From Mobula birostris (taxonomy: Eukaryota): 64,000 bases of DNA. Positions 1-64,000 of this stretch are shown piece after piece. Each line of letters starts with the position of its first letter. Position 1 is the first letter of the stretch. The notes beneath the pieces were generated by a model. The model did not search any database. It had not been told where the DNA came from and saw only the letters and a list, made by a program, of their open reading frames with translations. A program made the translations under genes and the position numbers. The stretch covers positions 12,117,123 through 12,181,122 of the forward strand of contig NC_092380.1 of NCBI RefSeq assembly GCF_030028105.1. The letters are read 5' to 3'.

Positions 1-3000
1 ATGTCAGAAATTAATGGGAAATAGGAAAATGTTAATCATTTAAATTAAAAGTCTGTAATATTATCACAACCAATCCCTCATCTCAACATTGCCTTCAGTG
101 ACTCCCTATCATTGTGTACAAAAATACCAAAACCAATATCTGTGCCTTAAAATTCTTTCCCACCTCTGCAATTTCCTCTGTGCCACATTCCTGAACAATT
201 CCAATTATTACTTTTTCCATTTTATTTTTCTTTTCCAATATTGCTCTGGTATGCCAAGTCTCTTCTTTAAAAAAAAACAGAAAAATCTCCCACAAGTACT
301 GACAGCTTCCTCCTAATGTGTGACCCACAACTGATATATGCCTTAGAGAATATTGCTACAATAAATCTGCAAAATTTATTTTGTACTACACCTCAGAATA
401 GCTCAATAGCAGGATCAGAAGGCCTGAAAATCTAGGTTATATAAATTAATCAACTTCCATGCAGTACTATGCAATTGTGCTTGTTCAAAGCTGCCATCTC
501 TCAAAAGTGACATTAAGCAAATCTCTGTACCGTCTGATATTACCTGAAAAACAAAAGCGTTCTCCTGATCTCCTGTTGACATACATTCCTCCAAAAACAT
601 TGCCACAGAAATTAACAACTTATAACATTGATGTTAATTGGGTTCTCCTGTGTAGAGAATCACTGCAGATTGCCCACATAGGAGTGAAGAGCATGCAAAA
701 AGAGCTCACTGCCTATGAGATACTGTGAAACTCCCAAGGATGAAATAGATATTGAATGAATCTAGCTTCCCAAATTTTGTGTAAGCAGTTATAATTCCCC
801 CATCTGTAGAATGAGAGCATGAACTGAGAAAAAGCAAAAGCTAATGGCTCTTGAAACTCCAAAAATTGTTATTTACTAACTTATAATGTTCTATACCCAT
901 GAAAGGTCAACTCAGTAAAGATTTCCTTTCTCCTACCACAAAAATCAACACCACTTTTACTGCGCACTAGCTCTTAGAAACACCTATTTAGCACAGAGTA
1001 CAGATATTCAACCTAGTCTGTTCCTGCTTCTTCTATAGTCATTGGTCCCTAGTTGGGCATATAGCACATATGCAAGTTTGCTCACTATATTTGGACATGT
1101 GCATATGGAAGCCTATGGTACTTGAAAAGAAACTAGAAGTTCAACGTAGATAGGTTTTTATTTCTTTGAAGAGTGATGTAAAGAATTTTATCATCAGCTT
1201 CAAAATATTAATGATAAAAAATACAGGAAGGGAAGGTGAGATGGAGATAGCCCAAGTAACTTGTTGTTTTAACCTGGCCTCAGAACTGCAATAAATACAA
1301 GCACAGATGAGCAGTGTCAAAAAAGTAGATCAACAACCCCTGCAGAAGAATGATAAATAAATGTTACTAGATACAAATATAAAAAACGAGAAATCAAAAA
1401 AGGCAGTACTCCTGTGTGTTCATAGACAGAAAACACAATTTAACCCATAAGAATACATGCACCATATCCCCAATATACCACAGTGCACATAATAACACAG
1501 TTTCAGCAGCAAAAACAATCATGCTTAAAGTGATTGGTCGAGGGTAGTTGTTTTCATGCTGCGTTAGAGGATTTTTAAAATCTAAAACCTTATTCATCAA
1601 CTAAAAATGACGTGAAGCTTTTTGCAAGAATCAGATCCCCTACACGATCCCACGGGTGATGCTACCAACTACCACCAACAGGAGCAATGAGAACCAGACT
1701 ACAAGCTGCTCCATGTCATCCATCTCACCAGGATTCAAATGAAACAGACCCCTTCAGTGAACAACAGAAATTGTGCTGGTCTAATCATAGTTAACTGTGA
1801 TGCGTGTTTTAAAGTGTGACTTATATTTCGGCTCAGAGTCTAAGCCAGACTAGGTAAAATTAAAAAATGTTTAGTTCAGCATTTGACATTGGTAAATTAC
1901 CATTATAAAGTTAACACAAAATCAATGTGATTTTCTAAGGAACAAATTACAAATACCACAGTACGAGGATCTGTTTATAATTAGTAGAAATGTAAGTCAG
2001 AGGCCTCTGTTCACATTACAAACATTATGCTGCTTGCTGAAATTATCCGACTTTTTGGCAAATACCTAAGCTTTGGCTCAATTATGATCATGGAAGGACA
2101 CCAGAATTGTGATGCATCTTACAGTTTAATTAGTCATATATTCAAATTTCATTCATTAATCCAAATTTTCTATGAAAATGCTTATGGAGGGCCGAATGCA
2201 ATCTAATGCGTCTTATATGTGCGTAAGCCCTGGCAATCAGTTCTGCTGGTTATGTAAGGACAAACATTATAGCCAAGTCCAAACCTGTTTTCATCAAGTG
2301 TCCATACAATTATCATATGACGTCAGTCAGGAAACCAGCTCTATAACTGATGGGGTAGTACTTACACCACTGATTGAGATGAACTGAAATGGAATAGTTC
2401 TAACTATGACATGAGATCTTTTAGACTTTAAGGCAGTGCCTTCAGTTGAAATCAACAGGAACTAGAGATTTGAGTTTTCATGTATGAATGCCACAATTAC
2501 TTACAGATGGTTAAAAAAAAATAGCAAATGAAAGCAGGTGAAGGCTAGTATAGTTAAGCTGAATAACTTGCCTGTACTCATTTTCTATGCTTAAGCAGGA
2601 GTTAAAAGTACTTTGAAAAAGCTATGTGAAAGTTGCATGGAACAAAATATTAACAACTTCAAGGGTAAAGTAAGTTAACTAACAAATACTGCATACCCCA
2701 GCAGCACAATGAAAATTAATTTCCACTAATTTACAGATATCTACCATTTCAAGTAATGGACTGATTGCTTAAATGTCACTGTGGTGCCCATTTTATCAAT
2801 GGTTTGTATCCTGACTAAAGATTCCTGAGCATTCTTGCAAGCCACTCCTCATCATCAGTTCATTCTGATTTCTCCCAATCAGAGCAGTTTGGACATGGTT
2901 AGCAGTGGTCCTGCAGATACCATACACAGCAAGTACACCAACGTAGGGTGTGTCTCCGTAAACTGGATATCTGTGGCCGACTCTGAGGACCCATTGTACA

Positions 3001-3949
3001 GAATAGCAACTATGCAAAGACAGCTGTGAAATTGACAAATATAAGCAAAAGGTGTGGGGATGAAAGGATTCTGGCTAAGTCCATCACCAGAAATATTATC
3101 TTGGTATTAAAAATGTTGCTTCATTAGTCATAAAATCAAAGGAATAAAAAAAATCTTATTTTTCCTAACCATTTTTAAGCATGAAGTGGTTTTAGTGAGA
3201 TAGTTAATCATATAAAACATCAGAATACTTTGTGGCGATTGGTCCCCTGTATTTCTGGAAAAACACAAACATAACCAATCAGATCACACTCTGACTCCTT
3301 TGCTGTTAGACACAACCCCCACCCACCATAATGCCAGAAAAAGAAAAAAAACTTAAATCTTAAAATATATTTCAAATTAATGTAGTTTTAAAGAGGTGAT
3401 ATTCCATTAGACTATTTTTATGACCTGTACAGGCACCTGAAATCAAAAGTAGATGCAAAAGTGATTATTATACCTTAAATGAGATCAGAATGCAATATGA
3501 AAATTGGGAAGAAGAGCAGGTCACAAATAACTTTCTGCATTCAGAACTATGGTACCCTACTTAGCACCATTACAACTCAGAGGTCTATGGCTCCTAGGCT
3601 GTGTAGAACAGAACGCTCTGCAATAAATAGTATCAACTATCACAGAGCTGTGACAATCTCTGTACCATGTCACACAGATGAAGAAAAAGACAAAGTCACC
3701 AAAGAAAAAAAAGATGGGTGTCTGTCACTACTTGTTTAAACTTCCACTATAAATTTCATGATCTAGCTTTTGTAAGTTTTACTCCTGTGGCTAAATGGGG
3801 ATGTGGGCAATTTCAACTTTTGACTCCAATAATAGGTAGTTCACAAAGATTCTAGCAGCATAGATAGGAAAAGACAGATAAGAATCCAACATTGAGCCAT
3901 TTGCTGGATATTTCCAAATCTCTGAATTACCAATGAAATAGTTAAGATA

Positions 3950-4120
3950 TAAAAACAGAATATATTGCAAATACACAGCAGGTCAGCAACATCTGTGGGG
4001 AGTGAAACTGGTTCTGATGAAAGCTCATCAACCAGAAATACTGCTTTTTTCACTCTAAATGCCACCTGACCTGTTGTGTATTTCCAATGTTCCTTTTTCG
4101 TTGTCAGCACCTGCATCTTT
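3950..4120. repeat. Penelope-derived foldback repeat with hammerhead-like core
   Basis: Inverted arms (aaatacacagcaggtcag / ctgacctgttgtgtattt) flank CTGATGA...GAAA at about 4014-4036. Confidence 0.65.
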
Positions 4121-4489
4121 TTATTGGCATATGTGAAATATCAAACTTGCTGTAAAGGACAAGGAAAAGGAAGATCTCCTCTTTAAAATCTTATATAATG
4201 CTGCAACATAACATTTTCATAATTGTTAATCATGATTTGCATATCATACATAATGTTACAATCAGTCATCTCTCTCCATCCCAAACCTTTGCATTTCTGC
4301 AATGGAAATTATGATACATCAAGAAACATTTAGCTCCCATTTCCCAACTACATAAATACATTAAATAGCCTTCCAGTTCACTTTCCAAATGAAACTGCTG
4401 TCTTTGCTGGAATACTGTACTACCTGTACTCAATGTTCAGCAGCACATTAATTTAAGTCAAGCCTAATTTGCAAATATGAACATACTGT

Positions 4490-4670
4490 TGGCATTGAGA
4501 AGTCTTAAGACCTGTATTCAACGTTTTAAGAGCAGTTATCTCCCCTCTGCCATCAGATTTGTGAACAGTTCATGACACTGCCTCCTTGTACTATTGATTT
4601 TAATAAGTTTTAGTAATTTTTATATCTTGCACTGTACATTGCAGCAAAACTCAAATTTCATGACATCTGA
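4490..4670 (+). mobile_element. Rex1/Babar-type LINE 3' end fragment
   Basis: RSLK...RFKSSY.P..IRF.N-like C-terminus followed by the typical tail (gcaaaactcaaatttcatgac). Confidence 0.55.
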
Positions 4671-6373
4671 CCAGGCTTTTGTCACTCCACCACTCCCTAC
4701 CATCTTAATCTTTCCCTGTCAATGTTTAGTTTATTATAAGGGGAGTGGGGGGTTCTGAGGTAACAACAATTATCCATATAGGTGTCTAAAGGCTGGAGGT
4801 CACAAGTTAAAAAGTGAGATATTCTGTGGGTATAAATTTTGTTGTTTAAATATTAATTGTCTCCTTTCTACAGCAGCCTGAAAATGGAGCTGGGGTTTTA
4901 TCACAGAAGATCAAGGATGTTTTGCTTTACTTTTGATTTTGCTGAGATATAGCTTATTATTTTTTGATAATGTACTTTGAATTTTGAATATAGCTTACAA
5001 CTGTATGACTCAATTTAATATTGCCCTCAGTAGGCCTGTGAGCACCAAGGCAAGCTGGGAAGTTGATGCTGAGCTGGTTATCATGTTGCTGACTGATACG
5101 GTATTTCCCTTGACACCAACAAAGATCCATGAATAGAAACACAAGGTTAGAAAGGTGACTTTACAAGTATATGATTTGCTGCATCTGCAGTTGTTGCAGG
5201 ACAGCTGCCAAAACTCTGAAACTGTCCATAAAATAAATGTGAGAAATCAGCATTAATTGCAGTTTTTATGAATCCATTAATTAGGCTGGAGGTTAATACC
5301 TTTTTGTTTTGATTAGTCAGATCAACTATAAGCAAGGGAAAGAGAACTAAATGAATCTTCAACTTTATTTTGTGGGCAGTAGCCCACCCCAGTGACCCTC
5401 ATCTCTGGTGTTGCAGCCATAAATTCAGGGTTGCAGAGATCACAGGAGCTCTTCTATGAAATTAAAATAGATCTTAATGGAAAGTACAATACAGAATACT
5501 TGCTGCCTCAAAGTACAAAGGCTGAAGGGGTTAGATGATTTTCACCATCTCTAAACTACTTTGGAGTTAGAAAGTCTTTAATGATGACTCAGAGTTGGCT
5601 AGTTCTCGAAAGAACAAACAAAGATCATTTACCTTGAAAATTGCTTTTAAGAACTGCTTCCAGATAAACTGGAGAACACTAGGAATTACAACACTCCTAC
5701 TACATTGTAGTGGCATACAATTTAAAAATAAGCAATCTGAAAAGGAAGGATGAAGAGAGATGAATGAATTCAACTCCATAACAGTTAATATCTATGAATA
5801 TTATGATAAACTATTATCTTAAGGGAAGGCTTGTAGCAGTGGACAAAGATCAAAAAATAATTTCTAAAATGTTTTTTTAAGCTGAATAGCTTTATGACTA
5901 GCAACCATTTCCAGCCAAGCACCATTTTCCAAATTAATTCACTATCAACCAGAAATTGATTTGATTCAGTGAACAGACAGTATCAACAAAATGATTCTAA
6001 GCATCAAGTACTGTCACAAGCAAACTAAGACTTGACTACATAATTAACTATATAATTGGTAAAGGCAACCTGGTGCAAGTCTCGATAAGCAACTACAGTT
6101 CTGGGTCTTTAATTGGTTTCAGTGAAATGTAACTGATAAAGGACAGATATAGGAATAAGTAACAATACTAACTTCATGAATATATAATTTAAGACTATGA
6201 TGACAGGCACAGTAGATGCAGTTCTACTGTCAAGCTGATCAGTGAAAGAGGAACAGTTTTGGAAAATGCCACTAATTGGAAATGGCTTTAAAACTGCCAC
6301 AAAGTTTAATTGCTTCTTTAGCTGTTCTAGGTATTAAGAGTTACCACAGAAATGTTTTTAAAATAGTGCTTAC

Positions 6374-6427
6374 CTTTGAGCCACGCTCATTAAATATAAT
6401 TTCTACATCTATGATTTTACCAAATTG
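6374..6427 (-). CDS. RBFOX2: RBFOX2 54-nt RRM exon QFGKIIDVEIIFNERGSK
   Basis: Acceptor ttttctctgcag|, donor |gtaagc. Size and peptide match the conserved 54-nt RBFOX RRM exon. Confidence 0.97.
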
Positions 6428-6553
6428 CTGCAGAGAAAATAAAATAAGAATTTGTTAGCATAAATATCAGTTAAAATTCTATTCCAAGTTCTATTTTGCA
6501 TACATGCCCCATTCTCTTATAGGTGTTAACTCCTCCTGAAATAGATGTGAAGA

Positions 6554-6860
6554 CAGGTCCTCCCTAGGTTACGAACATATGGACAGTGAATACATATGGA
6601 TGCATGTTTGGGAGAATGGCAGAATGGATTTGTTGGCTGCTGCAGGCATTTTTTTACCATGCGGGAACTTGGTTTTGAAGTAAACATTGCAGTTTGCAGA
6701 GAAATTACAATAGTTGTATTAAACTCCCTGTTTTAACTATATGGTGGCATTTGGTTTTATTTAAATATATTGCCATGTGGCCACATTTCCAACTTGCGAA
6801 TTAGTTGGGTTAAGAACAGTTCTCAGAAATGGAACTCTGTCATAACCTGAGGAGGAACTG
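6554..6860. mobile_element. Degraded Tigger/pogo-like MITE
   Basis: Imperfect TIRs caggtcctccctaggttacgaac ... gtcataacctgaggaggaactg, followed by TA. Confidence 0.55.
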
Positions 6861-6879
6861 TATCATATTTCTTAACTTA

Positions 6880-7080
6880 TAAGAAACAGGAGTAGCCATT
6901 TGGCCCCTCTTACCTGCTCCACCATTTAATAAGAGCACAGTCAACTTGATCATTATTCTCAAATCCAATTACCTCCTTGATGCCCATAACTTTCAATTAC
7001 CTATAGGCCAATAGTCTGAACTAGCCCTGAACATACTTAAATGACTCAGCAGTCAATCTTTTTGAAAATTTATTCCGTAA
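6880..7080 (-). mobile_element. CR1 LINE 3' tail fragment
   Basis: taagaaacaggagtagccatttggccc is the reverse complement of the CR1 tail at 10430-10478. Confidence 0.55.
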
Positions 7081-7329
7081 ACTTTCAAGGCTACATAACC
7101 CAGGACATTATAGCAAGTCTGATCCTGTCTCTCTCATCTACAGAAATGGATTTTCAAATAGAATTACCAGAAAAGGAGTGGCATCTGACTAGAAGTCACT
7201 ACTTCTAAGAGAGGTTATGCACTACTGCACAAACCAGAGGCTAAGCCCATTAGGTTGTGATTTCCTAATAGAACAATTTTATAACAAGTTCTTTAATTCA
7301 TCTGATTTAATCAGACAGGCTTCAAATTT

Positions 7330-8075
7330 GTGAAAATCAGTCTGCAGCGGTGACTCTGAGCTCCCTGTTACCTACTATTTCAATTACTCACCAAACTCCC
7401 ACTCTGATCTAATTGGTCTATGGTCTCCTGTACCCAAGGCAGTCTGAAGAACAGTACTTCATTTTCTGTCTGGGCACACTGTAGCTTTCTATGTTGAATT
7501 CCACAACTCTTTCTTGGTTTGCATTAGTCATCCATAATACAGGTCGACCTCCACTAATCCGGCACCATTGGGACCTGAGGAGTGCCGAATTAGTGAAAAT
7601 GCTGAATTACAGAAGGATCACATTAAGCATAATCAGCGCTGGATTATCGAAGGACCTGGATTACAGGTAGTCGGATTAGTGAAGGTCGACCTGTATCAGG
7701 TTATTTTGTTTTTGATTTCTTCCTAGAAAATGACTGTCACCTTTTGTTTTTTTTCTTTCCTTTTTTAACCTCTGTGATTGGAGACCATAGCCAGCCTGAC
7801 CCAACTAGCACTGTTTTTGGTCTAGGTTCTTGTATCTGTGTTCTTACCCTCCAATTGCTCTTATTTACTCATTGACCAAATAGGCTTGGTTACAGTCTAT
7901 CCCCATAGTCACAGTGGGTTTACCCTATCACAGACCTTTCCCTCCCCCACCTTCACTGTAGCTTTGTCCCTTCTTGGTTCTGATAAAGGATGACAGACCT
8001 GAATCAGTGAATCTGTTTCCTTTCCTACAAATGTGGCCTGACCAGCTGAATGTTTCCAGCATATTCTGTTTTCCT
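7330..8075 (+). mobile_element. Penelope-like element remnant (GIY-YIG C-terminus plus pLTR), interrupted by a MITE
   Basis: ELPV..YFN...SHSDL / EEQYFIFCLGTL-like residues at 7335-7500. pLTR-type repeat with a decayed hammerhead core at 7975-8075. Confidence 0.65.
7540..7693. mobile_element. 154-bp Tc1/mariner-superfamily (Tigger-like) MITE
   Basis: TIRs CAGGTCGACCT(C/T)CACTAATCCG at both ends, with TA target duplication at 7538-39 and 7694-95. Confidence 0.9.
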
Positions 8076-8154
8076 TGTGAGTTTGAATTAATCTCCAGAA
8101 ATATTACTTCAACAAAGTCATCATCATGGGGAGACACGATGATCTTAAAATGCT

Positions 8155-10479
8155 ATCTCAGATCCAGTCCTGTGCAATGAGACAGGTAAGATTAATGATC
8201 TTGTAGTCAGGGATCCTCTTGGAAAGAGTGATCATAGTATAATTGTATTTTGCATACAGATGGAGGATGAAATAGTTAGATCTAACACTAGTGTATTATG
8301 CTTGAATGAGGGAGACTACAACAGGATGAAGGAGGAGTTGGCTAATGTGGATTGGGAGCACAGGCTATTTGGTAGGACAGTTGAATATTTCAAAGCGTGC
8401 TCAACAAAAGTATATTCCAGTCAAAAGTAAGGACAGTAAGTGTGGGGACAGCCAGCCTTGGATAACTAAGGAAATAAAAGATAGTATTAAATTAAAAGCC
8501 CATGTGTACAAAGTCACAAAGAGTAGTGGGAAACTGGAGGATTTGGAAAACTCTAAGAACAACAAAGAACAACTAAACAAGAAAAGATAAAGTATGAAAG
8601 TAAATTAGCACATAATATAAAAAGATAGCAAAAGTTTTTATAAATATATAAAGCAGAAGAGGGTAGCTAAAGGCAACGTAGGTCCCTTGGAAGATGAAAA
8701 GGGGAAATTGATATTGGGTGATAAGGAAATGGCTGAGGCATTGAACGACTATTCTGTGTCGGTCTTTATGGTGGAGGACACACCTAATATGCCAAAGAAT
8801 GATGTTATGGATGAAATGGGAGGTGAGGACCTTGATAAAATCACTGTCACTAAAGAGATAGTGATGAGCAAACTAGAGGGCATGAAGGTAGATAAGTCCC
8901 CTGGTCCTGATGGGATGCATCCCAGGGTGCTGAGGGAATTGGTGGAGGTTATAGTAGACGTGTTGGTAATCATTTACCAAATCTCTCTAACTCTGGGCAG
9001 GTCCTGGCGGATTGGAAGACAGCAAATGTCACACCACTTTTTAAAAAGGATGTAGGCAAAAGACAGGCAACTATAGGCAAGTTAGCTTAAAATGTGTAGT
9101 CGGGAAAATGCTTGAAGCTGTCATTAAGGAAGAAATAGTGAAACATTTAGAAAGGAGTGGTTCTATCAGACAGACACAGCATGGATTCAGAAAAGGCAGG
9201 TCCTGTTTGACAAACTTACTGGAGTTCTTTGAGAACATAATGAGTGCAATGGATAGAGGGGAAACAGGTGGATGTCGTATACTTGGCTTTCCAAAAGGCA
9301 TTCGATAAGGTGCCGCACAAGAGACTTATAAATAAGATATGGATGCATGGAGTTGGAGGAAGTGTATTAGCATGGATAGTGGATTGGTTAACCAATAGAA
9401 GGCAGAGAGTTGGTATAAATGGGTGTTTCTCCGGTTGGCAGTCAGTGGTGAGTGGGGTGCCGCAGGGGTCGGTGCTGAACCTGCAGCTGTTTATCATTTA
9501 CATTGATGATTTGTAAGAGGGGACTGAGTGTAGCGTAGCAAAATTTGCTGATGACACTAAACTGAGTGGAAAGCAAATTGTACAGAGGATGTGGAGAGTC
9601 TGCAGAGGGATACAGATAGGTTAAGTGAGTGGGCCAAGGTCTGGCAGATGGTCTACAATGTTGGTAAATGCGAGGTCATCCACTTTGGAAGGAATAATAG
9701 AAGAGGAGATTACTATTTAAATGGTGAAAGATTGCAGCATGCTGTTGTGCAGAGGGACTTGAGAGTGCTTGTGCATGAATCGCAAAAAGTTGGCTTGCAG
9801 GTACAACAGGTTATTAAGAAGGCAAATGGAATGTTGGCCTTCATTGGTAGAGGGATTGAATTCAAGGGCAGGGAGGTCATGCTGCAGCTATACAGGGTAT
9901 GGGTGAGGCCACACCTGGAGTACTGTGTGCAGTTCTGGTCTCCATACTAAAAGAAGAATACACTGGCTTCGGAGGCAGTGCAGAGGAAGTTCACCAGGTT
10001 GATTCCAGAGATGAAGGGGTTAACCTATGAAGAGCGATTCAGTCGCCTGGGACTATACTCTCTGGAATTCAGAAGAATGAGAGGGGATCTTATAGAAACA
10101 CACAAAATTATGAAAGGGATAGACAAGATAGAAGTAGGAAGGTTGTTTCCATTGGTAGGTGAGACTAGAACTAAGGGACATTGTCTCAAGATTCAGGGGC
10201 GAAGATTTAGGACGGAGATGAGGACAAACTGTTTTTCCCAGAGAGTGGTGAATCTGTGGAATTCTCTGCCCAGGGAAGTTGAGGCTTCTTCACTATATAT
10301 ATTTAAGATACAGTTAGATAGATTTTTACATAGTAGGGGAATTAAGGGTTATGGGGAAAAGACAGGTAGATGGAGCTGAGTTTACAGACAGATCAGCCAT
10401 GATCTTATTAAACGGCGGGACAGGCTCGATGGGCCAGATGTCCTACTCCTGCTCCTATTTCTTATGTTCTTATGTTATG
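8155..10479 (+). mobile_element. 5'-truncated CR1 LINE (ORF2 EN C-terminus plus RT, frameshifted)
   Basis: ORF fragments with KSPGPDGMHPRVL, QHGFRKGRSCLTNLLEFF, FQKAFDKVPH, GVPQGSVL, KFADD, RPHLEYCVQFWSP, RRMRGDLIE. Ends in a cttatgtt repeat tail. Confidence 0.96.
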
Positions 10480-13400
10480 ATCACCTTTTGCCCACCTAAC
10501 CTCTCTCTTATTTCAGTATCTACAGAAACAAATCCTTCCTCAGAAGCCAAGGCAGCACAGGATACCAAAACTTTTAAAATTTTCTAGGGCCAAAATTAAA
10601 ACAATAATCCACATAGAATGGCCACTGAGCTGAAAAAGTAATGCTGCTTTTCTCTACAGAAGCTACACATAATGATCAACTTCATTTATGAGCATTTTCC
10701 TCAGATTTCCAGAATTTACTGTACTTTGCAATTCTGTTGTGGTTAAGGAAGCAAAATAATTAAAACAGTGAAAAACAGAAAAACAAAGTTTCCATGTGAA
10801 AAGCTGCCTCTGACAAGTGGCTACACTGGAAAGTTTCCTACTGAAATGTAAGATTGGACCTAATTCAAATTCAAATGATTTATTGCAATAGGCATTTAAA
10901 ATTTTTTATATGGTGTTAATTCTCTCAAATTATGAAACATGGACCTTGCTAAACTGGCAGAAAGGCCACTCAGAGGTGGCAGAAACAGACAATTTTTTTT
11001 CACTTACAAAGTGTTCCTGAACCTTATTTCCCCAAAAGTTAATTTTAATGATTTTGTTTAACTTCATCCTTGGCCTTTCCTCACTCTCTCTCTAAATGAC
11101 CTATTAGCCCACTGCAGCAATTCATCCAACTTCTTTGTTGCTTGGACTCTACACCTTTTCATCTGAGCAATGACAATACAGCTTACAGCAACCAAGAACC
11201 CACCCTTGGGTGCTCCTTCAATTATCTTTCCATTTGCTCACTCCTCTTCCAAGATATTCTTCTAAAAAACTTCCACTCTTTCACATTCCCAGTATTTTCT
11301 TTTCAGTCACTCCCCCTGCCCCTCCTTTTTGATTCTGTTAAATGCTTTTTGACATCTTCCTTCATTGAAAGTGCTTAATTCACACACATTATTGTTTTAC
11401 TCTGCCACCACTTTGTATTCAGATTCTTGGTGACTGGCATTCTGGTTCCTGGGGTCTGTGCTGTAATTCCATTATTCCAACAGCAAGCTTTTCATTGCCC
11501 TGTGAATCTGCTGCCAGGATAAGTAGTTAGGTTAATAGGGCAGTTTACAGCCACTGGCAAGCCAGAATCAAAATTCAAACAAAGCAAATATAAAACTTAC
11601 TATACTTCAACTGCTGGAGGGAATTTTTTTTATATGTCTACCTTGCATGCCTTACTGTGTCAAGATTTCATTGTAAAACTGAGCATAAAACACAATTTCA
11701 GTCTTGATAGTTTTGCCCTGTAATTTCTTGTATGATACCACAAAACAGAAATTTAAAATCCAAGCATGGCAATTGTGTATGTTTAACACTGGAGATAGCA
11801 AACAGTCTGGGCAGATGTTTTTGCATCAAAGAATCTTAATAAATCACTTACAATTAATACATTAAAAGTTCATCTAACCAACTATGCACATACATTTTTC
11901 ACACCATTCATGTCCTATTATCATGTTTATTAACAATGATTTAATTTACAAGTTCAACTGGCTATAATCAACATAGTGACTTGTACTCTAGGCCCTGATG
12001 TAGCAAAGTTCAACAGCTTCGCAGTTACAATTGTTCAATGCACTATGAATCAAAAATAATTTGCCACATTATGAATTAGTGCTAAGTCAAATGCAACAAT
12101 TGCCACAATTACTTATTACATTAATATGAAATAGAATGCATCCAGCTGTGTGCATTATACCTCATTAACATGAAAAGGGCAGGACAGAAAATTGGGCATT
12201 TCGTTCTTTGAACTTATAATGACATGGGAGACTAATAGGCCATTGATCCATGTTAGCTCACAGGAAAGCAACCCCATTAGCTCAATTTACCCTCTTCTTA
12301 CTTCCCTGTACCTCTGCAACTTACTCTTGCACATTGCTGATGAACTCAGTTTTGATTCTTTCTGATATTTGCCACTGTCAAGCCCACAGGGTCTGTGCTG
12401 GCTCGTTGTAGAGTGATCTATTCCCATGCTCTTTCTCTACAACTTATTTTCCCTCAAGTGCACATTGAGTTCTCTTTGAAATCATTGTTGGCTCTTATTT
12501 CCAAGATCTTTACGAGCAGAGAGCCTCCAAATTGTAACCACTCCTTGCATAAAAAGGATTTCTCTAAGATCTCCCGCGAACCTTTGCTTCAACATTTCAG
12601 ATCTGTAGCCCAATGATTGAACCATCAATTAATGAAAATAGACGCTATCTACCGTATAATGATAATGTACACATCCATAAACTATCCCCTCAAACTCTGT
12701 TACTTTGAGAATAATCCCAGCCTCTCCTGTCTATTGGTAGCCAGTTAGGCTGCTACCAGAATAATGTATCCAGCTCTGGTCACCTCACTTCTAAAAGATT
12801 GTGAAATGTCTCAGAGAGTTTGCAAAGAGAAAATTCACTAGAATGGTCTGTTATAGGGTACAGAATATAATAATTTACATTGAATATTTTTATTTAAATT
12901 TCTCTGAGCACTTCTCATTTTTCATTCGCTGTGAGGACATGGAATAAAATTCCCACAAGTACATCCTAACAAGGCTGGCAACTGTCGACAGCTGCATACG
13001 CAAACATAGTGATACCTCTAGCATTTTGGCACAGTTATACTAAGTAAGCCTAGGGGCAATATTTATCAATTTATATTTCTAAAGTGCAATTTATATGCTA
13101 AACATACTGTAAAAATAGATCAAAGGTAATAAATATTGGTAAAGTTCATAACCTAGATGGATAGTAGGTAATTCTGCATGTTAAATTTCAACTTCACAGA
13201 ACTGGAAGGATATTTTCCAATTTCCTTTCCAAAGTTAATTTTCCAGTAGCAAGAAAATACAATTCTGCTCTTATTTAGCTATCTTACAAACACTACACTT
13301 CAAGATCTTGATATGAAAATGCAGTTATAAGCAACCACACTATGTCACTTCAATTCGAATTTTTAAAATCTCTTATTAAGATTCTCTCAAAGCATTGCTG

Positions 13401-13492
13401 GTAAATTCCCTTTGAGTCAACACGACCAACCAAATGGAAAATCATTTTTGCCTGAAACTTTAAACAGAGCTCCAGTAATAGCTCTTCCTTAC

Positions 13493-13636
13493 CCCAAACA
13501 TTTGCCTGAGGTCAGGATCACGGAATCGAAAGGGAATGTTGGAAACATGAAGCCGTTTAGGTATGGGTTTGCTCTCATTGCTCTCTGTACTCTGTGTTTG
13601 TTGTTGTCCATCTGTCTGTGCTGCTTCATCTGTCTG
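13493..13636 (-). CDS. RBFOX2: RBFOX2 coding exon (144 nt), linker plus RRM start with RNP2: [48 protein letters not shown]
   Basis: Manual translation gives [22 protein letters not shown], the invariant Fox-1 RRM start. Acceptor tctttcag|CAG, donor |gtaagg. Confidence 0.98.
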
Positions 13637-14282
13637 CTGAAAGATAAAAGCATATCAGATAATTATGTTGATGAATATTTCAATTAAAACATTTCTATGC
13701 ACCTGCAATAGCTGATATTAACAGCCCTCTGTACTATGTTTCAGACAGCTCCATTAAAATGCAGCAAATTATGGCTGCACAATCAGACTTATATTTCAAA
13801 ATCAACATTATTGATAGTTTCAAAATTACCTTGAGGTCAAGTATGACCTGGTTTACAACTGGACCAACTTGATATTTGTTGTTTCTTGAAAAAAAATTCT
13901 CACTTTTACATTCAGCCATCTCTCTGCTGTGAATGCTGAATCAGCTAACGACACAAAGAGGGGAGGAACCTTGGATCATGCTGCTCTCTGTATTTAGAGT
14001 ATTTCCACAATACCTTGACTTTTAAAGACAGAACTTTAGAGTTTTACATGAAGGAAACTTCACACTTTCATTTCTGTATAATTAAGTGCAACCCAATGAA
14101 GGGATTTTATGTTTAGCCTCACTCTCCTCTCAAAAGTTTGGAATTTGCTGTGTTAAAATCTGTAAGCAAATGGAAACTTCTCAGAACAAGGAAGCAAGAT
14201 TGCAAACTGCTCTCTGCAGACCTACAGTTTGCCCCATAATATCCAGCTCAACTAGCCATTATTCCTAGAATAATGTCACAAC

Positions 14283-17200
14283 ATACTTTATACTTTATTG
14301 TTGCCAAACAACTGGTACTAGAACAGACAATCATCACAGCGAAATTTGATTCTGCGCTTCCCACTCCCTGGATTACAAATATTAAATATTAAAAATATTT
14401 AAAATAGTAAAAATTAGTAAATATTAAAATTTAAATTATAAATCATAAATAGAAAAATAGAAAGTAAGGTAGTGCAAAAAAACCGAGAGGCAGGTCCAGA
14501 TATTTGGAGGGTACGGCCCACATCCGGGTCAGGATCCGTTCAGTAGTCTTATCACAGTTGGAAAGAAGCTGTTCCCAAATCTGGCCGTACGAGTCTTCAA
14601 GCTCCTGAGCCTTCTCTCGGAGGGAAGAGGGACGAAAAGTGTGTTGGCTGGGTGGGTCGTGTCCTTGATTATCCTGGCAGCACTGCTCCAACAGCACACG
14701 GTGTAAAGTGAGTCCACGGACGGAAAATTGGTTTGTGTGATGTGCTGCGCCGTGTTCATGATCTTCTGCAGCTTCTTTCGGTCTTGGACAGGACAACTTC
14801 CATACCAGGTCGTGATGCACCCTAGAAGAATGCTTTCTACGGTGCATCTATAAAAATGAGTGAGAGTTTTAGGGGACAGGCCAAATTTCTTTAGTTTTCT
14901 CAGGAAGTAAAGGCGCCGGTGGGCCTTCTTGGCAGTGAACTCTGCTTGGTTGGACCAAGTCAGGTCATTTGTGATATTAATCCCGAGGAACTTAAAGCTT
15001 TTGACCTGTTCCCTTGCGCACCACCAATGTAAATAGAGCCGTGCGGTCCGCTACTCCTTCTGAAGTCAACAACCAATTCCTTCGTCTTGCTGACGTTGAA
15101 GGATAGGTTATTGTCTTCGCACCATGCCACCAGGTTCTTAATTTCCTCTCTGTACTCAAACTCATCATTACCCGAGATACGGCCTACAATTGTTGTGTCA
15201 TCAGCAAACTTACATATTGAGTTTGATGGAAACTTGGCTACACAATCAAGGGTGTACAGTGAGTACAGCAGGGGGCTAAGTACACAGCCTTGTGGGGCAC
15301 CGGTGCTCAGAGTGATTGTAGAGGAGAGCTTGTCCCTTATTTTTACAGCCTGGGTCCTGTCTGTGAGGAAGCTGAAGATCCAGCTGCAGACCTGAGTGCT
15401 GAGGCCCAGGTTCCAGAGCTTATGAATCAGTTTATTTGGAGTGATGGTATTAAAGGCAGAGCTGTAGTCAATGAAAAGGAGCCTTACGTATGCTTCTTTA
15501 TTCTCCAGGTATTCTAAAAAGGAATGTAGGGCCAGAGAGATGGCATCTGCCGTTGACCTGTTGCTCTGGTAGGCTGTGGTTGATGTGTGTCATAACCAAT
15601 CTCTCGAAACACTTCATAGCAATTGATGTCAGAGCCACAGGTCAATAGTCATTCAGGCATGCCACCTTGCTCTTCTTCGGCACTGGGATTATCGTTGCCT
15701 TCTTAAAACACGAGGGGATCTTAGACTGAAGCAAGGAGCAATTGAAGATGTCAGCAAACACTCCAGCTAGCTCGCTTGCTCAGGACCGGAGAACCCGTCC
15801 TGAGACGCCATCTGGGCCTATTGTCTTCCTTGGATTTATCTTCAGGAAGGCCCTTCTAACGTCCTCCTCGGTGACGATGATTCTCGATGCCACCAGGTCT
15901 GGTTCATCCAGAGTGAGCAGGACGCTCCTCTTCTGTTCGAATCTTGCGTAGGATACATTAAGTTCCTCAGGAAGAGAAGCGCCACAGTTATCGATATTCC
16001 CAGCCTTTTCTTTGCACCCAGTGATCTCATTTAGACCCTGCCATAGTCTACTGGCATCCCTCTGGTTAGCCTGGGCTTCCAACTTGGCTCGATATTGACA
16101 CTTGGCGCCCTTAATGGCTTTCTGGAGTTCACACCTGGATTCCGTGTAGCAACTGGTATCCCTAGACCTAAAAGCCGCAGCTCTAGCCTTTAAAAGGGAC
16201 TTGGCCTCATAATTCATCCAAAGTTTCCGGTTAGGGAATACCCAGATCGTCTTGCGAGACACACAGTCCTCCGTGCATTTCCAACTAAAGTCCGTGACAG
16301 CTGAGGCATACTCATCGAGGTTAGCTGCCGAGTCCTTGAATACTAACCAGTCCACCAATTCAAAGCAGTCACGGAGGACCTCATCCATTTCCTCAATCCA
16401 ACGCGACACTACTTTTGACACCGTGACCTCCCGCTTCAGTTTCTGTTTGTAAGCTGGGAGGTGGAGTATGGCCTGATGGTCCGATTTTCCAAAGTGAGGT
16501 CATGGGACAGAACAGTAGGCATCCTTGACTGCTGTGTAGCAGTGGTCAAGTATATTCGGGACTCTAGTGGGGCAGGAGAGATGTTGGTATAACTTTGGCA
16601 GTGCCTTTCTGAGGTTGGCCTGGTTAAAGTCTCTGGCTGTAATGAGCAAAGCCTCCGGATACCTGGTCTCAAGTTCACTGATGTTGGCATACAGTATGTT
16701 CAGAGCACACCCCACGTCCGCCTGGGGGGGGGGGGGGGGGCTGAAATGTAGACCGCTGTAAGTATGACCGAGGTGAATTCCCATGGCAGATAGCAGGGAC
16801 GACACTTCACCGACAGGTGTTTCAGGTCCGGGCTGCAGGAGCTTGTCAGAGCCACTGTGTCTGAGCACCACGCAGTGTTGATCAATAGGCAGACACCACC
16901 TCCCCTCGTCTTGCCCGAAGACGCCATGCGGTCCATCCGATGGATTGAAAATCCCTCCTGTCGGATGACACAGTCAGGGGTGGCAGGGGAGAGCCAGGTC
17001 TCGGTGAAACAGAATACATAGCAGTTCTGCATCTCCCTGCAGTAGGTGAGTCTCCCTTTAAGATCATCCACCTTGTTCTCTATGGCTTGCACATTAGCAA
17101 GTAGGATGGTGGACATAGGGACCCTGATGCCCCTCAGCTTCAATCTGACCAGCAGCCCAGCTCTTTTCCCACGTTTCCTCGGTAAGTAGTGCATCTTTCC

Positions 17201-17806
17201 AGGTTTCATTGATGCACTGTGTTGTTGTCAGCTCTTTGAGGTAGGTGGATGCGTCCTGCGGGGATCCATCAGCTGGTCGCATCATCGGACACTCCGGGTC
17301 GGGCCAAGTAACGGGGGAGGCTCTGCTGCCACTTCCAGCTGCCAGGGGCCCGGCTGTCGATTGGGTCAGGCCCCGAAGCCAACACTTAATCCCGAATGGC
17401 CGGGCTCCTGGCTGAAACAAGTCCGTAAACCGAGTCATGGTTGCGGAAGCCTCCGCTCCAGCCAAGCCTTGGGCTCGATTTCCGGGATCGGCGGCGGAGG
17501 TCTCTCTTCCAGCAGCTGTGGATGGCCACCAACGGGGCCTTACAGTGGTCGCTGCGAGGAAGCGTCTGGGGCACCTTGAGGTCTCCGCCGTCATTTCTGT
17601 GTGGTTGTCTGCTCCAGAGAGGTGCTGGTCAGAATGGGCCACGTCTCCAAGCACTCTGGCACGCTAGCAGACCCCGGGTCTCCGGAAACGTAGTGGGCCT
17701 CGCTGGTCGGGTCCAGGTGCGGTCCAGAGTTTAAGAAGCAATTCTGGCGCAGTCGTCTCCAGCTGGGTCAGTAGCTTCGCCAGGGTATTGTTGATCTTGA
17801 AACAAA
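14283..17806 (-). mobile_element. Near full-length Rex1/Babar-type LINE (APE endonuclease plus RT, disrupted)
   Basis: [59 protein letters not shown] and C-terminal TARFGNSFFPTVIRLLN. Has a 3' AATAAAGTAT repeat tail and a GC-rich 5' region. Confidence 0.92.
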
Positions 17807-17809
17807 CAT

Positions 17810-18200
17810 CAAACCTGGATCGTTTTTGCTGGAGTATCAGAGGCTAAGAGGCGATCTGACAGAAGTCTCTGCAATTATGAGGTTGGTGTCTTTTTCTCTT
17901 AGCCAGAAATGTCAAATACCAGAGGACATAGGCTTAAGGTGAGAGGGGAAAAGTTTGAAGGAAATGTGCAAGGCAAGTACCCCGCCCCCCCCCGCCACAC
18001 ACACACACACACAGTGGTAGGTGGCTGGAATGCTACCAGGAATGCTTATGAAGCATTTAGTCACGCAAATGAATAGTCGGGGTATGGGGGGGGGGGGGGG
18101 GGGAGATATCAACCACAAATAGTCAGATGAGACCAGATTGACATCACAGCACAGGCACGATGAACTGAAGTGCTTGACTCTGCGCTGTACTGTTCTATGT
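17810..18200 (+). mobile_element. CR1 LINE 3' fragment
   Basis: LEYQRLRGDL and TRGHRLKVRG-like peptides, ending in ctgtactgttctatgtt. Confidence 0.7.
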
Positions 18201-19544
18201 TTAGTATTAAGTATGCAGCTTGATATGACTCAATATTGGAATGAATTTTAGTATGTGCAGGGTAGATCCAGAACTGTCCTTTATTCTTGCGTATTCTGAC
18301 CATGGCTATGGGTCTGCATCTCCTTTTGTGTTGGGGTGCAGCATGAGCGAGGGCAAAGGTAATGAAAAATTGCTACCCTCTGTAACTTCTCCAAAGTCAT
18401 CACATACTTCCTTCAGCATGGCAATCAGAACTGAGAAAAATTCCAAACTAAACTTTTATACTACACGACTTTCCAATTTGTATATTCAATGCCCCAAATA
18501 TTGAAGGCAAACGCACTATTTACCTTATTTACTACCCTACATATTTTTACATTTCAAGCTGCCACACATAACCCAACTGCATTTTGGACTGCCCAAGACC
18601 ATCAAAAGACATTTTGTGCATGCTCACGACAAAAGTCCTTAAATCAATAGACAATTGGAAGCAACTGCATTTAAGTAAAAGAAATTAAATTTCAAAAGCG
18701 GCTAACGAAGTTCTTGAACTCCTAGCCAATATAACGACCGGTCTCAACTCCAAACTGGCTGGTTCTCATTGAAGAAATGTGCTTAGATCTAGTTTTATTT
18801 AGAACAGTAAATAGGAAATAAAGGAGTTGACAGACACAACCATAGTTAACAACTAGCAACATGACATAACAGAATTCTGAAGTGCCTTTCCCACTAGCAA
18901 TTTTTCCCTCCAAATCTTTAGTTACAATTCCATTTCAATTTTTGCTCAACTGAATTTGTCACCAAACAGATGAACTATGTACAGTTCATTCTGTAGAACA
19001 CCAGCAAGCCCACAGGTGTAAAAAATTAACACATTTTCTAGGCTCAGCTGCTTTCTGATGGCACATTTACAAGCACCGTTGTGCTGACAAGAAAAGCAAT
19101 GTTAATTCACAATCCTGCCACGAAGAAGCGTCCCTTTCAAAATCTAAATAAACTGCTGAAAAGTATTTGAATGACAAAGAAATTATTTCAGCTACATCAC
19201 TTTACTCCAAAATGTGGCACTTGCAGACTCAGCTCATTGAAGAACTGATGGAAATTATTTCTTTCCAGGGTCTCTGAAAACATGAACACTGTACTACTAC
19301 AGATTTATCTCTAGAATAAGGATGTGCAAACACATTTTAATAAACTTCTTCTACACCACTGTTCTACAATATCACTTATCAAATATCAGCAGTCAGTGAA
19401 TAAATAGCTTTACAAAACATAATGGATGTTAAGAATATACAGTTCTAATGAAATACTGGGGTATTTTCCTGGCATATTTCAATAGCTAACATAAACAAAT
19501 AAGGAGAGAACTGGTAGACCCAGCACTCTTCACTTAAAAATACA

Positions 19545-21069
19545 CACTGCTTTGAAAATGTATTCAGTCCCCGCAACTATTTTCACATTTTACTATTTTC
19601 TACATTTAACATATATATTAAAGTAGGATTTTTTAAGCTAATCTACAAAACATTGTGCATCACATCAAACCAAGAGAAAAATTACAAAACCTGTCAACAA
19701 TTTATGAAAAATTAAAAACTAAAATAGTGAGGCTGAAAAAGTATTCATCTCCTTTGTAAATACTATGCTAGCTTTCCTCAGGTGCAATACTGTATATTAC
19801 CTTACCAACTCACCCAATTTGTTGATGTAGAAAATTGGATGAACACCTGAATAAATACATCCTCTCTTTGTAAGGTCCAACAGTATGGTAAAATTTCAAC
19901 AAACCAAACCAAAGTGAAGACAAAAGAGCACGTTAGGGAAAAAATAACAGGGAAGCACAAACCTTAGGAAGGGTACTAGATTATCTCAAAAGCATTGAAT
20001 ATACCTTGGAACTCAGTACATTCCATTGCATAAAAGTGGAAAAAATATAAAATCACAACCACAATCCCTCTATACATAATGGCTGGAGAAGAATACCACT
20101 TGTAAGTGAGGCTGCTATGACGCCAACAGTCACTCTGAGTGAGCTGCAGAAGCCAGTGTCTGCAACTGTTGAAGTTCATGGCTCCATATTCTCTTAAGGT
20201 CTTGCACAAAAAGGGTATTTGTGGAAGACAGGCAAGGAAGCAGCCCTGCCTAAAAAAAAAGCACATCTTTCCCTGTAAAGATCGCAAAGCATCACTTTGA
20301 AGATACGGTATCATGTGGAAGAAGGTCTTATGGTTGGATGAGACTAAGTGGAATGTTTTGGCCTCAATACTAAACGATATATGTGGCACAAATCTAATAC
20401 CGCACATCAGCCAAGTAACACCATCTCTAACGTATGGTGGAGGAAGCATCATGCTATGGGGATACTTCTCAGCAGCAAGGACTGGAAATCTGATCACAAT
20501 TGTTGGGAAGATAAATGCTGCTAAAAACAGAGACATCCTGGATAAAACTTGCTAGCCTCTGTCAGAAAGCTTAAACTGGGAAGTTCATCTTTCAGTAGGA
20601 CAACAACCCCATGCACACTGCCAGAGCAACCATAGAGTGGCTTCAAATATGAAAACTGATATCCTTCAATGGCACAGTCAGATCATCTCCAGCAAGACCT
20701 AAGACTGCTGTCCACCGCTGCTCCCCAACTAACCTGGCACAGCTTATGCAACTTAGTAAGGAGGAAAGGGCAACCTTGCTCCATTTATGCAACACATTAG
20801 AAACTTATTCAAATAAGATAATTATCCTGCGAGAGGTGGTTCATCCAAGTACTCAGCAGAGGGATAACTACTTTTGAACTATTGATATTTCAGTTTTTGA
20901 ATTTTTTGTTTTTCATGCTTTACAATTCTCCATTTTTGGGCTCTACCGTGAAAACAGGAGCATGCAATTCACAAATAAAAATTCTCAGTTAATTTGATCA
21001 AAATCCCTGGTTGCAATACACATTTATGTGAACAAAGGGTCGGGGGCTGAATACTTTTACAAAGCACTG
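19545..21069 (+). mobile_element. Degenerate Tc1-like DNA transposon (IR/DR type)
   Basis: Ends cactgctttgaaaatgtattcagtcccc / ggggctgaatacttttacaaagcactg|TA, with inner direct repeats near 19735 and 20870. Transposase fragments WKKVLWLDETK and YGGGSIMLWGYFS. Confidence 0.9.
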
Positions 21070-22079
21070 TATTCATTTGTGAGCTAGGTAGCAAAAGGAA
21101 AAATTGAAGTCCACGCTCAGAACTGTGAAACTGAATCTGGATCAGAAAATCTGACGACTATGTAGCACAGTCTGGATACAAGGCAGTATACGTTTACAAT
21201 CCTCTCAGAGACCAAGGCAACTATTTCCTACTTCATTTTATAACCAAATGCTGCATCTTAAGGAGGGCAAAGCAATAGAAAAATGGTTTGGAATATTGTA
21301 TTCAAAATACACCACATGGCCTTCTGAGTACAGTTGTCCAGGAACATCAGGACTAGAACAGAGGGTGAAAGGACTGAACATGTTGGACTGGTTTGACAGC
21401 TGTGTAAGCCATCAAGTATCGACAGTGTGGCCTCTCCATGTACTCTTTGTCAAAGACCCTTTCAAACAGGCATAGAGACGGTTTCTATAACCCAGCATCC
21501 TAACTGATAAAAGCAGGACAAGTTGCTTGATTGCCAAAATAGAACCCTCCACAAAAACAGAAGAACTTAAGCCAGTGATCATTTTAATAAATTAAAATAA
21601 TACAACTTTTTTAAACCTGCGCACATGACCATTTAGAAGATTACATTTATCCCCATTAGTTACAGGCCAATATATTCAACTGTTCTTGCAAAAAGCTACA
21701 TATGGGCATCTTTCACATTGGATAATCAAATCTAGGGTGAACCCAAAACTCAAAGTATTTGCAACTGACTGGAAGTCAGATCACAGTTAAAAAGTTAAGG
21801 ATAAAAGAAATCTAATTAGTATCTTACTAGTTAATGTTCTGGTCAGAAGGGTTTATTCCACAACTAGACCATTAATTACCGCTGGTGAGAGCTGTAATAT
21901 TCTCAGATAAAAGGATTCAGAACTTTACAATAATTCATCAGATGAAAAAAGGGGCTGCTCTGTGTACTGATTTGTTGATTTTCCAGAATATTCCTGGAGC
22001 TGGTAAGCAACCATGTTAACAATAATACTATGAAGTTGAACTGTGATTTATGTCCATTAATTATGAACAAACATAGGCA

Positions 22080-22370
22080 AGATGGAGAAGCGGTTAATAT
22101 GGCTGCATAGCAGCTCCAGAAATTTGAGTTCATTTGTGACCTTGAGTGTTATCTTCACAGTTCTCTGTGACCTCATGGTTTTAAACCAGGTACTGCCATT
22201 TCCTTCCAAAGCATAAAGACTGACTAATAGGTCAATTGGCTTCTTCAGATTACCCTTTGGGAGTTACTATCAAAATAAATGAATTAACTGGTACATGTGC
22301 AGGAGAGTAAGTTGCAAGGGGACTGAAAAGAGAGAGCCAGAATGGACCTTTTTAGGATCTTGTGTTTAAG
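22080..22370 (+). mobile_element. Degraded tRNA-derived V-SINE (HE1-like)
   Basis: Decayed A/B-box head and V-domain-like core, similar to the copy at 43550. Confidence 0.45.
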
Positions 22371-23585
22371 TATAAGCTGAATTCTGCTAAATCATACAAA
22401 ATAAGACAAACATGCAAGATAAATGCAAACTTGAGCAAAGGAGATATGCTTTTTATTGCTGATGAAACTGTGCCATTTTGACCACTTGGAAAGATGAGCA
22501 TGAAAGTTAACTGCATTTAAGGCACTTAATGATACCAGACTGTAGTGAAATCACCAAGTAAACTTGCATCCATTATAACACATGAACTTCCTTTAGTTCT
22601 TTAAGAATCGCTCTGCACTCAATTATATCATGACTGATCTACCACGCATCTTAATTATTATTTATCTGGTTTGAATTTTGTAACATTTTAAAATTTGTTT
22701 GCTGTAATATCTGTTAAATTCAGTTTTTCACATTTTCAATTGCCTTTGCCTTCTGTTCTTTTGGAGGAATTAGCTCCAGATATCCACTATCCTACATGTT
22801 TGTTAGTGCTTTCAGACATGACTAAACAGCACAGAAAGTGTACAAAGTCATTTATAAATGAGACAGCAAATGTTTAAATTCTTAACAGTGTGGGCAATAC
22901 AAGGAATATAGATGCTAGAGGGAAGTACTTCATTTAGATGCGAGTGACTTTCATTCAATTACCACACAAACCATACACTTGGCCCTGTGTCATACAATGT
23001 TTCCAATATTTTAAAGCAGAAACATTAATTTTTAATGATAGGAAAGGACTTTTAGACCAATGAGTGAGTTCTCTTACAGATGACAGCAAATTCGCATGTT
23101 ACTATAGAACCAGCAAATCTTTCACTGGGCAGGGGGTTTTCTCCTTCAGTTACAGGGGGTCACCAACAGAAACGTTAAACAGGTTCTATTGGTTAAAACA
23201 AAATAATTAGATTTTCTTAGGTCTTGCTATATAGAAGACACTCATGCAAGACAATGCACTTAAATTTCAGCTGGTCTTCTCAAATCAAAAATTTTAATTT
23301 ATATTAATTGTGCATTTGTTTTTAAATTTTATTCATAAACTGCAAACATGCAGATCCTGGGGCATTGTTACCATAATATAAACAGTGAATGGGTTGCTAG
23401 AATTCTGAAGTTACTTTCTTTAAATATAAATGACACACAATATGGCAAGTTGACCAGTTGTAAAACCAAATATTCCACATTATTTTATTCTTACTGTGGC
23501 ATGTAACTTGAAACAGAAAATTGAACTTTTTATTTGCATTGCATCACCATGTAAGATGAAGACTAAAGCCCAGATTTTAACTTAC

Positions 23586-23837
23586 TGTGGCGGTTCCAGA
23601 TACAGGCTGTACATTGGCAATTGTGCCACTCTGTTCCCCAAGGGTCTGACTGGATGCGTAGATGTTCAGACTATGATCTGGGACTGGCGTCTGACCTGTG
23701 TAGTCCTGAGTGTGTGGAACAGTGTATTCTGTTGGAATTCCATTCTGTGGAGGAGGAGGAGGAGGGGGAGGAGGGAATGGAACTGTTGCATACGGCTGTA
23801 CCATAGCTTCTGGGGTGGCTGCTGGCTCCTGGCTACC
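23586..23837 (-). CDS. RBFOX2: RBFOX2 coding exon (252 nt, [16 protein letters not shown]...PQNGIPTEY...VSGTAT)
   Basis: Lies inside ORF 23577..23849, with acceptor ttcttcag| and donor |gtaagt. Peptide aligns with RBFOX2 [34 protein letters not shown]. Confidence 0.96.
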
Positions 23838-24982
23838 CTGAAGAAACATGAATGAAAAATGACATTTGAGGAACGTTTCTTATGACATTCTTGGATAGGA
23901 GTTAAATGTGAATATTCAATGACCTGACTGACATGACCACATTCAAGACATTAACAACAATTGTGCATGATATTTCCCCTTTAGGTTACTGAAGCATTAT
24001 GTCTGTTCATTTTTAATACCAAATTTTTTCAGAAATTACTGAAATATTAGAAATCATACTTATTCCCTGGAAAGATGAAGTTAAAAACTATATATGCCAA
24101 ATATCTGAAATACCACATGGAAGTATCAGAGAAGAGAATTGGGAGGATAATGCCTAAAGGACATTAGCATGAAAGCCTTGGAAACCTTAAGCTGGCTCTC
24201 GTCTTTTCTAAATGCTGGCAAACATTACTTCCGGTGTATTTTCTATTTTTATATATTTGCATAAGATAATTGTTAATATTTAGATTAGTAAAATTATATG
24301 GCAGCTTTTGTTGGGTGGGGGGGCAAGAGAAAGTTTGAAAATCAAACCATTTTCAAATTTCTGGTTTTGAAACATAGAAGCAAGATCAAAAGAATCAAAA
24401 CAGCACAATACAACAATCATTCAACTATGTGGCACAGATTTCAGATTGACAGAATACATGAAAGCTATTTCCAGTAATGATCCTTTAGGTAATCAGAGTT
24501 CACCAGTCTCATTGCTCATTAATAGTTTTCAAATGGCAGCATCATGTTTGAGTGAATGACTAATACCAACAGAACAGTTGTGCAAAATACACATTCTGCA
24601 TGAAAAAGTACCATAAATTATTGGTTTCTCAACATTTCTGTGTAGGATCCTTGCAAATACTAATCCATTTCCAAGTAGCTAGCAGTTTAAAACTCATGCT
24701 GAATTTCTGAGATCCATTCCCATATTTAGTTGCCAACATTGACAAAATATTAAATTTTCCTCATGATTCTGGCATGATAAATGATACACGGGAAAAAAAA
24801 ATGCTTAACACAGATTCAGTATGCCTGCTTTTGTGTTGAATAACCAGAAAATTTACAGCATATTAATCATGTGGACAAAAAATATGGGAGGGAAAGGGGG
24901 AATGACAGGGGAAATGACAGAGAGATGGGAAAAAAAACTAGACTTGGGCAGGCAATAGGTGAGAACACTTAAAAAACAACAA

Positions 24983-25080
24983 CATGCACAAAATGATGGA
25001 AGAACTTAGCAGGTCAGGCAGCGTCATGGAGAGAAATGAAGTCGATGTTTCGGGCTGAGACCCTTTATTGAGAGTCGGAC
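24983..25080 (-). repeat. Penelope pLTR-derived short repeat
   Basis: cacaaaatgatggaagaacttagcaggtcaggcagc...gtcgatgtttcgggctgagaccct, the same family as 28000 and 33250. Confidence 0.75.
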
Positions 25081-26829
25081 AAAATAAAAAGCACAATGTG
25101 ACTGTGTGAAGTTCAATATCCAAGTTATAATGTCCAGCTCCAGTCCACAAAACCCTTTTAAACATTTCTTCCCCTTAAGTCTCACTATTAAACCATATCT
25201 GATAGCATGGTCAAATAAATACAAACATAAACAATGCAATATTCCTACTAATTAGTCAAGTAAATCTAGCCTTTGGTTATGGAATATACATAATGTATTA
25301 GGGCTGGATATTTGTAGAACTGAAAAGGCCGATCGATTGCAAAACTGCTTTCACTTCGTATGTCAGAAGACAAAGTAATGTTACTAATTGGAGCACACTG
25401 ACCTCAGGTCCAGTCTTCAATGACCCTCATTAATTGCTGTCGTGTTTTCTGGCAACTACCATGTTGCATGTGTGAGGAGGCAAATATCAAAATACACAGG
25501 TTTGCCATGTAGCTGGTATGGGCATAAATTTCTACTACCAAATGTAACTGCCAGTGGAAAGAGATAATTTGTATTCCACCTTCATGACTATCACATCATC
25601 TCCACCCCACCCCCACCAAGTCAGTGCAGGAATGAAGACTGGCACTGAAATATTCAGTTTTATCAGCTGTAACACAAAACTCCATCATATGATACTTAAT
25701 ATCTACCATCCAGAACAATTTAACAGCAATACATATTTCATAATATGGATAGCTCCTTCAATGTGGGAATGCAACTGAACATTCACTGAAGGAAAAAGCT
25801 TGTTCACATTTGGCAAATCTCAGTAGGTAAACAGTGTTCATCTATAATACAGCTAAAAATAACTTAACGGTTAGAAAAGCATGGAAAAAGATGTTGGAAT
25901 ATATGATTTAACTGAAGTTAATGATGAAATCAAAGAAAGAAAGGACAAACCTTACATAAAAATGTAGTAGTTTTCTACTGAAGTATTACAATTTGGGGTT
26001 AAAAACAATGAAGTTAATTGAACTATCATGGATAATATTATAAAAAAAGAAACAACATGATACAAAAAAACTTGAATAAATCTCTTTTAGTGGGAATCTA
26101 GACACACAATTCTGTAAAATGAAATGGAATTTGCAGGAGGAACATCTATTAATAGAGGCATGGATACAAGTCATAAGCTAAATCACAGCTGTTGAACTCC
26201 AGTCACTGCTTATAGTAAGAAAGCAAAAGGTGCAAATAAAAATGAAAGACACCGTAACCTTAAATGTCATGATTTTTAATCTGTATTGTGACTAAAGGGC
26301 TGTCTGGTCTGCAGTAACCTTATGAACAGGTGTTACGTATTGGCAGAATTTGGGTACAACTTGCAGACAAAAAGAAAAATTATAGTTGCAGCTGTGTCTG
26401 ACTTTCCTAATTTTAAAATGCAACCATTAGGATCTGATGGCTTTTCCAACTACAGGTTCAGCAATTTTACAGCACTTCATTTTTATCTACAATTATGTGA
26501 CTCTACCCTTTTCTCTTATTGTTTTGACTTCCTTCGACTATACAACTGGCATTTCAATATCTCTACCCTTCATTAAAATTTATTCTTCATTTCTAGTCAT
26601 TTATGTTTTGTTCCTTCCTTTTACCTGAGGTTAATTAAACTTTACACTATTTTCTTCTGTAGCTGTCTCTTTATGACACTCAGACTTCTGTTTCTTAGGC
26701 TTTCACACTTTTTTGAAGATTCAGTTTGATTTTCTTTTGTACTCAGACGCAGATCTTTCATTCTTTTTAAAACAAACCAAGCCATAGCTAATAAGAAAGA
26801 TAAACAAATAGTATTAGAAAAAAAGGGAA

Positions 26830-27465
26830 TGTTATCAAATGGATAGCACTCAAAAAATAGGAATAGGCCACTTATTCCTGCCCTGGCCTTCAATGTGATC
26901 ATAGTTGATCTACATTAGCCTCCTCTGTGCCAGCATCCCATAGCACTAATTCCTCTATCTTCCACCATAAATGTTCCTGATTATTTGTCTTCCATCACCC
27001 TCAATAACAAAATTGCAAAAATTCAGCACCCTCTCAAAAGAAATTTGTATGTACCTCAGTTTTAGATGACTGGCCCCTTGGACTTGGAAATACTTAACAT
27101 CTACATTGCCAAACTGCCTTGATAGATCATTCTTCAAAATTCAAGGAACATAAACCCATGCTGTCTAGCTTTTCTTGATAGAATAACCTTCATATTCCAG
27201 AAATGAACCTGGCAAATCTTCTTTGCACTGCTTCTAATGTTACTATACCCTTTTAACAAAAAAAGATAAAGGGGCAAGTGGAATAAAACTGGGTACACTA
27301 TTCCAGATGCAGCCTCACCCAATACTCTGTACAACTGCAATAAACCCTCCCTATTCATAAATTTCAATCTCTCTGCAAACAGGGACAGCATATCATTTTC
27401 CCTCTTAACTAGTTGGACCTGCTTGCTAACTTTTTGATTTATGCACCAGAACGCCCAAATCCTAG
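26830..27465 (-). mobile_element. Degraded CR1 LINE 3' portion
   Basis: ORF 27134..27391 (REGLLQLYRVL) and a CR1 tail at about 26850-26920. Confidence 0.75.
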
Positions 27466-27479
27466 ATCAATTGAAGAAT

Positions 27480-28400
27480 TGGGAAATTTCAGAATTCAAA
27501 GGATGACAAAATACACAAAAGGAACAGAAGAGAAGAAATATTATAATCGTATTAAAGTTCGAACAGATCAGTAAAAAGCAAAAAACCCAGTAAGACAAAT
27601 AGATTTAGACAGGAGAAAATATATTGAAAAATAAGAAAAAGGAAGACAAATTAAAACCACTTTGCCTCTGCTTTCAAAAATGATAAAGAAAATCTCTTGT
27701 ATGTAGAGGACAACTTGAGTAGAGTCAATGGGAAGCTGAAAGTAATTAACAATAGTTTAATAAAGTACCAGTGAAACAATTCAGACTGCAAAAAGTTTCT
27801 AGGAGTTGACGATCCAAAGATTGTGAAGATTGTGACAGTGGAGACAATGGAGCCAGTAGATGGACTGAACATCATCTTCCAGAATTCTATAGATTCAGAA
27901 ACAATTCCTACAGATTGCATGATAGCAAATGTAACCAATTATTTAATGAAGTAAGGCAGGTGCAATGGGGAAGATGCTACAAACTATTGTGAAATGGTCA
28001 CAAACAAGAGAAAATCTAGATTGCTGGAAATCAAGGTAATGCTGCAGAAACTCAGCAGGCCAGGCAGCATCTGAAAAAGAATAAACGATTGACATTTCAG
28101 GCCAAGACTCTTCATCAGCACCGCCGAGTTCCTTCAACATTTTGTGTGTATTATTGAAATGGTAGCAGGATTAATAAGACAGGGCACAGTTAACATGCTT
28201 TTATGAAAGAAAATCATGGACAAACCAGTGCACGTGGCACGCTTTCAGAGGTTATTGATAAATTGGCACAGATTTTATTGAACAAAATTAGAGCAGATGG
28301 GGGAAAATTGGTGTGGAGTGAGGATTGGTTAACAGATTTTAAAAAAATAGGAATTAACAGATTATTTTTTGGATTTGTCAACTACCAATTTAATTGAATG
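27480..28400 (+). mobile_element. Highly degraded CR1 ORF2 fragment
   Basis: DWMIANVT.LF and W.EDWLTD..Q..GIN-like remnants; interrupted by the repeat at 28000-28150. Confidence 0.6.
28000..28150 (-). repeat. Penelope pLTR-derived repeat retaining the hammerhead core CTGATGA...GAAA
   Basis: Minus strand reads gtgCTGATGAagagtcttggcctGAAAtgTC at 28091-28121. Confidence 0.8.
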
Positions 28401-29799
28401 CACAGAGCTGTAAATCACAGTGGCTAGATGGGTTATCAATAGTTTGGGACATTGAAACATGTTTCACACATTAAAGAACAAAATATTTACTGACAACATC
28501 GTGTCAGCCATTTAATTGGAGGTGGGGCAGGCTGCATGACTCACTTTATGCAGCAAAGTGAATTTGCTCTGAAAACAATAGATTTAAGGAGCAGAAGAAG
28601 AAAATATGTACAAGCTTTCCTAATAAAAACAGGGCAACTTTGAGAAAACGCAATGAGTAGGGCATCATTAAACAGAAATTAAGCTTGATCAACAAAGAAA
28701 TTAACAACTATTTCCTAGGTTTACACTGACTTTCAGTATCAGTGTGTTTTGGTGAATTAACTGAACTAATATCTGTTTCTGGTGGCTATTATTTAAGAGA
28801 TTCAGACCAGTGGTGAAAATGAAAAATAAAACAAAATAACAGTCATCCAGAAAAAGTGTTATCCAAACTCTAATATTCCATTAAAATCTGGCATTATAAT
28901 CAAGAGAATCATCAAGAGATCATGCAGAAAAAGATGGAAATCAGAGATCAATTCTCTTTCTCACTCAGTGTCTTGGGGAGGAAGATGATGATGAATTTTC
29001 ACATAAAAGGATACCATTCCCAAACCATATTCATATAAAGCATAGGTAAGTGACCTGCACAGAAAAAAGACGAAACTACTGAGCAGTTTCTTTAATCAGA
29101 TCTCAGAAAACTATACTCCTCCAAAAATAATTTATCCGTAAGTCCATGGTAAAAGTGAAACAGTATTTAGTGATGATATGTATAAACTAATTTTAGCTGA
29201 AATCTCATGCCTAATATTGAGAAAGTTATATAGACCTTATATATAGAAATGCAATAATCGAGCTTTTATGCATCGTTCCTGCATTCATCTTTCCCAGTGT
29301 AATTATTAACTCTCATCTGCAGTCTTCTGTGTTTTTTTAATTAATTTACCAGAGTTGAGATAACTGTTTAGTAAAGTTTGCTCATTACCTATAGAGCTTG
29401 AAGCAACTTTGTTCACATTGGAACTGTTTTCACTTCTGAGGGAAAAAAGTGCGTTAAGAATGGCCCCCTAAAGTGAGCTCAATTTTCATTCCTACTTTAT
29501 TAAGAAATATAGGGGAGGTGCTCATGTTATATTGAGATAATGCCATCAAAAGACGAAGTATCATCTTTAGGCAGCATTATTTCTCCAATATGGTCTTTAT
29601 AAATATTTCCCAGCAATAGAAATCAAAGGAATTAATCCTTTTTACTGCTTTGAACGCTGTATAAAATGGGTGTTGTTGTGATAATTAATTGGCTGTAAAA
29701 TATTTAGTAACATCCAGAATGTAGGCTAAAGCATTATATAAACTGAAACCATCTTTTGTTCCTCATTCTCAAATATTTCACCCAACTACACTATTCTCA

Positions 29800-30115
29800 C
29801 CTTCCACTCCAAAATCTTGCACATCATAACCTGGTATTGAGGCTCCACTGCATAGGACCACAAGAGGCTGCTAAGGTTGCAGATTCGACTAGTTTCATCA
29901 TAGACATCTTCAAGAGATGGCTGCCATCCATCACTGAAGATCCTCACCATCTAGGACATGGCCTATTAATGTTACTACCAACGGGGAGGAGGTACAGGAA
30001 CCTGAAGGCCCATACTCAATATTTTAAGAACAGCTTCTTCCTCTTTGACTTCAGATTTCCGAACAGATCATGAATCCATGGAACACTATCTCACACAAAA
30101 CAAAGTTCATGACAC
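29800..30115 (+). mobile_element. Rex1-type LINE 3' fragment
   Basis: ORF 29756..30073 ends in DPHHLGHGLLMLLPTGRRYRNLKAHTQYFKNSFF. Confidence 0.8.
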
Positions 30116-30116
30116 A

Positions 30117-30640
30117 CAGTACTGTGCAAAAGTCTGAGGCGTGAGGAAGGGGGGTGGCGAGGGGTGAGAAAGCACGCACTAGGGTGCCTAAGACGTTTGC
30201 ACAGTAGTAACTTTATGTATTACATTATACCGCGCTGCAAAAAAAAAAGAAAATTTCATGACATATGTGAGTGATAGTAAACCTGATTCTAATATGGGTC
30301 ACTATTCTGGACTGAGAGTGGGAAGGGGCCAGGGAGAGGGGAATTATGATTAGGAAAAGAGGTGAGGGAGTGGGAAACACCAGCCATTCTGTAATCATCA
30401 ATAAACCAATTGTTTAGAATCAAATTACCTTGTCTGGTGTCTCAGGGCTGGGTGTGTCAACATTCGCACCACCTGACACCCCCCCCCCATTATTCCTTTT
30501 CTGCCACCTTTCCCACACCCCTCCCACAGCACTTCACCCTCGCCATTCCCAATACCCTTTGCTCCTGCCAGGTTTACAAACTTTGCTCACCGCTCCACGT
30601 TGACAAATATATTACTGTACAAAAGTCTTTGGCACTAAAG
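30117..30640. mobile_element. Composite non-autonomous element with three copies of a Tc1-like terminal motif
   Basis: cagtactgtgcaaaagtctgaggc (30117), inverted gtgcctaagacgtttgcacagta (30184-30206) and direct tactgtacaaaagtctttggcac (30612-30634). Confidence 0.6.
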
Positions 30641-33249
30641 CACTGTCAATGATAATAAACACACAAAACTTGTAGGAACAGCAGATCAGGCAGAATCTAG
30701 GGAGAGAAATTAACTGTTGAAGTTTCAAACTGAGACCCTCCAGCATTGTGTGTGTGTGTTGCTTAAGGTTTTCAACATCTGTAGAACCGCATGTTGGATA
30801 TAAACCTGAATCTGATTACCTAATGGAAATATTGCTGGTTGTTAACCCAAGTTTCCCTTGGTCAATAGCAATCCTGATCGTCAGTAGTCCAAAGAGGTGC
30901 AAAGCACAGAGATCCTGCCCTTTGCCACTGGAAAACCCAGTTTCCCTCCGGAATATAAAATGTGATGAACCAGCTTAAGAGTTTCAGCATAGTCTAACCA
31001 GCATGACACAAGTATGCTGACACAAGGCACTGATTTAAAGGCAAAGCTCAAAATAGCAATTTCAGTTTTGGAAAAAAATAGATTTAAATAATTTTTTTTA
31101 CCATTTGCCTTCACTGATCTGTAGGTCTTTAGAGGCAAATTTGAAAACATACACTAACTGAGCTTATGCAATAAGAGAGTGCAATGTGAAGATATTTTGA
31201 GTCTCACTTCTTTTACAGATATTACAAACGAAAGGGCCTTTTAAAGTTGTCTTATTAATGACAATCACAGCAACAACAACAATAATAATAGGGCTTCATT
31301 TCAGAGGTTGAACGAAGAGTACAAATAGCAGGTACTCAATAATGAGTAAAGCAAAAACCTCATTAGCATTAGACAATATAATCAATAGATGGTCATCAGC
31401 TTCTCAGAGTTCATGGCACTTGGGGTGATTTAGCTATTAATCAGCTTAAATTCGCTGACTTGGTTGGTTCTTTGGGAAAGATGAAGAGAGCAGATGGGGA
31501 AGATGAGGAATTCCAAATTGCTTTGTGCTATGCAAGGCACAGCATTTACTCATTAAGGCACAAGGGAGCAAAAGATTTTTGTACAGCAAAAATTCACATC
31601 TTGTCATTTATTTTCATTACAGTGGCTTTCCTAGAGGTGTGCTGCGATGCAGGAAGAGTATGTGTGCACCATATTTTTTTTCCATTCTTTACTATTCATG
31701 CAACTTCTTGACTGCTGAGAGATTAATGGTGACACTTTTCCTGCTCAGGAGTGTTCCAAAATTATTCCATTGGCCAGCTAAGACTTACCCGGACAAGTTT
31801 GAAATTACTTGGCAGTGGTTTTCAACTTAACTGAGGCTATAATTATTTTAAAATTAAAGAAATGTGCTTTAGTATCCTTTCATATTGTTATCAAAGAGAA
31901 AATAAAATATTTGGTGCGTATGGAGTTAACTAAAGAACTCTATCAGTAACACTGAAGAAATTCACAGCATTTGCCAAAGGCAGTCACTAATGAAAAACAC
32001 ATTTCACCATGATTCAAGCAGAACTTTCCACTGCTGCAGTATTCATTTCCAAGAGGTCTGGAGCACCCATTACTAAAATACAAAATCTTCTTCACACAAA
32101 AATTTAATTTGAGATATACTACCTTCTTTGTAACTTAAGTTTTTTCTTCTTTTATTAATGTCAATGTCAGTTTTATCCCAGAATGAATAGTTGAATAACC
32201 TTTCCCTTAGATTTGAGATTTTTTTTTAGTCTTTTATCATGTTATATTTCTTTGTGGGTGGCAGCAGACATAATCTACTTTAAAAACTAAACTACTACAG
32301 TAATCCTATGTTATAATTACTCATTAGGAAGAAAAGATTTTCCTTCAAAAAAAATTGCTTTATACATGTCAAAACAAATACCTTTCCAGAGATCCACAAT
32401 TCCTAATTAATCTACTTTAATAAGAACTCTTGAACTCCACAATAAAAGAATGAAGGAAGACAATTGAAGGAATACATCCACTCCAGTAGAGAGCCTCATA
32501 CTCAGATCTCGATAATGTTCATAGACAAGACCACTACCATCCTTTCCACAAAATATTTATTTGTCAGTTCAAACAAAAACACTAATTCTTCCCTGGAAGC
32601 TACTGTGTTATGCCTTGGTCTCAAGTACAAGGTTATTAAAAAGAGCTTCAGTCACACCTAGACTGAAGCTGCATTAAGCTGTCCATTATGAGGTGCAGTA
32701 GGAGTTTATGGCTTTCATGCCTTCAAACAATTTAACCCAAAAAAATCTGTTTCATTTTTCACAAACACTGAATCATAAAGAGATACCTTTCAAATAGAGT
32801 TGATATCCATTGTCATTAACCAGACTAGAATACAATCTTTCAGACTGTGACAATCCAATATTTTCACCTAAAGGGGTACTCATAAATGAATCTGCATTAA
32901 GAAGAAGGGCAACACTCAATTGGATTGCAATGTCCAAAGTGGCTAATTCCAATATTCTGTCAAACTGGCTGTTGATGTATTCCAGGGCAGGTTGCTGGAT
33001 AATGATCAGGAATGGTTTTGTTGCAGCCAAAAAAATTCAATTAAAGCATTCTGCAGCACCCGGAAAACGAAGGAAACAATGAAGTCAATTCAGCACCCCA
33101 CGAAGGAACAAAGTAGTCAATTTACAGTGCCAGCAAATGCCAGGTAATATTTGGTTAACTGGAAATGTTTGAGAGCACAGGTCAACTATATAGCACATGG
33201 TAACCTCATCAAAGACCAATAATCTTGCAGGGCTGTATGAATTATACAC

Positions 33250-33930
33250 TTAAGAGATTCTGCAGATTTTGGAAATCCATAGTAACACACAAAATGCTGG
33301 TGAAAGTCAGCAGGTTAGGCAGCATCTACGGAAATGAATAAACTGATGATGTTTTGGGCCGAGACACTTCATCAGGACTGGAAAGGAAGTGGTAAGATGC
33401 CAGAATAAAAAGGGAGAGGTAAAGGAGGCAAGCTAGAAGGTGATAGGTGAAGCAAGGTGGGTGGAAAAGGCAAGGGCTGGAGAGGAAAGAGGAGCACTAA
33501 GAGGAAGTAGGCAGGTGAGAAGAGGTAAGAGGCCAGAGTGGGGAATAGAAGAAGATAGGAGGAGAGGAAAAGAAAAGAATACTGAAAGGAGAAATCGATG
33601 TTCATGCCATCAGATTGGAGGCTACTTAGAAGGAATATGAGGGGTTGCTCACATACCCTGAGAGTGGCCTTATTATAGCAGAAGAGGATGCCATGGACCA
33701 ACATCTTGGAACGAGAATGGGGATAGTAATTAAAATGGTTGGTCACCGGCAAATTCTCAATTATTGTGGATAGAACGGAGGTGCTTGACAAAATGATCCC
33801 CAATTTACGTTGGGTTAGGTCTCACCAATGCAGAGTAGGCCACATTGGGAGCACTGGATGCAATAGATGACCCCAACAGATTAGGTGAAGTGTTAGCTCA
33901 CTTGGCCTTGAATGGAGGTGAAGGGGATGC
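33250..33930 (-). mobile_element. Penelope-like element 3' part (GIY-YIG endonuclease plus pLTR)
   Basis: Minus strand encodes GVIYCIQCSQCGLLCIGET and LPVTNHFN..HS...EQPLIFLLSSLQSDGMNIDF. The pLTR contains cagtcCTGATGAagtgtctcggcccaaaac. Confidence 0.88.
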
Positions 33931-34674
33931 ACTTCTTCACCCATTAATTATTCCAGGTTTGCAAAACAATATTTAAGATTTAGCTTCCTTACCCCAGATT
34001 TTCCCCATAGATTGAGAATCACAAGTGGGCTGGAATACTGCTGTATTTTGAAATAAAACTTATGCCACCTTTTTTCTAAGGTCACATTGCTCTGATTCCG
34101 TTCCAATCCTCTCACCTAATTAGCACATGCAATTCAATTATTAAAATATCAAAAATTTTCAAAATAGAGTTTGATTGGCCAGTTAGAAAAATTGATCACC
34201 TCACTTCCAAATACTGCCTTTGCTGCGAGCTCAGCTATCAATAATTTGTTCAAACCAGGAGTCAGAATTAATCATTCTGGATCAAAAAATGCAATCTATT
34301 TTCAAGTTGAATCTATCACTCTTCTATCTTTCTGTGAGTTAGGGGTTTGCTCAACTTATCGATTTAGAACCCCACTCATGGTATTTTCCTGAACAGTATG
34401 AAATGTTAAATTTATCGTAAAGTGATTTTTTTTTCTGATGTAATGAGGTCTAATATTTTAGACTCATTTCTGGATGTTTAATAGTAATAGACAAACAGTG
34501 CTATAATGAACAAGGCAAGTTAAGTATTTCCATGCCCATTTCATACAAAGCCATTGCTATCTTGTCACTCATTTTTGCTACATTTTAGAATACAACTTTG
34601 TGCAGTTAGAGGTACCAAGTAAGTTTTGTGAATTCACCCCATTCAAAATGCCAGACAATCTAATCAGGAATGAG

Positions 34675-34737
34675 TAGGGGTATGATTCTCACTTTGGGTG
34701 CGAGAGGTCTTGGGTTCAAATCCCAGACGAGTCCCCA
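34675..34737 (+). pseudogene. 5'-truncated tRNA-Pro(TGG) retrocopy including the 3' CCA
   Basis: taggggtatgattctcactttgggtgcgagaggtcttgggttcaaatcccagacgagtcccca matches vertebrate tRNA-Pro from nt 13 through CCA with 5 transitions, three at CpG. The first 12 nt are absent, so there is no acceptor stem. Confidence 0.93.
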
Positions 34738-34741
34738 ATTT

Positions 34742-35350
34742 TGTCACGTACCCCGTGACGGGTTAAAGAACCAGCAGAAATGGAAGACACCTTGGAATTT
34801 GGAATTGCTATTAACTAATACTCGTTTATTAGGAACTACACAATACAATAATATATCAGATATATCAAATAGGTTAGCAATGATTATACATATAAGCGTG
34901 GAAATATAAAAACCAAGCTTCTTCAAGTCTAGAGGTAAATGGATACAGTATTACGGTGATGGGTGAAGTTCAGTTCAGTTCATGGTACTGAGTTGAGTTG
35001 TGATGGAGAGGTTGTTGTTGTTTGAGTAAGCTGATGTCGTTGATTCTTCCCGCTGTCCTCCAAAATCCTCTCGAAGTCACCGAATGTGACCACAACAAGG
35101 GGACGTTTTCTGTGGTGAAGTCATCAACCTAGGCGAGGGTTGGACACACTAATAACTTCCCACCAGTCACACCTTCTCCACACTGCAAGAGCCACTGATC
35201 GATCCTCCAAAAGACCACCTGCTGTGGGCACAACAAAGCTCATCCAGTGTCCAAAATCATGTGTCTCTGTGTCTACCAGCTGACCTTCTATTTATCTCAC
35301 CCTGCTGAACACCAGCCAACCATCAAGTAGCTCCTCCCTTCTCTCTCTGT
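34742..35350 (-). mobile_element. LTR (Gypsy/ERV-like), U5 end abutting a tRNA-Pro PBS
   Basis: Minus strand ends ...CGTGACA, then AAAT, then TGGGGACTCGTCTGGGAT (PBS-Pro). AATAAA at 34825-34830 and TATA-like GATAAATAG near 35290. The far boundary is uncertain. Confidence 0.75.
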
Positions 35351-35357
35351 CTCAAAA

Positions 35358-35579
35358 GAACACAAAAAGCTACAGGAACTTGGTGGGTCAGGCAGCATTT
35401 ATAGAGGGAATGGACAGTTGAGATTTTGGGTCAAGACCCCTCAACTGGATGACAGATTAAGGGTCTCAACCTGAAACCTCCAATGTCATTTTCCTCCGTT
35501 GATGCTGCTTGACCTGCTGAATTCCCCCAAGGTCTTGTGTGTTGCTGCAGATTCCACCATCTGTAGTCTTGTGTCTTTA
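35358..35579. repeat. Penelope-derived inverted (foldback) repeat pair
   Basis: Arms ggtcaggcagcat...gggtcaagaccc and gggtctcaacctgaaac...atgctgcttgacc. Possible TSD tgtctcaaaag (35348) / tgtctcaatag (35580). Confidence 0.75.
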
Positions 35580-36879
35580 TGTCTCAATAGCTTGTCAAGC
35601 AGCTTTTTATATTACAGTTTCTTATATACAGAAAAAAAATCAGATAAGTTCCTTTTCCAAAATAAATTGTACTTAAGAACAAGTCTCACCATTAAAAGTT
35701 TGTCCTATGAGCAGTTGAATAATCTCAATTTTGCCCTATATTTAAATTGTGACGGTAGGCTGAATGCTGTTTTAAACAAAGCAAGAGTAGCAGTTTATCA
35801 TTAAGGGGAAAGCTCAGAGTAAATGATAGCCTTGGCTGCAATTTGATCCGAGTACCTCAGCAGCAATATGCAAAATTAAGCTGTGCTACTTGGCCATCTT
35901 TATTTCAGAGGCTTTAAAAGACTAATGATTGTTCCTGGAAGAGTAGAAGCTGCTGGATCCAAATAAAGAAGTGATTACATTTTCTTAGGCAATTAAAGAA
36001 TCAGATCCAAACTATACTTTCAGTAAAATAGAAGGATTTGTTACTGTTCTAAATAGAAAGCAATTTGTGCAGGATTACAATTCTTTCTCCATGCACCTGA
36101 ATTAAAGAGGCCACTAGGTTTACTGGAATGTAACCAAAAAAGCTGATTTCAAAAGGACATACCATCCAAGAATCTTTCCACTCTCCCAATCGGAATCTCT
36201 CTACAAAAGCATTTATGTTTATCTGCTGGATCTCAGCATCCCTGAGGTTCAAGCAGAGATGAATGAAATTGCATTCAGACATGAGTAAGTAGTTCGCGAT
36301 GAATTTTTTCCACTGGGAGTATTAACGCTGCTGTTATACTCATCTATAAGTGATTTTTTGGAAGAATGTACAATAATTATCCAAATATGAAGCAGGCGCT
36401 TTCTGATAAACAAATAGGCTTCAGCCTTTCTTTTAATGTGTCACCATCTTCTCCCTATATCCCCATCTCAACCCACATTTCTCTGCTGCTATCAACTAGA
36501 AAATCAGACCTAGACTGCAGCCATAACTTATAGTCAGCGAGATCATAACCATTCATCTCAGAAGCTGTCAGATCTTTGCACAACTGAGTTTGTAACTTTG
36601 ATTATGAAAAACAGCTTAAACTGTAAAATTCAAATGAGGGACTTTCCGTGTCTATACTGAAGTTTGAAATTCATATCAGATTGCAAAATATAATAACCTC
36701 TCCTTTATCTGTAATTTATCTATCTTGGATTCTCATAACATTGGCAACAATTCCTAATATTAACTGATATATATTTTTCAAAATACAAAATAGGTATGGA
36801 AAGACATCTTTAGTTTAGTTTAAACATATAATTTATAGTTGTAGGTTGAATAGTAGCAACATCTTTTTTAAAGATTTTC

Positions 36880-37035
36880 CCTTGTGTGAAGGGAGATGGG
36901 GGGATGGCTTTGAGGGTTTTGAGGTTTCTATCATTCATTCTATGGGGTTCTTGTTTCATAGATGTCTGTGAAGAGTAAGAATTGCAGGTTGTATATTGCA
37001 TACATTCTCCGATAGTAAAATAAACCTTTGAACCT
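36880..37035 (+). repeat. Retroposon 3' tail, same family as 53600-53900
   Basis: Shares tcattcattct...tgaag.gtaag.att.caggttgtata.tg.atacat with the 53600 copy. Confidence 0.55.
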
Positions 37036-38602
37036 CATGTACTCATGAGTATGATCCATGATTTATTTTTTTGTAGTTTACACTAATAATGCTTAGTTTT
37101 AAAAAAAATTGCAGTATTAATCATTGTTATTTAAAAAGATAAGGAAAAGAAATATAGTTCAGCAATATAAAGTTTCTGAGAAATTCTGATACAACTGGCA
37201 CTCTCTATTCCCCATAGATCCTGGATGACTGATGAATTACTGGTATTAGCAATTGTTCTGACAAAACCATCCAGTAGAAACTTAAAATTCCAGAAATTTG
37301 AAAAGGCCATGTACTGATACTTTTTGAAAAATAATTTATAAATTTAAACTGAATCCACTGTATTTTGTGCTCCTTCCCACTTTTTCTCCACTTCATTTTA
37401 ACATATGAAGCAAATGTTAGAAATGGTATATTTAAAATATGTGAAGCTGTACTTTTAAAGCAAGTCAACACTGGCCATGCCACCCAAGTATAGATCTGAC
37501 CAAAGTTTCAGTTCTGAAATATGACAAATTCAGTTTAGAATTAGTATATTGCTCATGTACCATCCTACCTGTTTAACACAAGGGAAAACAAGAGCAAATT
37601 TATTATTCAAGTGAAGTTGCCAGTACATTTGCAAAAGCAAATGTTCCTAATAGCATCAAAGAAACATTTCTCTGATTTATAACTGAATGAGTTAAAGTTG
37701 CTTTTGAATCAAGGGTTTGAAGGCTCAAGTTCCACCTAAGAGCCCGGAACACAAATAATCAGGGTGACACTCCAATGCAATACTGATTATGCAATACTAT
37801 CAGTATGATACACGGAACTGAAGCCTTAGCTGCACTCAGGTGGAAACAAGAAATCCCATGGCATCATCTAGGAAAAAGATCAGGTGTTGTCCCTGGGGTC
37901 TTGACCAAGCAACCATCAATCATACTTGTGAACAGATTGCCCAGTGTTTATCACATGCTGTTTCTGTCAACTCAAAGCTGACATGTGGAACACAAAATAA
38001 CTGGAGTTTGTAGGAAAAAATAAATGCAACAGATTTTCTTTAAAACAATGATAAAGAAAAGCTACGAGTTCAGCTAATTTAAAACAAAAGATAACTGAAG
38101 ATCGTGTCTTTCAAAGTATCTACCAAAATCTGAGAGTGTAGCTCATTTTGGTTTGTGACCTAGCAGATAAAGGTATTACCTTGTTCTGAATGAAGCTGAA
38201 GACCTGTACGTATTCCATTCCTCAGTTTGTGAAGGAACTTCTACTAGTCAGGCATGCATGGGGCTTCATTGCTCCCAGATTTGGAGCAAAAAGACAGGGG
38301 TGGAAAGTGGTGCATAAAACAAAAATTCAAAAGGGCTCCAACCAGTTGTTTTATTTGGCAACTATCAATTAAATTTCTTGTGTAAAGGTAGAAGATAAAG
38401 AAGATTTTATTAGGCATTATGGTGTGTGTGGCTGGATCACTAGGAAGTTTGCAATGAAGGTATCAAAACTAATCTCCACTCCAACAATGAACCTTCTTAA
38501 AGCAGGCTGGCCCACCTTCCTAACTGTAGGACCAATGATTTGCAAGGAAATTGCATGGGAACTGTAGGGTGGGAGCAGCATCAAATAACATGGTTTTATG
38601 TA

Positions 38603-40199
38603 CAAACCCCATTTCCAGAAAAGTTGGGATATTTTCCAAAATGCAATAAAAACAAAAATCTGTGATATGTTAATTCACGTGAACCTTTATTTAACTGACA
38701 AAAGTACAAAGAAAAGATTTTCAATAGTTTTACTGACCAACTTAATTGTATTTTGTAAATATACACAAATTTAGAATTTGATGGTTGCAACACACTCAAC
38801 AAAAGTTGGGACAGAGTTAAAATAACATTGAAAACTGCACAGAATATTCAAGTAACACCGGTTTGGAAGACTCCACATTAAGCAGGCTAATTGATAGCAG
38901 GTGAGGTATCATGACTGGGTATAAAAGTAGCATCCAAAGGTTCAGTCTTTGCAAGCAAGGATGGGTCGTGGCTTACCCCTTTGTGCCAAAATTCGTGAGA
39001 GAATTGTTAGTCAGTTCAAAAGGAACATTTCTCAACGCAAGATTGCAGAGAATTTAGGTCTTTCAACATCTACAGTAAATAATATAGTGAAAAGATTCAG
39101 AGAAGTCACAGACATCTCAGTGCGTAAAGGGCAAGGTCGGAAACCACTGCTGAACGCGCGTGATCTTCGAGCCCTCAGGCGGCACTGCCTAAGAAACCGT
39201 CATGCTACTGTGACAATTATAGCCACCTGGGCTCGGGAGTACTTTGGAAAACCATTGTCACTCAACACAGTCCGTCGCTGCATCTAGAAATGCAACCCGA
39301 AACTGTTACGCAAGAAGGAAGCCATACATCAACTCTATGCAGAAACGCCGGTGGGTTCTCTGGGCCCGAGCTCATCTCAGATGGACCAAAAGACTGTGGA
39401 ACCGTGTGCTGTGCTCAGATGAGTCCACATTACAGCTAGTTTTTGGAAAAAAGGGGTGTCGAGTTCTCCGTGCCAAAGATGAAAATGACCATCCAGATTG
39501 TTATCAGCGAAAGGTGCAAAAGCCAGCATCTGTGATGGCATGGTGGTGCATCAGTGCCCATGGCATGGGTGAGATGCATGTATGTGAAGGTACCATTGAC
39601 TCTGAGGCGTACATTAGGATTTTAGAGAGACATATGTTGCCATCAAGGCGACGTCTCTTCCCGGGACGTCCATGCTTACTTCAGCAGGACAATGCCAGAC
39701 CACATTCTGCATGGGCTACAACAGTGTGGCTTTGTAGACACAGAGTGCATGTGCTTGACTGGCCTGCTGCCAGTCCAGATCTATCTCCTATTGAAAATGT
39801 ATGGCGCATCATGAAGAGGAGAATCGGACAACAGAGACCACGGACTGCTGAGCAGCTGGTCTTATATCAAGCAAGAATGGACAAAATTTCCAATTGGAAA
39901 TCTACTACAATTAGTATCCTCAGTTCCAAAATGATTAAAAAGTGTTATTAAAAGGAAAGGTGATGTAACACAATGGTAAACATGTCTCTGTCCCAACTTT
40001 TGTTGAGTGTGTTGCAGCCATCAAATTCTAAATTTGTGTATGTTGACAAAATACAATTAAGTTGGTCAGTAAAGCTATTGAAAATCTTTTCTTTGTACTT
40101 TTGTCAGTTAAATAAAGGTTCACATGAATTAACATATCACAGATTTCTGTTTTTATTGCATTTTGGAAAATATCCCAACTTTTCTGGAAATGAGGTTTG
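38603..40199 (+). mobile_element. Full-length Tc1 (DD34E) DNA transposon, 1597 bp, 214-bp TIRs, TA TSD
   Basis: TIRs 38603-38816 and 39986-40199 are nearly identical, with TA at 38601-02 and 40200-01. Each TIR has an internal direct repeat AAAAGTTGGGA. Confidence 0.97.
38961..39975 (+). pseudogene. Tc1 transposase pseudogene
   Basis: HTH region MGRG.PLCAKIRERIV..ISQRKIA.NLGLSTSTV and catalytic VLCSDES / QQDNARPH / SPDLSPIENVW with 34 aa between D and E. TAG at 39285-87 plus frameshifts. Confidence 0.93.
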
Positions 40200-42399
40200 T
40201 ACAATGAGTGATGTCAGACTGCAAAGTTGTTAGTGTGTATTAAGAGTTGTGGATGCAAACAATCCTCTTAAAATTCTGTAGCAGTGGTAATTGAGTTGCT
40301 CACTATTCATCTTGGATTATCTAACTTTATAAGAAAAACAATATTTTAATGTAAATATATCAATAATTAAGCATACATAAAATGCATTGTAAAGGAACAT
40401 ATTAAATTATTCAATTCAATACAAATTGCAAGTGTGTTATATAGATTACTCATGTGGACAGTTTTCCTAATACAAATCTGCAGTAGGATTGTGGATTTTC
40501 CACATGTCTTCCTCCTACCACAAATTGAACACCACCTAATCAAAGAATTTTAGTTCTGACAAATTGAGCTGAAACGTTAACTCGGCTTATCTTTCCACAG
40601 ATGCTGCCTGACTTGTTGAGCATTTCCAGAATTTTCTGTCATTGAGGAAGGTTAGGGTTCTAGTGAGTGGACAAATAGAAAATTACAGGGGGAAAAAAAA
40701 CACAATAGAATAGGAAATAGCGAATGATAACTAAAGCCTATCGTAAAAAGAGCAGAACATACAAAGTTTAGTACAATTCCAATGAGCATCAGTAGAGGTT
40801 CAGATTTATCTGAATACACCACGTAGCAAGGTCAGAGAAGTAATGGCATAAATTACTGGGTACAATCTAAAAGCCATTCCAGAGGCATGGTTGCATATTA
40901 ACAAAGGTTGGGAATTCAAAATTCTGCATTTATTTTTAAGATGATTTAGGCAAAATGGAGGTGGAGGCAGAAAGACCTGATGGAGTCAAGGCTGAACTGA
41001 AAAACGGGAAGGGGCAGAAAAAATGACGAGTGTTGTATATAGGCTATCCAAACTGTAGGAAATACAAGGAATTGGAAAATTGAACATGCATGTACAATAA
41101 CCATGGACAAGTTTCGATCTAGAAACAGTGCAGACAAACCAAATAATCTCTGTAGATTAAAAATTGTTGCGTTCAATTATTAAAAATGGGCTATTTTTGA
41201 TTTAGTACTGTGTTATGACAAAGGGTTGATCTGATGGCTAATGGACCATTTAGAGAGCAGTGACCATAATGTGAGAAATTTCATATCAAAAAAATTGAAA
41301 GTGATTTACTTAAATCTGAAATCGGAGACGTAATTCTGAATTAAACCCAAACTAAGGTGGCACTGGGTATGAACTGGCCATGGTAGATGGAGAATCTACA
41401 TTTAGTATGACTGTAAACAAACAATGGCTAACAGTAAAAGAATCATTCAACATTTTACTAGTAACATATACTTATGACAAAATATAGGAAAAGTAGTTGA
41501 TCCATGGATATTAAGAAAGGCAAAGATAAATACTAAAAGGTAAAAGACAATGATGCCTTCAAAGGAACAGTAAGGTTGACAGCTGGGAACATTTCCTGTG
41601 CTAGGACATTGATAAGAAATGGAAAGAAGAATGAAAGGATACCAGAATTAAACATCAAAATGTAAGCAAGAGCTTCTATAGATATGCGAGGACATCATAA
41701 TGTGGGTTCCTCAGACGGAGACAGGAATATACTGGAGAATCAGAAAATGGAAGAGAAAGAAATCTTTAATGACCATCTTCACCAAAGACACAGAAAATAA
41801 TAATTAACTCAAGGTCCAGAGTGAACAAGGTGCAAAGAAACTAACATTAATTTGTCCAATACTATTTTGTCACTGATGAGACTGAAGGACAATAAATTCC
41901 CAGGCCCTGATGATTCTGCATCAAAAGGGTTTGAACAAGACAGCAATGGAGATGGACGACAACTGGTATATCCACTAAAATCTCATAAAACTGATATGAT
42001 GCCTCAGTTTGGACAGCAGCAAAGAGGCCCCTGTTGTTCTAGAAGGGGTGGGAGAAGGAAAAGAAGAAACCTAGGAAATATAGACAAGTTAGCTTGAGAA
42101 AGACAGAAGGGAAAAAATGCCTGAATTTATTATCAAAGGGATGATTACAGAGTATTTACTACTACTAATACTAGGATTGAACAGAATTAACATGGACTTA
42201 CAAAAGGGTTTGTCAAATCCACCAGTTTTTTTTTTGAGGCATTAACTAGCAGTACAGGTAAGAGTGAATCAGTTGATGTGGTGCACCTAGATTTTAAAAA
42301 TCCCTTAAAAAGGTAGCGAACAAGAGATGAATATGAAAAATTGAAGTGCACTGTGTAAAGGATAACTCACTGATCTGGATCAAGGATTAGATAACGTAA

Positions 42400-42907
42400 C
42401 CGTGTGGTAACCGGAATCTCTGGAGCTGAAGGCCTTGAAATCCTCGGCTTTGCGTGTTTCAGTGGCTGGGGAGAGGTTGAAGGCGCTCGGCAGAGGATGG
42501 CGCTCGGGACGCTGTATTGGAGAGGCTGCTTGGAAGCTCGGAGTTTTCGATCGGATGGACTCAGGGGCGGCTGCTTTCAAGGTATCGGCAAGTTGACGGT
42601 GCCTGGAGGTTTATGGCAGGGAGTTTCTCCCTTTTGCTGCTGCTATCGGGGACTCTGGAGTCGATCGACTCGGGACTTTGAGACTATTTTTTTTTTAAAC
42701 TGTGCCTATGGACTGTTCTTTATCAAATTATGGTATAGCTTGCACTGCTGTAATTATATGTTATAATTAAGTGGTTTTGTCAGTGTTAGTCTTTCGTCTG
42801 TCTTGTTTTCTGTGATATCACTCCGGAGAAACATTGTATCATTTCTTAATGCATGTATGAATTTCTAAATGACAATAAAAGAGGACTGAGTGTTCTCATA
42901 ATCTAAA
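42400..42907 (+). mobile_element. CpG-rich non-coding retroposon with LINE-like 3' tail, nested in CR1
   Basis: Abrupt GC/CpG-rich segment, then an AT-rich tail ending aatgacaataaaagaggactgagtgttctcataatctaa. No credible ORF. Confidence 0.6.
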
Positions 42908-43369
42908 TAGATTTTATTTGCGCTATGAGGATATGACTGGTGGGATGTCACTGAAATCTATTCAATGGCCTCAGCACCCATTTCAATGATGTTGATGAGG
43001 GAATCAAGTATAATAAATCGAAGTTTGCCAACAATACAAAGTTAGGTAGTAACAGCATTGCCTCTGAGGAATGCACACAGGCATTCAGGGATTTCAGAAC
43101 AGGCACGGATATGGTAGATGTAATGTGGAAAATTGCGAGGTCATTAATTATGCAAAAAAAGAATATTATTTTTAAATGACAAAAGCATGTTTGTACTCAC
43201 AAGAACTTGGAGGTCCCTGTATATGAACTACTTCAAGGTAACAGACAGGTACAACAAATTGGAAGACAACAGCATATTGGCCTTTATTTCCATTTTATAG
43301 GGTCCTGGTGGGAATGGTTTGCACAGGTTGGATCTGAGGAAGGATAAAGGAAATGAAGTTTCTTAAAAG

Positions 43370-43450
43370 CAGGGGTTCCCAACTTTGAGTCTACGATCCC
43401 CTCAGTTAATAGTAGGGGTCCATGGCATTAAAAAAGGTTAGGAACCCCTG
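43370..43450. mobile_element. 81-bp hAT (Charlie-like) MITE
   Basis: TIRs CAGGGGTTCC(C/T)AAC and 8-bp TSD cttaaaag / ctttaaag. Confidence 0.88.
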
Positions 43451-43549
43451 CTTTAAAGTGATTCTTTAGCTGGTCAGCTTTCTGTGCGGACATCCTTAAG
43501 AGTAGAAAAATTAGAGATGATCAAACCGAAATATACAAAATTATTGGAA

Positions 43550-43730
43550 GCAGCAGCACAGAGGTACAGCTAGGAGTGCGCTGCGTTATGGCTCCAATGA
43601 CCTGGGTTCAATCCTGACCTCTGGTGCTGTCTGTGTTCTGTTTGCATTTTCTCCCAGTGAGCTTCCTCCAGTTGTTCTGGCTTCCTCCCATATCCCAAGA
43701 ATATGTGGGTTGGCAATACAGTATTTCCCT
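43550..43730 (+). mobile_element. tRNA-derived V-SINE (HE1-like)
   Basis: B-box GGTTCAATCC followed by V-domain-like gtttgcattttctccc...ggcttcctcccatatccc. Confidence 0.75.
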
Positions 43731-46397
43731 TGGCGATGGTGCTTTAGAACCTTGATGACTGTCTCAATTTAAGAATTTGGCCATTCAAGACCAAGAGGAC
43801 AAGTTATTTTTACATAAACACGGAGGAAGGTGAATCTTTGGAAATCAATACCCAAGAGCTCAGTCACAAGTATATTCAGAGAATGATATTCTTTTTAAAT
43901 ACAAGATATGGGATTAGTATAGAAATGTGGCACTGAGGTAAGATAGCAATGACAATGAATAGTGGGACAGGCACAAGGAACTGGTACAGGTAACCTAGCC
44001 CTACTATTTCTAATATTATTTTATGTTTTGCATGATCTATTAAAATATTTCATTTTCACTCTTATTTTAAGCACCAGATTTATTATTTCCTAAAAATTAG
44101 TGTTCTGAAGGGCTATTTGGCCATCTAACATTCTTATGTACTATTTCACAATTTCCTATTCGGGTATTCAGCAACTTGCTGGGAAACAGAGAACAATATG
44201 AATTTTCACCCAAATGAACAGATGCCCCCCAAAAAATATAAAATTGGCAATCAGCATATCCTAAAACAAAAAAACCTAAACCTGTTCATCTTTCTTTGTT
44301 AAATGTATATGCATTTGAAAACTAGACAAAACCAGGTACCTTCGAAAAAATATTTTCCTCTCTGCGACTTATTATGCCACATCCCACGCAGATAACCTTC
44401 AGCAACTAAGCCAATCAGTCTGAATCATTAATTTCAATTACATAAATTTCAAAAGTGATTCTTAAATTGACACTAAAATTATTTTAACATAAGCAGATTT
44501 TAGACCTTTAATATATTACAAGGTATGAACTGTTCAAGACTAATAAGTGCAGGGAAAAAAAATTCTTTATTCACAGAATGCTACCCCAATAACAATGAAA
44601 TGTTTTCTTTTTACTAGAATTTTCCTTGCAGTTTGCTCCCATTTGGAAAGGTTATACTTAGCAATATCTTAACTTCTCATGTATCGACATTGTTTAATAT
44701 TTTCCATTTTTTCTGCATGAACCTAGAGAGGCATCCACAGGCAGTTCAACTGCACAGAGACACAAGTGCCTTACTCAATTGAAGTACACATGCATTTCCA
44801 GCATGGAACACTGAGAAACAAATCAGGAGTGAGAACTATAGCATTTTATTTGTTTTCTCTATCATTCTTAAGGCTGATACTTGGAATTTCTATTGTGCAT
44901 GTAGAGCACTGAGGTATAATGACATGGATTTAACTGCAGTTTCTGTATTTATACAAGCTTCATAGTTTATACAAATCTTTTTAAAGAATCTCAGTGCTTT
45001 AAGGTCAGAATTAAAAGTCACCTTGTGTCGGTTGAAATTAATTCAGTTACTACCTTTGTCAATTCAGACTATTAGTGGAATATTTCAAATGAATATGAAT
45101 TAAAATGACAAAGTGGAATACTAGCATTACCGAATTTCTGGAATGAAGATGATCAGAATGGATGACATTCATTTTAAAAATATTAATTGTTAGAGCCAAC
45201 AACTTATCTCAAATTAAAATATTTTTCATATATTGTAAAAAATATTTAATAACTCCAGTTTTAGATATACTGTGTGCAGCGATGGCAGAACATTTTTTTT
45301 TTGCAAATTCTGGTTTCTTCCATTAAGAATTTGCAGGCTCTTTCAGGAGTATCGTATAAAATCTGTTCCAAATCACATTCCCTATACTGCAAAAGCCATT
45401 GCTGTTCTTTGTGTAATTGATATAATAACATTAGGTGTGAGGTATTCAATAAAAAGTACAAGAAAACACCCGATACACAACATTCACCAAAATAATGAAA
45501 TTATATTAAATTAAATCTATGCTGAAAGAGGTCAATAGCCTTGGTCTGAATTATCACACATAATTATGTCCCATGTATGTATATATATTTTAATTCCCCA
45601 GCTGACTCCTTTTGTTTGCTAAAGATCAGGAGGGAGGGCCTACACCCACTTGTTCTAATTTAAATTCAGAAACTCGACAGGTAAATTAAGTTAGTAAGAA
45701 AATCAAAGAAATTATCAAGCCAACTCAATATTACACACGTTTCAGTATCAATGACTACAATAATTTTAACCCTAAAATATGAATATGAAGATACGAGCTG
45801 CTGCACTCTTAAAATTATTTGATCCTCTGCCAGTAAAATGGATTCACACTGAAAAGCTGTTTTTGGTTTATTATGGCTTCCTACACCTCCGTTTAGCAGA
45901 GCTGCTGGAAAAGCAGAGAATAGCATACATGTACTAAAATGAGAAGCAAATTCGGCATGCATAGAGTTAAATATCCTGTGCTTTGTCTCGATTACTGCAG
46001 TATACAGACAAGGAGAAAGGGTTCTTTAAATAAATAGACGGCCGAACCTCGGTTTTACACAGGACAAGAACGTATGTGTTTTTTTACTCTATCAGTCAGA
46101 TTAGTAAATTCAAATGATTTCACAGCGTTTAGCAATGTGATCACATGAACTGGTTTAGGTTTAAAAAATGACTTGATTTTCTGATGGATTTTGCACGTCT
46201 TGATGCCCGAGAATATGGGAAACACAAGAAATGCAAGCAGCCTCCCTGATAACCAACAGAAAGCACAGAACACGGCAGACAATAGAAGCAATGATTCATT
46301 CTGTACAAATAAAAACTGCACGGCACAGGCACATGGTTCAGCTCACACTTTCTACAAACATTCAGAGACAACAGCGGCTAAAAGCACTAAGATATAC

Positions 46398-46424
46398 CTG
46401 TGAAACCATCGTCTTCCTCTCCAT
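46398..46424 (-). CDS. RBFOX2: RBFOX2 alternative first coding exon, MERKTMVSQ (phase 0)
   Basis: Minus strand reads ATG GAG AGG AAG ACG ATG GTT TCA CAG|GTATAT. It resembles the mammalian RBFOX2 N-terminus MEKKKMVTQ and splices in frame to the GSQEP exon. Confidence 0.9.
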
Positions 46425-46640
46425 AAACCAAGCAAACCAAATGTGAGTAATTCCTGATTCAGCTTGACTTTGAGACACAGATTGCACAGATTGGCCCCTC
46501 TCTTTCCTCTCCTGTTATCTCCCCCACAGCAACTCCCAGATCTTGGCCAGATGGCTCGTGCGGGCTCCGCCTTGCATGCCACGGGCTATTAATCACAACT
46601 AGCCACTCCCCCACCAACCATTCCACACCCCCACCCCCGG
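46425..46640 (-). promoter_or_regulatory. Putative 5' UTR/promoter of the MERK first exon
   Basis: Repeat-free, locally GC/CpG-richer stretch directly upstream of the ATG. Contains GGCCAATC, AGATAA, a CATCTG E-box and a GGCGGAG GC-box-like motif on the minus strand. The TSS cannot be determined. Confidence 0.55.
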
Positions 46641-47859
46641 TCTCCGAACCTGATACCTGATCCTCACAAAAAGAAAAAGCAGGAAAGCCAGCCCAAATGT
46701 CTGCACTCTCCCAGCACTCCCTGAGGTGAATTAAGACGACATTTCTAACACGCAGCTGCTTATAACGCCAAGCCCAGATATGTTAGATTTAACTTCTTAC
46801 TAACCTTCTAGGGAAAAACACATTTGCTTTCTTCATTTAAGTGCATTAATTTTCTTCCCTTCTCAAAAATATGAAAAGCTTTAGTACTTCCAAAGTCATA
46901 AAACAGAACTCTGTTCATTGAAAATACCCCCCAATAAATATGTGTCTGAATCCCTTGCCTTTTTTTCCTTTTACACCTACATTTAGGTGTAAATATTTAA
47001 TAGCAAATATTTCAGTGGACCAATATACTGAGGCAATGTCACAAACCGTGCAAGTCATTAAAAAGTACTCAAACAAAGAACAGCTCTCCAAAGCACCTCA
47101 TTGATGCCCACTTACATAGAATGGACGGCTTTAGACTGCTAAACAAGATACTGATTCTCAAATCCAAACTGACAAACGCATTGAAGAGACACAAAAGGAA
47201 AAAAATTGTTTTCTCACCTCCATGTGGTGAAAGGGTGCATGAAGGTGGTGGGTGGGGGGAGAGGAGGAGGAAGAGGGATATTGGTGATGATAGTTTATTT
47301 CTGCTTACTCATAAAATAATGAGCATATTTACTTTGCACAGGTTCTACATTTACGACCCAGTAATTAATTGCTTTTAAGAGTCACATCTGAATCTATAAA
47401 AGAGAGAAGCAGGTTTTGTAACTTTCTCTTCTGGGTGCTTCCACTTATTAACATATGACAGCGTTCTATTTAACCACTGTTGTTTCAGATAACTCTGCAT
47501 TCAAGACACACAATTTGAATTAATTTAGCACCTTTAGCACAGTACAATACTTAAAATTGCTTCACTAGAAAATTCAGACTTAATTTGACAGTGAGTACAC
47601 ATGTTGGTCTACATTCGGCATGGGAAAGTTTTTAGAAACTCTAAAGAGTAATTTAACCCTCTGCTTGATGGGAATCAAGAGGTCATGTCAAGTAGAACTG
47701 AGTTTTTTTAAACAACTGATACAATACACTGAGACAATCAATGAACGTAGTTTTATATGGACTTCCCAACGGCTTTCAATAATATTTTTTCATAAGAATA
47801 TTAGGTTATGTATGGAAACAAACTACTGTACAATAGGCCTTGACAAATGTCTATGTCAG

Positions 47860-48590
47860 TATGCTGTTTATTGACTTATAGCTCAGCATTCAACACCATC
47901 AATTCTACAGTGCTGACTGAAAAGCTCCAGAACCTGGGCCTCTGTGCCTCCATCTGCAGCTGGATCCTCGACTTCCTAACAGTAAGACCACAATCTGGGG
48001 ATTGGAAATGACATCTCCACTTCACTGATAATCAACATTGGCACATCTCAGGGATGTGTACTTTTAGCCCACTGCCCTACTCTCTCTACACCCAAGACGT
48101 GCGCCTCGGCACAGCTCAAATGCAATCTATAAATTTGCTGATGATACACTGTTGGCAGAATCTTAGCTGGAGATGAGAGGGCATACAGGAGCAAGATATA
48201 CCATTTAGTTGAGTGGTATTGCAGCAACAACCTTGCACACGTCAGTAAGACAAGAACTGCTGACTTCAGAAAGGGTAAGAGAAGGGAACACATGAAGAAT
48301 CAGAAGTGGAGAGAGTGAGCAATTCCAAGTTCCTGGGTATCAATATCTCTGAGGACCTAACCTGGCCCCAACATATTGATGCAGCTATAAAGAGAGAAAG
48401 ACAGTGGCTATATTTCATTAGGAGTCTGAGGAGATTTGGTATGTCACCTAAAACACTCACAAATTTCTACTGATGTACGTGGAGAGCATTCTAACTGACT
48501 GCGTCACTGTCTGGTATGGGGGGAGGGGAGGGGGCTACTGCACAGGATTGAAGCAAGCTGCAGGGAGTTGTAAAATTAACTTCATCATGG
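47860..48590 (+). mobile_element. Rex1-type LINE RT fragment
   Basis: FIDL.SAFNT, WILDFLT, QGCVL, YKFADDT and KFLGINISEDLTW remnants. Confidence 0.85.
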
Positions 48591-50429
48591 ACACTTAGGA
48601 TTCAAAATGGGGTAATTCACTTCATTTACTGATTACATTATTTAGTTTAGTGCAGTACGACCAAGTCAGCAATGGCACAAAAAATTATGACATTCTAAAT
48701 GTTCTGGTTGGCAGCATAAATTATAGACAGGAATAAACTGATCCAGTGAAGTAAAATATGGCAAATACATTTCAATGCAGGCAAGTTAATTATTTTGAAT
48801 CAATACTTTAAAAAAGCGAAAAGCTAGCAGAAATCCAAAAAAGATTTAAGAATCTATGCATAGAAGTGAAATAAGAATCAGAAAGGCTAATTTCTAAATC
48901 TCTTTGGATAGCTAGAATATACAGCAGAGGAACTTGTGCTACAGTGACATAAACCTGATGCAGTTTCAAACTGAAACATTGACAATTCCTTCACCACCCC
49001 CACACCTGCGCAGACGCTGCTCAACTGACTGAGTCCTCCAGGAGATTGTTTATTGCTATAGCTCCCTGATTTGAGAAAATCTGTGACTGCTTGCAGTTCT
49101 AAGCATCAAACCCTAGAATATAATGGCCTTTTAATAAAGATTCATCAGAATATTATCAGAACTCCAAGGACTGGATTCTGATCAGCAATTACATTAATAT
49201 TCTGCTTCTTGAAATACTGAAGTTCAACAGATAATTCGATTACCGTGCTTAGATATAAAAGGAACTGAAAAATTTGCCCACTGGTTTGATGCCTACAAAG
49301 CAGAGAGAAAAAAAATTCAAGAGACAGGTCACTCAATACACAAATACAGCAAGCCTGATCCAACTTTCAATGAGATTATGCAGATTTTTCTCCTCAAATC
49401 CGCTTTTACATGATTCCCATAAACTTTGGTTTCTTCAGAGTCTAAAAACATTGATCTCATAAAGAATACAATGACAAAGCACCCACTGCTTTCAAAGGCA
49501 GAGAATTCCAAACTTTCACAACCTGTCACCACCAGTAAGTAAAGAAATTTCTTCTCATCCCTGTCCTACAAGGGCTTCTTCAGGCCAAAGCATCAAACAA
49601 CAGATGTCAATTCAGTTAATTATTTTTAATGCAAGAATAGATTTTCTGCAAGCCAAATGTTACTTTCTTCACAGAATGTGGAATATCACTAGCAGCCTTG
49701 TATTTACTGCCCATCTCTAATGGCACCTGGGAAGCTCACTGTGAGCTGCATCCTGCAAGTGATGCTGTCCTGTTGGTGAAGGTATAGTCACAGTATCATT
49801 GATTAAGCAGTCTCAGGACTGGGACTCAGCAATGAATGAATAGTGATACATTTTCAATTTGGAGATAGTTTTTTTTGAGAGATACTGTCAAATTCACCAA
49901 GCGGTTTACAGGTTGCCAGTGGTTAAAGTATAGCAAGTTCTGGGTGGTGGATAGGATACCAACCAAGTGGAGTACTTTGTCGAAGACAGTATTAAGCTTT
50001 GAAATACTGTAGAATATTGGTAGCTCAGATTGGCTATTTAGAAATTTAGTTGATTGCCGAGCTTGGCAATCTGGTATATGAACCCTGATGGAGAAAAGAG
50101 AAACAATGACGCCAACAATCAACAAATTGCCAGTAATCTTCAGGATCTGGACAGCAAAACAAACATTTCCAATAGACCTCCCTCAAAGCTAGCCAATCAG
50201 AATTTCCTACTGCTAAACTGTTCAGTGTTTTGAACCAGCCAACCAGATCATGACATCTAATCAATATCCATTCCGCCCTGGAGGAGTACATAAGCTGGAA
50301 TTCTGAGGAGAGAACACCCTCAAGTGAGCACTGATGATGGCTTCTTGATTGGACCCAAAATGTCTGCAAACATTTTGTCAAGCTTGGCGATCAACCAAAC
50401 TTCCAAACAGTACTAAGCTATTAGTGTTA

Positions 50430-50750
50430 TGGAGTCATGTAGCAATGGAAACGGGTCCTCTGGCCCACCAAATCTATGCTAACTATCCAAGTATTCATTT
50501 CCAGTAAATCTCCACTGATCCCACTTTAATCTCCTCATATTCCAATCAACTCTCCCTGGATTTTAACCACTCACCTACACTCTAGAAGCAATTTACAGTG
50601 GCCAATTAACTACCACTGCCCATATCTTCAGAAAGTCTGATTTCCACACAGTCACAGGGGGACTATGTAAACTCCTTATAGAATAGCAGTAGAAGTCAGA
50701 ATGAACTCAGGTCACTGGGGCTGTGAGGCAGGTGGTTTTCTGGCGAGTTA
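50430..50750 (-). mobile_element. Degraded HE1/V-SINE-like element
   Basis: Similar to the 51545 copy (gcaatttacagtggccaattaac...cacagtcacaggg...aaactcctta). Confidence 0.55.
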
Positions 50751-50859
50751 CCATTTTCTAAGGAGTTACACATATACAGGCAAGTGCAAAATATTTCACT
50801 ACATATCATGCTGAAATCAGAAGTTTTACTTATCAGGAGGCAAGTTACCTATAACAGGA

Positions 50860-53170
50860 CATCCAAGTTTCTTGTTTGTTCTTGTATCCAAGTAGTCCAA
50901 TTAAGTTCTAGGGCAATGCCAAACCCCAGAATCTTGATAGTAGGTGATTCAACAATAATGATACCATTGAATATCAGGCATGGGTCACAAGATACTCTTG
51001 TTGAAAATGTGTATACCAATATCATTCGTCATTCATCAGCTCATGCCCCAACTACTGCCTAAGCCTTGTTGCATGATGGTTTAGCATACTTCATTCCATG
51101 AAGGTGTGAACAGAATTGAACACAAGACAATCAAGGAGGATCCTCATTTACAAGTTTCTGATAGAATGAGTATTATTGATGAAAGCATTGTAATATTACT
51201 GGATTCAAGATGCCACCATGAGAAAATTAAACGTCCATAACGATCATCTGCAAGCCACAACTCCAGCCAGTGTAAAGTTTTTCAATTGCCTCCCTTTGAC
51301 TTTAGTTTTACCAGAGCTCCTGGATAGCAAAGTTAGTCACATTATCTTGATGTTTACAGCAGACGCTTTCAATTCATCACTGTAATGCTGAATATTTGTC
51401 CATTCTTGGATGTAGGCCAAACTAGTTTGGAGCTAAGTAATCAGAACTGAAACCCCAAGTGCGCACTGGCTAGTAGAATTATAGGTGAATGATTATCTAT
51501 AGCACTACTGACAAAACTCACTACCACGTTGTTATGGAGAGCTTATTTATTTATTGAGATAAATTGCAGAATAGGCCCTTCGAGCCATGTTGCCCGGCAA
51601 TCGCTCGATTTAATCCCCAGCCTAATTTGTGGGACAATTTACAATGACCAATTAATCTCCAACTGGTGTGCCTTTGGACTGGGAGGAAACTCACGCAGTC
51701 ACGGGGAGAACATACAAACTCCTTACAGGCAGTGGCGGGAATTGAACCTGGGTTGTCTGTACTGCAAAGTGTTGTGCTCGCCACTAGGCTACCTTGTCTA
51801 CTATGGAATAGTTATTAGCTGATTTGGAATGTGAATAGGACACATGGGCATTTTTTAAAAATATTGTTGATTAGATGCCAGTGTTGTAGCAACATTCAGA
51901 GTTAGTCAGCTCAGCAGTATGACTAACTTTAGAGCACAAGTCTTCAATACTAAAAGCGCAGTGTTCTGTCTCCAAGCCTTTGCTATATCCAGTTCTCTGA
52001 ACCATTTTCTGAAATCACATGGAGTGAATCAAATGATCAGAAGACTGGCTTCTATGATGCCAGAAATTTTGGGAGGATGGATTATTCAACATAGTAGGTC
52101 TTTGGAGTTTTACAGTCCTTTGATCTTCTTTGGTACTCACAGATGGGCTATGCAACAAGTGACAATTCACAGTATTGGAACCACTTCCTCATTATTTAGT
52201 TAATTGTGCTCCACTATACAAAACTCGATACGAGAGGCTTGCAGACATTTAATTTGATCATTTGTTTGTGAGATTACTAAACTCTATCTATTGCTATTTT
52301 CGTTTAGTATATGTGGCTCTGCATTCTGGTAATGAAGAATTCACAGCCTTTTTTAAATAAAAGATACAGTTGGTGATGATGCAGCATGTCCTTTTACATT
52401 TCTCAATGAACCAGACTTGGGCTCAAAGATGCATATTCATGACAGATATACCAGACCCAGGAGGTTACAGATTGCAGATGGATGCAATTGTACTGCTGTT
52501 GATAGCTCCCAGTACCTCATAGATCATCAGCCTTTGAGCTGCTAAATCTATTCTGAAATAGTCATTTACCACGATCAGTTAGTCCATACAGTATGGAGGT
52601 AGTCCTCAAATATTAAGCAGTGATTGCTCCTACAATATTGTTATTTACAGATGGCCTTGCAAAAGGTAAATGGGTGAATAGTTTAAGCAGATTTTTCCCA
52701 TGTTTATTTGCTATGAACTTTCATGGTTTGTTTGGCTTGGTATATGTGGTTACTCTTTGCAATGGATATTGAAGTCCCATCTGGAATAGACACTGTGCCC
52801 TGACCATTCTCAAGTTCACCACCTTAATGATGATGGTACATGGTAATCGGGTTTCCTTTTGTTTGGCCTGAATGCACAAAACTTCTTGAGCTAGGCATTA
52901 AAGAAAATCAGGGCATTCCTCCCTATCCTGCGGGGATAGGATGTTCTCAGTAACTGTAAAAGAGGTTAGAATATGAACTTCATGTAATGATTTCAAGGGT
53001 GCAATATTGAACTTTGTTCAACTAGATTGCAGGACAGCTCTCCCAATATAGACATCAGTCCCCAGACATTTGTAAGGAGGATTTTTCAAGGTTAACTGTC
53101 CTGATAGTGACTAAGTCATGTCCAAATCTGATGCCTTTGGCAAAGCTGGATGTTTGTAGTTTTATTCTTT
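50860..53170 (-). mobile_element. Very old LINE remnant, clade uncertain
   Basis: Patchy RT/EN-like remnants in the expected order on the minus strand; no ORF. Confidence 0.35.
51545..51795 (-). mobile_element. tRNA-derived V-SINE
   Basis: Minus strand: GGTAGCCTAGTGG (A box), GGTTCAATTCC (B box), gtaaggagtttgtatgttctccccgtgactgcgtg (V domain) and an aataaataa tail. Confidence 0.85.
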
Positions 53171-53654
53171 CTTTTGTTTTAACACAACATTGTTTTTAAA
53201 AACAGTAGCTTCCAATGCCATTAGTTAAAAATCATGCACATTGCTAACAGTCTGCATCTGGTTACAGGAAGCCTATTAGTAGCAGAAATCATAAATTAAT
53301 GAATACAGCAGTTTCATAGTCACAAAAATCATTCCATTAACTGAATTTGAATTTCCCCCCATTTTCTGTGTTAGGGTTTGAACTTGCATCTCCAATTTGC
53401 TCATCCAAATCTTTAGATGATCAATGCAGCAATTTAAACACCGAACCAACATTCCTCAATTATGGGATACAGTATGATGCCAAATGGATGGAGTTAAATT
53501 CACTTCAGCCATGACTCCACTGACTCAATTCAACCATACCATCAATTACCATGCCATACAAGGAATTCTTCGATGAGTGATGGGTGGTCCTTTTGCTGAA
53601 GGGGGGAGGGGAGGGGGGGTCCTTTGGGTTTTTCTGTCATTCATTCTTTGGTCT

Positions 53655-53828
53655 TTAGACCCTTGGAGGGTCAGACACCCTGAGCCAATAGGCTGGTCCT
53701 GGACTTATTTCCTGGCATAATTTACATATTACTATTTAACTATTTATGGTTTTATTACTATTTAATTACTTATGGTGCAACTGCAACGAAAACCAATTTC
53801 CCCCGGGATCAATAAAGTATGACTATGA
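53655..53828 (+). mobile_element. Young LINE 3' tail inserted in another repeat (53600-53900)
   Basis: Ends aatttcccccgggatcaataaagtatgactatga and splits a repeat that is continuous at 36880-37035. Confidence 0.6.
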
Positions 53829-54429
53829 TTTTCCCCTCTGTTTTGTGGATATCTGCGAAGTGTAAGGATTTCAGGTTGTATACTGTATACATCCTCAGAT
53901 TTTATTCAACACTAGAGATTTGAAATGACCATTACACACAAAGGCAATAGTTAACTGTCTCTAACACTACTATATGGGAAAACATTAACATGTGCAGATA
54001 TCCTTTAAAAGGCAAATTTGTAATTTTATTATGTTTATTTCTTTAAGATTACTGTGTCCTTTCTCAATTTAAGATCACCTATGAAGGTCACTTTGAATAT
54101 TAAATGCTACACTTGTCCAGTTTTCAAATATAGCGTTTCCAAGACCAATAGCTGTAAATACTAACAGGGGAACTTTGGGCATTGCCAGTGTTAGCTGGTT
54201 AGCCCAATTCACAATTAATGTCAAATGGGAAAGGAATGACACTATTCACAACACAAAAAGAGTGAAAGAATGCACTAAAGCAGGTTTGCAGTGTACTTGA
54301 CAACAGTGAATACTTCCAACACATAGTAGTTACAACTATAATAAATTCTACTGTTGTGAAAATATTGAAAACTTCTAAGTAGAGGGGGCTGCTGTGTTTA
54401 CTTCATAATGGCAATTATATGCTGGAGCC

Positions 54430-55055
54430 AGGAAAAATCCTTTGAAATTATAAACATTGAGGAAATTAAAGTTGCTGACCCTCTCTACCTCTGATTCTCC
54501 CGAACAGAACTGGCTCATGACTCTCTGGTTTCCTCCTCCTGAAGTCAATAATCAGCTCCTTGGTCTTGCTGACATTTGAGTGAGAGGTTGTTGCTGTGGC
54601 ACTACTCAGCTAGATTTTCAATCTGCCTCCTATATGCTGATTTGTCACAACCTTTTATTTGGCCAATTACAGTGGTGTCGTCAGCTATGCTTAGGCCTCC
54701 CAGTCATAAATAGAAGGTGAATAGGTACAGGTAGGGTCTAAGCACAAGGAGGTTTTGAGGTCTTGGTCTTGAAGCTTATTGATTAGTTTAGAGAAGATGA
54801 TAGTATTGAATGCTGAACTGTAGTTAATGAAGTCCTGATGTATGCATCTTCACTGTCCAGACATTCCAGGTTTGAGGGAAGAGTCAATGAAATGGCACCT
54901 GCTGTTGACTTACTGTGATGGTAGACAAATTAAAGCAGATCCAAGTCTCTTCTCAGGTAGGAGTTGATAATGTTTCATCACCAACCTCTCAAAGCACTAT
55001 ATCACAATGGATGTAAACGTTACTGGATGATAGTCATGGAGGCCAGTTACCAGAT
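54430..55055 (-). mobile_element. Degraded Rex1-type LINE RT fragment
   Basis: Minus strand remnants CFERLV, NYSSAFNT, ADDTTVIGQI and [14 protein letters not shown]. Confidence 0.75.
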
Positions 55056-55269
55056 TCTCACAAGACTCCCAAAAAAACAGCGGCCCTCTTTTGTTCCAAA
55101 GGCATAGATGAAATTAGCAAATCTACATAATACAGGAAGTTAATGTTGAGTATTACTGTTTTGCCCCAGGATGGTGTACTATTTATCTTGGTCTCTGAGC
55201 CAAGACTACTGTAAAGTGGAACACCTCCAGTGCTGAAACAACCACCCTTCATTCCACCCTCTGCTTATC

Positions 55270-56330
55270 TACCAGAATACACACAGTCTTTGAGATTGCT
55301 TTCCAATGCTTCACTGGTCAACTACTTGTTTTTGCAAATTTGATAAGGTGCTACAAAAAAGGTTACTGCAAAAGATAAATGCTTGTGGGATTAAGAGTTA
55401 ACATATTACAATGGATAAAGAACTGGTTCACACACATAAAAGAAACATTAAATGATTTTCATGTTGGCATGCTTAAATGAGCAGGATACCTCAATTATCT
55501 GTGTTAGGTCATCAGCTCTTTATGATCTATATTAATAACTTGAAGGGAAATGGCTCAAAGTGGGAAATTAAATTGTGAGCTAGGCATGATGTCTCCCAAA
55601 AAGGAGTTAAGATAAGTTCTGCAAGTTCACAAAAATAGCTGATGGAGTACTATATCATGGAATGAAATGTTCCCTGTTTTATTAAACTGTTGCAAGATAG
55701 CTTCAAATAACTTTATTTCTTGTACGAGGATGGAGTGCAGGCAGAGCAAGTACTTAAAATGTTAAATGGAATACTGGTCTTTATTGCAAAAAACAATGGA
55801 GTATACAAGTCTACTACAACTGTACTGGCCTTTGTGAGCCCCGATCTGGAGTTTGTTCTCCTTATTTAAAAGACTGTCCTTGCCTTAGACAAAGTGCTGT
55901 GTAGGTTCTATAAAGGGGAAAGGTTTATTTAGCAAGAAGGGTCTAAATTCTCTGGAATATTAAACAATAAGTTAATCTCATTAAGAAGAGATTCTGAGAA
56001 GGCTTCACAGGAAAGATAGATCCCACAAAAGGGTTGTCGTAAGATAACAGCAAAGAAACTCAGAACAAGGGATCTACTGCTTAAACAAAATGAGAAGGGT
56101 GTCTTTTTCAGAAGGATGCAAAACTAAAGAATTCTCTACCATAGAATGTTGTGGAAAGTGACATATCAAGGATATTAAAATTTGAGCTAGTTGAAATCTT
56201 TGAACTTGAGGAATCAAGGCTTATGAACATTGGGCAGAAAATTGAAGATCAGATCAACCATAATCTTATCTAAATGAAAAGCAGCCTGGGGGTCCAACTT
56301 AGCCAAAACCCTGCTCCAAGCTTGTCATTT
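55270..56330 (+). mobile_element. Degraded CR1 LINE 3' half
   Basis: FDKV..KRLL.KI, GIPQ.SVLG.QLFMIYINNL, NGILVFIA and a CR1 tail near 56250-56320. Confidence 0.7.
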
Positions 56331-57076
56331 CATTAAGAATTTGCAGCAATCTTCTCAGACAATTCACTTCAAAGCAGAGTTCAATATGTTTGTATATTAT
56401 CCATATCATTTTCCCACTGTACAGAATTGGTCATAAGATACCAATGCACTAGGTAGGGCAAGTCACATATAGAATCTACCACATTTTCAAGGAACTGATT
56501 AATATTGTTATGCTCTTCTGTCACTTTAAAAGCTGCCATCAGTTGCACAAGCAATTCAGGAAGTTAATAGTGAAAGAAGGGAAAGCTTGTCTAGAGCTCC
56601 AGCACTGAATTATTAGTTCTGGACTCAAGTTATGAACTGTGCAACAAAAATAATGAGGTTAAATATGTCAAAATAAAATCCAATTCTGTTAGTTAGGAAT
56701 AATCTAACTCACGTTCTATAATTTAATCCAGTTACGTTGGAATTTTCCAGCTATTAACTCTTGATTAGCTGGATAACAATTAGTCTGTAAAAGGCTAATT
56801 AAAAACGCTGCAGGCCATTCATACTAAATGGCTGGAAAAGCATCCAACCTTTTTAGGAAACAATTTAATGGATGGATACATACATAGAAAATAAACCTAA
56901 ACCCTGTTGATAAAAGTCCTTTGGTCTAAAATGTTAACCCTGCTTATCCCTCCACAAATATTGTTTTATAGACTTACTGAACATATCTAACATTTTGTTT
57001 TACTTCAATTTTTCCACACCTGCAGTAGGCTCTGAAACAGTTTTCTTACAGAATAATACATCATTTTTAATCTTAA

Positions 57077-57657
57077 TGTAACACCCTGGTTAAGATTTCC
57101 AATGCAATGCTGTAGGTATTTCATTCTAGCAGTTTCTGCAAAAGCAGTGTGTCCTGCTGGTAGAATGTTTTGGTTTCGGTTAGAGATAAGAAGCCTTGCT
57201 GTTCATCTTAGGAATGTTGTGTCAGCCAATCAAGATGCTGTAATCGAGGTAAATTGTAGAGAGAGCAGTAGTCTGGTTCGGGGTCTTTTTGGAGGGAGCT
57301 ACGGAGAGAACAGGAGGGAAGATGCCTGAGGATGCTGTGGGAAGGAGCGTCCCTGTTGCACGAAGTGCTCTGAGCAGATCAATGGCTCCAAGGAGGAAGG
57401 ACCAATACTCTCGAGTGGCAGCCTGAGTGTTTGAGATGGATTTTGAGTGAAGTTTGGAATGTGTGTGTTTTCACACAGAACATGAGTCCTGCACATGAGA
57501 AAAAGACAACTCCAGGATGAGCACATTGGACTGGTTTACCCGTAAAGTGCCCTTTTATTATTTTTTTCTTTTCAATTTCCTACTAACTGTCGAATAAAGC
57601 TAAAATTTGTAAATATACTTTTTTTGTAATGTTATGTGATGTACGACCTGTTATTTA
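57077..57657 (+). mobile_element. Solo LTR-like element, 3'-truncated
   Basis: Starts TGTAACACCC, with AGCCAATCA near 57224 and AATAAA near 57593 followed by T/GT-rich sequence; abuts a Rex1 fragment. Confidence 0.55.
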
Positions 57658-57659
57658 GA

Positions 57660-58705
57660 GCTTAGAGACCTTGGCCTTCACCCTGCCTTGAGTAGCTAGA
57701 TCCTGGACTTCCTGTCAGATCACCATCAGGTGGTATGAGTGGGCTCCCTCACCTCTGCCCCTCTGACCCTGAACACAGATGCCCCTCAGGGCTATGTCCT
57801 CAGCCTCCTCCTTACTCTCTATACCCATGACTATGTCACCACCCACAGCTCCAATCTGCTAATTAAATTTGCTGATGATACTACATTGATTGGCCTAATC
57901 TCAAATAATAATGAGGCAGCCTACAGAGAAGTCATCACCCTGAGACAGTGGTATCAAGAAAACAACGTCTCTTTCAATGCCGCAAAGACAAAGGAGCTGG
58001 TTGGTTGTGAACTATAGGAGGAATGGAGACAAGCTAACCCCTATTGACATCAATGCATCTTGGGTTGGGAGGGTGAACAACTTTAAGTTCCTCGGCATAC
58101 ACATCACCCAGGATCTCACGTGGTCTGTACATATCGGCTGTGTGCTGAAGAAAGCACAACAGTGCCTCTTTCACCTCAGATGGTTCAAGTACTTTGGGTT
58201 TGGGCCCCCAGATCCTAAGAACTTTCTACAGGGGCACAGTTGAGAGCATTCTGACTGGCTGCATCACTGCCTGGTATGGGAACCGTACTTCCCTCAACCA
58301 CAGGGCTCTGCAGAGAGTGGTGCAGACAGCCCAGTGCATCTGTTGATGTGAACTTCCCACTATTCAGAACATTTACAAAGACAGGTGTGTAAAAAGGGCC
58401 CGAAGGATCATTGGGGACCTGAGTCACCCCAACCACAAATTGTTCCAACTGCTACCATCCGGGAAATAGCACCGCAGCATAAAAGCCAGGACCAACAGGC
58501 TCTGGGAAAGCTTCTTTCACCAGGCCATCAGACTAATTAATTCACGCTGATACAATTGTATTTCTATGTTATACTGACTGCCCTGTTGTACATACTATTT
58601 ATTACAAATTACTATAAAATTGCTCACTGCACATAGACAGATGTAACGAAAAGATTTTTACTCCTCATGTATATGAAGGCTATAAGTAATAAAGTCAATT
58701 CAATA
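57660..58705 (+). mobile_element. 5'-truncated Rex1-type LINE
   Basis: APQGYVLS, IKFADDTTLIGLI, FKFLGIHITQDLTW and SFFHQAIRLIN, with tail aataaagtcaattcaat. Confidence 0.9.
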
Positions 58706-58932
58706 TAAAGGTTAACATTCTTGCTGACCAAAAATTGCGTATGGGCAGCATCTACACAGCAGTTGCTCAAATCGAGGTTTCTTTAATTGGACCATCATGA
58801 TGTCCCTGCTTGGTTGAACCCCAAATCACACCAATCCCAGATATATATTGCTTGTGAAATGTGGGCTTCTCACTGCTGAGTCATGTGGTTGTTAGCAGAG
58901 CCAGCTAACTAGCGAAGTTTGCACCGAGCCCA

Positions 58933-58990
58933 GTGGTGGTGGTGGTGGTGGTGGTGGGGGGGGGGGGGGGGGGGAGAGAGAAGAGAAGAG
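58933..58990 (+). repeat. (GGT)n plus poly-G plus GA-rich simple repeat
   Basis: Seen directly in the sequence. Confidence 0.9.
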
Positions 58991-59637
58991 AAACTACAGA
59001 AGTAAAACAAATTCCTTTCCTGGGAAGCAGATGCTGGTATAAGAGATGCTGGGGCACACCAAGGAGACACGTTTCTAGTTAAATAGGAAATGCTGAAAGC
59101 CATTTATTGTAGAAGACGATAACCACTGAATCCAAAGCTGTCTATACTATCTATCTATTCACCTTCACAGTCCAAAAAAGTCACTGATAGCACATGCAAA
59201 CATCTGGCTGATTTGTTTCGTCCACTCCCTAACTGAGAGGCAGAAGGTGGTTTTAATAACCTCACCAAAATCAGCAAAGTCAGACATGCAAGGTATCAAT
59301 TGCTCAGTCAGTGCAATTTTACAGTAAAGCACTATCAAAGTTTATTTTTTTTTGTATGAAGTACAGAAGCAAGGCCCAGGGATTTATAGAAACAGCTGCA
59401 AGAATATCCCTGAGGTACCTCCTTTATCAACACTGAAGCCAACGGTAGGTGGAGGGGTGGTGCAAGAGTCAGTGGGGGTGGGCCGATGCAAGCGAGGGTA
59501 CAAACATGACATGGACCAAATTATAATAATAACAATAACACATTTTTAATTGTGTGTTAGGATCATGGCAGCCAAATATATTTGAGAAGGTAACTAAGCA
59601 TAAATTTATGAACAGGCAGAAGGATGTATTGATAGAA

Positions 59638-60390
59638 TAAAAACAAAAAATGCTGGAAACACTCAGCAGGTCAGGCAGCATCAACAGAAGAGGAACTGAA
59701 ACAGAAAAGTAAGAAGATAAGTTTGTTTGAAGTTGCAGGGAAGGTTAGGAAGGGTTGATAGGACAGAATTTCTCTGGTAAGATGAGGCCACATAATCCTA
59801 ATGTTTACAGAGGTACTGTCTTAATAAATGAATGAGGGCAGATGGGATTTACTGGCTGTTATACACAAGCCAGAGGTGTTGCTGAATCCAAAATAAAAAT
59901 GGCAGAAGTTCCCACCAGATCGTGATGTCTGTGGAGAGTGGAAAAACAGAGTTTAATATTATACATGCTTAACCATCCAAAAGAAATGGATAGCTTTGAG
60001 ACATCCAGGAAAATCAAATTATCTGACATTGCTGAATTCAATCTTGAATTATTGGTTCTCAGTTGGTTTACACTGGAACAACTTGGGAGACCACAGTCAA
60101 AGTAGGATATAGAATTGGAATGCTAGGGATGCCCTTCTAAACTGAATACAAGTGCTTTGCAAAGCAGTCACCCCATCAGTTTGGCTTCTTCATTGTTCAG
60201 AAGATCACATTGCAAGCATCGAATGTAATGGAATGAGTTGGAAGGGGATAAACAAATTGCTGTTTCAGTTTAAAATAACTAGATAGGAAGGGGTGAGATA
60301 AAAGAGGAAGATGCATTGGAAATAGTCTATCCCTTTATCTCTGCTGATGCTGACTAACCCAGTCAGTTACAGTTGTCTAGTAATTTGTTT
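59638..60390 (-). mobile_element. Degraded Penelope-like remnant
   Basis: pLTR repeat aaaatgctggaaacactcagcaggtcaggcagcatc at 59647 and a GIY-YIG-like YIRCLQC.LL...GDCFAKH remnant at 60150-60230. Confidence 0.6.
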
Positions 60391-60602
60391 TTTTTATAAA
60401 TAGAGCATTGGTTGGGAGATGGGTTTTGGAAACAGACAGAAAGCTTGATTCCATATCACTGAGAATCTCCAAAGGATTAGTGCAAACTTGAATGCACTAA
60501 AAAAACTCTGGCTATGCATTAGATAAGATTGGAATCAAGTACCAGCAGTCTCAACTGAGCAGGATAACAGAGAGAGGAGGATTGTTAATTGTATCAAATG
60601 TT

Positions 60603-62151
60603 TTAGATTAGATTAGATTCAACTTCATTGTCATTGTGCCGAGTACAGATACAAAGCCAATGAAATGAAGTTAGCATCTGACCAGAACTGCAAAGAACAG
60701 TGTTATTTACAAAATAACTGCGAATAAAAAGTAAGTGCTACAGCACACAAATATAAAAGTACTGAGACAGTACAACATGGGTAGAATACTGATTAGCACT
60801 GTGGTGTGAGGTTCAGCAGGGTCACAGCTTCAGGGAAGAAGCTCTTCCTGCGCCTGCTGGTGCAGGAGCAGAGGCTCCTGCAGCGCCTACTGGATGGGAG
60901 GAGAGTAAAAAGTTCATAGTTAGGGTGAGATGTATCCTTGATAATGCTTATCGCCCTGCCTAGGCAGCGTTTATAGTAGATGTTCTCAATGGTGGGCAAT
61001 TGGGTGCCAATAATCCGCTGGGCAGGTTTCACCACACACTGGAGTGCTTTGCGGTCCGATACTGGACAATTGCCATACCACACTGAGATGCAGTTGGTGA
61101 GTATGCTCTCAATGGTACAGCGGTAAAAGTCCGTCAGTATCCTGGGACAGAGGTGAGCTTTCTTCATGCTCTGCAGGAAATAAAGGCGCTGTTGCGCCTT
61201 TTTGACCAGGATGGAGGAGCTCAGGGACCAGGTGAGATCCTCAGAAATGTGGACACCAAGGAACTTGAAGCTTGATACATGCTCCACTACAGCTCCGTTG
61301 ATGTAGATGGGGACGTGAGTGTGGCTCCTAGCATGCCTGAAGTCCATAATGATCTCCTTGGTCTTCTGGGTGTTAAGGGCCAGGTTGTTGTCGGCACACC
61401 ACACGGCCAGGTGCTGGACCTCGTCCCTGTAGGCTGTCTCGTCATCCCCTCTGATCAGGCCAACCACCGTGGTGTCGCCTGCGAACTTGATTATGGAGTT
61501 AGAACCATGTACAGGAACGTAGTCATAGGTGAAAAGGGAGTACAGAAGAGGGCTTAGCACTCAGCCTTGAGGCACACCGGTGTTCAGGGTGAGAGTGGAG
61601 GAGCAGAGGTTGTCTAACTTAACTGATTGGGGTCTGTTAGTCAGAAAGCCCAAGGTCCAATTGCAGAGGGATAAGCTGATACCAAGCTGGTGAAGTTTGG
61701 CGATCAGCTTGGAGGGGATCACAGTATTGAATGCTGAACTAAAGTCAATGAACAGCATTCTGACATAAGAGTTGGGGCTGTCCAGGTGGGTCAGGGCAGA
61801 GTGAAGTACCACGGAGATGGCGTCCTCTGTTGACCTGTTGGTGCGATAGGCAAATTGATGGGGGTCCAGGGTAGTGGGCAGACAGGATTTCAGATGTGAT
61901 CGAACCAGTCTCTCAAAGCACTTTGCAATGATGGAGGTGAGTGCAACTGGGTGGAAGTCATTCAGGCCTGTGGCAGTGGAATACTTTGGCACTGGCACAA
62001 TGGTGACGATCTTGAAGCTTGTGGGGACAACTGCCTGGGCCAGGGACAGATTAAAAATGTCCGTGAAGACCCCGGCCAACTGCCCTGCACAGACTCTGAG
62101 CACACAGCCAGGTATTCCACCTGGACCAGCTGCTTTCCATACATTCACCAA
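60603..62151 (-). mobile_element. 5'-truncated Rex1-type LINE, RT frame nearly intact
   Basis: ORFs 61561..62151 and 60793..61560 are one frame split by a single TGA after GVPQG. Catalytic FADD is mutated to FAGD. Ends in an (ATCTA)n tail. Confidence 0.94.
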
Positions 62152-64000
62152 AAGATTAACATATAATGCATATTAAGGACATAATGTACAATTGTACAGC
62201 ATCTAAAATGGAATTTTATTGATTTTCATATCCTAGCTACTGTCTGCATTAGATTTGCTAAATAGCTAAAAATACCCAATTTAAAATTTTAGTTGATACT
62301 ACAGATTTTTCAAAATGTAGTAAGTGGGTATATAGCAGTAAAACTGTGGAACCAAATTGGTAAATACAGATTTTCTCATGGGGAAAATGTAAACATAACA
62401 TGGTTGGCATAATGTCAAAAAAAAATTATAGGAATTTTTTTGCTCCACATTTCTGCTCTAGCTCTACGTTTTAATGGCGAACTAAAGATGAAGTTTACAA
62501 TCAGAATAATTGCTCAATTTAAAAACCTTTCATTTGATTTCTTCTTTTTGAATAACAGTAAAGTTTATCAAAAATGATCCAAACCAGTAACAGATGAAAC
62601 TGCAACACAAAGAAGAAAAAACAAATGTATTTTCTTATATAACCTCTTTGTAAAACCACTCAAAGCACATAACAATCATTTGAAGTGCAGCCATTTATTG
62701 CTACATTGGCAAATGTGGCGACCATTTTGTACATGGCAAAGCTCTGCAATGGCAGCAAGATAAATGATTAGTAATGCTTTCCATTGGGGAAAAAGTAACT
62801 AAAAACTTTTTCCTCAAGAAACAACATGAGTTTTTATTCAACTGAAAAGATCAGTGAAACCTCAGTATTAGATAGATTTTACGTCATCATATGGACTTAC
62901 ACTTATCTTAACTTCCAAGTTGGACAAGGGAATGTGACCAATTAAGCCAAGCTGATACTTATGATTAAAGCACTACAATTATCAATAGTATTCAAGGCTC
63001 AAACACTATTAAATTACCAAGATACACAGTACTGCTCACCACACCAAGTAGAATTAGTTCAGGAAGTATTTAACCCTTCATTAGATTGATCAACATTTAA
63101 ATTGTAAACAAAAAGTAGCACATTGTGGTAGATTTCTTAACTCCTCCCCTGTTTTTGGAAAAATGTTTCAGAGATAACTGTTTGACCTCAGACATCTTCT
63201 GAGAAGGACAATTCTTTACATACATGTCTACACTGGGAGCAATATTCAAGCGTGGAATGCATATTTGAGTCTCAACCATTCTTATCCTCACAAGTAGTTA
63301 ATCATGCATCGATTATGGATGGATATCAAGAATTTGAATTTTGACAGTTTTCTGCCTCACTATTCAACAACACTCAATTAACAATTAATGGACTTTTCCC
63401 TTGTCTGAAGAATTAATTTTCTCTTAACACACAGCTTCAGATTATCTTTCATGTAAACAAAATTCTTCACTTCAACTCATTTAAACAGTATACTGTGCAG
63501 CATCTGTTTAGTATATTTCACTTAGCATTGAAACTTACTGTCTAACTTTAAGAGTCTGACGCACAGCAAACATAACCATTACCATGTAGGGCCAAATATT
63601 ACACCCGTGTTGTACAGTTAAGAAGTGTTCACAGTTGAGGTTCATGTTACATCAGATATTTTTTAAGCACTTTGCCTTGGCATACATTTTGGACAAAGAA
63701 ATGAGATTTTAGGCAACAGATTTTGTAATTTGCAATTTTATCATGTGATCTTTATATCGTTAAAGCAATAAGCATTTTATTCCAAATATACAACTGGTGC
63801 TTATGCTTCACTGTAGTTAAACTGTATTTCAGCACTTGTATGTGGGTTAATCCCTGAACATTTCTATTAGCTTCAGTGTAGCAGCCCATAATCAACACAA
63901 TGTCAAAATCCACTGTGTGATACGTTAGAAAGCTAAAACACTAGTGAAATTGGTCCAGTAATTGTACCACATCGCATGGATACTACAGTGAAGCAAAACA

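Follow-up and report, generated by a model that had tools for sequence, protein, structure and literature searches.

By which route did part of a long terminal repeat (LTR) become joined to a DNA copy of its primer tRNA that exceeds the length of a primer-binding site (PBS)? The structure lies within a window of 64,000 nt, by which the whole stretch of DNA analysed here is meant, and all its parts read on the minus strand. From 34742 the LTR end passes into a 4-nt spacer (34738..34741), which in sister copies normally stands between the LTR end and the PBS, and then into 63 nt of antisense tRNA-Pro (34737-34675) spanning the CCA end to tRNA nt 13. The first 18 nt of this tract (34720..34737), the canonical PBS length, are the complement of tRNA nt 76-59 including CCA; the other 45 nt (34675..34719) form an over-extension complementary to nt 58-13. 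The U5 end, the spacer and the CCA-first complement are in exact register. Nucleotides 1-12 of the tRNA are absent, so that the A box is broken, and there is no tail.

When aligned to a genomic Pro-TGG gene (L067) with CCA added, the tract is identical at 58 of 63 positions, a match with a chance expectation of about 3e-24 in the 64-kb window. The five mismatches are all transitions, three of them at CpG, and nt 58, 37 and 34 are unchanged. An earlier, sequence-only reading of this DNA had described the same order of LTR end, spacer, PBS-Pro and extension to nt 13, with no gag or pol behind it, and is confirmed in both respects: internal sequence of the LTR family was looked for across the whole 64 kb and none was found. 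ARAGORN and Rfam returned no tRNA match over the window, the truncated copy lying under their thresholds. We consider it probable that the insert is a plus-strand strong-stop cDNA of a Gmr1-like gypsy element that was over-extended and then end-joined at a chromosome break. We regard it as a dead fossil and predict no function for it.

Contigs from public run X1 span both insert junctions with 1 and 0 differences, and the insert is therefore not an assembly artefact. The site was examined in eight public runs (X9 twice) from organisms labelled A-F. Organisms A and B carry the insertion, B with the same right junction, and organisms C, D, E and F (five runs, one contig each) have an empty site, in which 34677 is joined to 35350 across 23 other letters, or to 35344 across 17. 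The LTR piece and the tRNA copy arrived as one unit, replacing 17-23 nt of target. Separate insertions of the two parts were ruled out, since the sites of related organisms lack both; a tRNA fragment standing without the LTR at orthologous loci, which the sequence-only reading had named as evidence against itself, was not seen.

The check for a target site duplication (TSD) at the relatives' empty site, which that reading had proposed, gave none, in contrast to the exact TSDs of 16/29 sister LTRs. The features of integrase insertion, intact outer ends and a 4-bp TSD, are absent, and those of cDNA capture at a double-strand break are present, namely lack of a TSD, target deletion and junction microhomology. 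At the right junction (34675..34677) 3 nt are common to the tRNA copy and the target, the empty-site contigs matching the window up to 34677. At the left, LTR junction (35344..35350) an imperfect microhomology of about 5-6 of 7 nt is shared with the empty-site sequence, the joints being 34677-35350 and 34677-35344. Neither independent insertions nor ordinary integrase action nor a LINE-type insertion is compatible with the structure of the empty site, which fits end joining at a break of the kind described for Ty1 cDNA in yeast (PMC11372161). As tRNA copy and target have the final 3 nt in common, the true tRNA end is unreadable here and unmappable to a modification. The capture case was checked by an empty site at the window locus alone.

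Next to the LTR junction lies an older dispersed repeat (35356-35580) that contains inverted arms; since the empty-site organisms have it too, it predates the insertion. Its D2 copies lie in the window at 24982, 28028, 33283 and 59639. A Tc1/mariner-type DNA transposon occupies 38599-40203, with 218-nt terminal inverted repeats 97% alike and HTH and DDE_3 frames between them. Organism E, which lacks the window insertion, has a contig of its own from elsewhere (run X11, record 2) in which an LTR end is followed by a 62-nt tRNA-Pro match.

The LTR was searched as a DNA query against a 4.0-Gb vertebrate assembly, and the best 40 of 4641 candidates, those scored, have 83-88% identity to window positions 35350-34742. 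The sequence-only reading was right to see an LTR, as this is a real repeat family, but the window copy (34742..35350) is only the 3' 609 nt of an LTR of about 780 nt. All 29 other fetched copies extend 5' beyond its start, most by about 160 nt. Full LTRs run from TG to CA and have, besides the exact 4-bp TSDs, a TSD with one mismatch in 3 more of the 29. An AATAAA motif resembling a polyadenylation signal (34825..34830) is found in 26/29 other copies. In full-length copies the 5' LTR is followed by the same spacer and PBS-Pro, so that the other condition named by the sequence-only reading as refuting it does not hold either, and the tRNA part lies outside the LTR end, sister LTRs being without it. 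No strand-biased hypermutation was seen in the LTR. CpG decay is alike in both parts of the insert (23% in the LTR, 3/10 positions in the tRNA).

Internal regions of the family encode SCAN and CCHC domains in gag (L123) and an integrase upstream of RT/RNase H (L121, L122), an order which we take to be the hallmark of Gmr1 elements. The best solved-structure match of the family RT is Ty3 RT (E 1e-73), far above retroviral RTs. The SCAN domain in gag has been linked to Gmr1-like elements (PMC4131045). By domain content and order the family is thus placed as Gmr1-like Ty3/gypsy, with which it shares the SCAN and CCHC gag, the integrase before RT/RNase H and the RT nearest to Ty3; the window differs in holding an LTR piece only.

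Which strand was captured depends on whether U3 is represented. A TATA-like motif at 35289..35295, about 55 nt inside the truncated end, recurs at the same interval in 27/29 other copies, and in 2/29 copies the motif is within the 160 nt missing here. The insert probably includes part of U3, if this motif is the promoter; the U3/R boundary is placed by the motif alone, and sister chimeras have whole LTRs. A different intermediate is conceivable, in which minus-strand DNA, either strong stop or stalled after the first transfer, was captured with its RNA primer and the tRNA was copied by a host or LINE RT. The 5' truncation, which leaves the start of the insert so near the TATA-like motif, suits such an intermediate, and Ty1 intermediates are captured in yeast, where the source, in the part available, suggests RNA:DNA hybrids as substrates (PMC11372161). 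U3 in the insert, should the motif be correctly read, nevertheless excludes a simple minus strong stop, and complete LTRs with integrase-type TSDs in sister chimeras are plus-strand products. We regard the minus-strand route as unlikely, and the over-extended plus strand is retained as the preferred reading.

Sister chimeras were surveyed by DNA and pattern searches for tRNA matches of at least 32 nt, the DNA searches scoring the best 40 candidates each and the whole being biased toward good tRNA matches. At least 27 distinct junctions between an LTR end and tRNA-Pro were found in this genome, in several LTR families and at least two gypsy clades. Nine of the 27 come from the family seen in the window or from closely related ones, and the remainder from other families, for several of which the LTR end was judged from its terminal motif alone. 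Family B, for example, has a PNMA-type gag and the order RT-RH-INT, and represents a different gypsy clade. At the 12 chimeric loci whose two outer ends could be located, the TSD is an exact 4 bp in nine, has one mismatch in two and is absent in one; the nine exact cases indicate that many overruns were rescued and integrated normally.

Some chimeras consist of a full-length 5' LTR starting at TG, then the tRNA copy, then internal or inverted element sequence. The element resumes after the tRNA copy in U5, just past the PBS, or inverted. Two loci, L168 (G000:C22:9539000-9548999) and L234, have U3 at both ends joined via a tRNA copy, and each of the two is flanked by a TSD of exactly 4 bp. This resumption together with the TSDs indicates that the overrun strand often switched template and that its product still integrated. 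In family B, the youngest copies of which are about 99% alike, a long overrun is present at 8/59 exact-pattern primer sites. In the window's family the count is 4/61, two of the four being duplicates.

Rescue of this kind raises the question whether the window insert was once such an element, integrated and then cut back by two deletions, or whether the break was repaired by copying an existing chromosomal chimera. No class is commoner than that of rescued elements with TSDs, and deletions also leave microhomology. Two deletions would, though, have to remove just 17-23 nt of host DNA in total, and the right junction is common to organism B. No close donor is apparent either, the best LTR match among the best 40 of 4641 scored being 88%, and the family's other chimeras read GGG or are internally deleted. 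Both variants are distinctly unlikely beside direct capture of the cDNA.

The sequence-only reading had further suggested a hybrid tRNA-LTR element family, or a seed of tRNA-derived SINEs, and LINE-mediated retroposition of an LTR-tRNA chimera would be the corresponding route. Fusions of tRNA with LINE-1 are known in mammals (PMC13174262), three of the long family-B overruns share one junction, at an imperfect microhomology, and the two Pol III boxes are retained in copies that end at nt 5-7. The window copy, against this, has no TSD, tail or LINE part, its target is deleted and its A box is broken; of the features of a tRNA-derived SINE it lacks intact boxes, a 3' tail, a TSD and dispersed copies with one junction. 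The other chimeras have their own junctions, and the three same-junction loci of family B could reflect onward transposition. A group on C17 with 20 or more copies over 33-88 Mb (L229-L232) was considered as a mobile family and rejected: the segments of at least 10 kb, each with one LTR-tRNA element, are 93-97% identical, and flanks shared over 10 kb in the four copies compared mark one event that was duplicated. No SINE-like amplification was found among the chimeras, and those with both boxes are single. A new SINE or hybrid family is therefore very improbable, as junctions, flanks and LTR families all differ, and neither suggestion of the sequence-only reading is upheld.

CCA had been taken in that reading as the mark of a mature template. 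It is indeed present, but some intron-containing tRNA-Pro genes have a genomic CCA trailer, so CCA alone is no proof. Copying of a genomic tRNA gene was ruled out, since the CCA-trailer genes have an intron that the chimeras lack and no gene flanks accompany the copies. Many intron-containing tRNA-Pro genes, with the intron after nt 37, are dispersed over C17 (L101, L103, L106, L108, L109, L113, L116, L135, L148-L150 and L152, mostly on C17), and in one group of them CCA follows the discriminator directly. The window copy itself bears no modification mark: its anticodon is TGG (or CpG-decayed CGG), TGG being gene-encoded, nt 58 and 37 are without misincorporation, and only CCA is shown.

In the population of junctions, anticodons and endpoints are more informative. 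The 13 copies passing nt 34, one ambiguous row being left out, comprise seven GGG, three CGG, three TGG and no AGG, and the 12 exact intronless genomic tRNA-Pro genes comprise eight AGG, three TGG, one CGG and no GGG (GGG 7/13 vs 0/12, P=0.005). Inosine-34 is read as G, and eukaryotes lack Pro-GGG (PMC8062790). For the population, then, the GGG anticodon likely represents inosine-34 read as G from a mature, modified template. Maximum ends (n=27, from a table with four rows hand-corrected from the automatic alignment, one row added and one 27-nt row dropped) fall at nt 35-39 in 12 cases and at nt 5-13 in 13, with one at 26 and one at 42. Just one of the 27 lies between nt 14 and 34 (P=2e-6), and five stop precisely at nt 38, one base short of G37 (P=3e-4). 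The mapping of endpoints to modification sites, another check proposed at the outset, thus gives clusters for the population, while the window's own end is blurred by microhomology.

In human cells Pro-AGG has no G37 signal and Pro-UGG has m1G37 (PMC8062790); this is consistent with inosine copies running past nt 37 and the remaining copies stopping at it. For the cluster of long ends m1G9 is a candidate, which leaves five ends at nt 7 unexplained, and the cluster shows no sharp peak at nt 10. In zebrafish many tRNAs carry these marks, Pro not being named in the part of the source available (PMC11417395), and human tRNA-Pro carries m1A58 (PMC11251516). The ends at nt 35-39 might instead mean that 3' tRNA halves, produced by cleavage in the anticodon loop, served as primers. 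Such halves occur commonly (PMC13174262), and 7/12 ends of the cluster lie at positions other than nt 38. The five ends one base before G37 speak for m1G37 stops, as does the fact that copies past nt 37 are mostly of the inosine isoacceptor, without an m1G37 signal in human cells (PMC8062790); ends at 37-35 may be chance or microhomology matches. Priming by tRNA halves, which concerns the population only, is rather unlikely.

Ordinary primer sites hold a second trace. The sequence-only reading had taken a PBS to be normally 18 nt at most; in the window's family, ordinary sites are already complementary to the tRNA as far as nt 53, apart from the position opposite A58, and in family B as far as nt 56. 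Among 61 pattern matches in the window's family the base opposite A58 is A in 42, T in 10, C in 7 and G in 2, and the two neighbouring positions have T in 60 and 59. In trees of 57 ordinary copies these states are scattered like shuffled labels (15 vs 14.6 and 14 vs 14.5 changes), and the transition to G is rare (2/15, P=0.001-0.007). With 11 and 10 long-branch rows dropped, the change count is matched by 2/122 A columns in the LTR alignment and 39/224 in the internal alignment; as it is unexceptional among internal columns, rate alone is weak evidence. Ordinary family-B copies have C opposite A58 in 4/50, with neighbours varying in 0/100 (P=0.011), and one of the C copies sits on a branch of zero length next to sister copies with T, 15 of the 46 T copies having been included. 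At this position 26/27 long overruns carry T, the correct base, which the queries favoured. Methylated primers likely lead to a stop or to misreading with a short rescue tract, and unmethylated ones to long overruns; m1A58 also promotes a second stop at nt 54 (PMC8599865). About 17 nt before the LTR end, the family-B U5 (L159) contains a tract similar to the complement of the 5' end of tRNA-Pro, over 9 + 7 nt interrupted by a small bulge. It might be another point of contact with the primer, and similar tracts occur in other families (L085, L140, L144).

The origin proposed for the window insert may be outlined as follows. As the family anatomy shows, tRNA-Pro primes at the PBS. The plus strand would then copy U3-R-U5 and overrun A58 and G37, on a primer likely to lack these methylations; the earlier proposal of a reverse-transcription intermediate whose primer was copied past both is supported. 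The over-long 3' end would be mismatched to the minus strand, so that normal second-strand transfer fails, as is established for HIV-1. At other loci most surviving overruns were rescued by template switching and integrated by integrase, as the 4-bp TSDs show; at the window locus both ends would have been trimmed and joined via short microhomologies, with the observed loss of 17-23 nt of target.

Each ingredient has laboratory precedent (PMC13191261; PMC8599865; PMC12220202; PMC11372161). The literature was searched for a genomic survey of such fossils or a germline population of them and none was found, subscription journals, Repbase and supplements lying outside the search. We lean towards the view that about one in ten new insertions of a young family carries a long primer copy, rescued by template switching and still integrated, that gypsy elements of this lineage routinely overrun A58 of tRNA-Pro, and that the fixed copies form a datable map of germline tRNA-Pro modification (inosine-34, isoacceptor-specific m1G37 and m1A58 misreading). 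The window locus, with its ortholog-checked empty site, indicates that dead-end retrotransposon cDNA can patch a break in the vertebrate germline. From the sister loci it seems that the replication cycle can sometimes survive an overrun of the primer, contrary to what is usually said of HIV-1, and that assembled genomes keep a readable record of germ-cell tRNA modifications, past and present.

The strong-stop model of SINE origin by Okada and Ohshima reportedly begins with a tRNA head followed by antisense U5. The geometry here is alike, without SINE-type amplification; the model becomes testable, as raw chimeras arise often and none was found amplified as a SINE. Fusion of tRNA with a retroelement is shared with Helenus TRIMs (PMC10886601), in which the tRNA part lies inside both LTRs as a promoter, unlike its position outside the LTR end here, and with tRNA/LINE-1 chimeras, which carry long TSDs of 9-19 bp (PMC13174262). 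Capture of Ty1 cDNA at breaks in yeast is alike in its LTR-rich fragments, cDNA-only extra nucleotides, microhomology, trimming and lack of an integrase signature; the breaks there are somatic and experimental, and the available part of the source mentions no primer copies of 63 nt (PMC11372161).

Over-extended plus-strand strong-stop DNAs of HIV-1 stop at Psi55, m5U54, ms2t6A37 or the tRNA 5' end, primer over-extension sequence is known in lenti- and spumaviruses, and long overruns are said to be unable to complete transfer or to integrate (PMC13191261; PMC8599865). Copying past A58 and the stop just before modified nt 37 are alike, as is the short tRNA-complementary tract after the PBS. The present cases differ from HIV-1 in involving gypsy elements, tRNA-Pro and fixation in a vertebrate germline, with exact integrase-type TSDs at 9/12 resolved loci. 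The closest structural parallels are an MLV circle with a tRNA-Gly copy between its LTRs (Colicelli and Goff, 1986, as described in PMC12220202) and the HITME tRNA insertions of 63-65 nt in HIV-1 (as described in PMC12220202), where a near-complete DNA copy of a mature tRNA, a few 5' bases missing, likewise adjoins an LTR. Those were single laboratory clones with non-cognate tRNAs, whereas the chimeras described here contain the cognate primer, arose in many natural events and include one with an ortholog-checked empty site.
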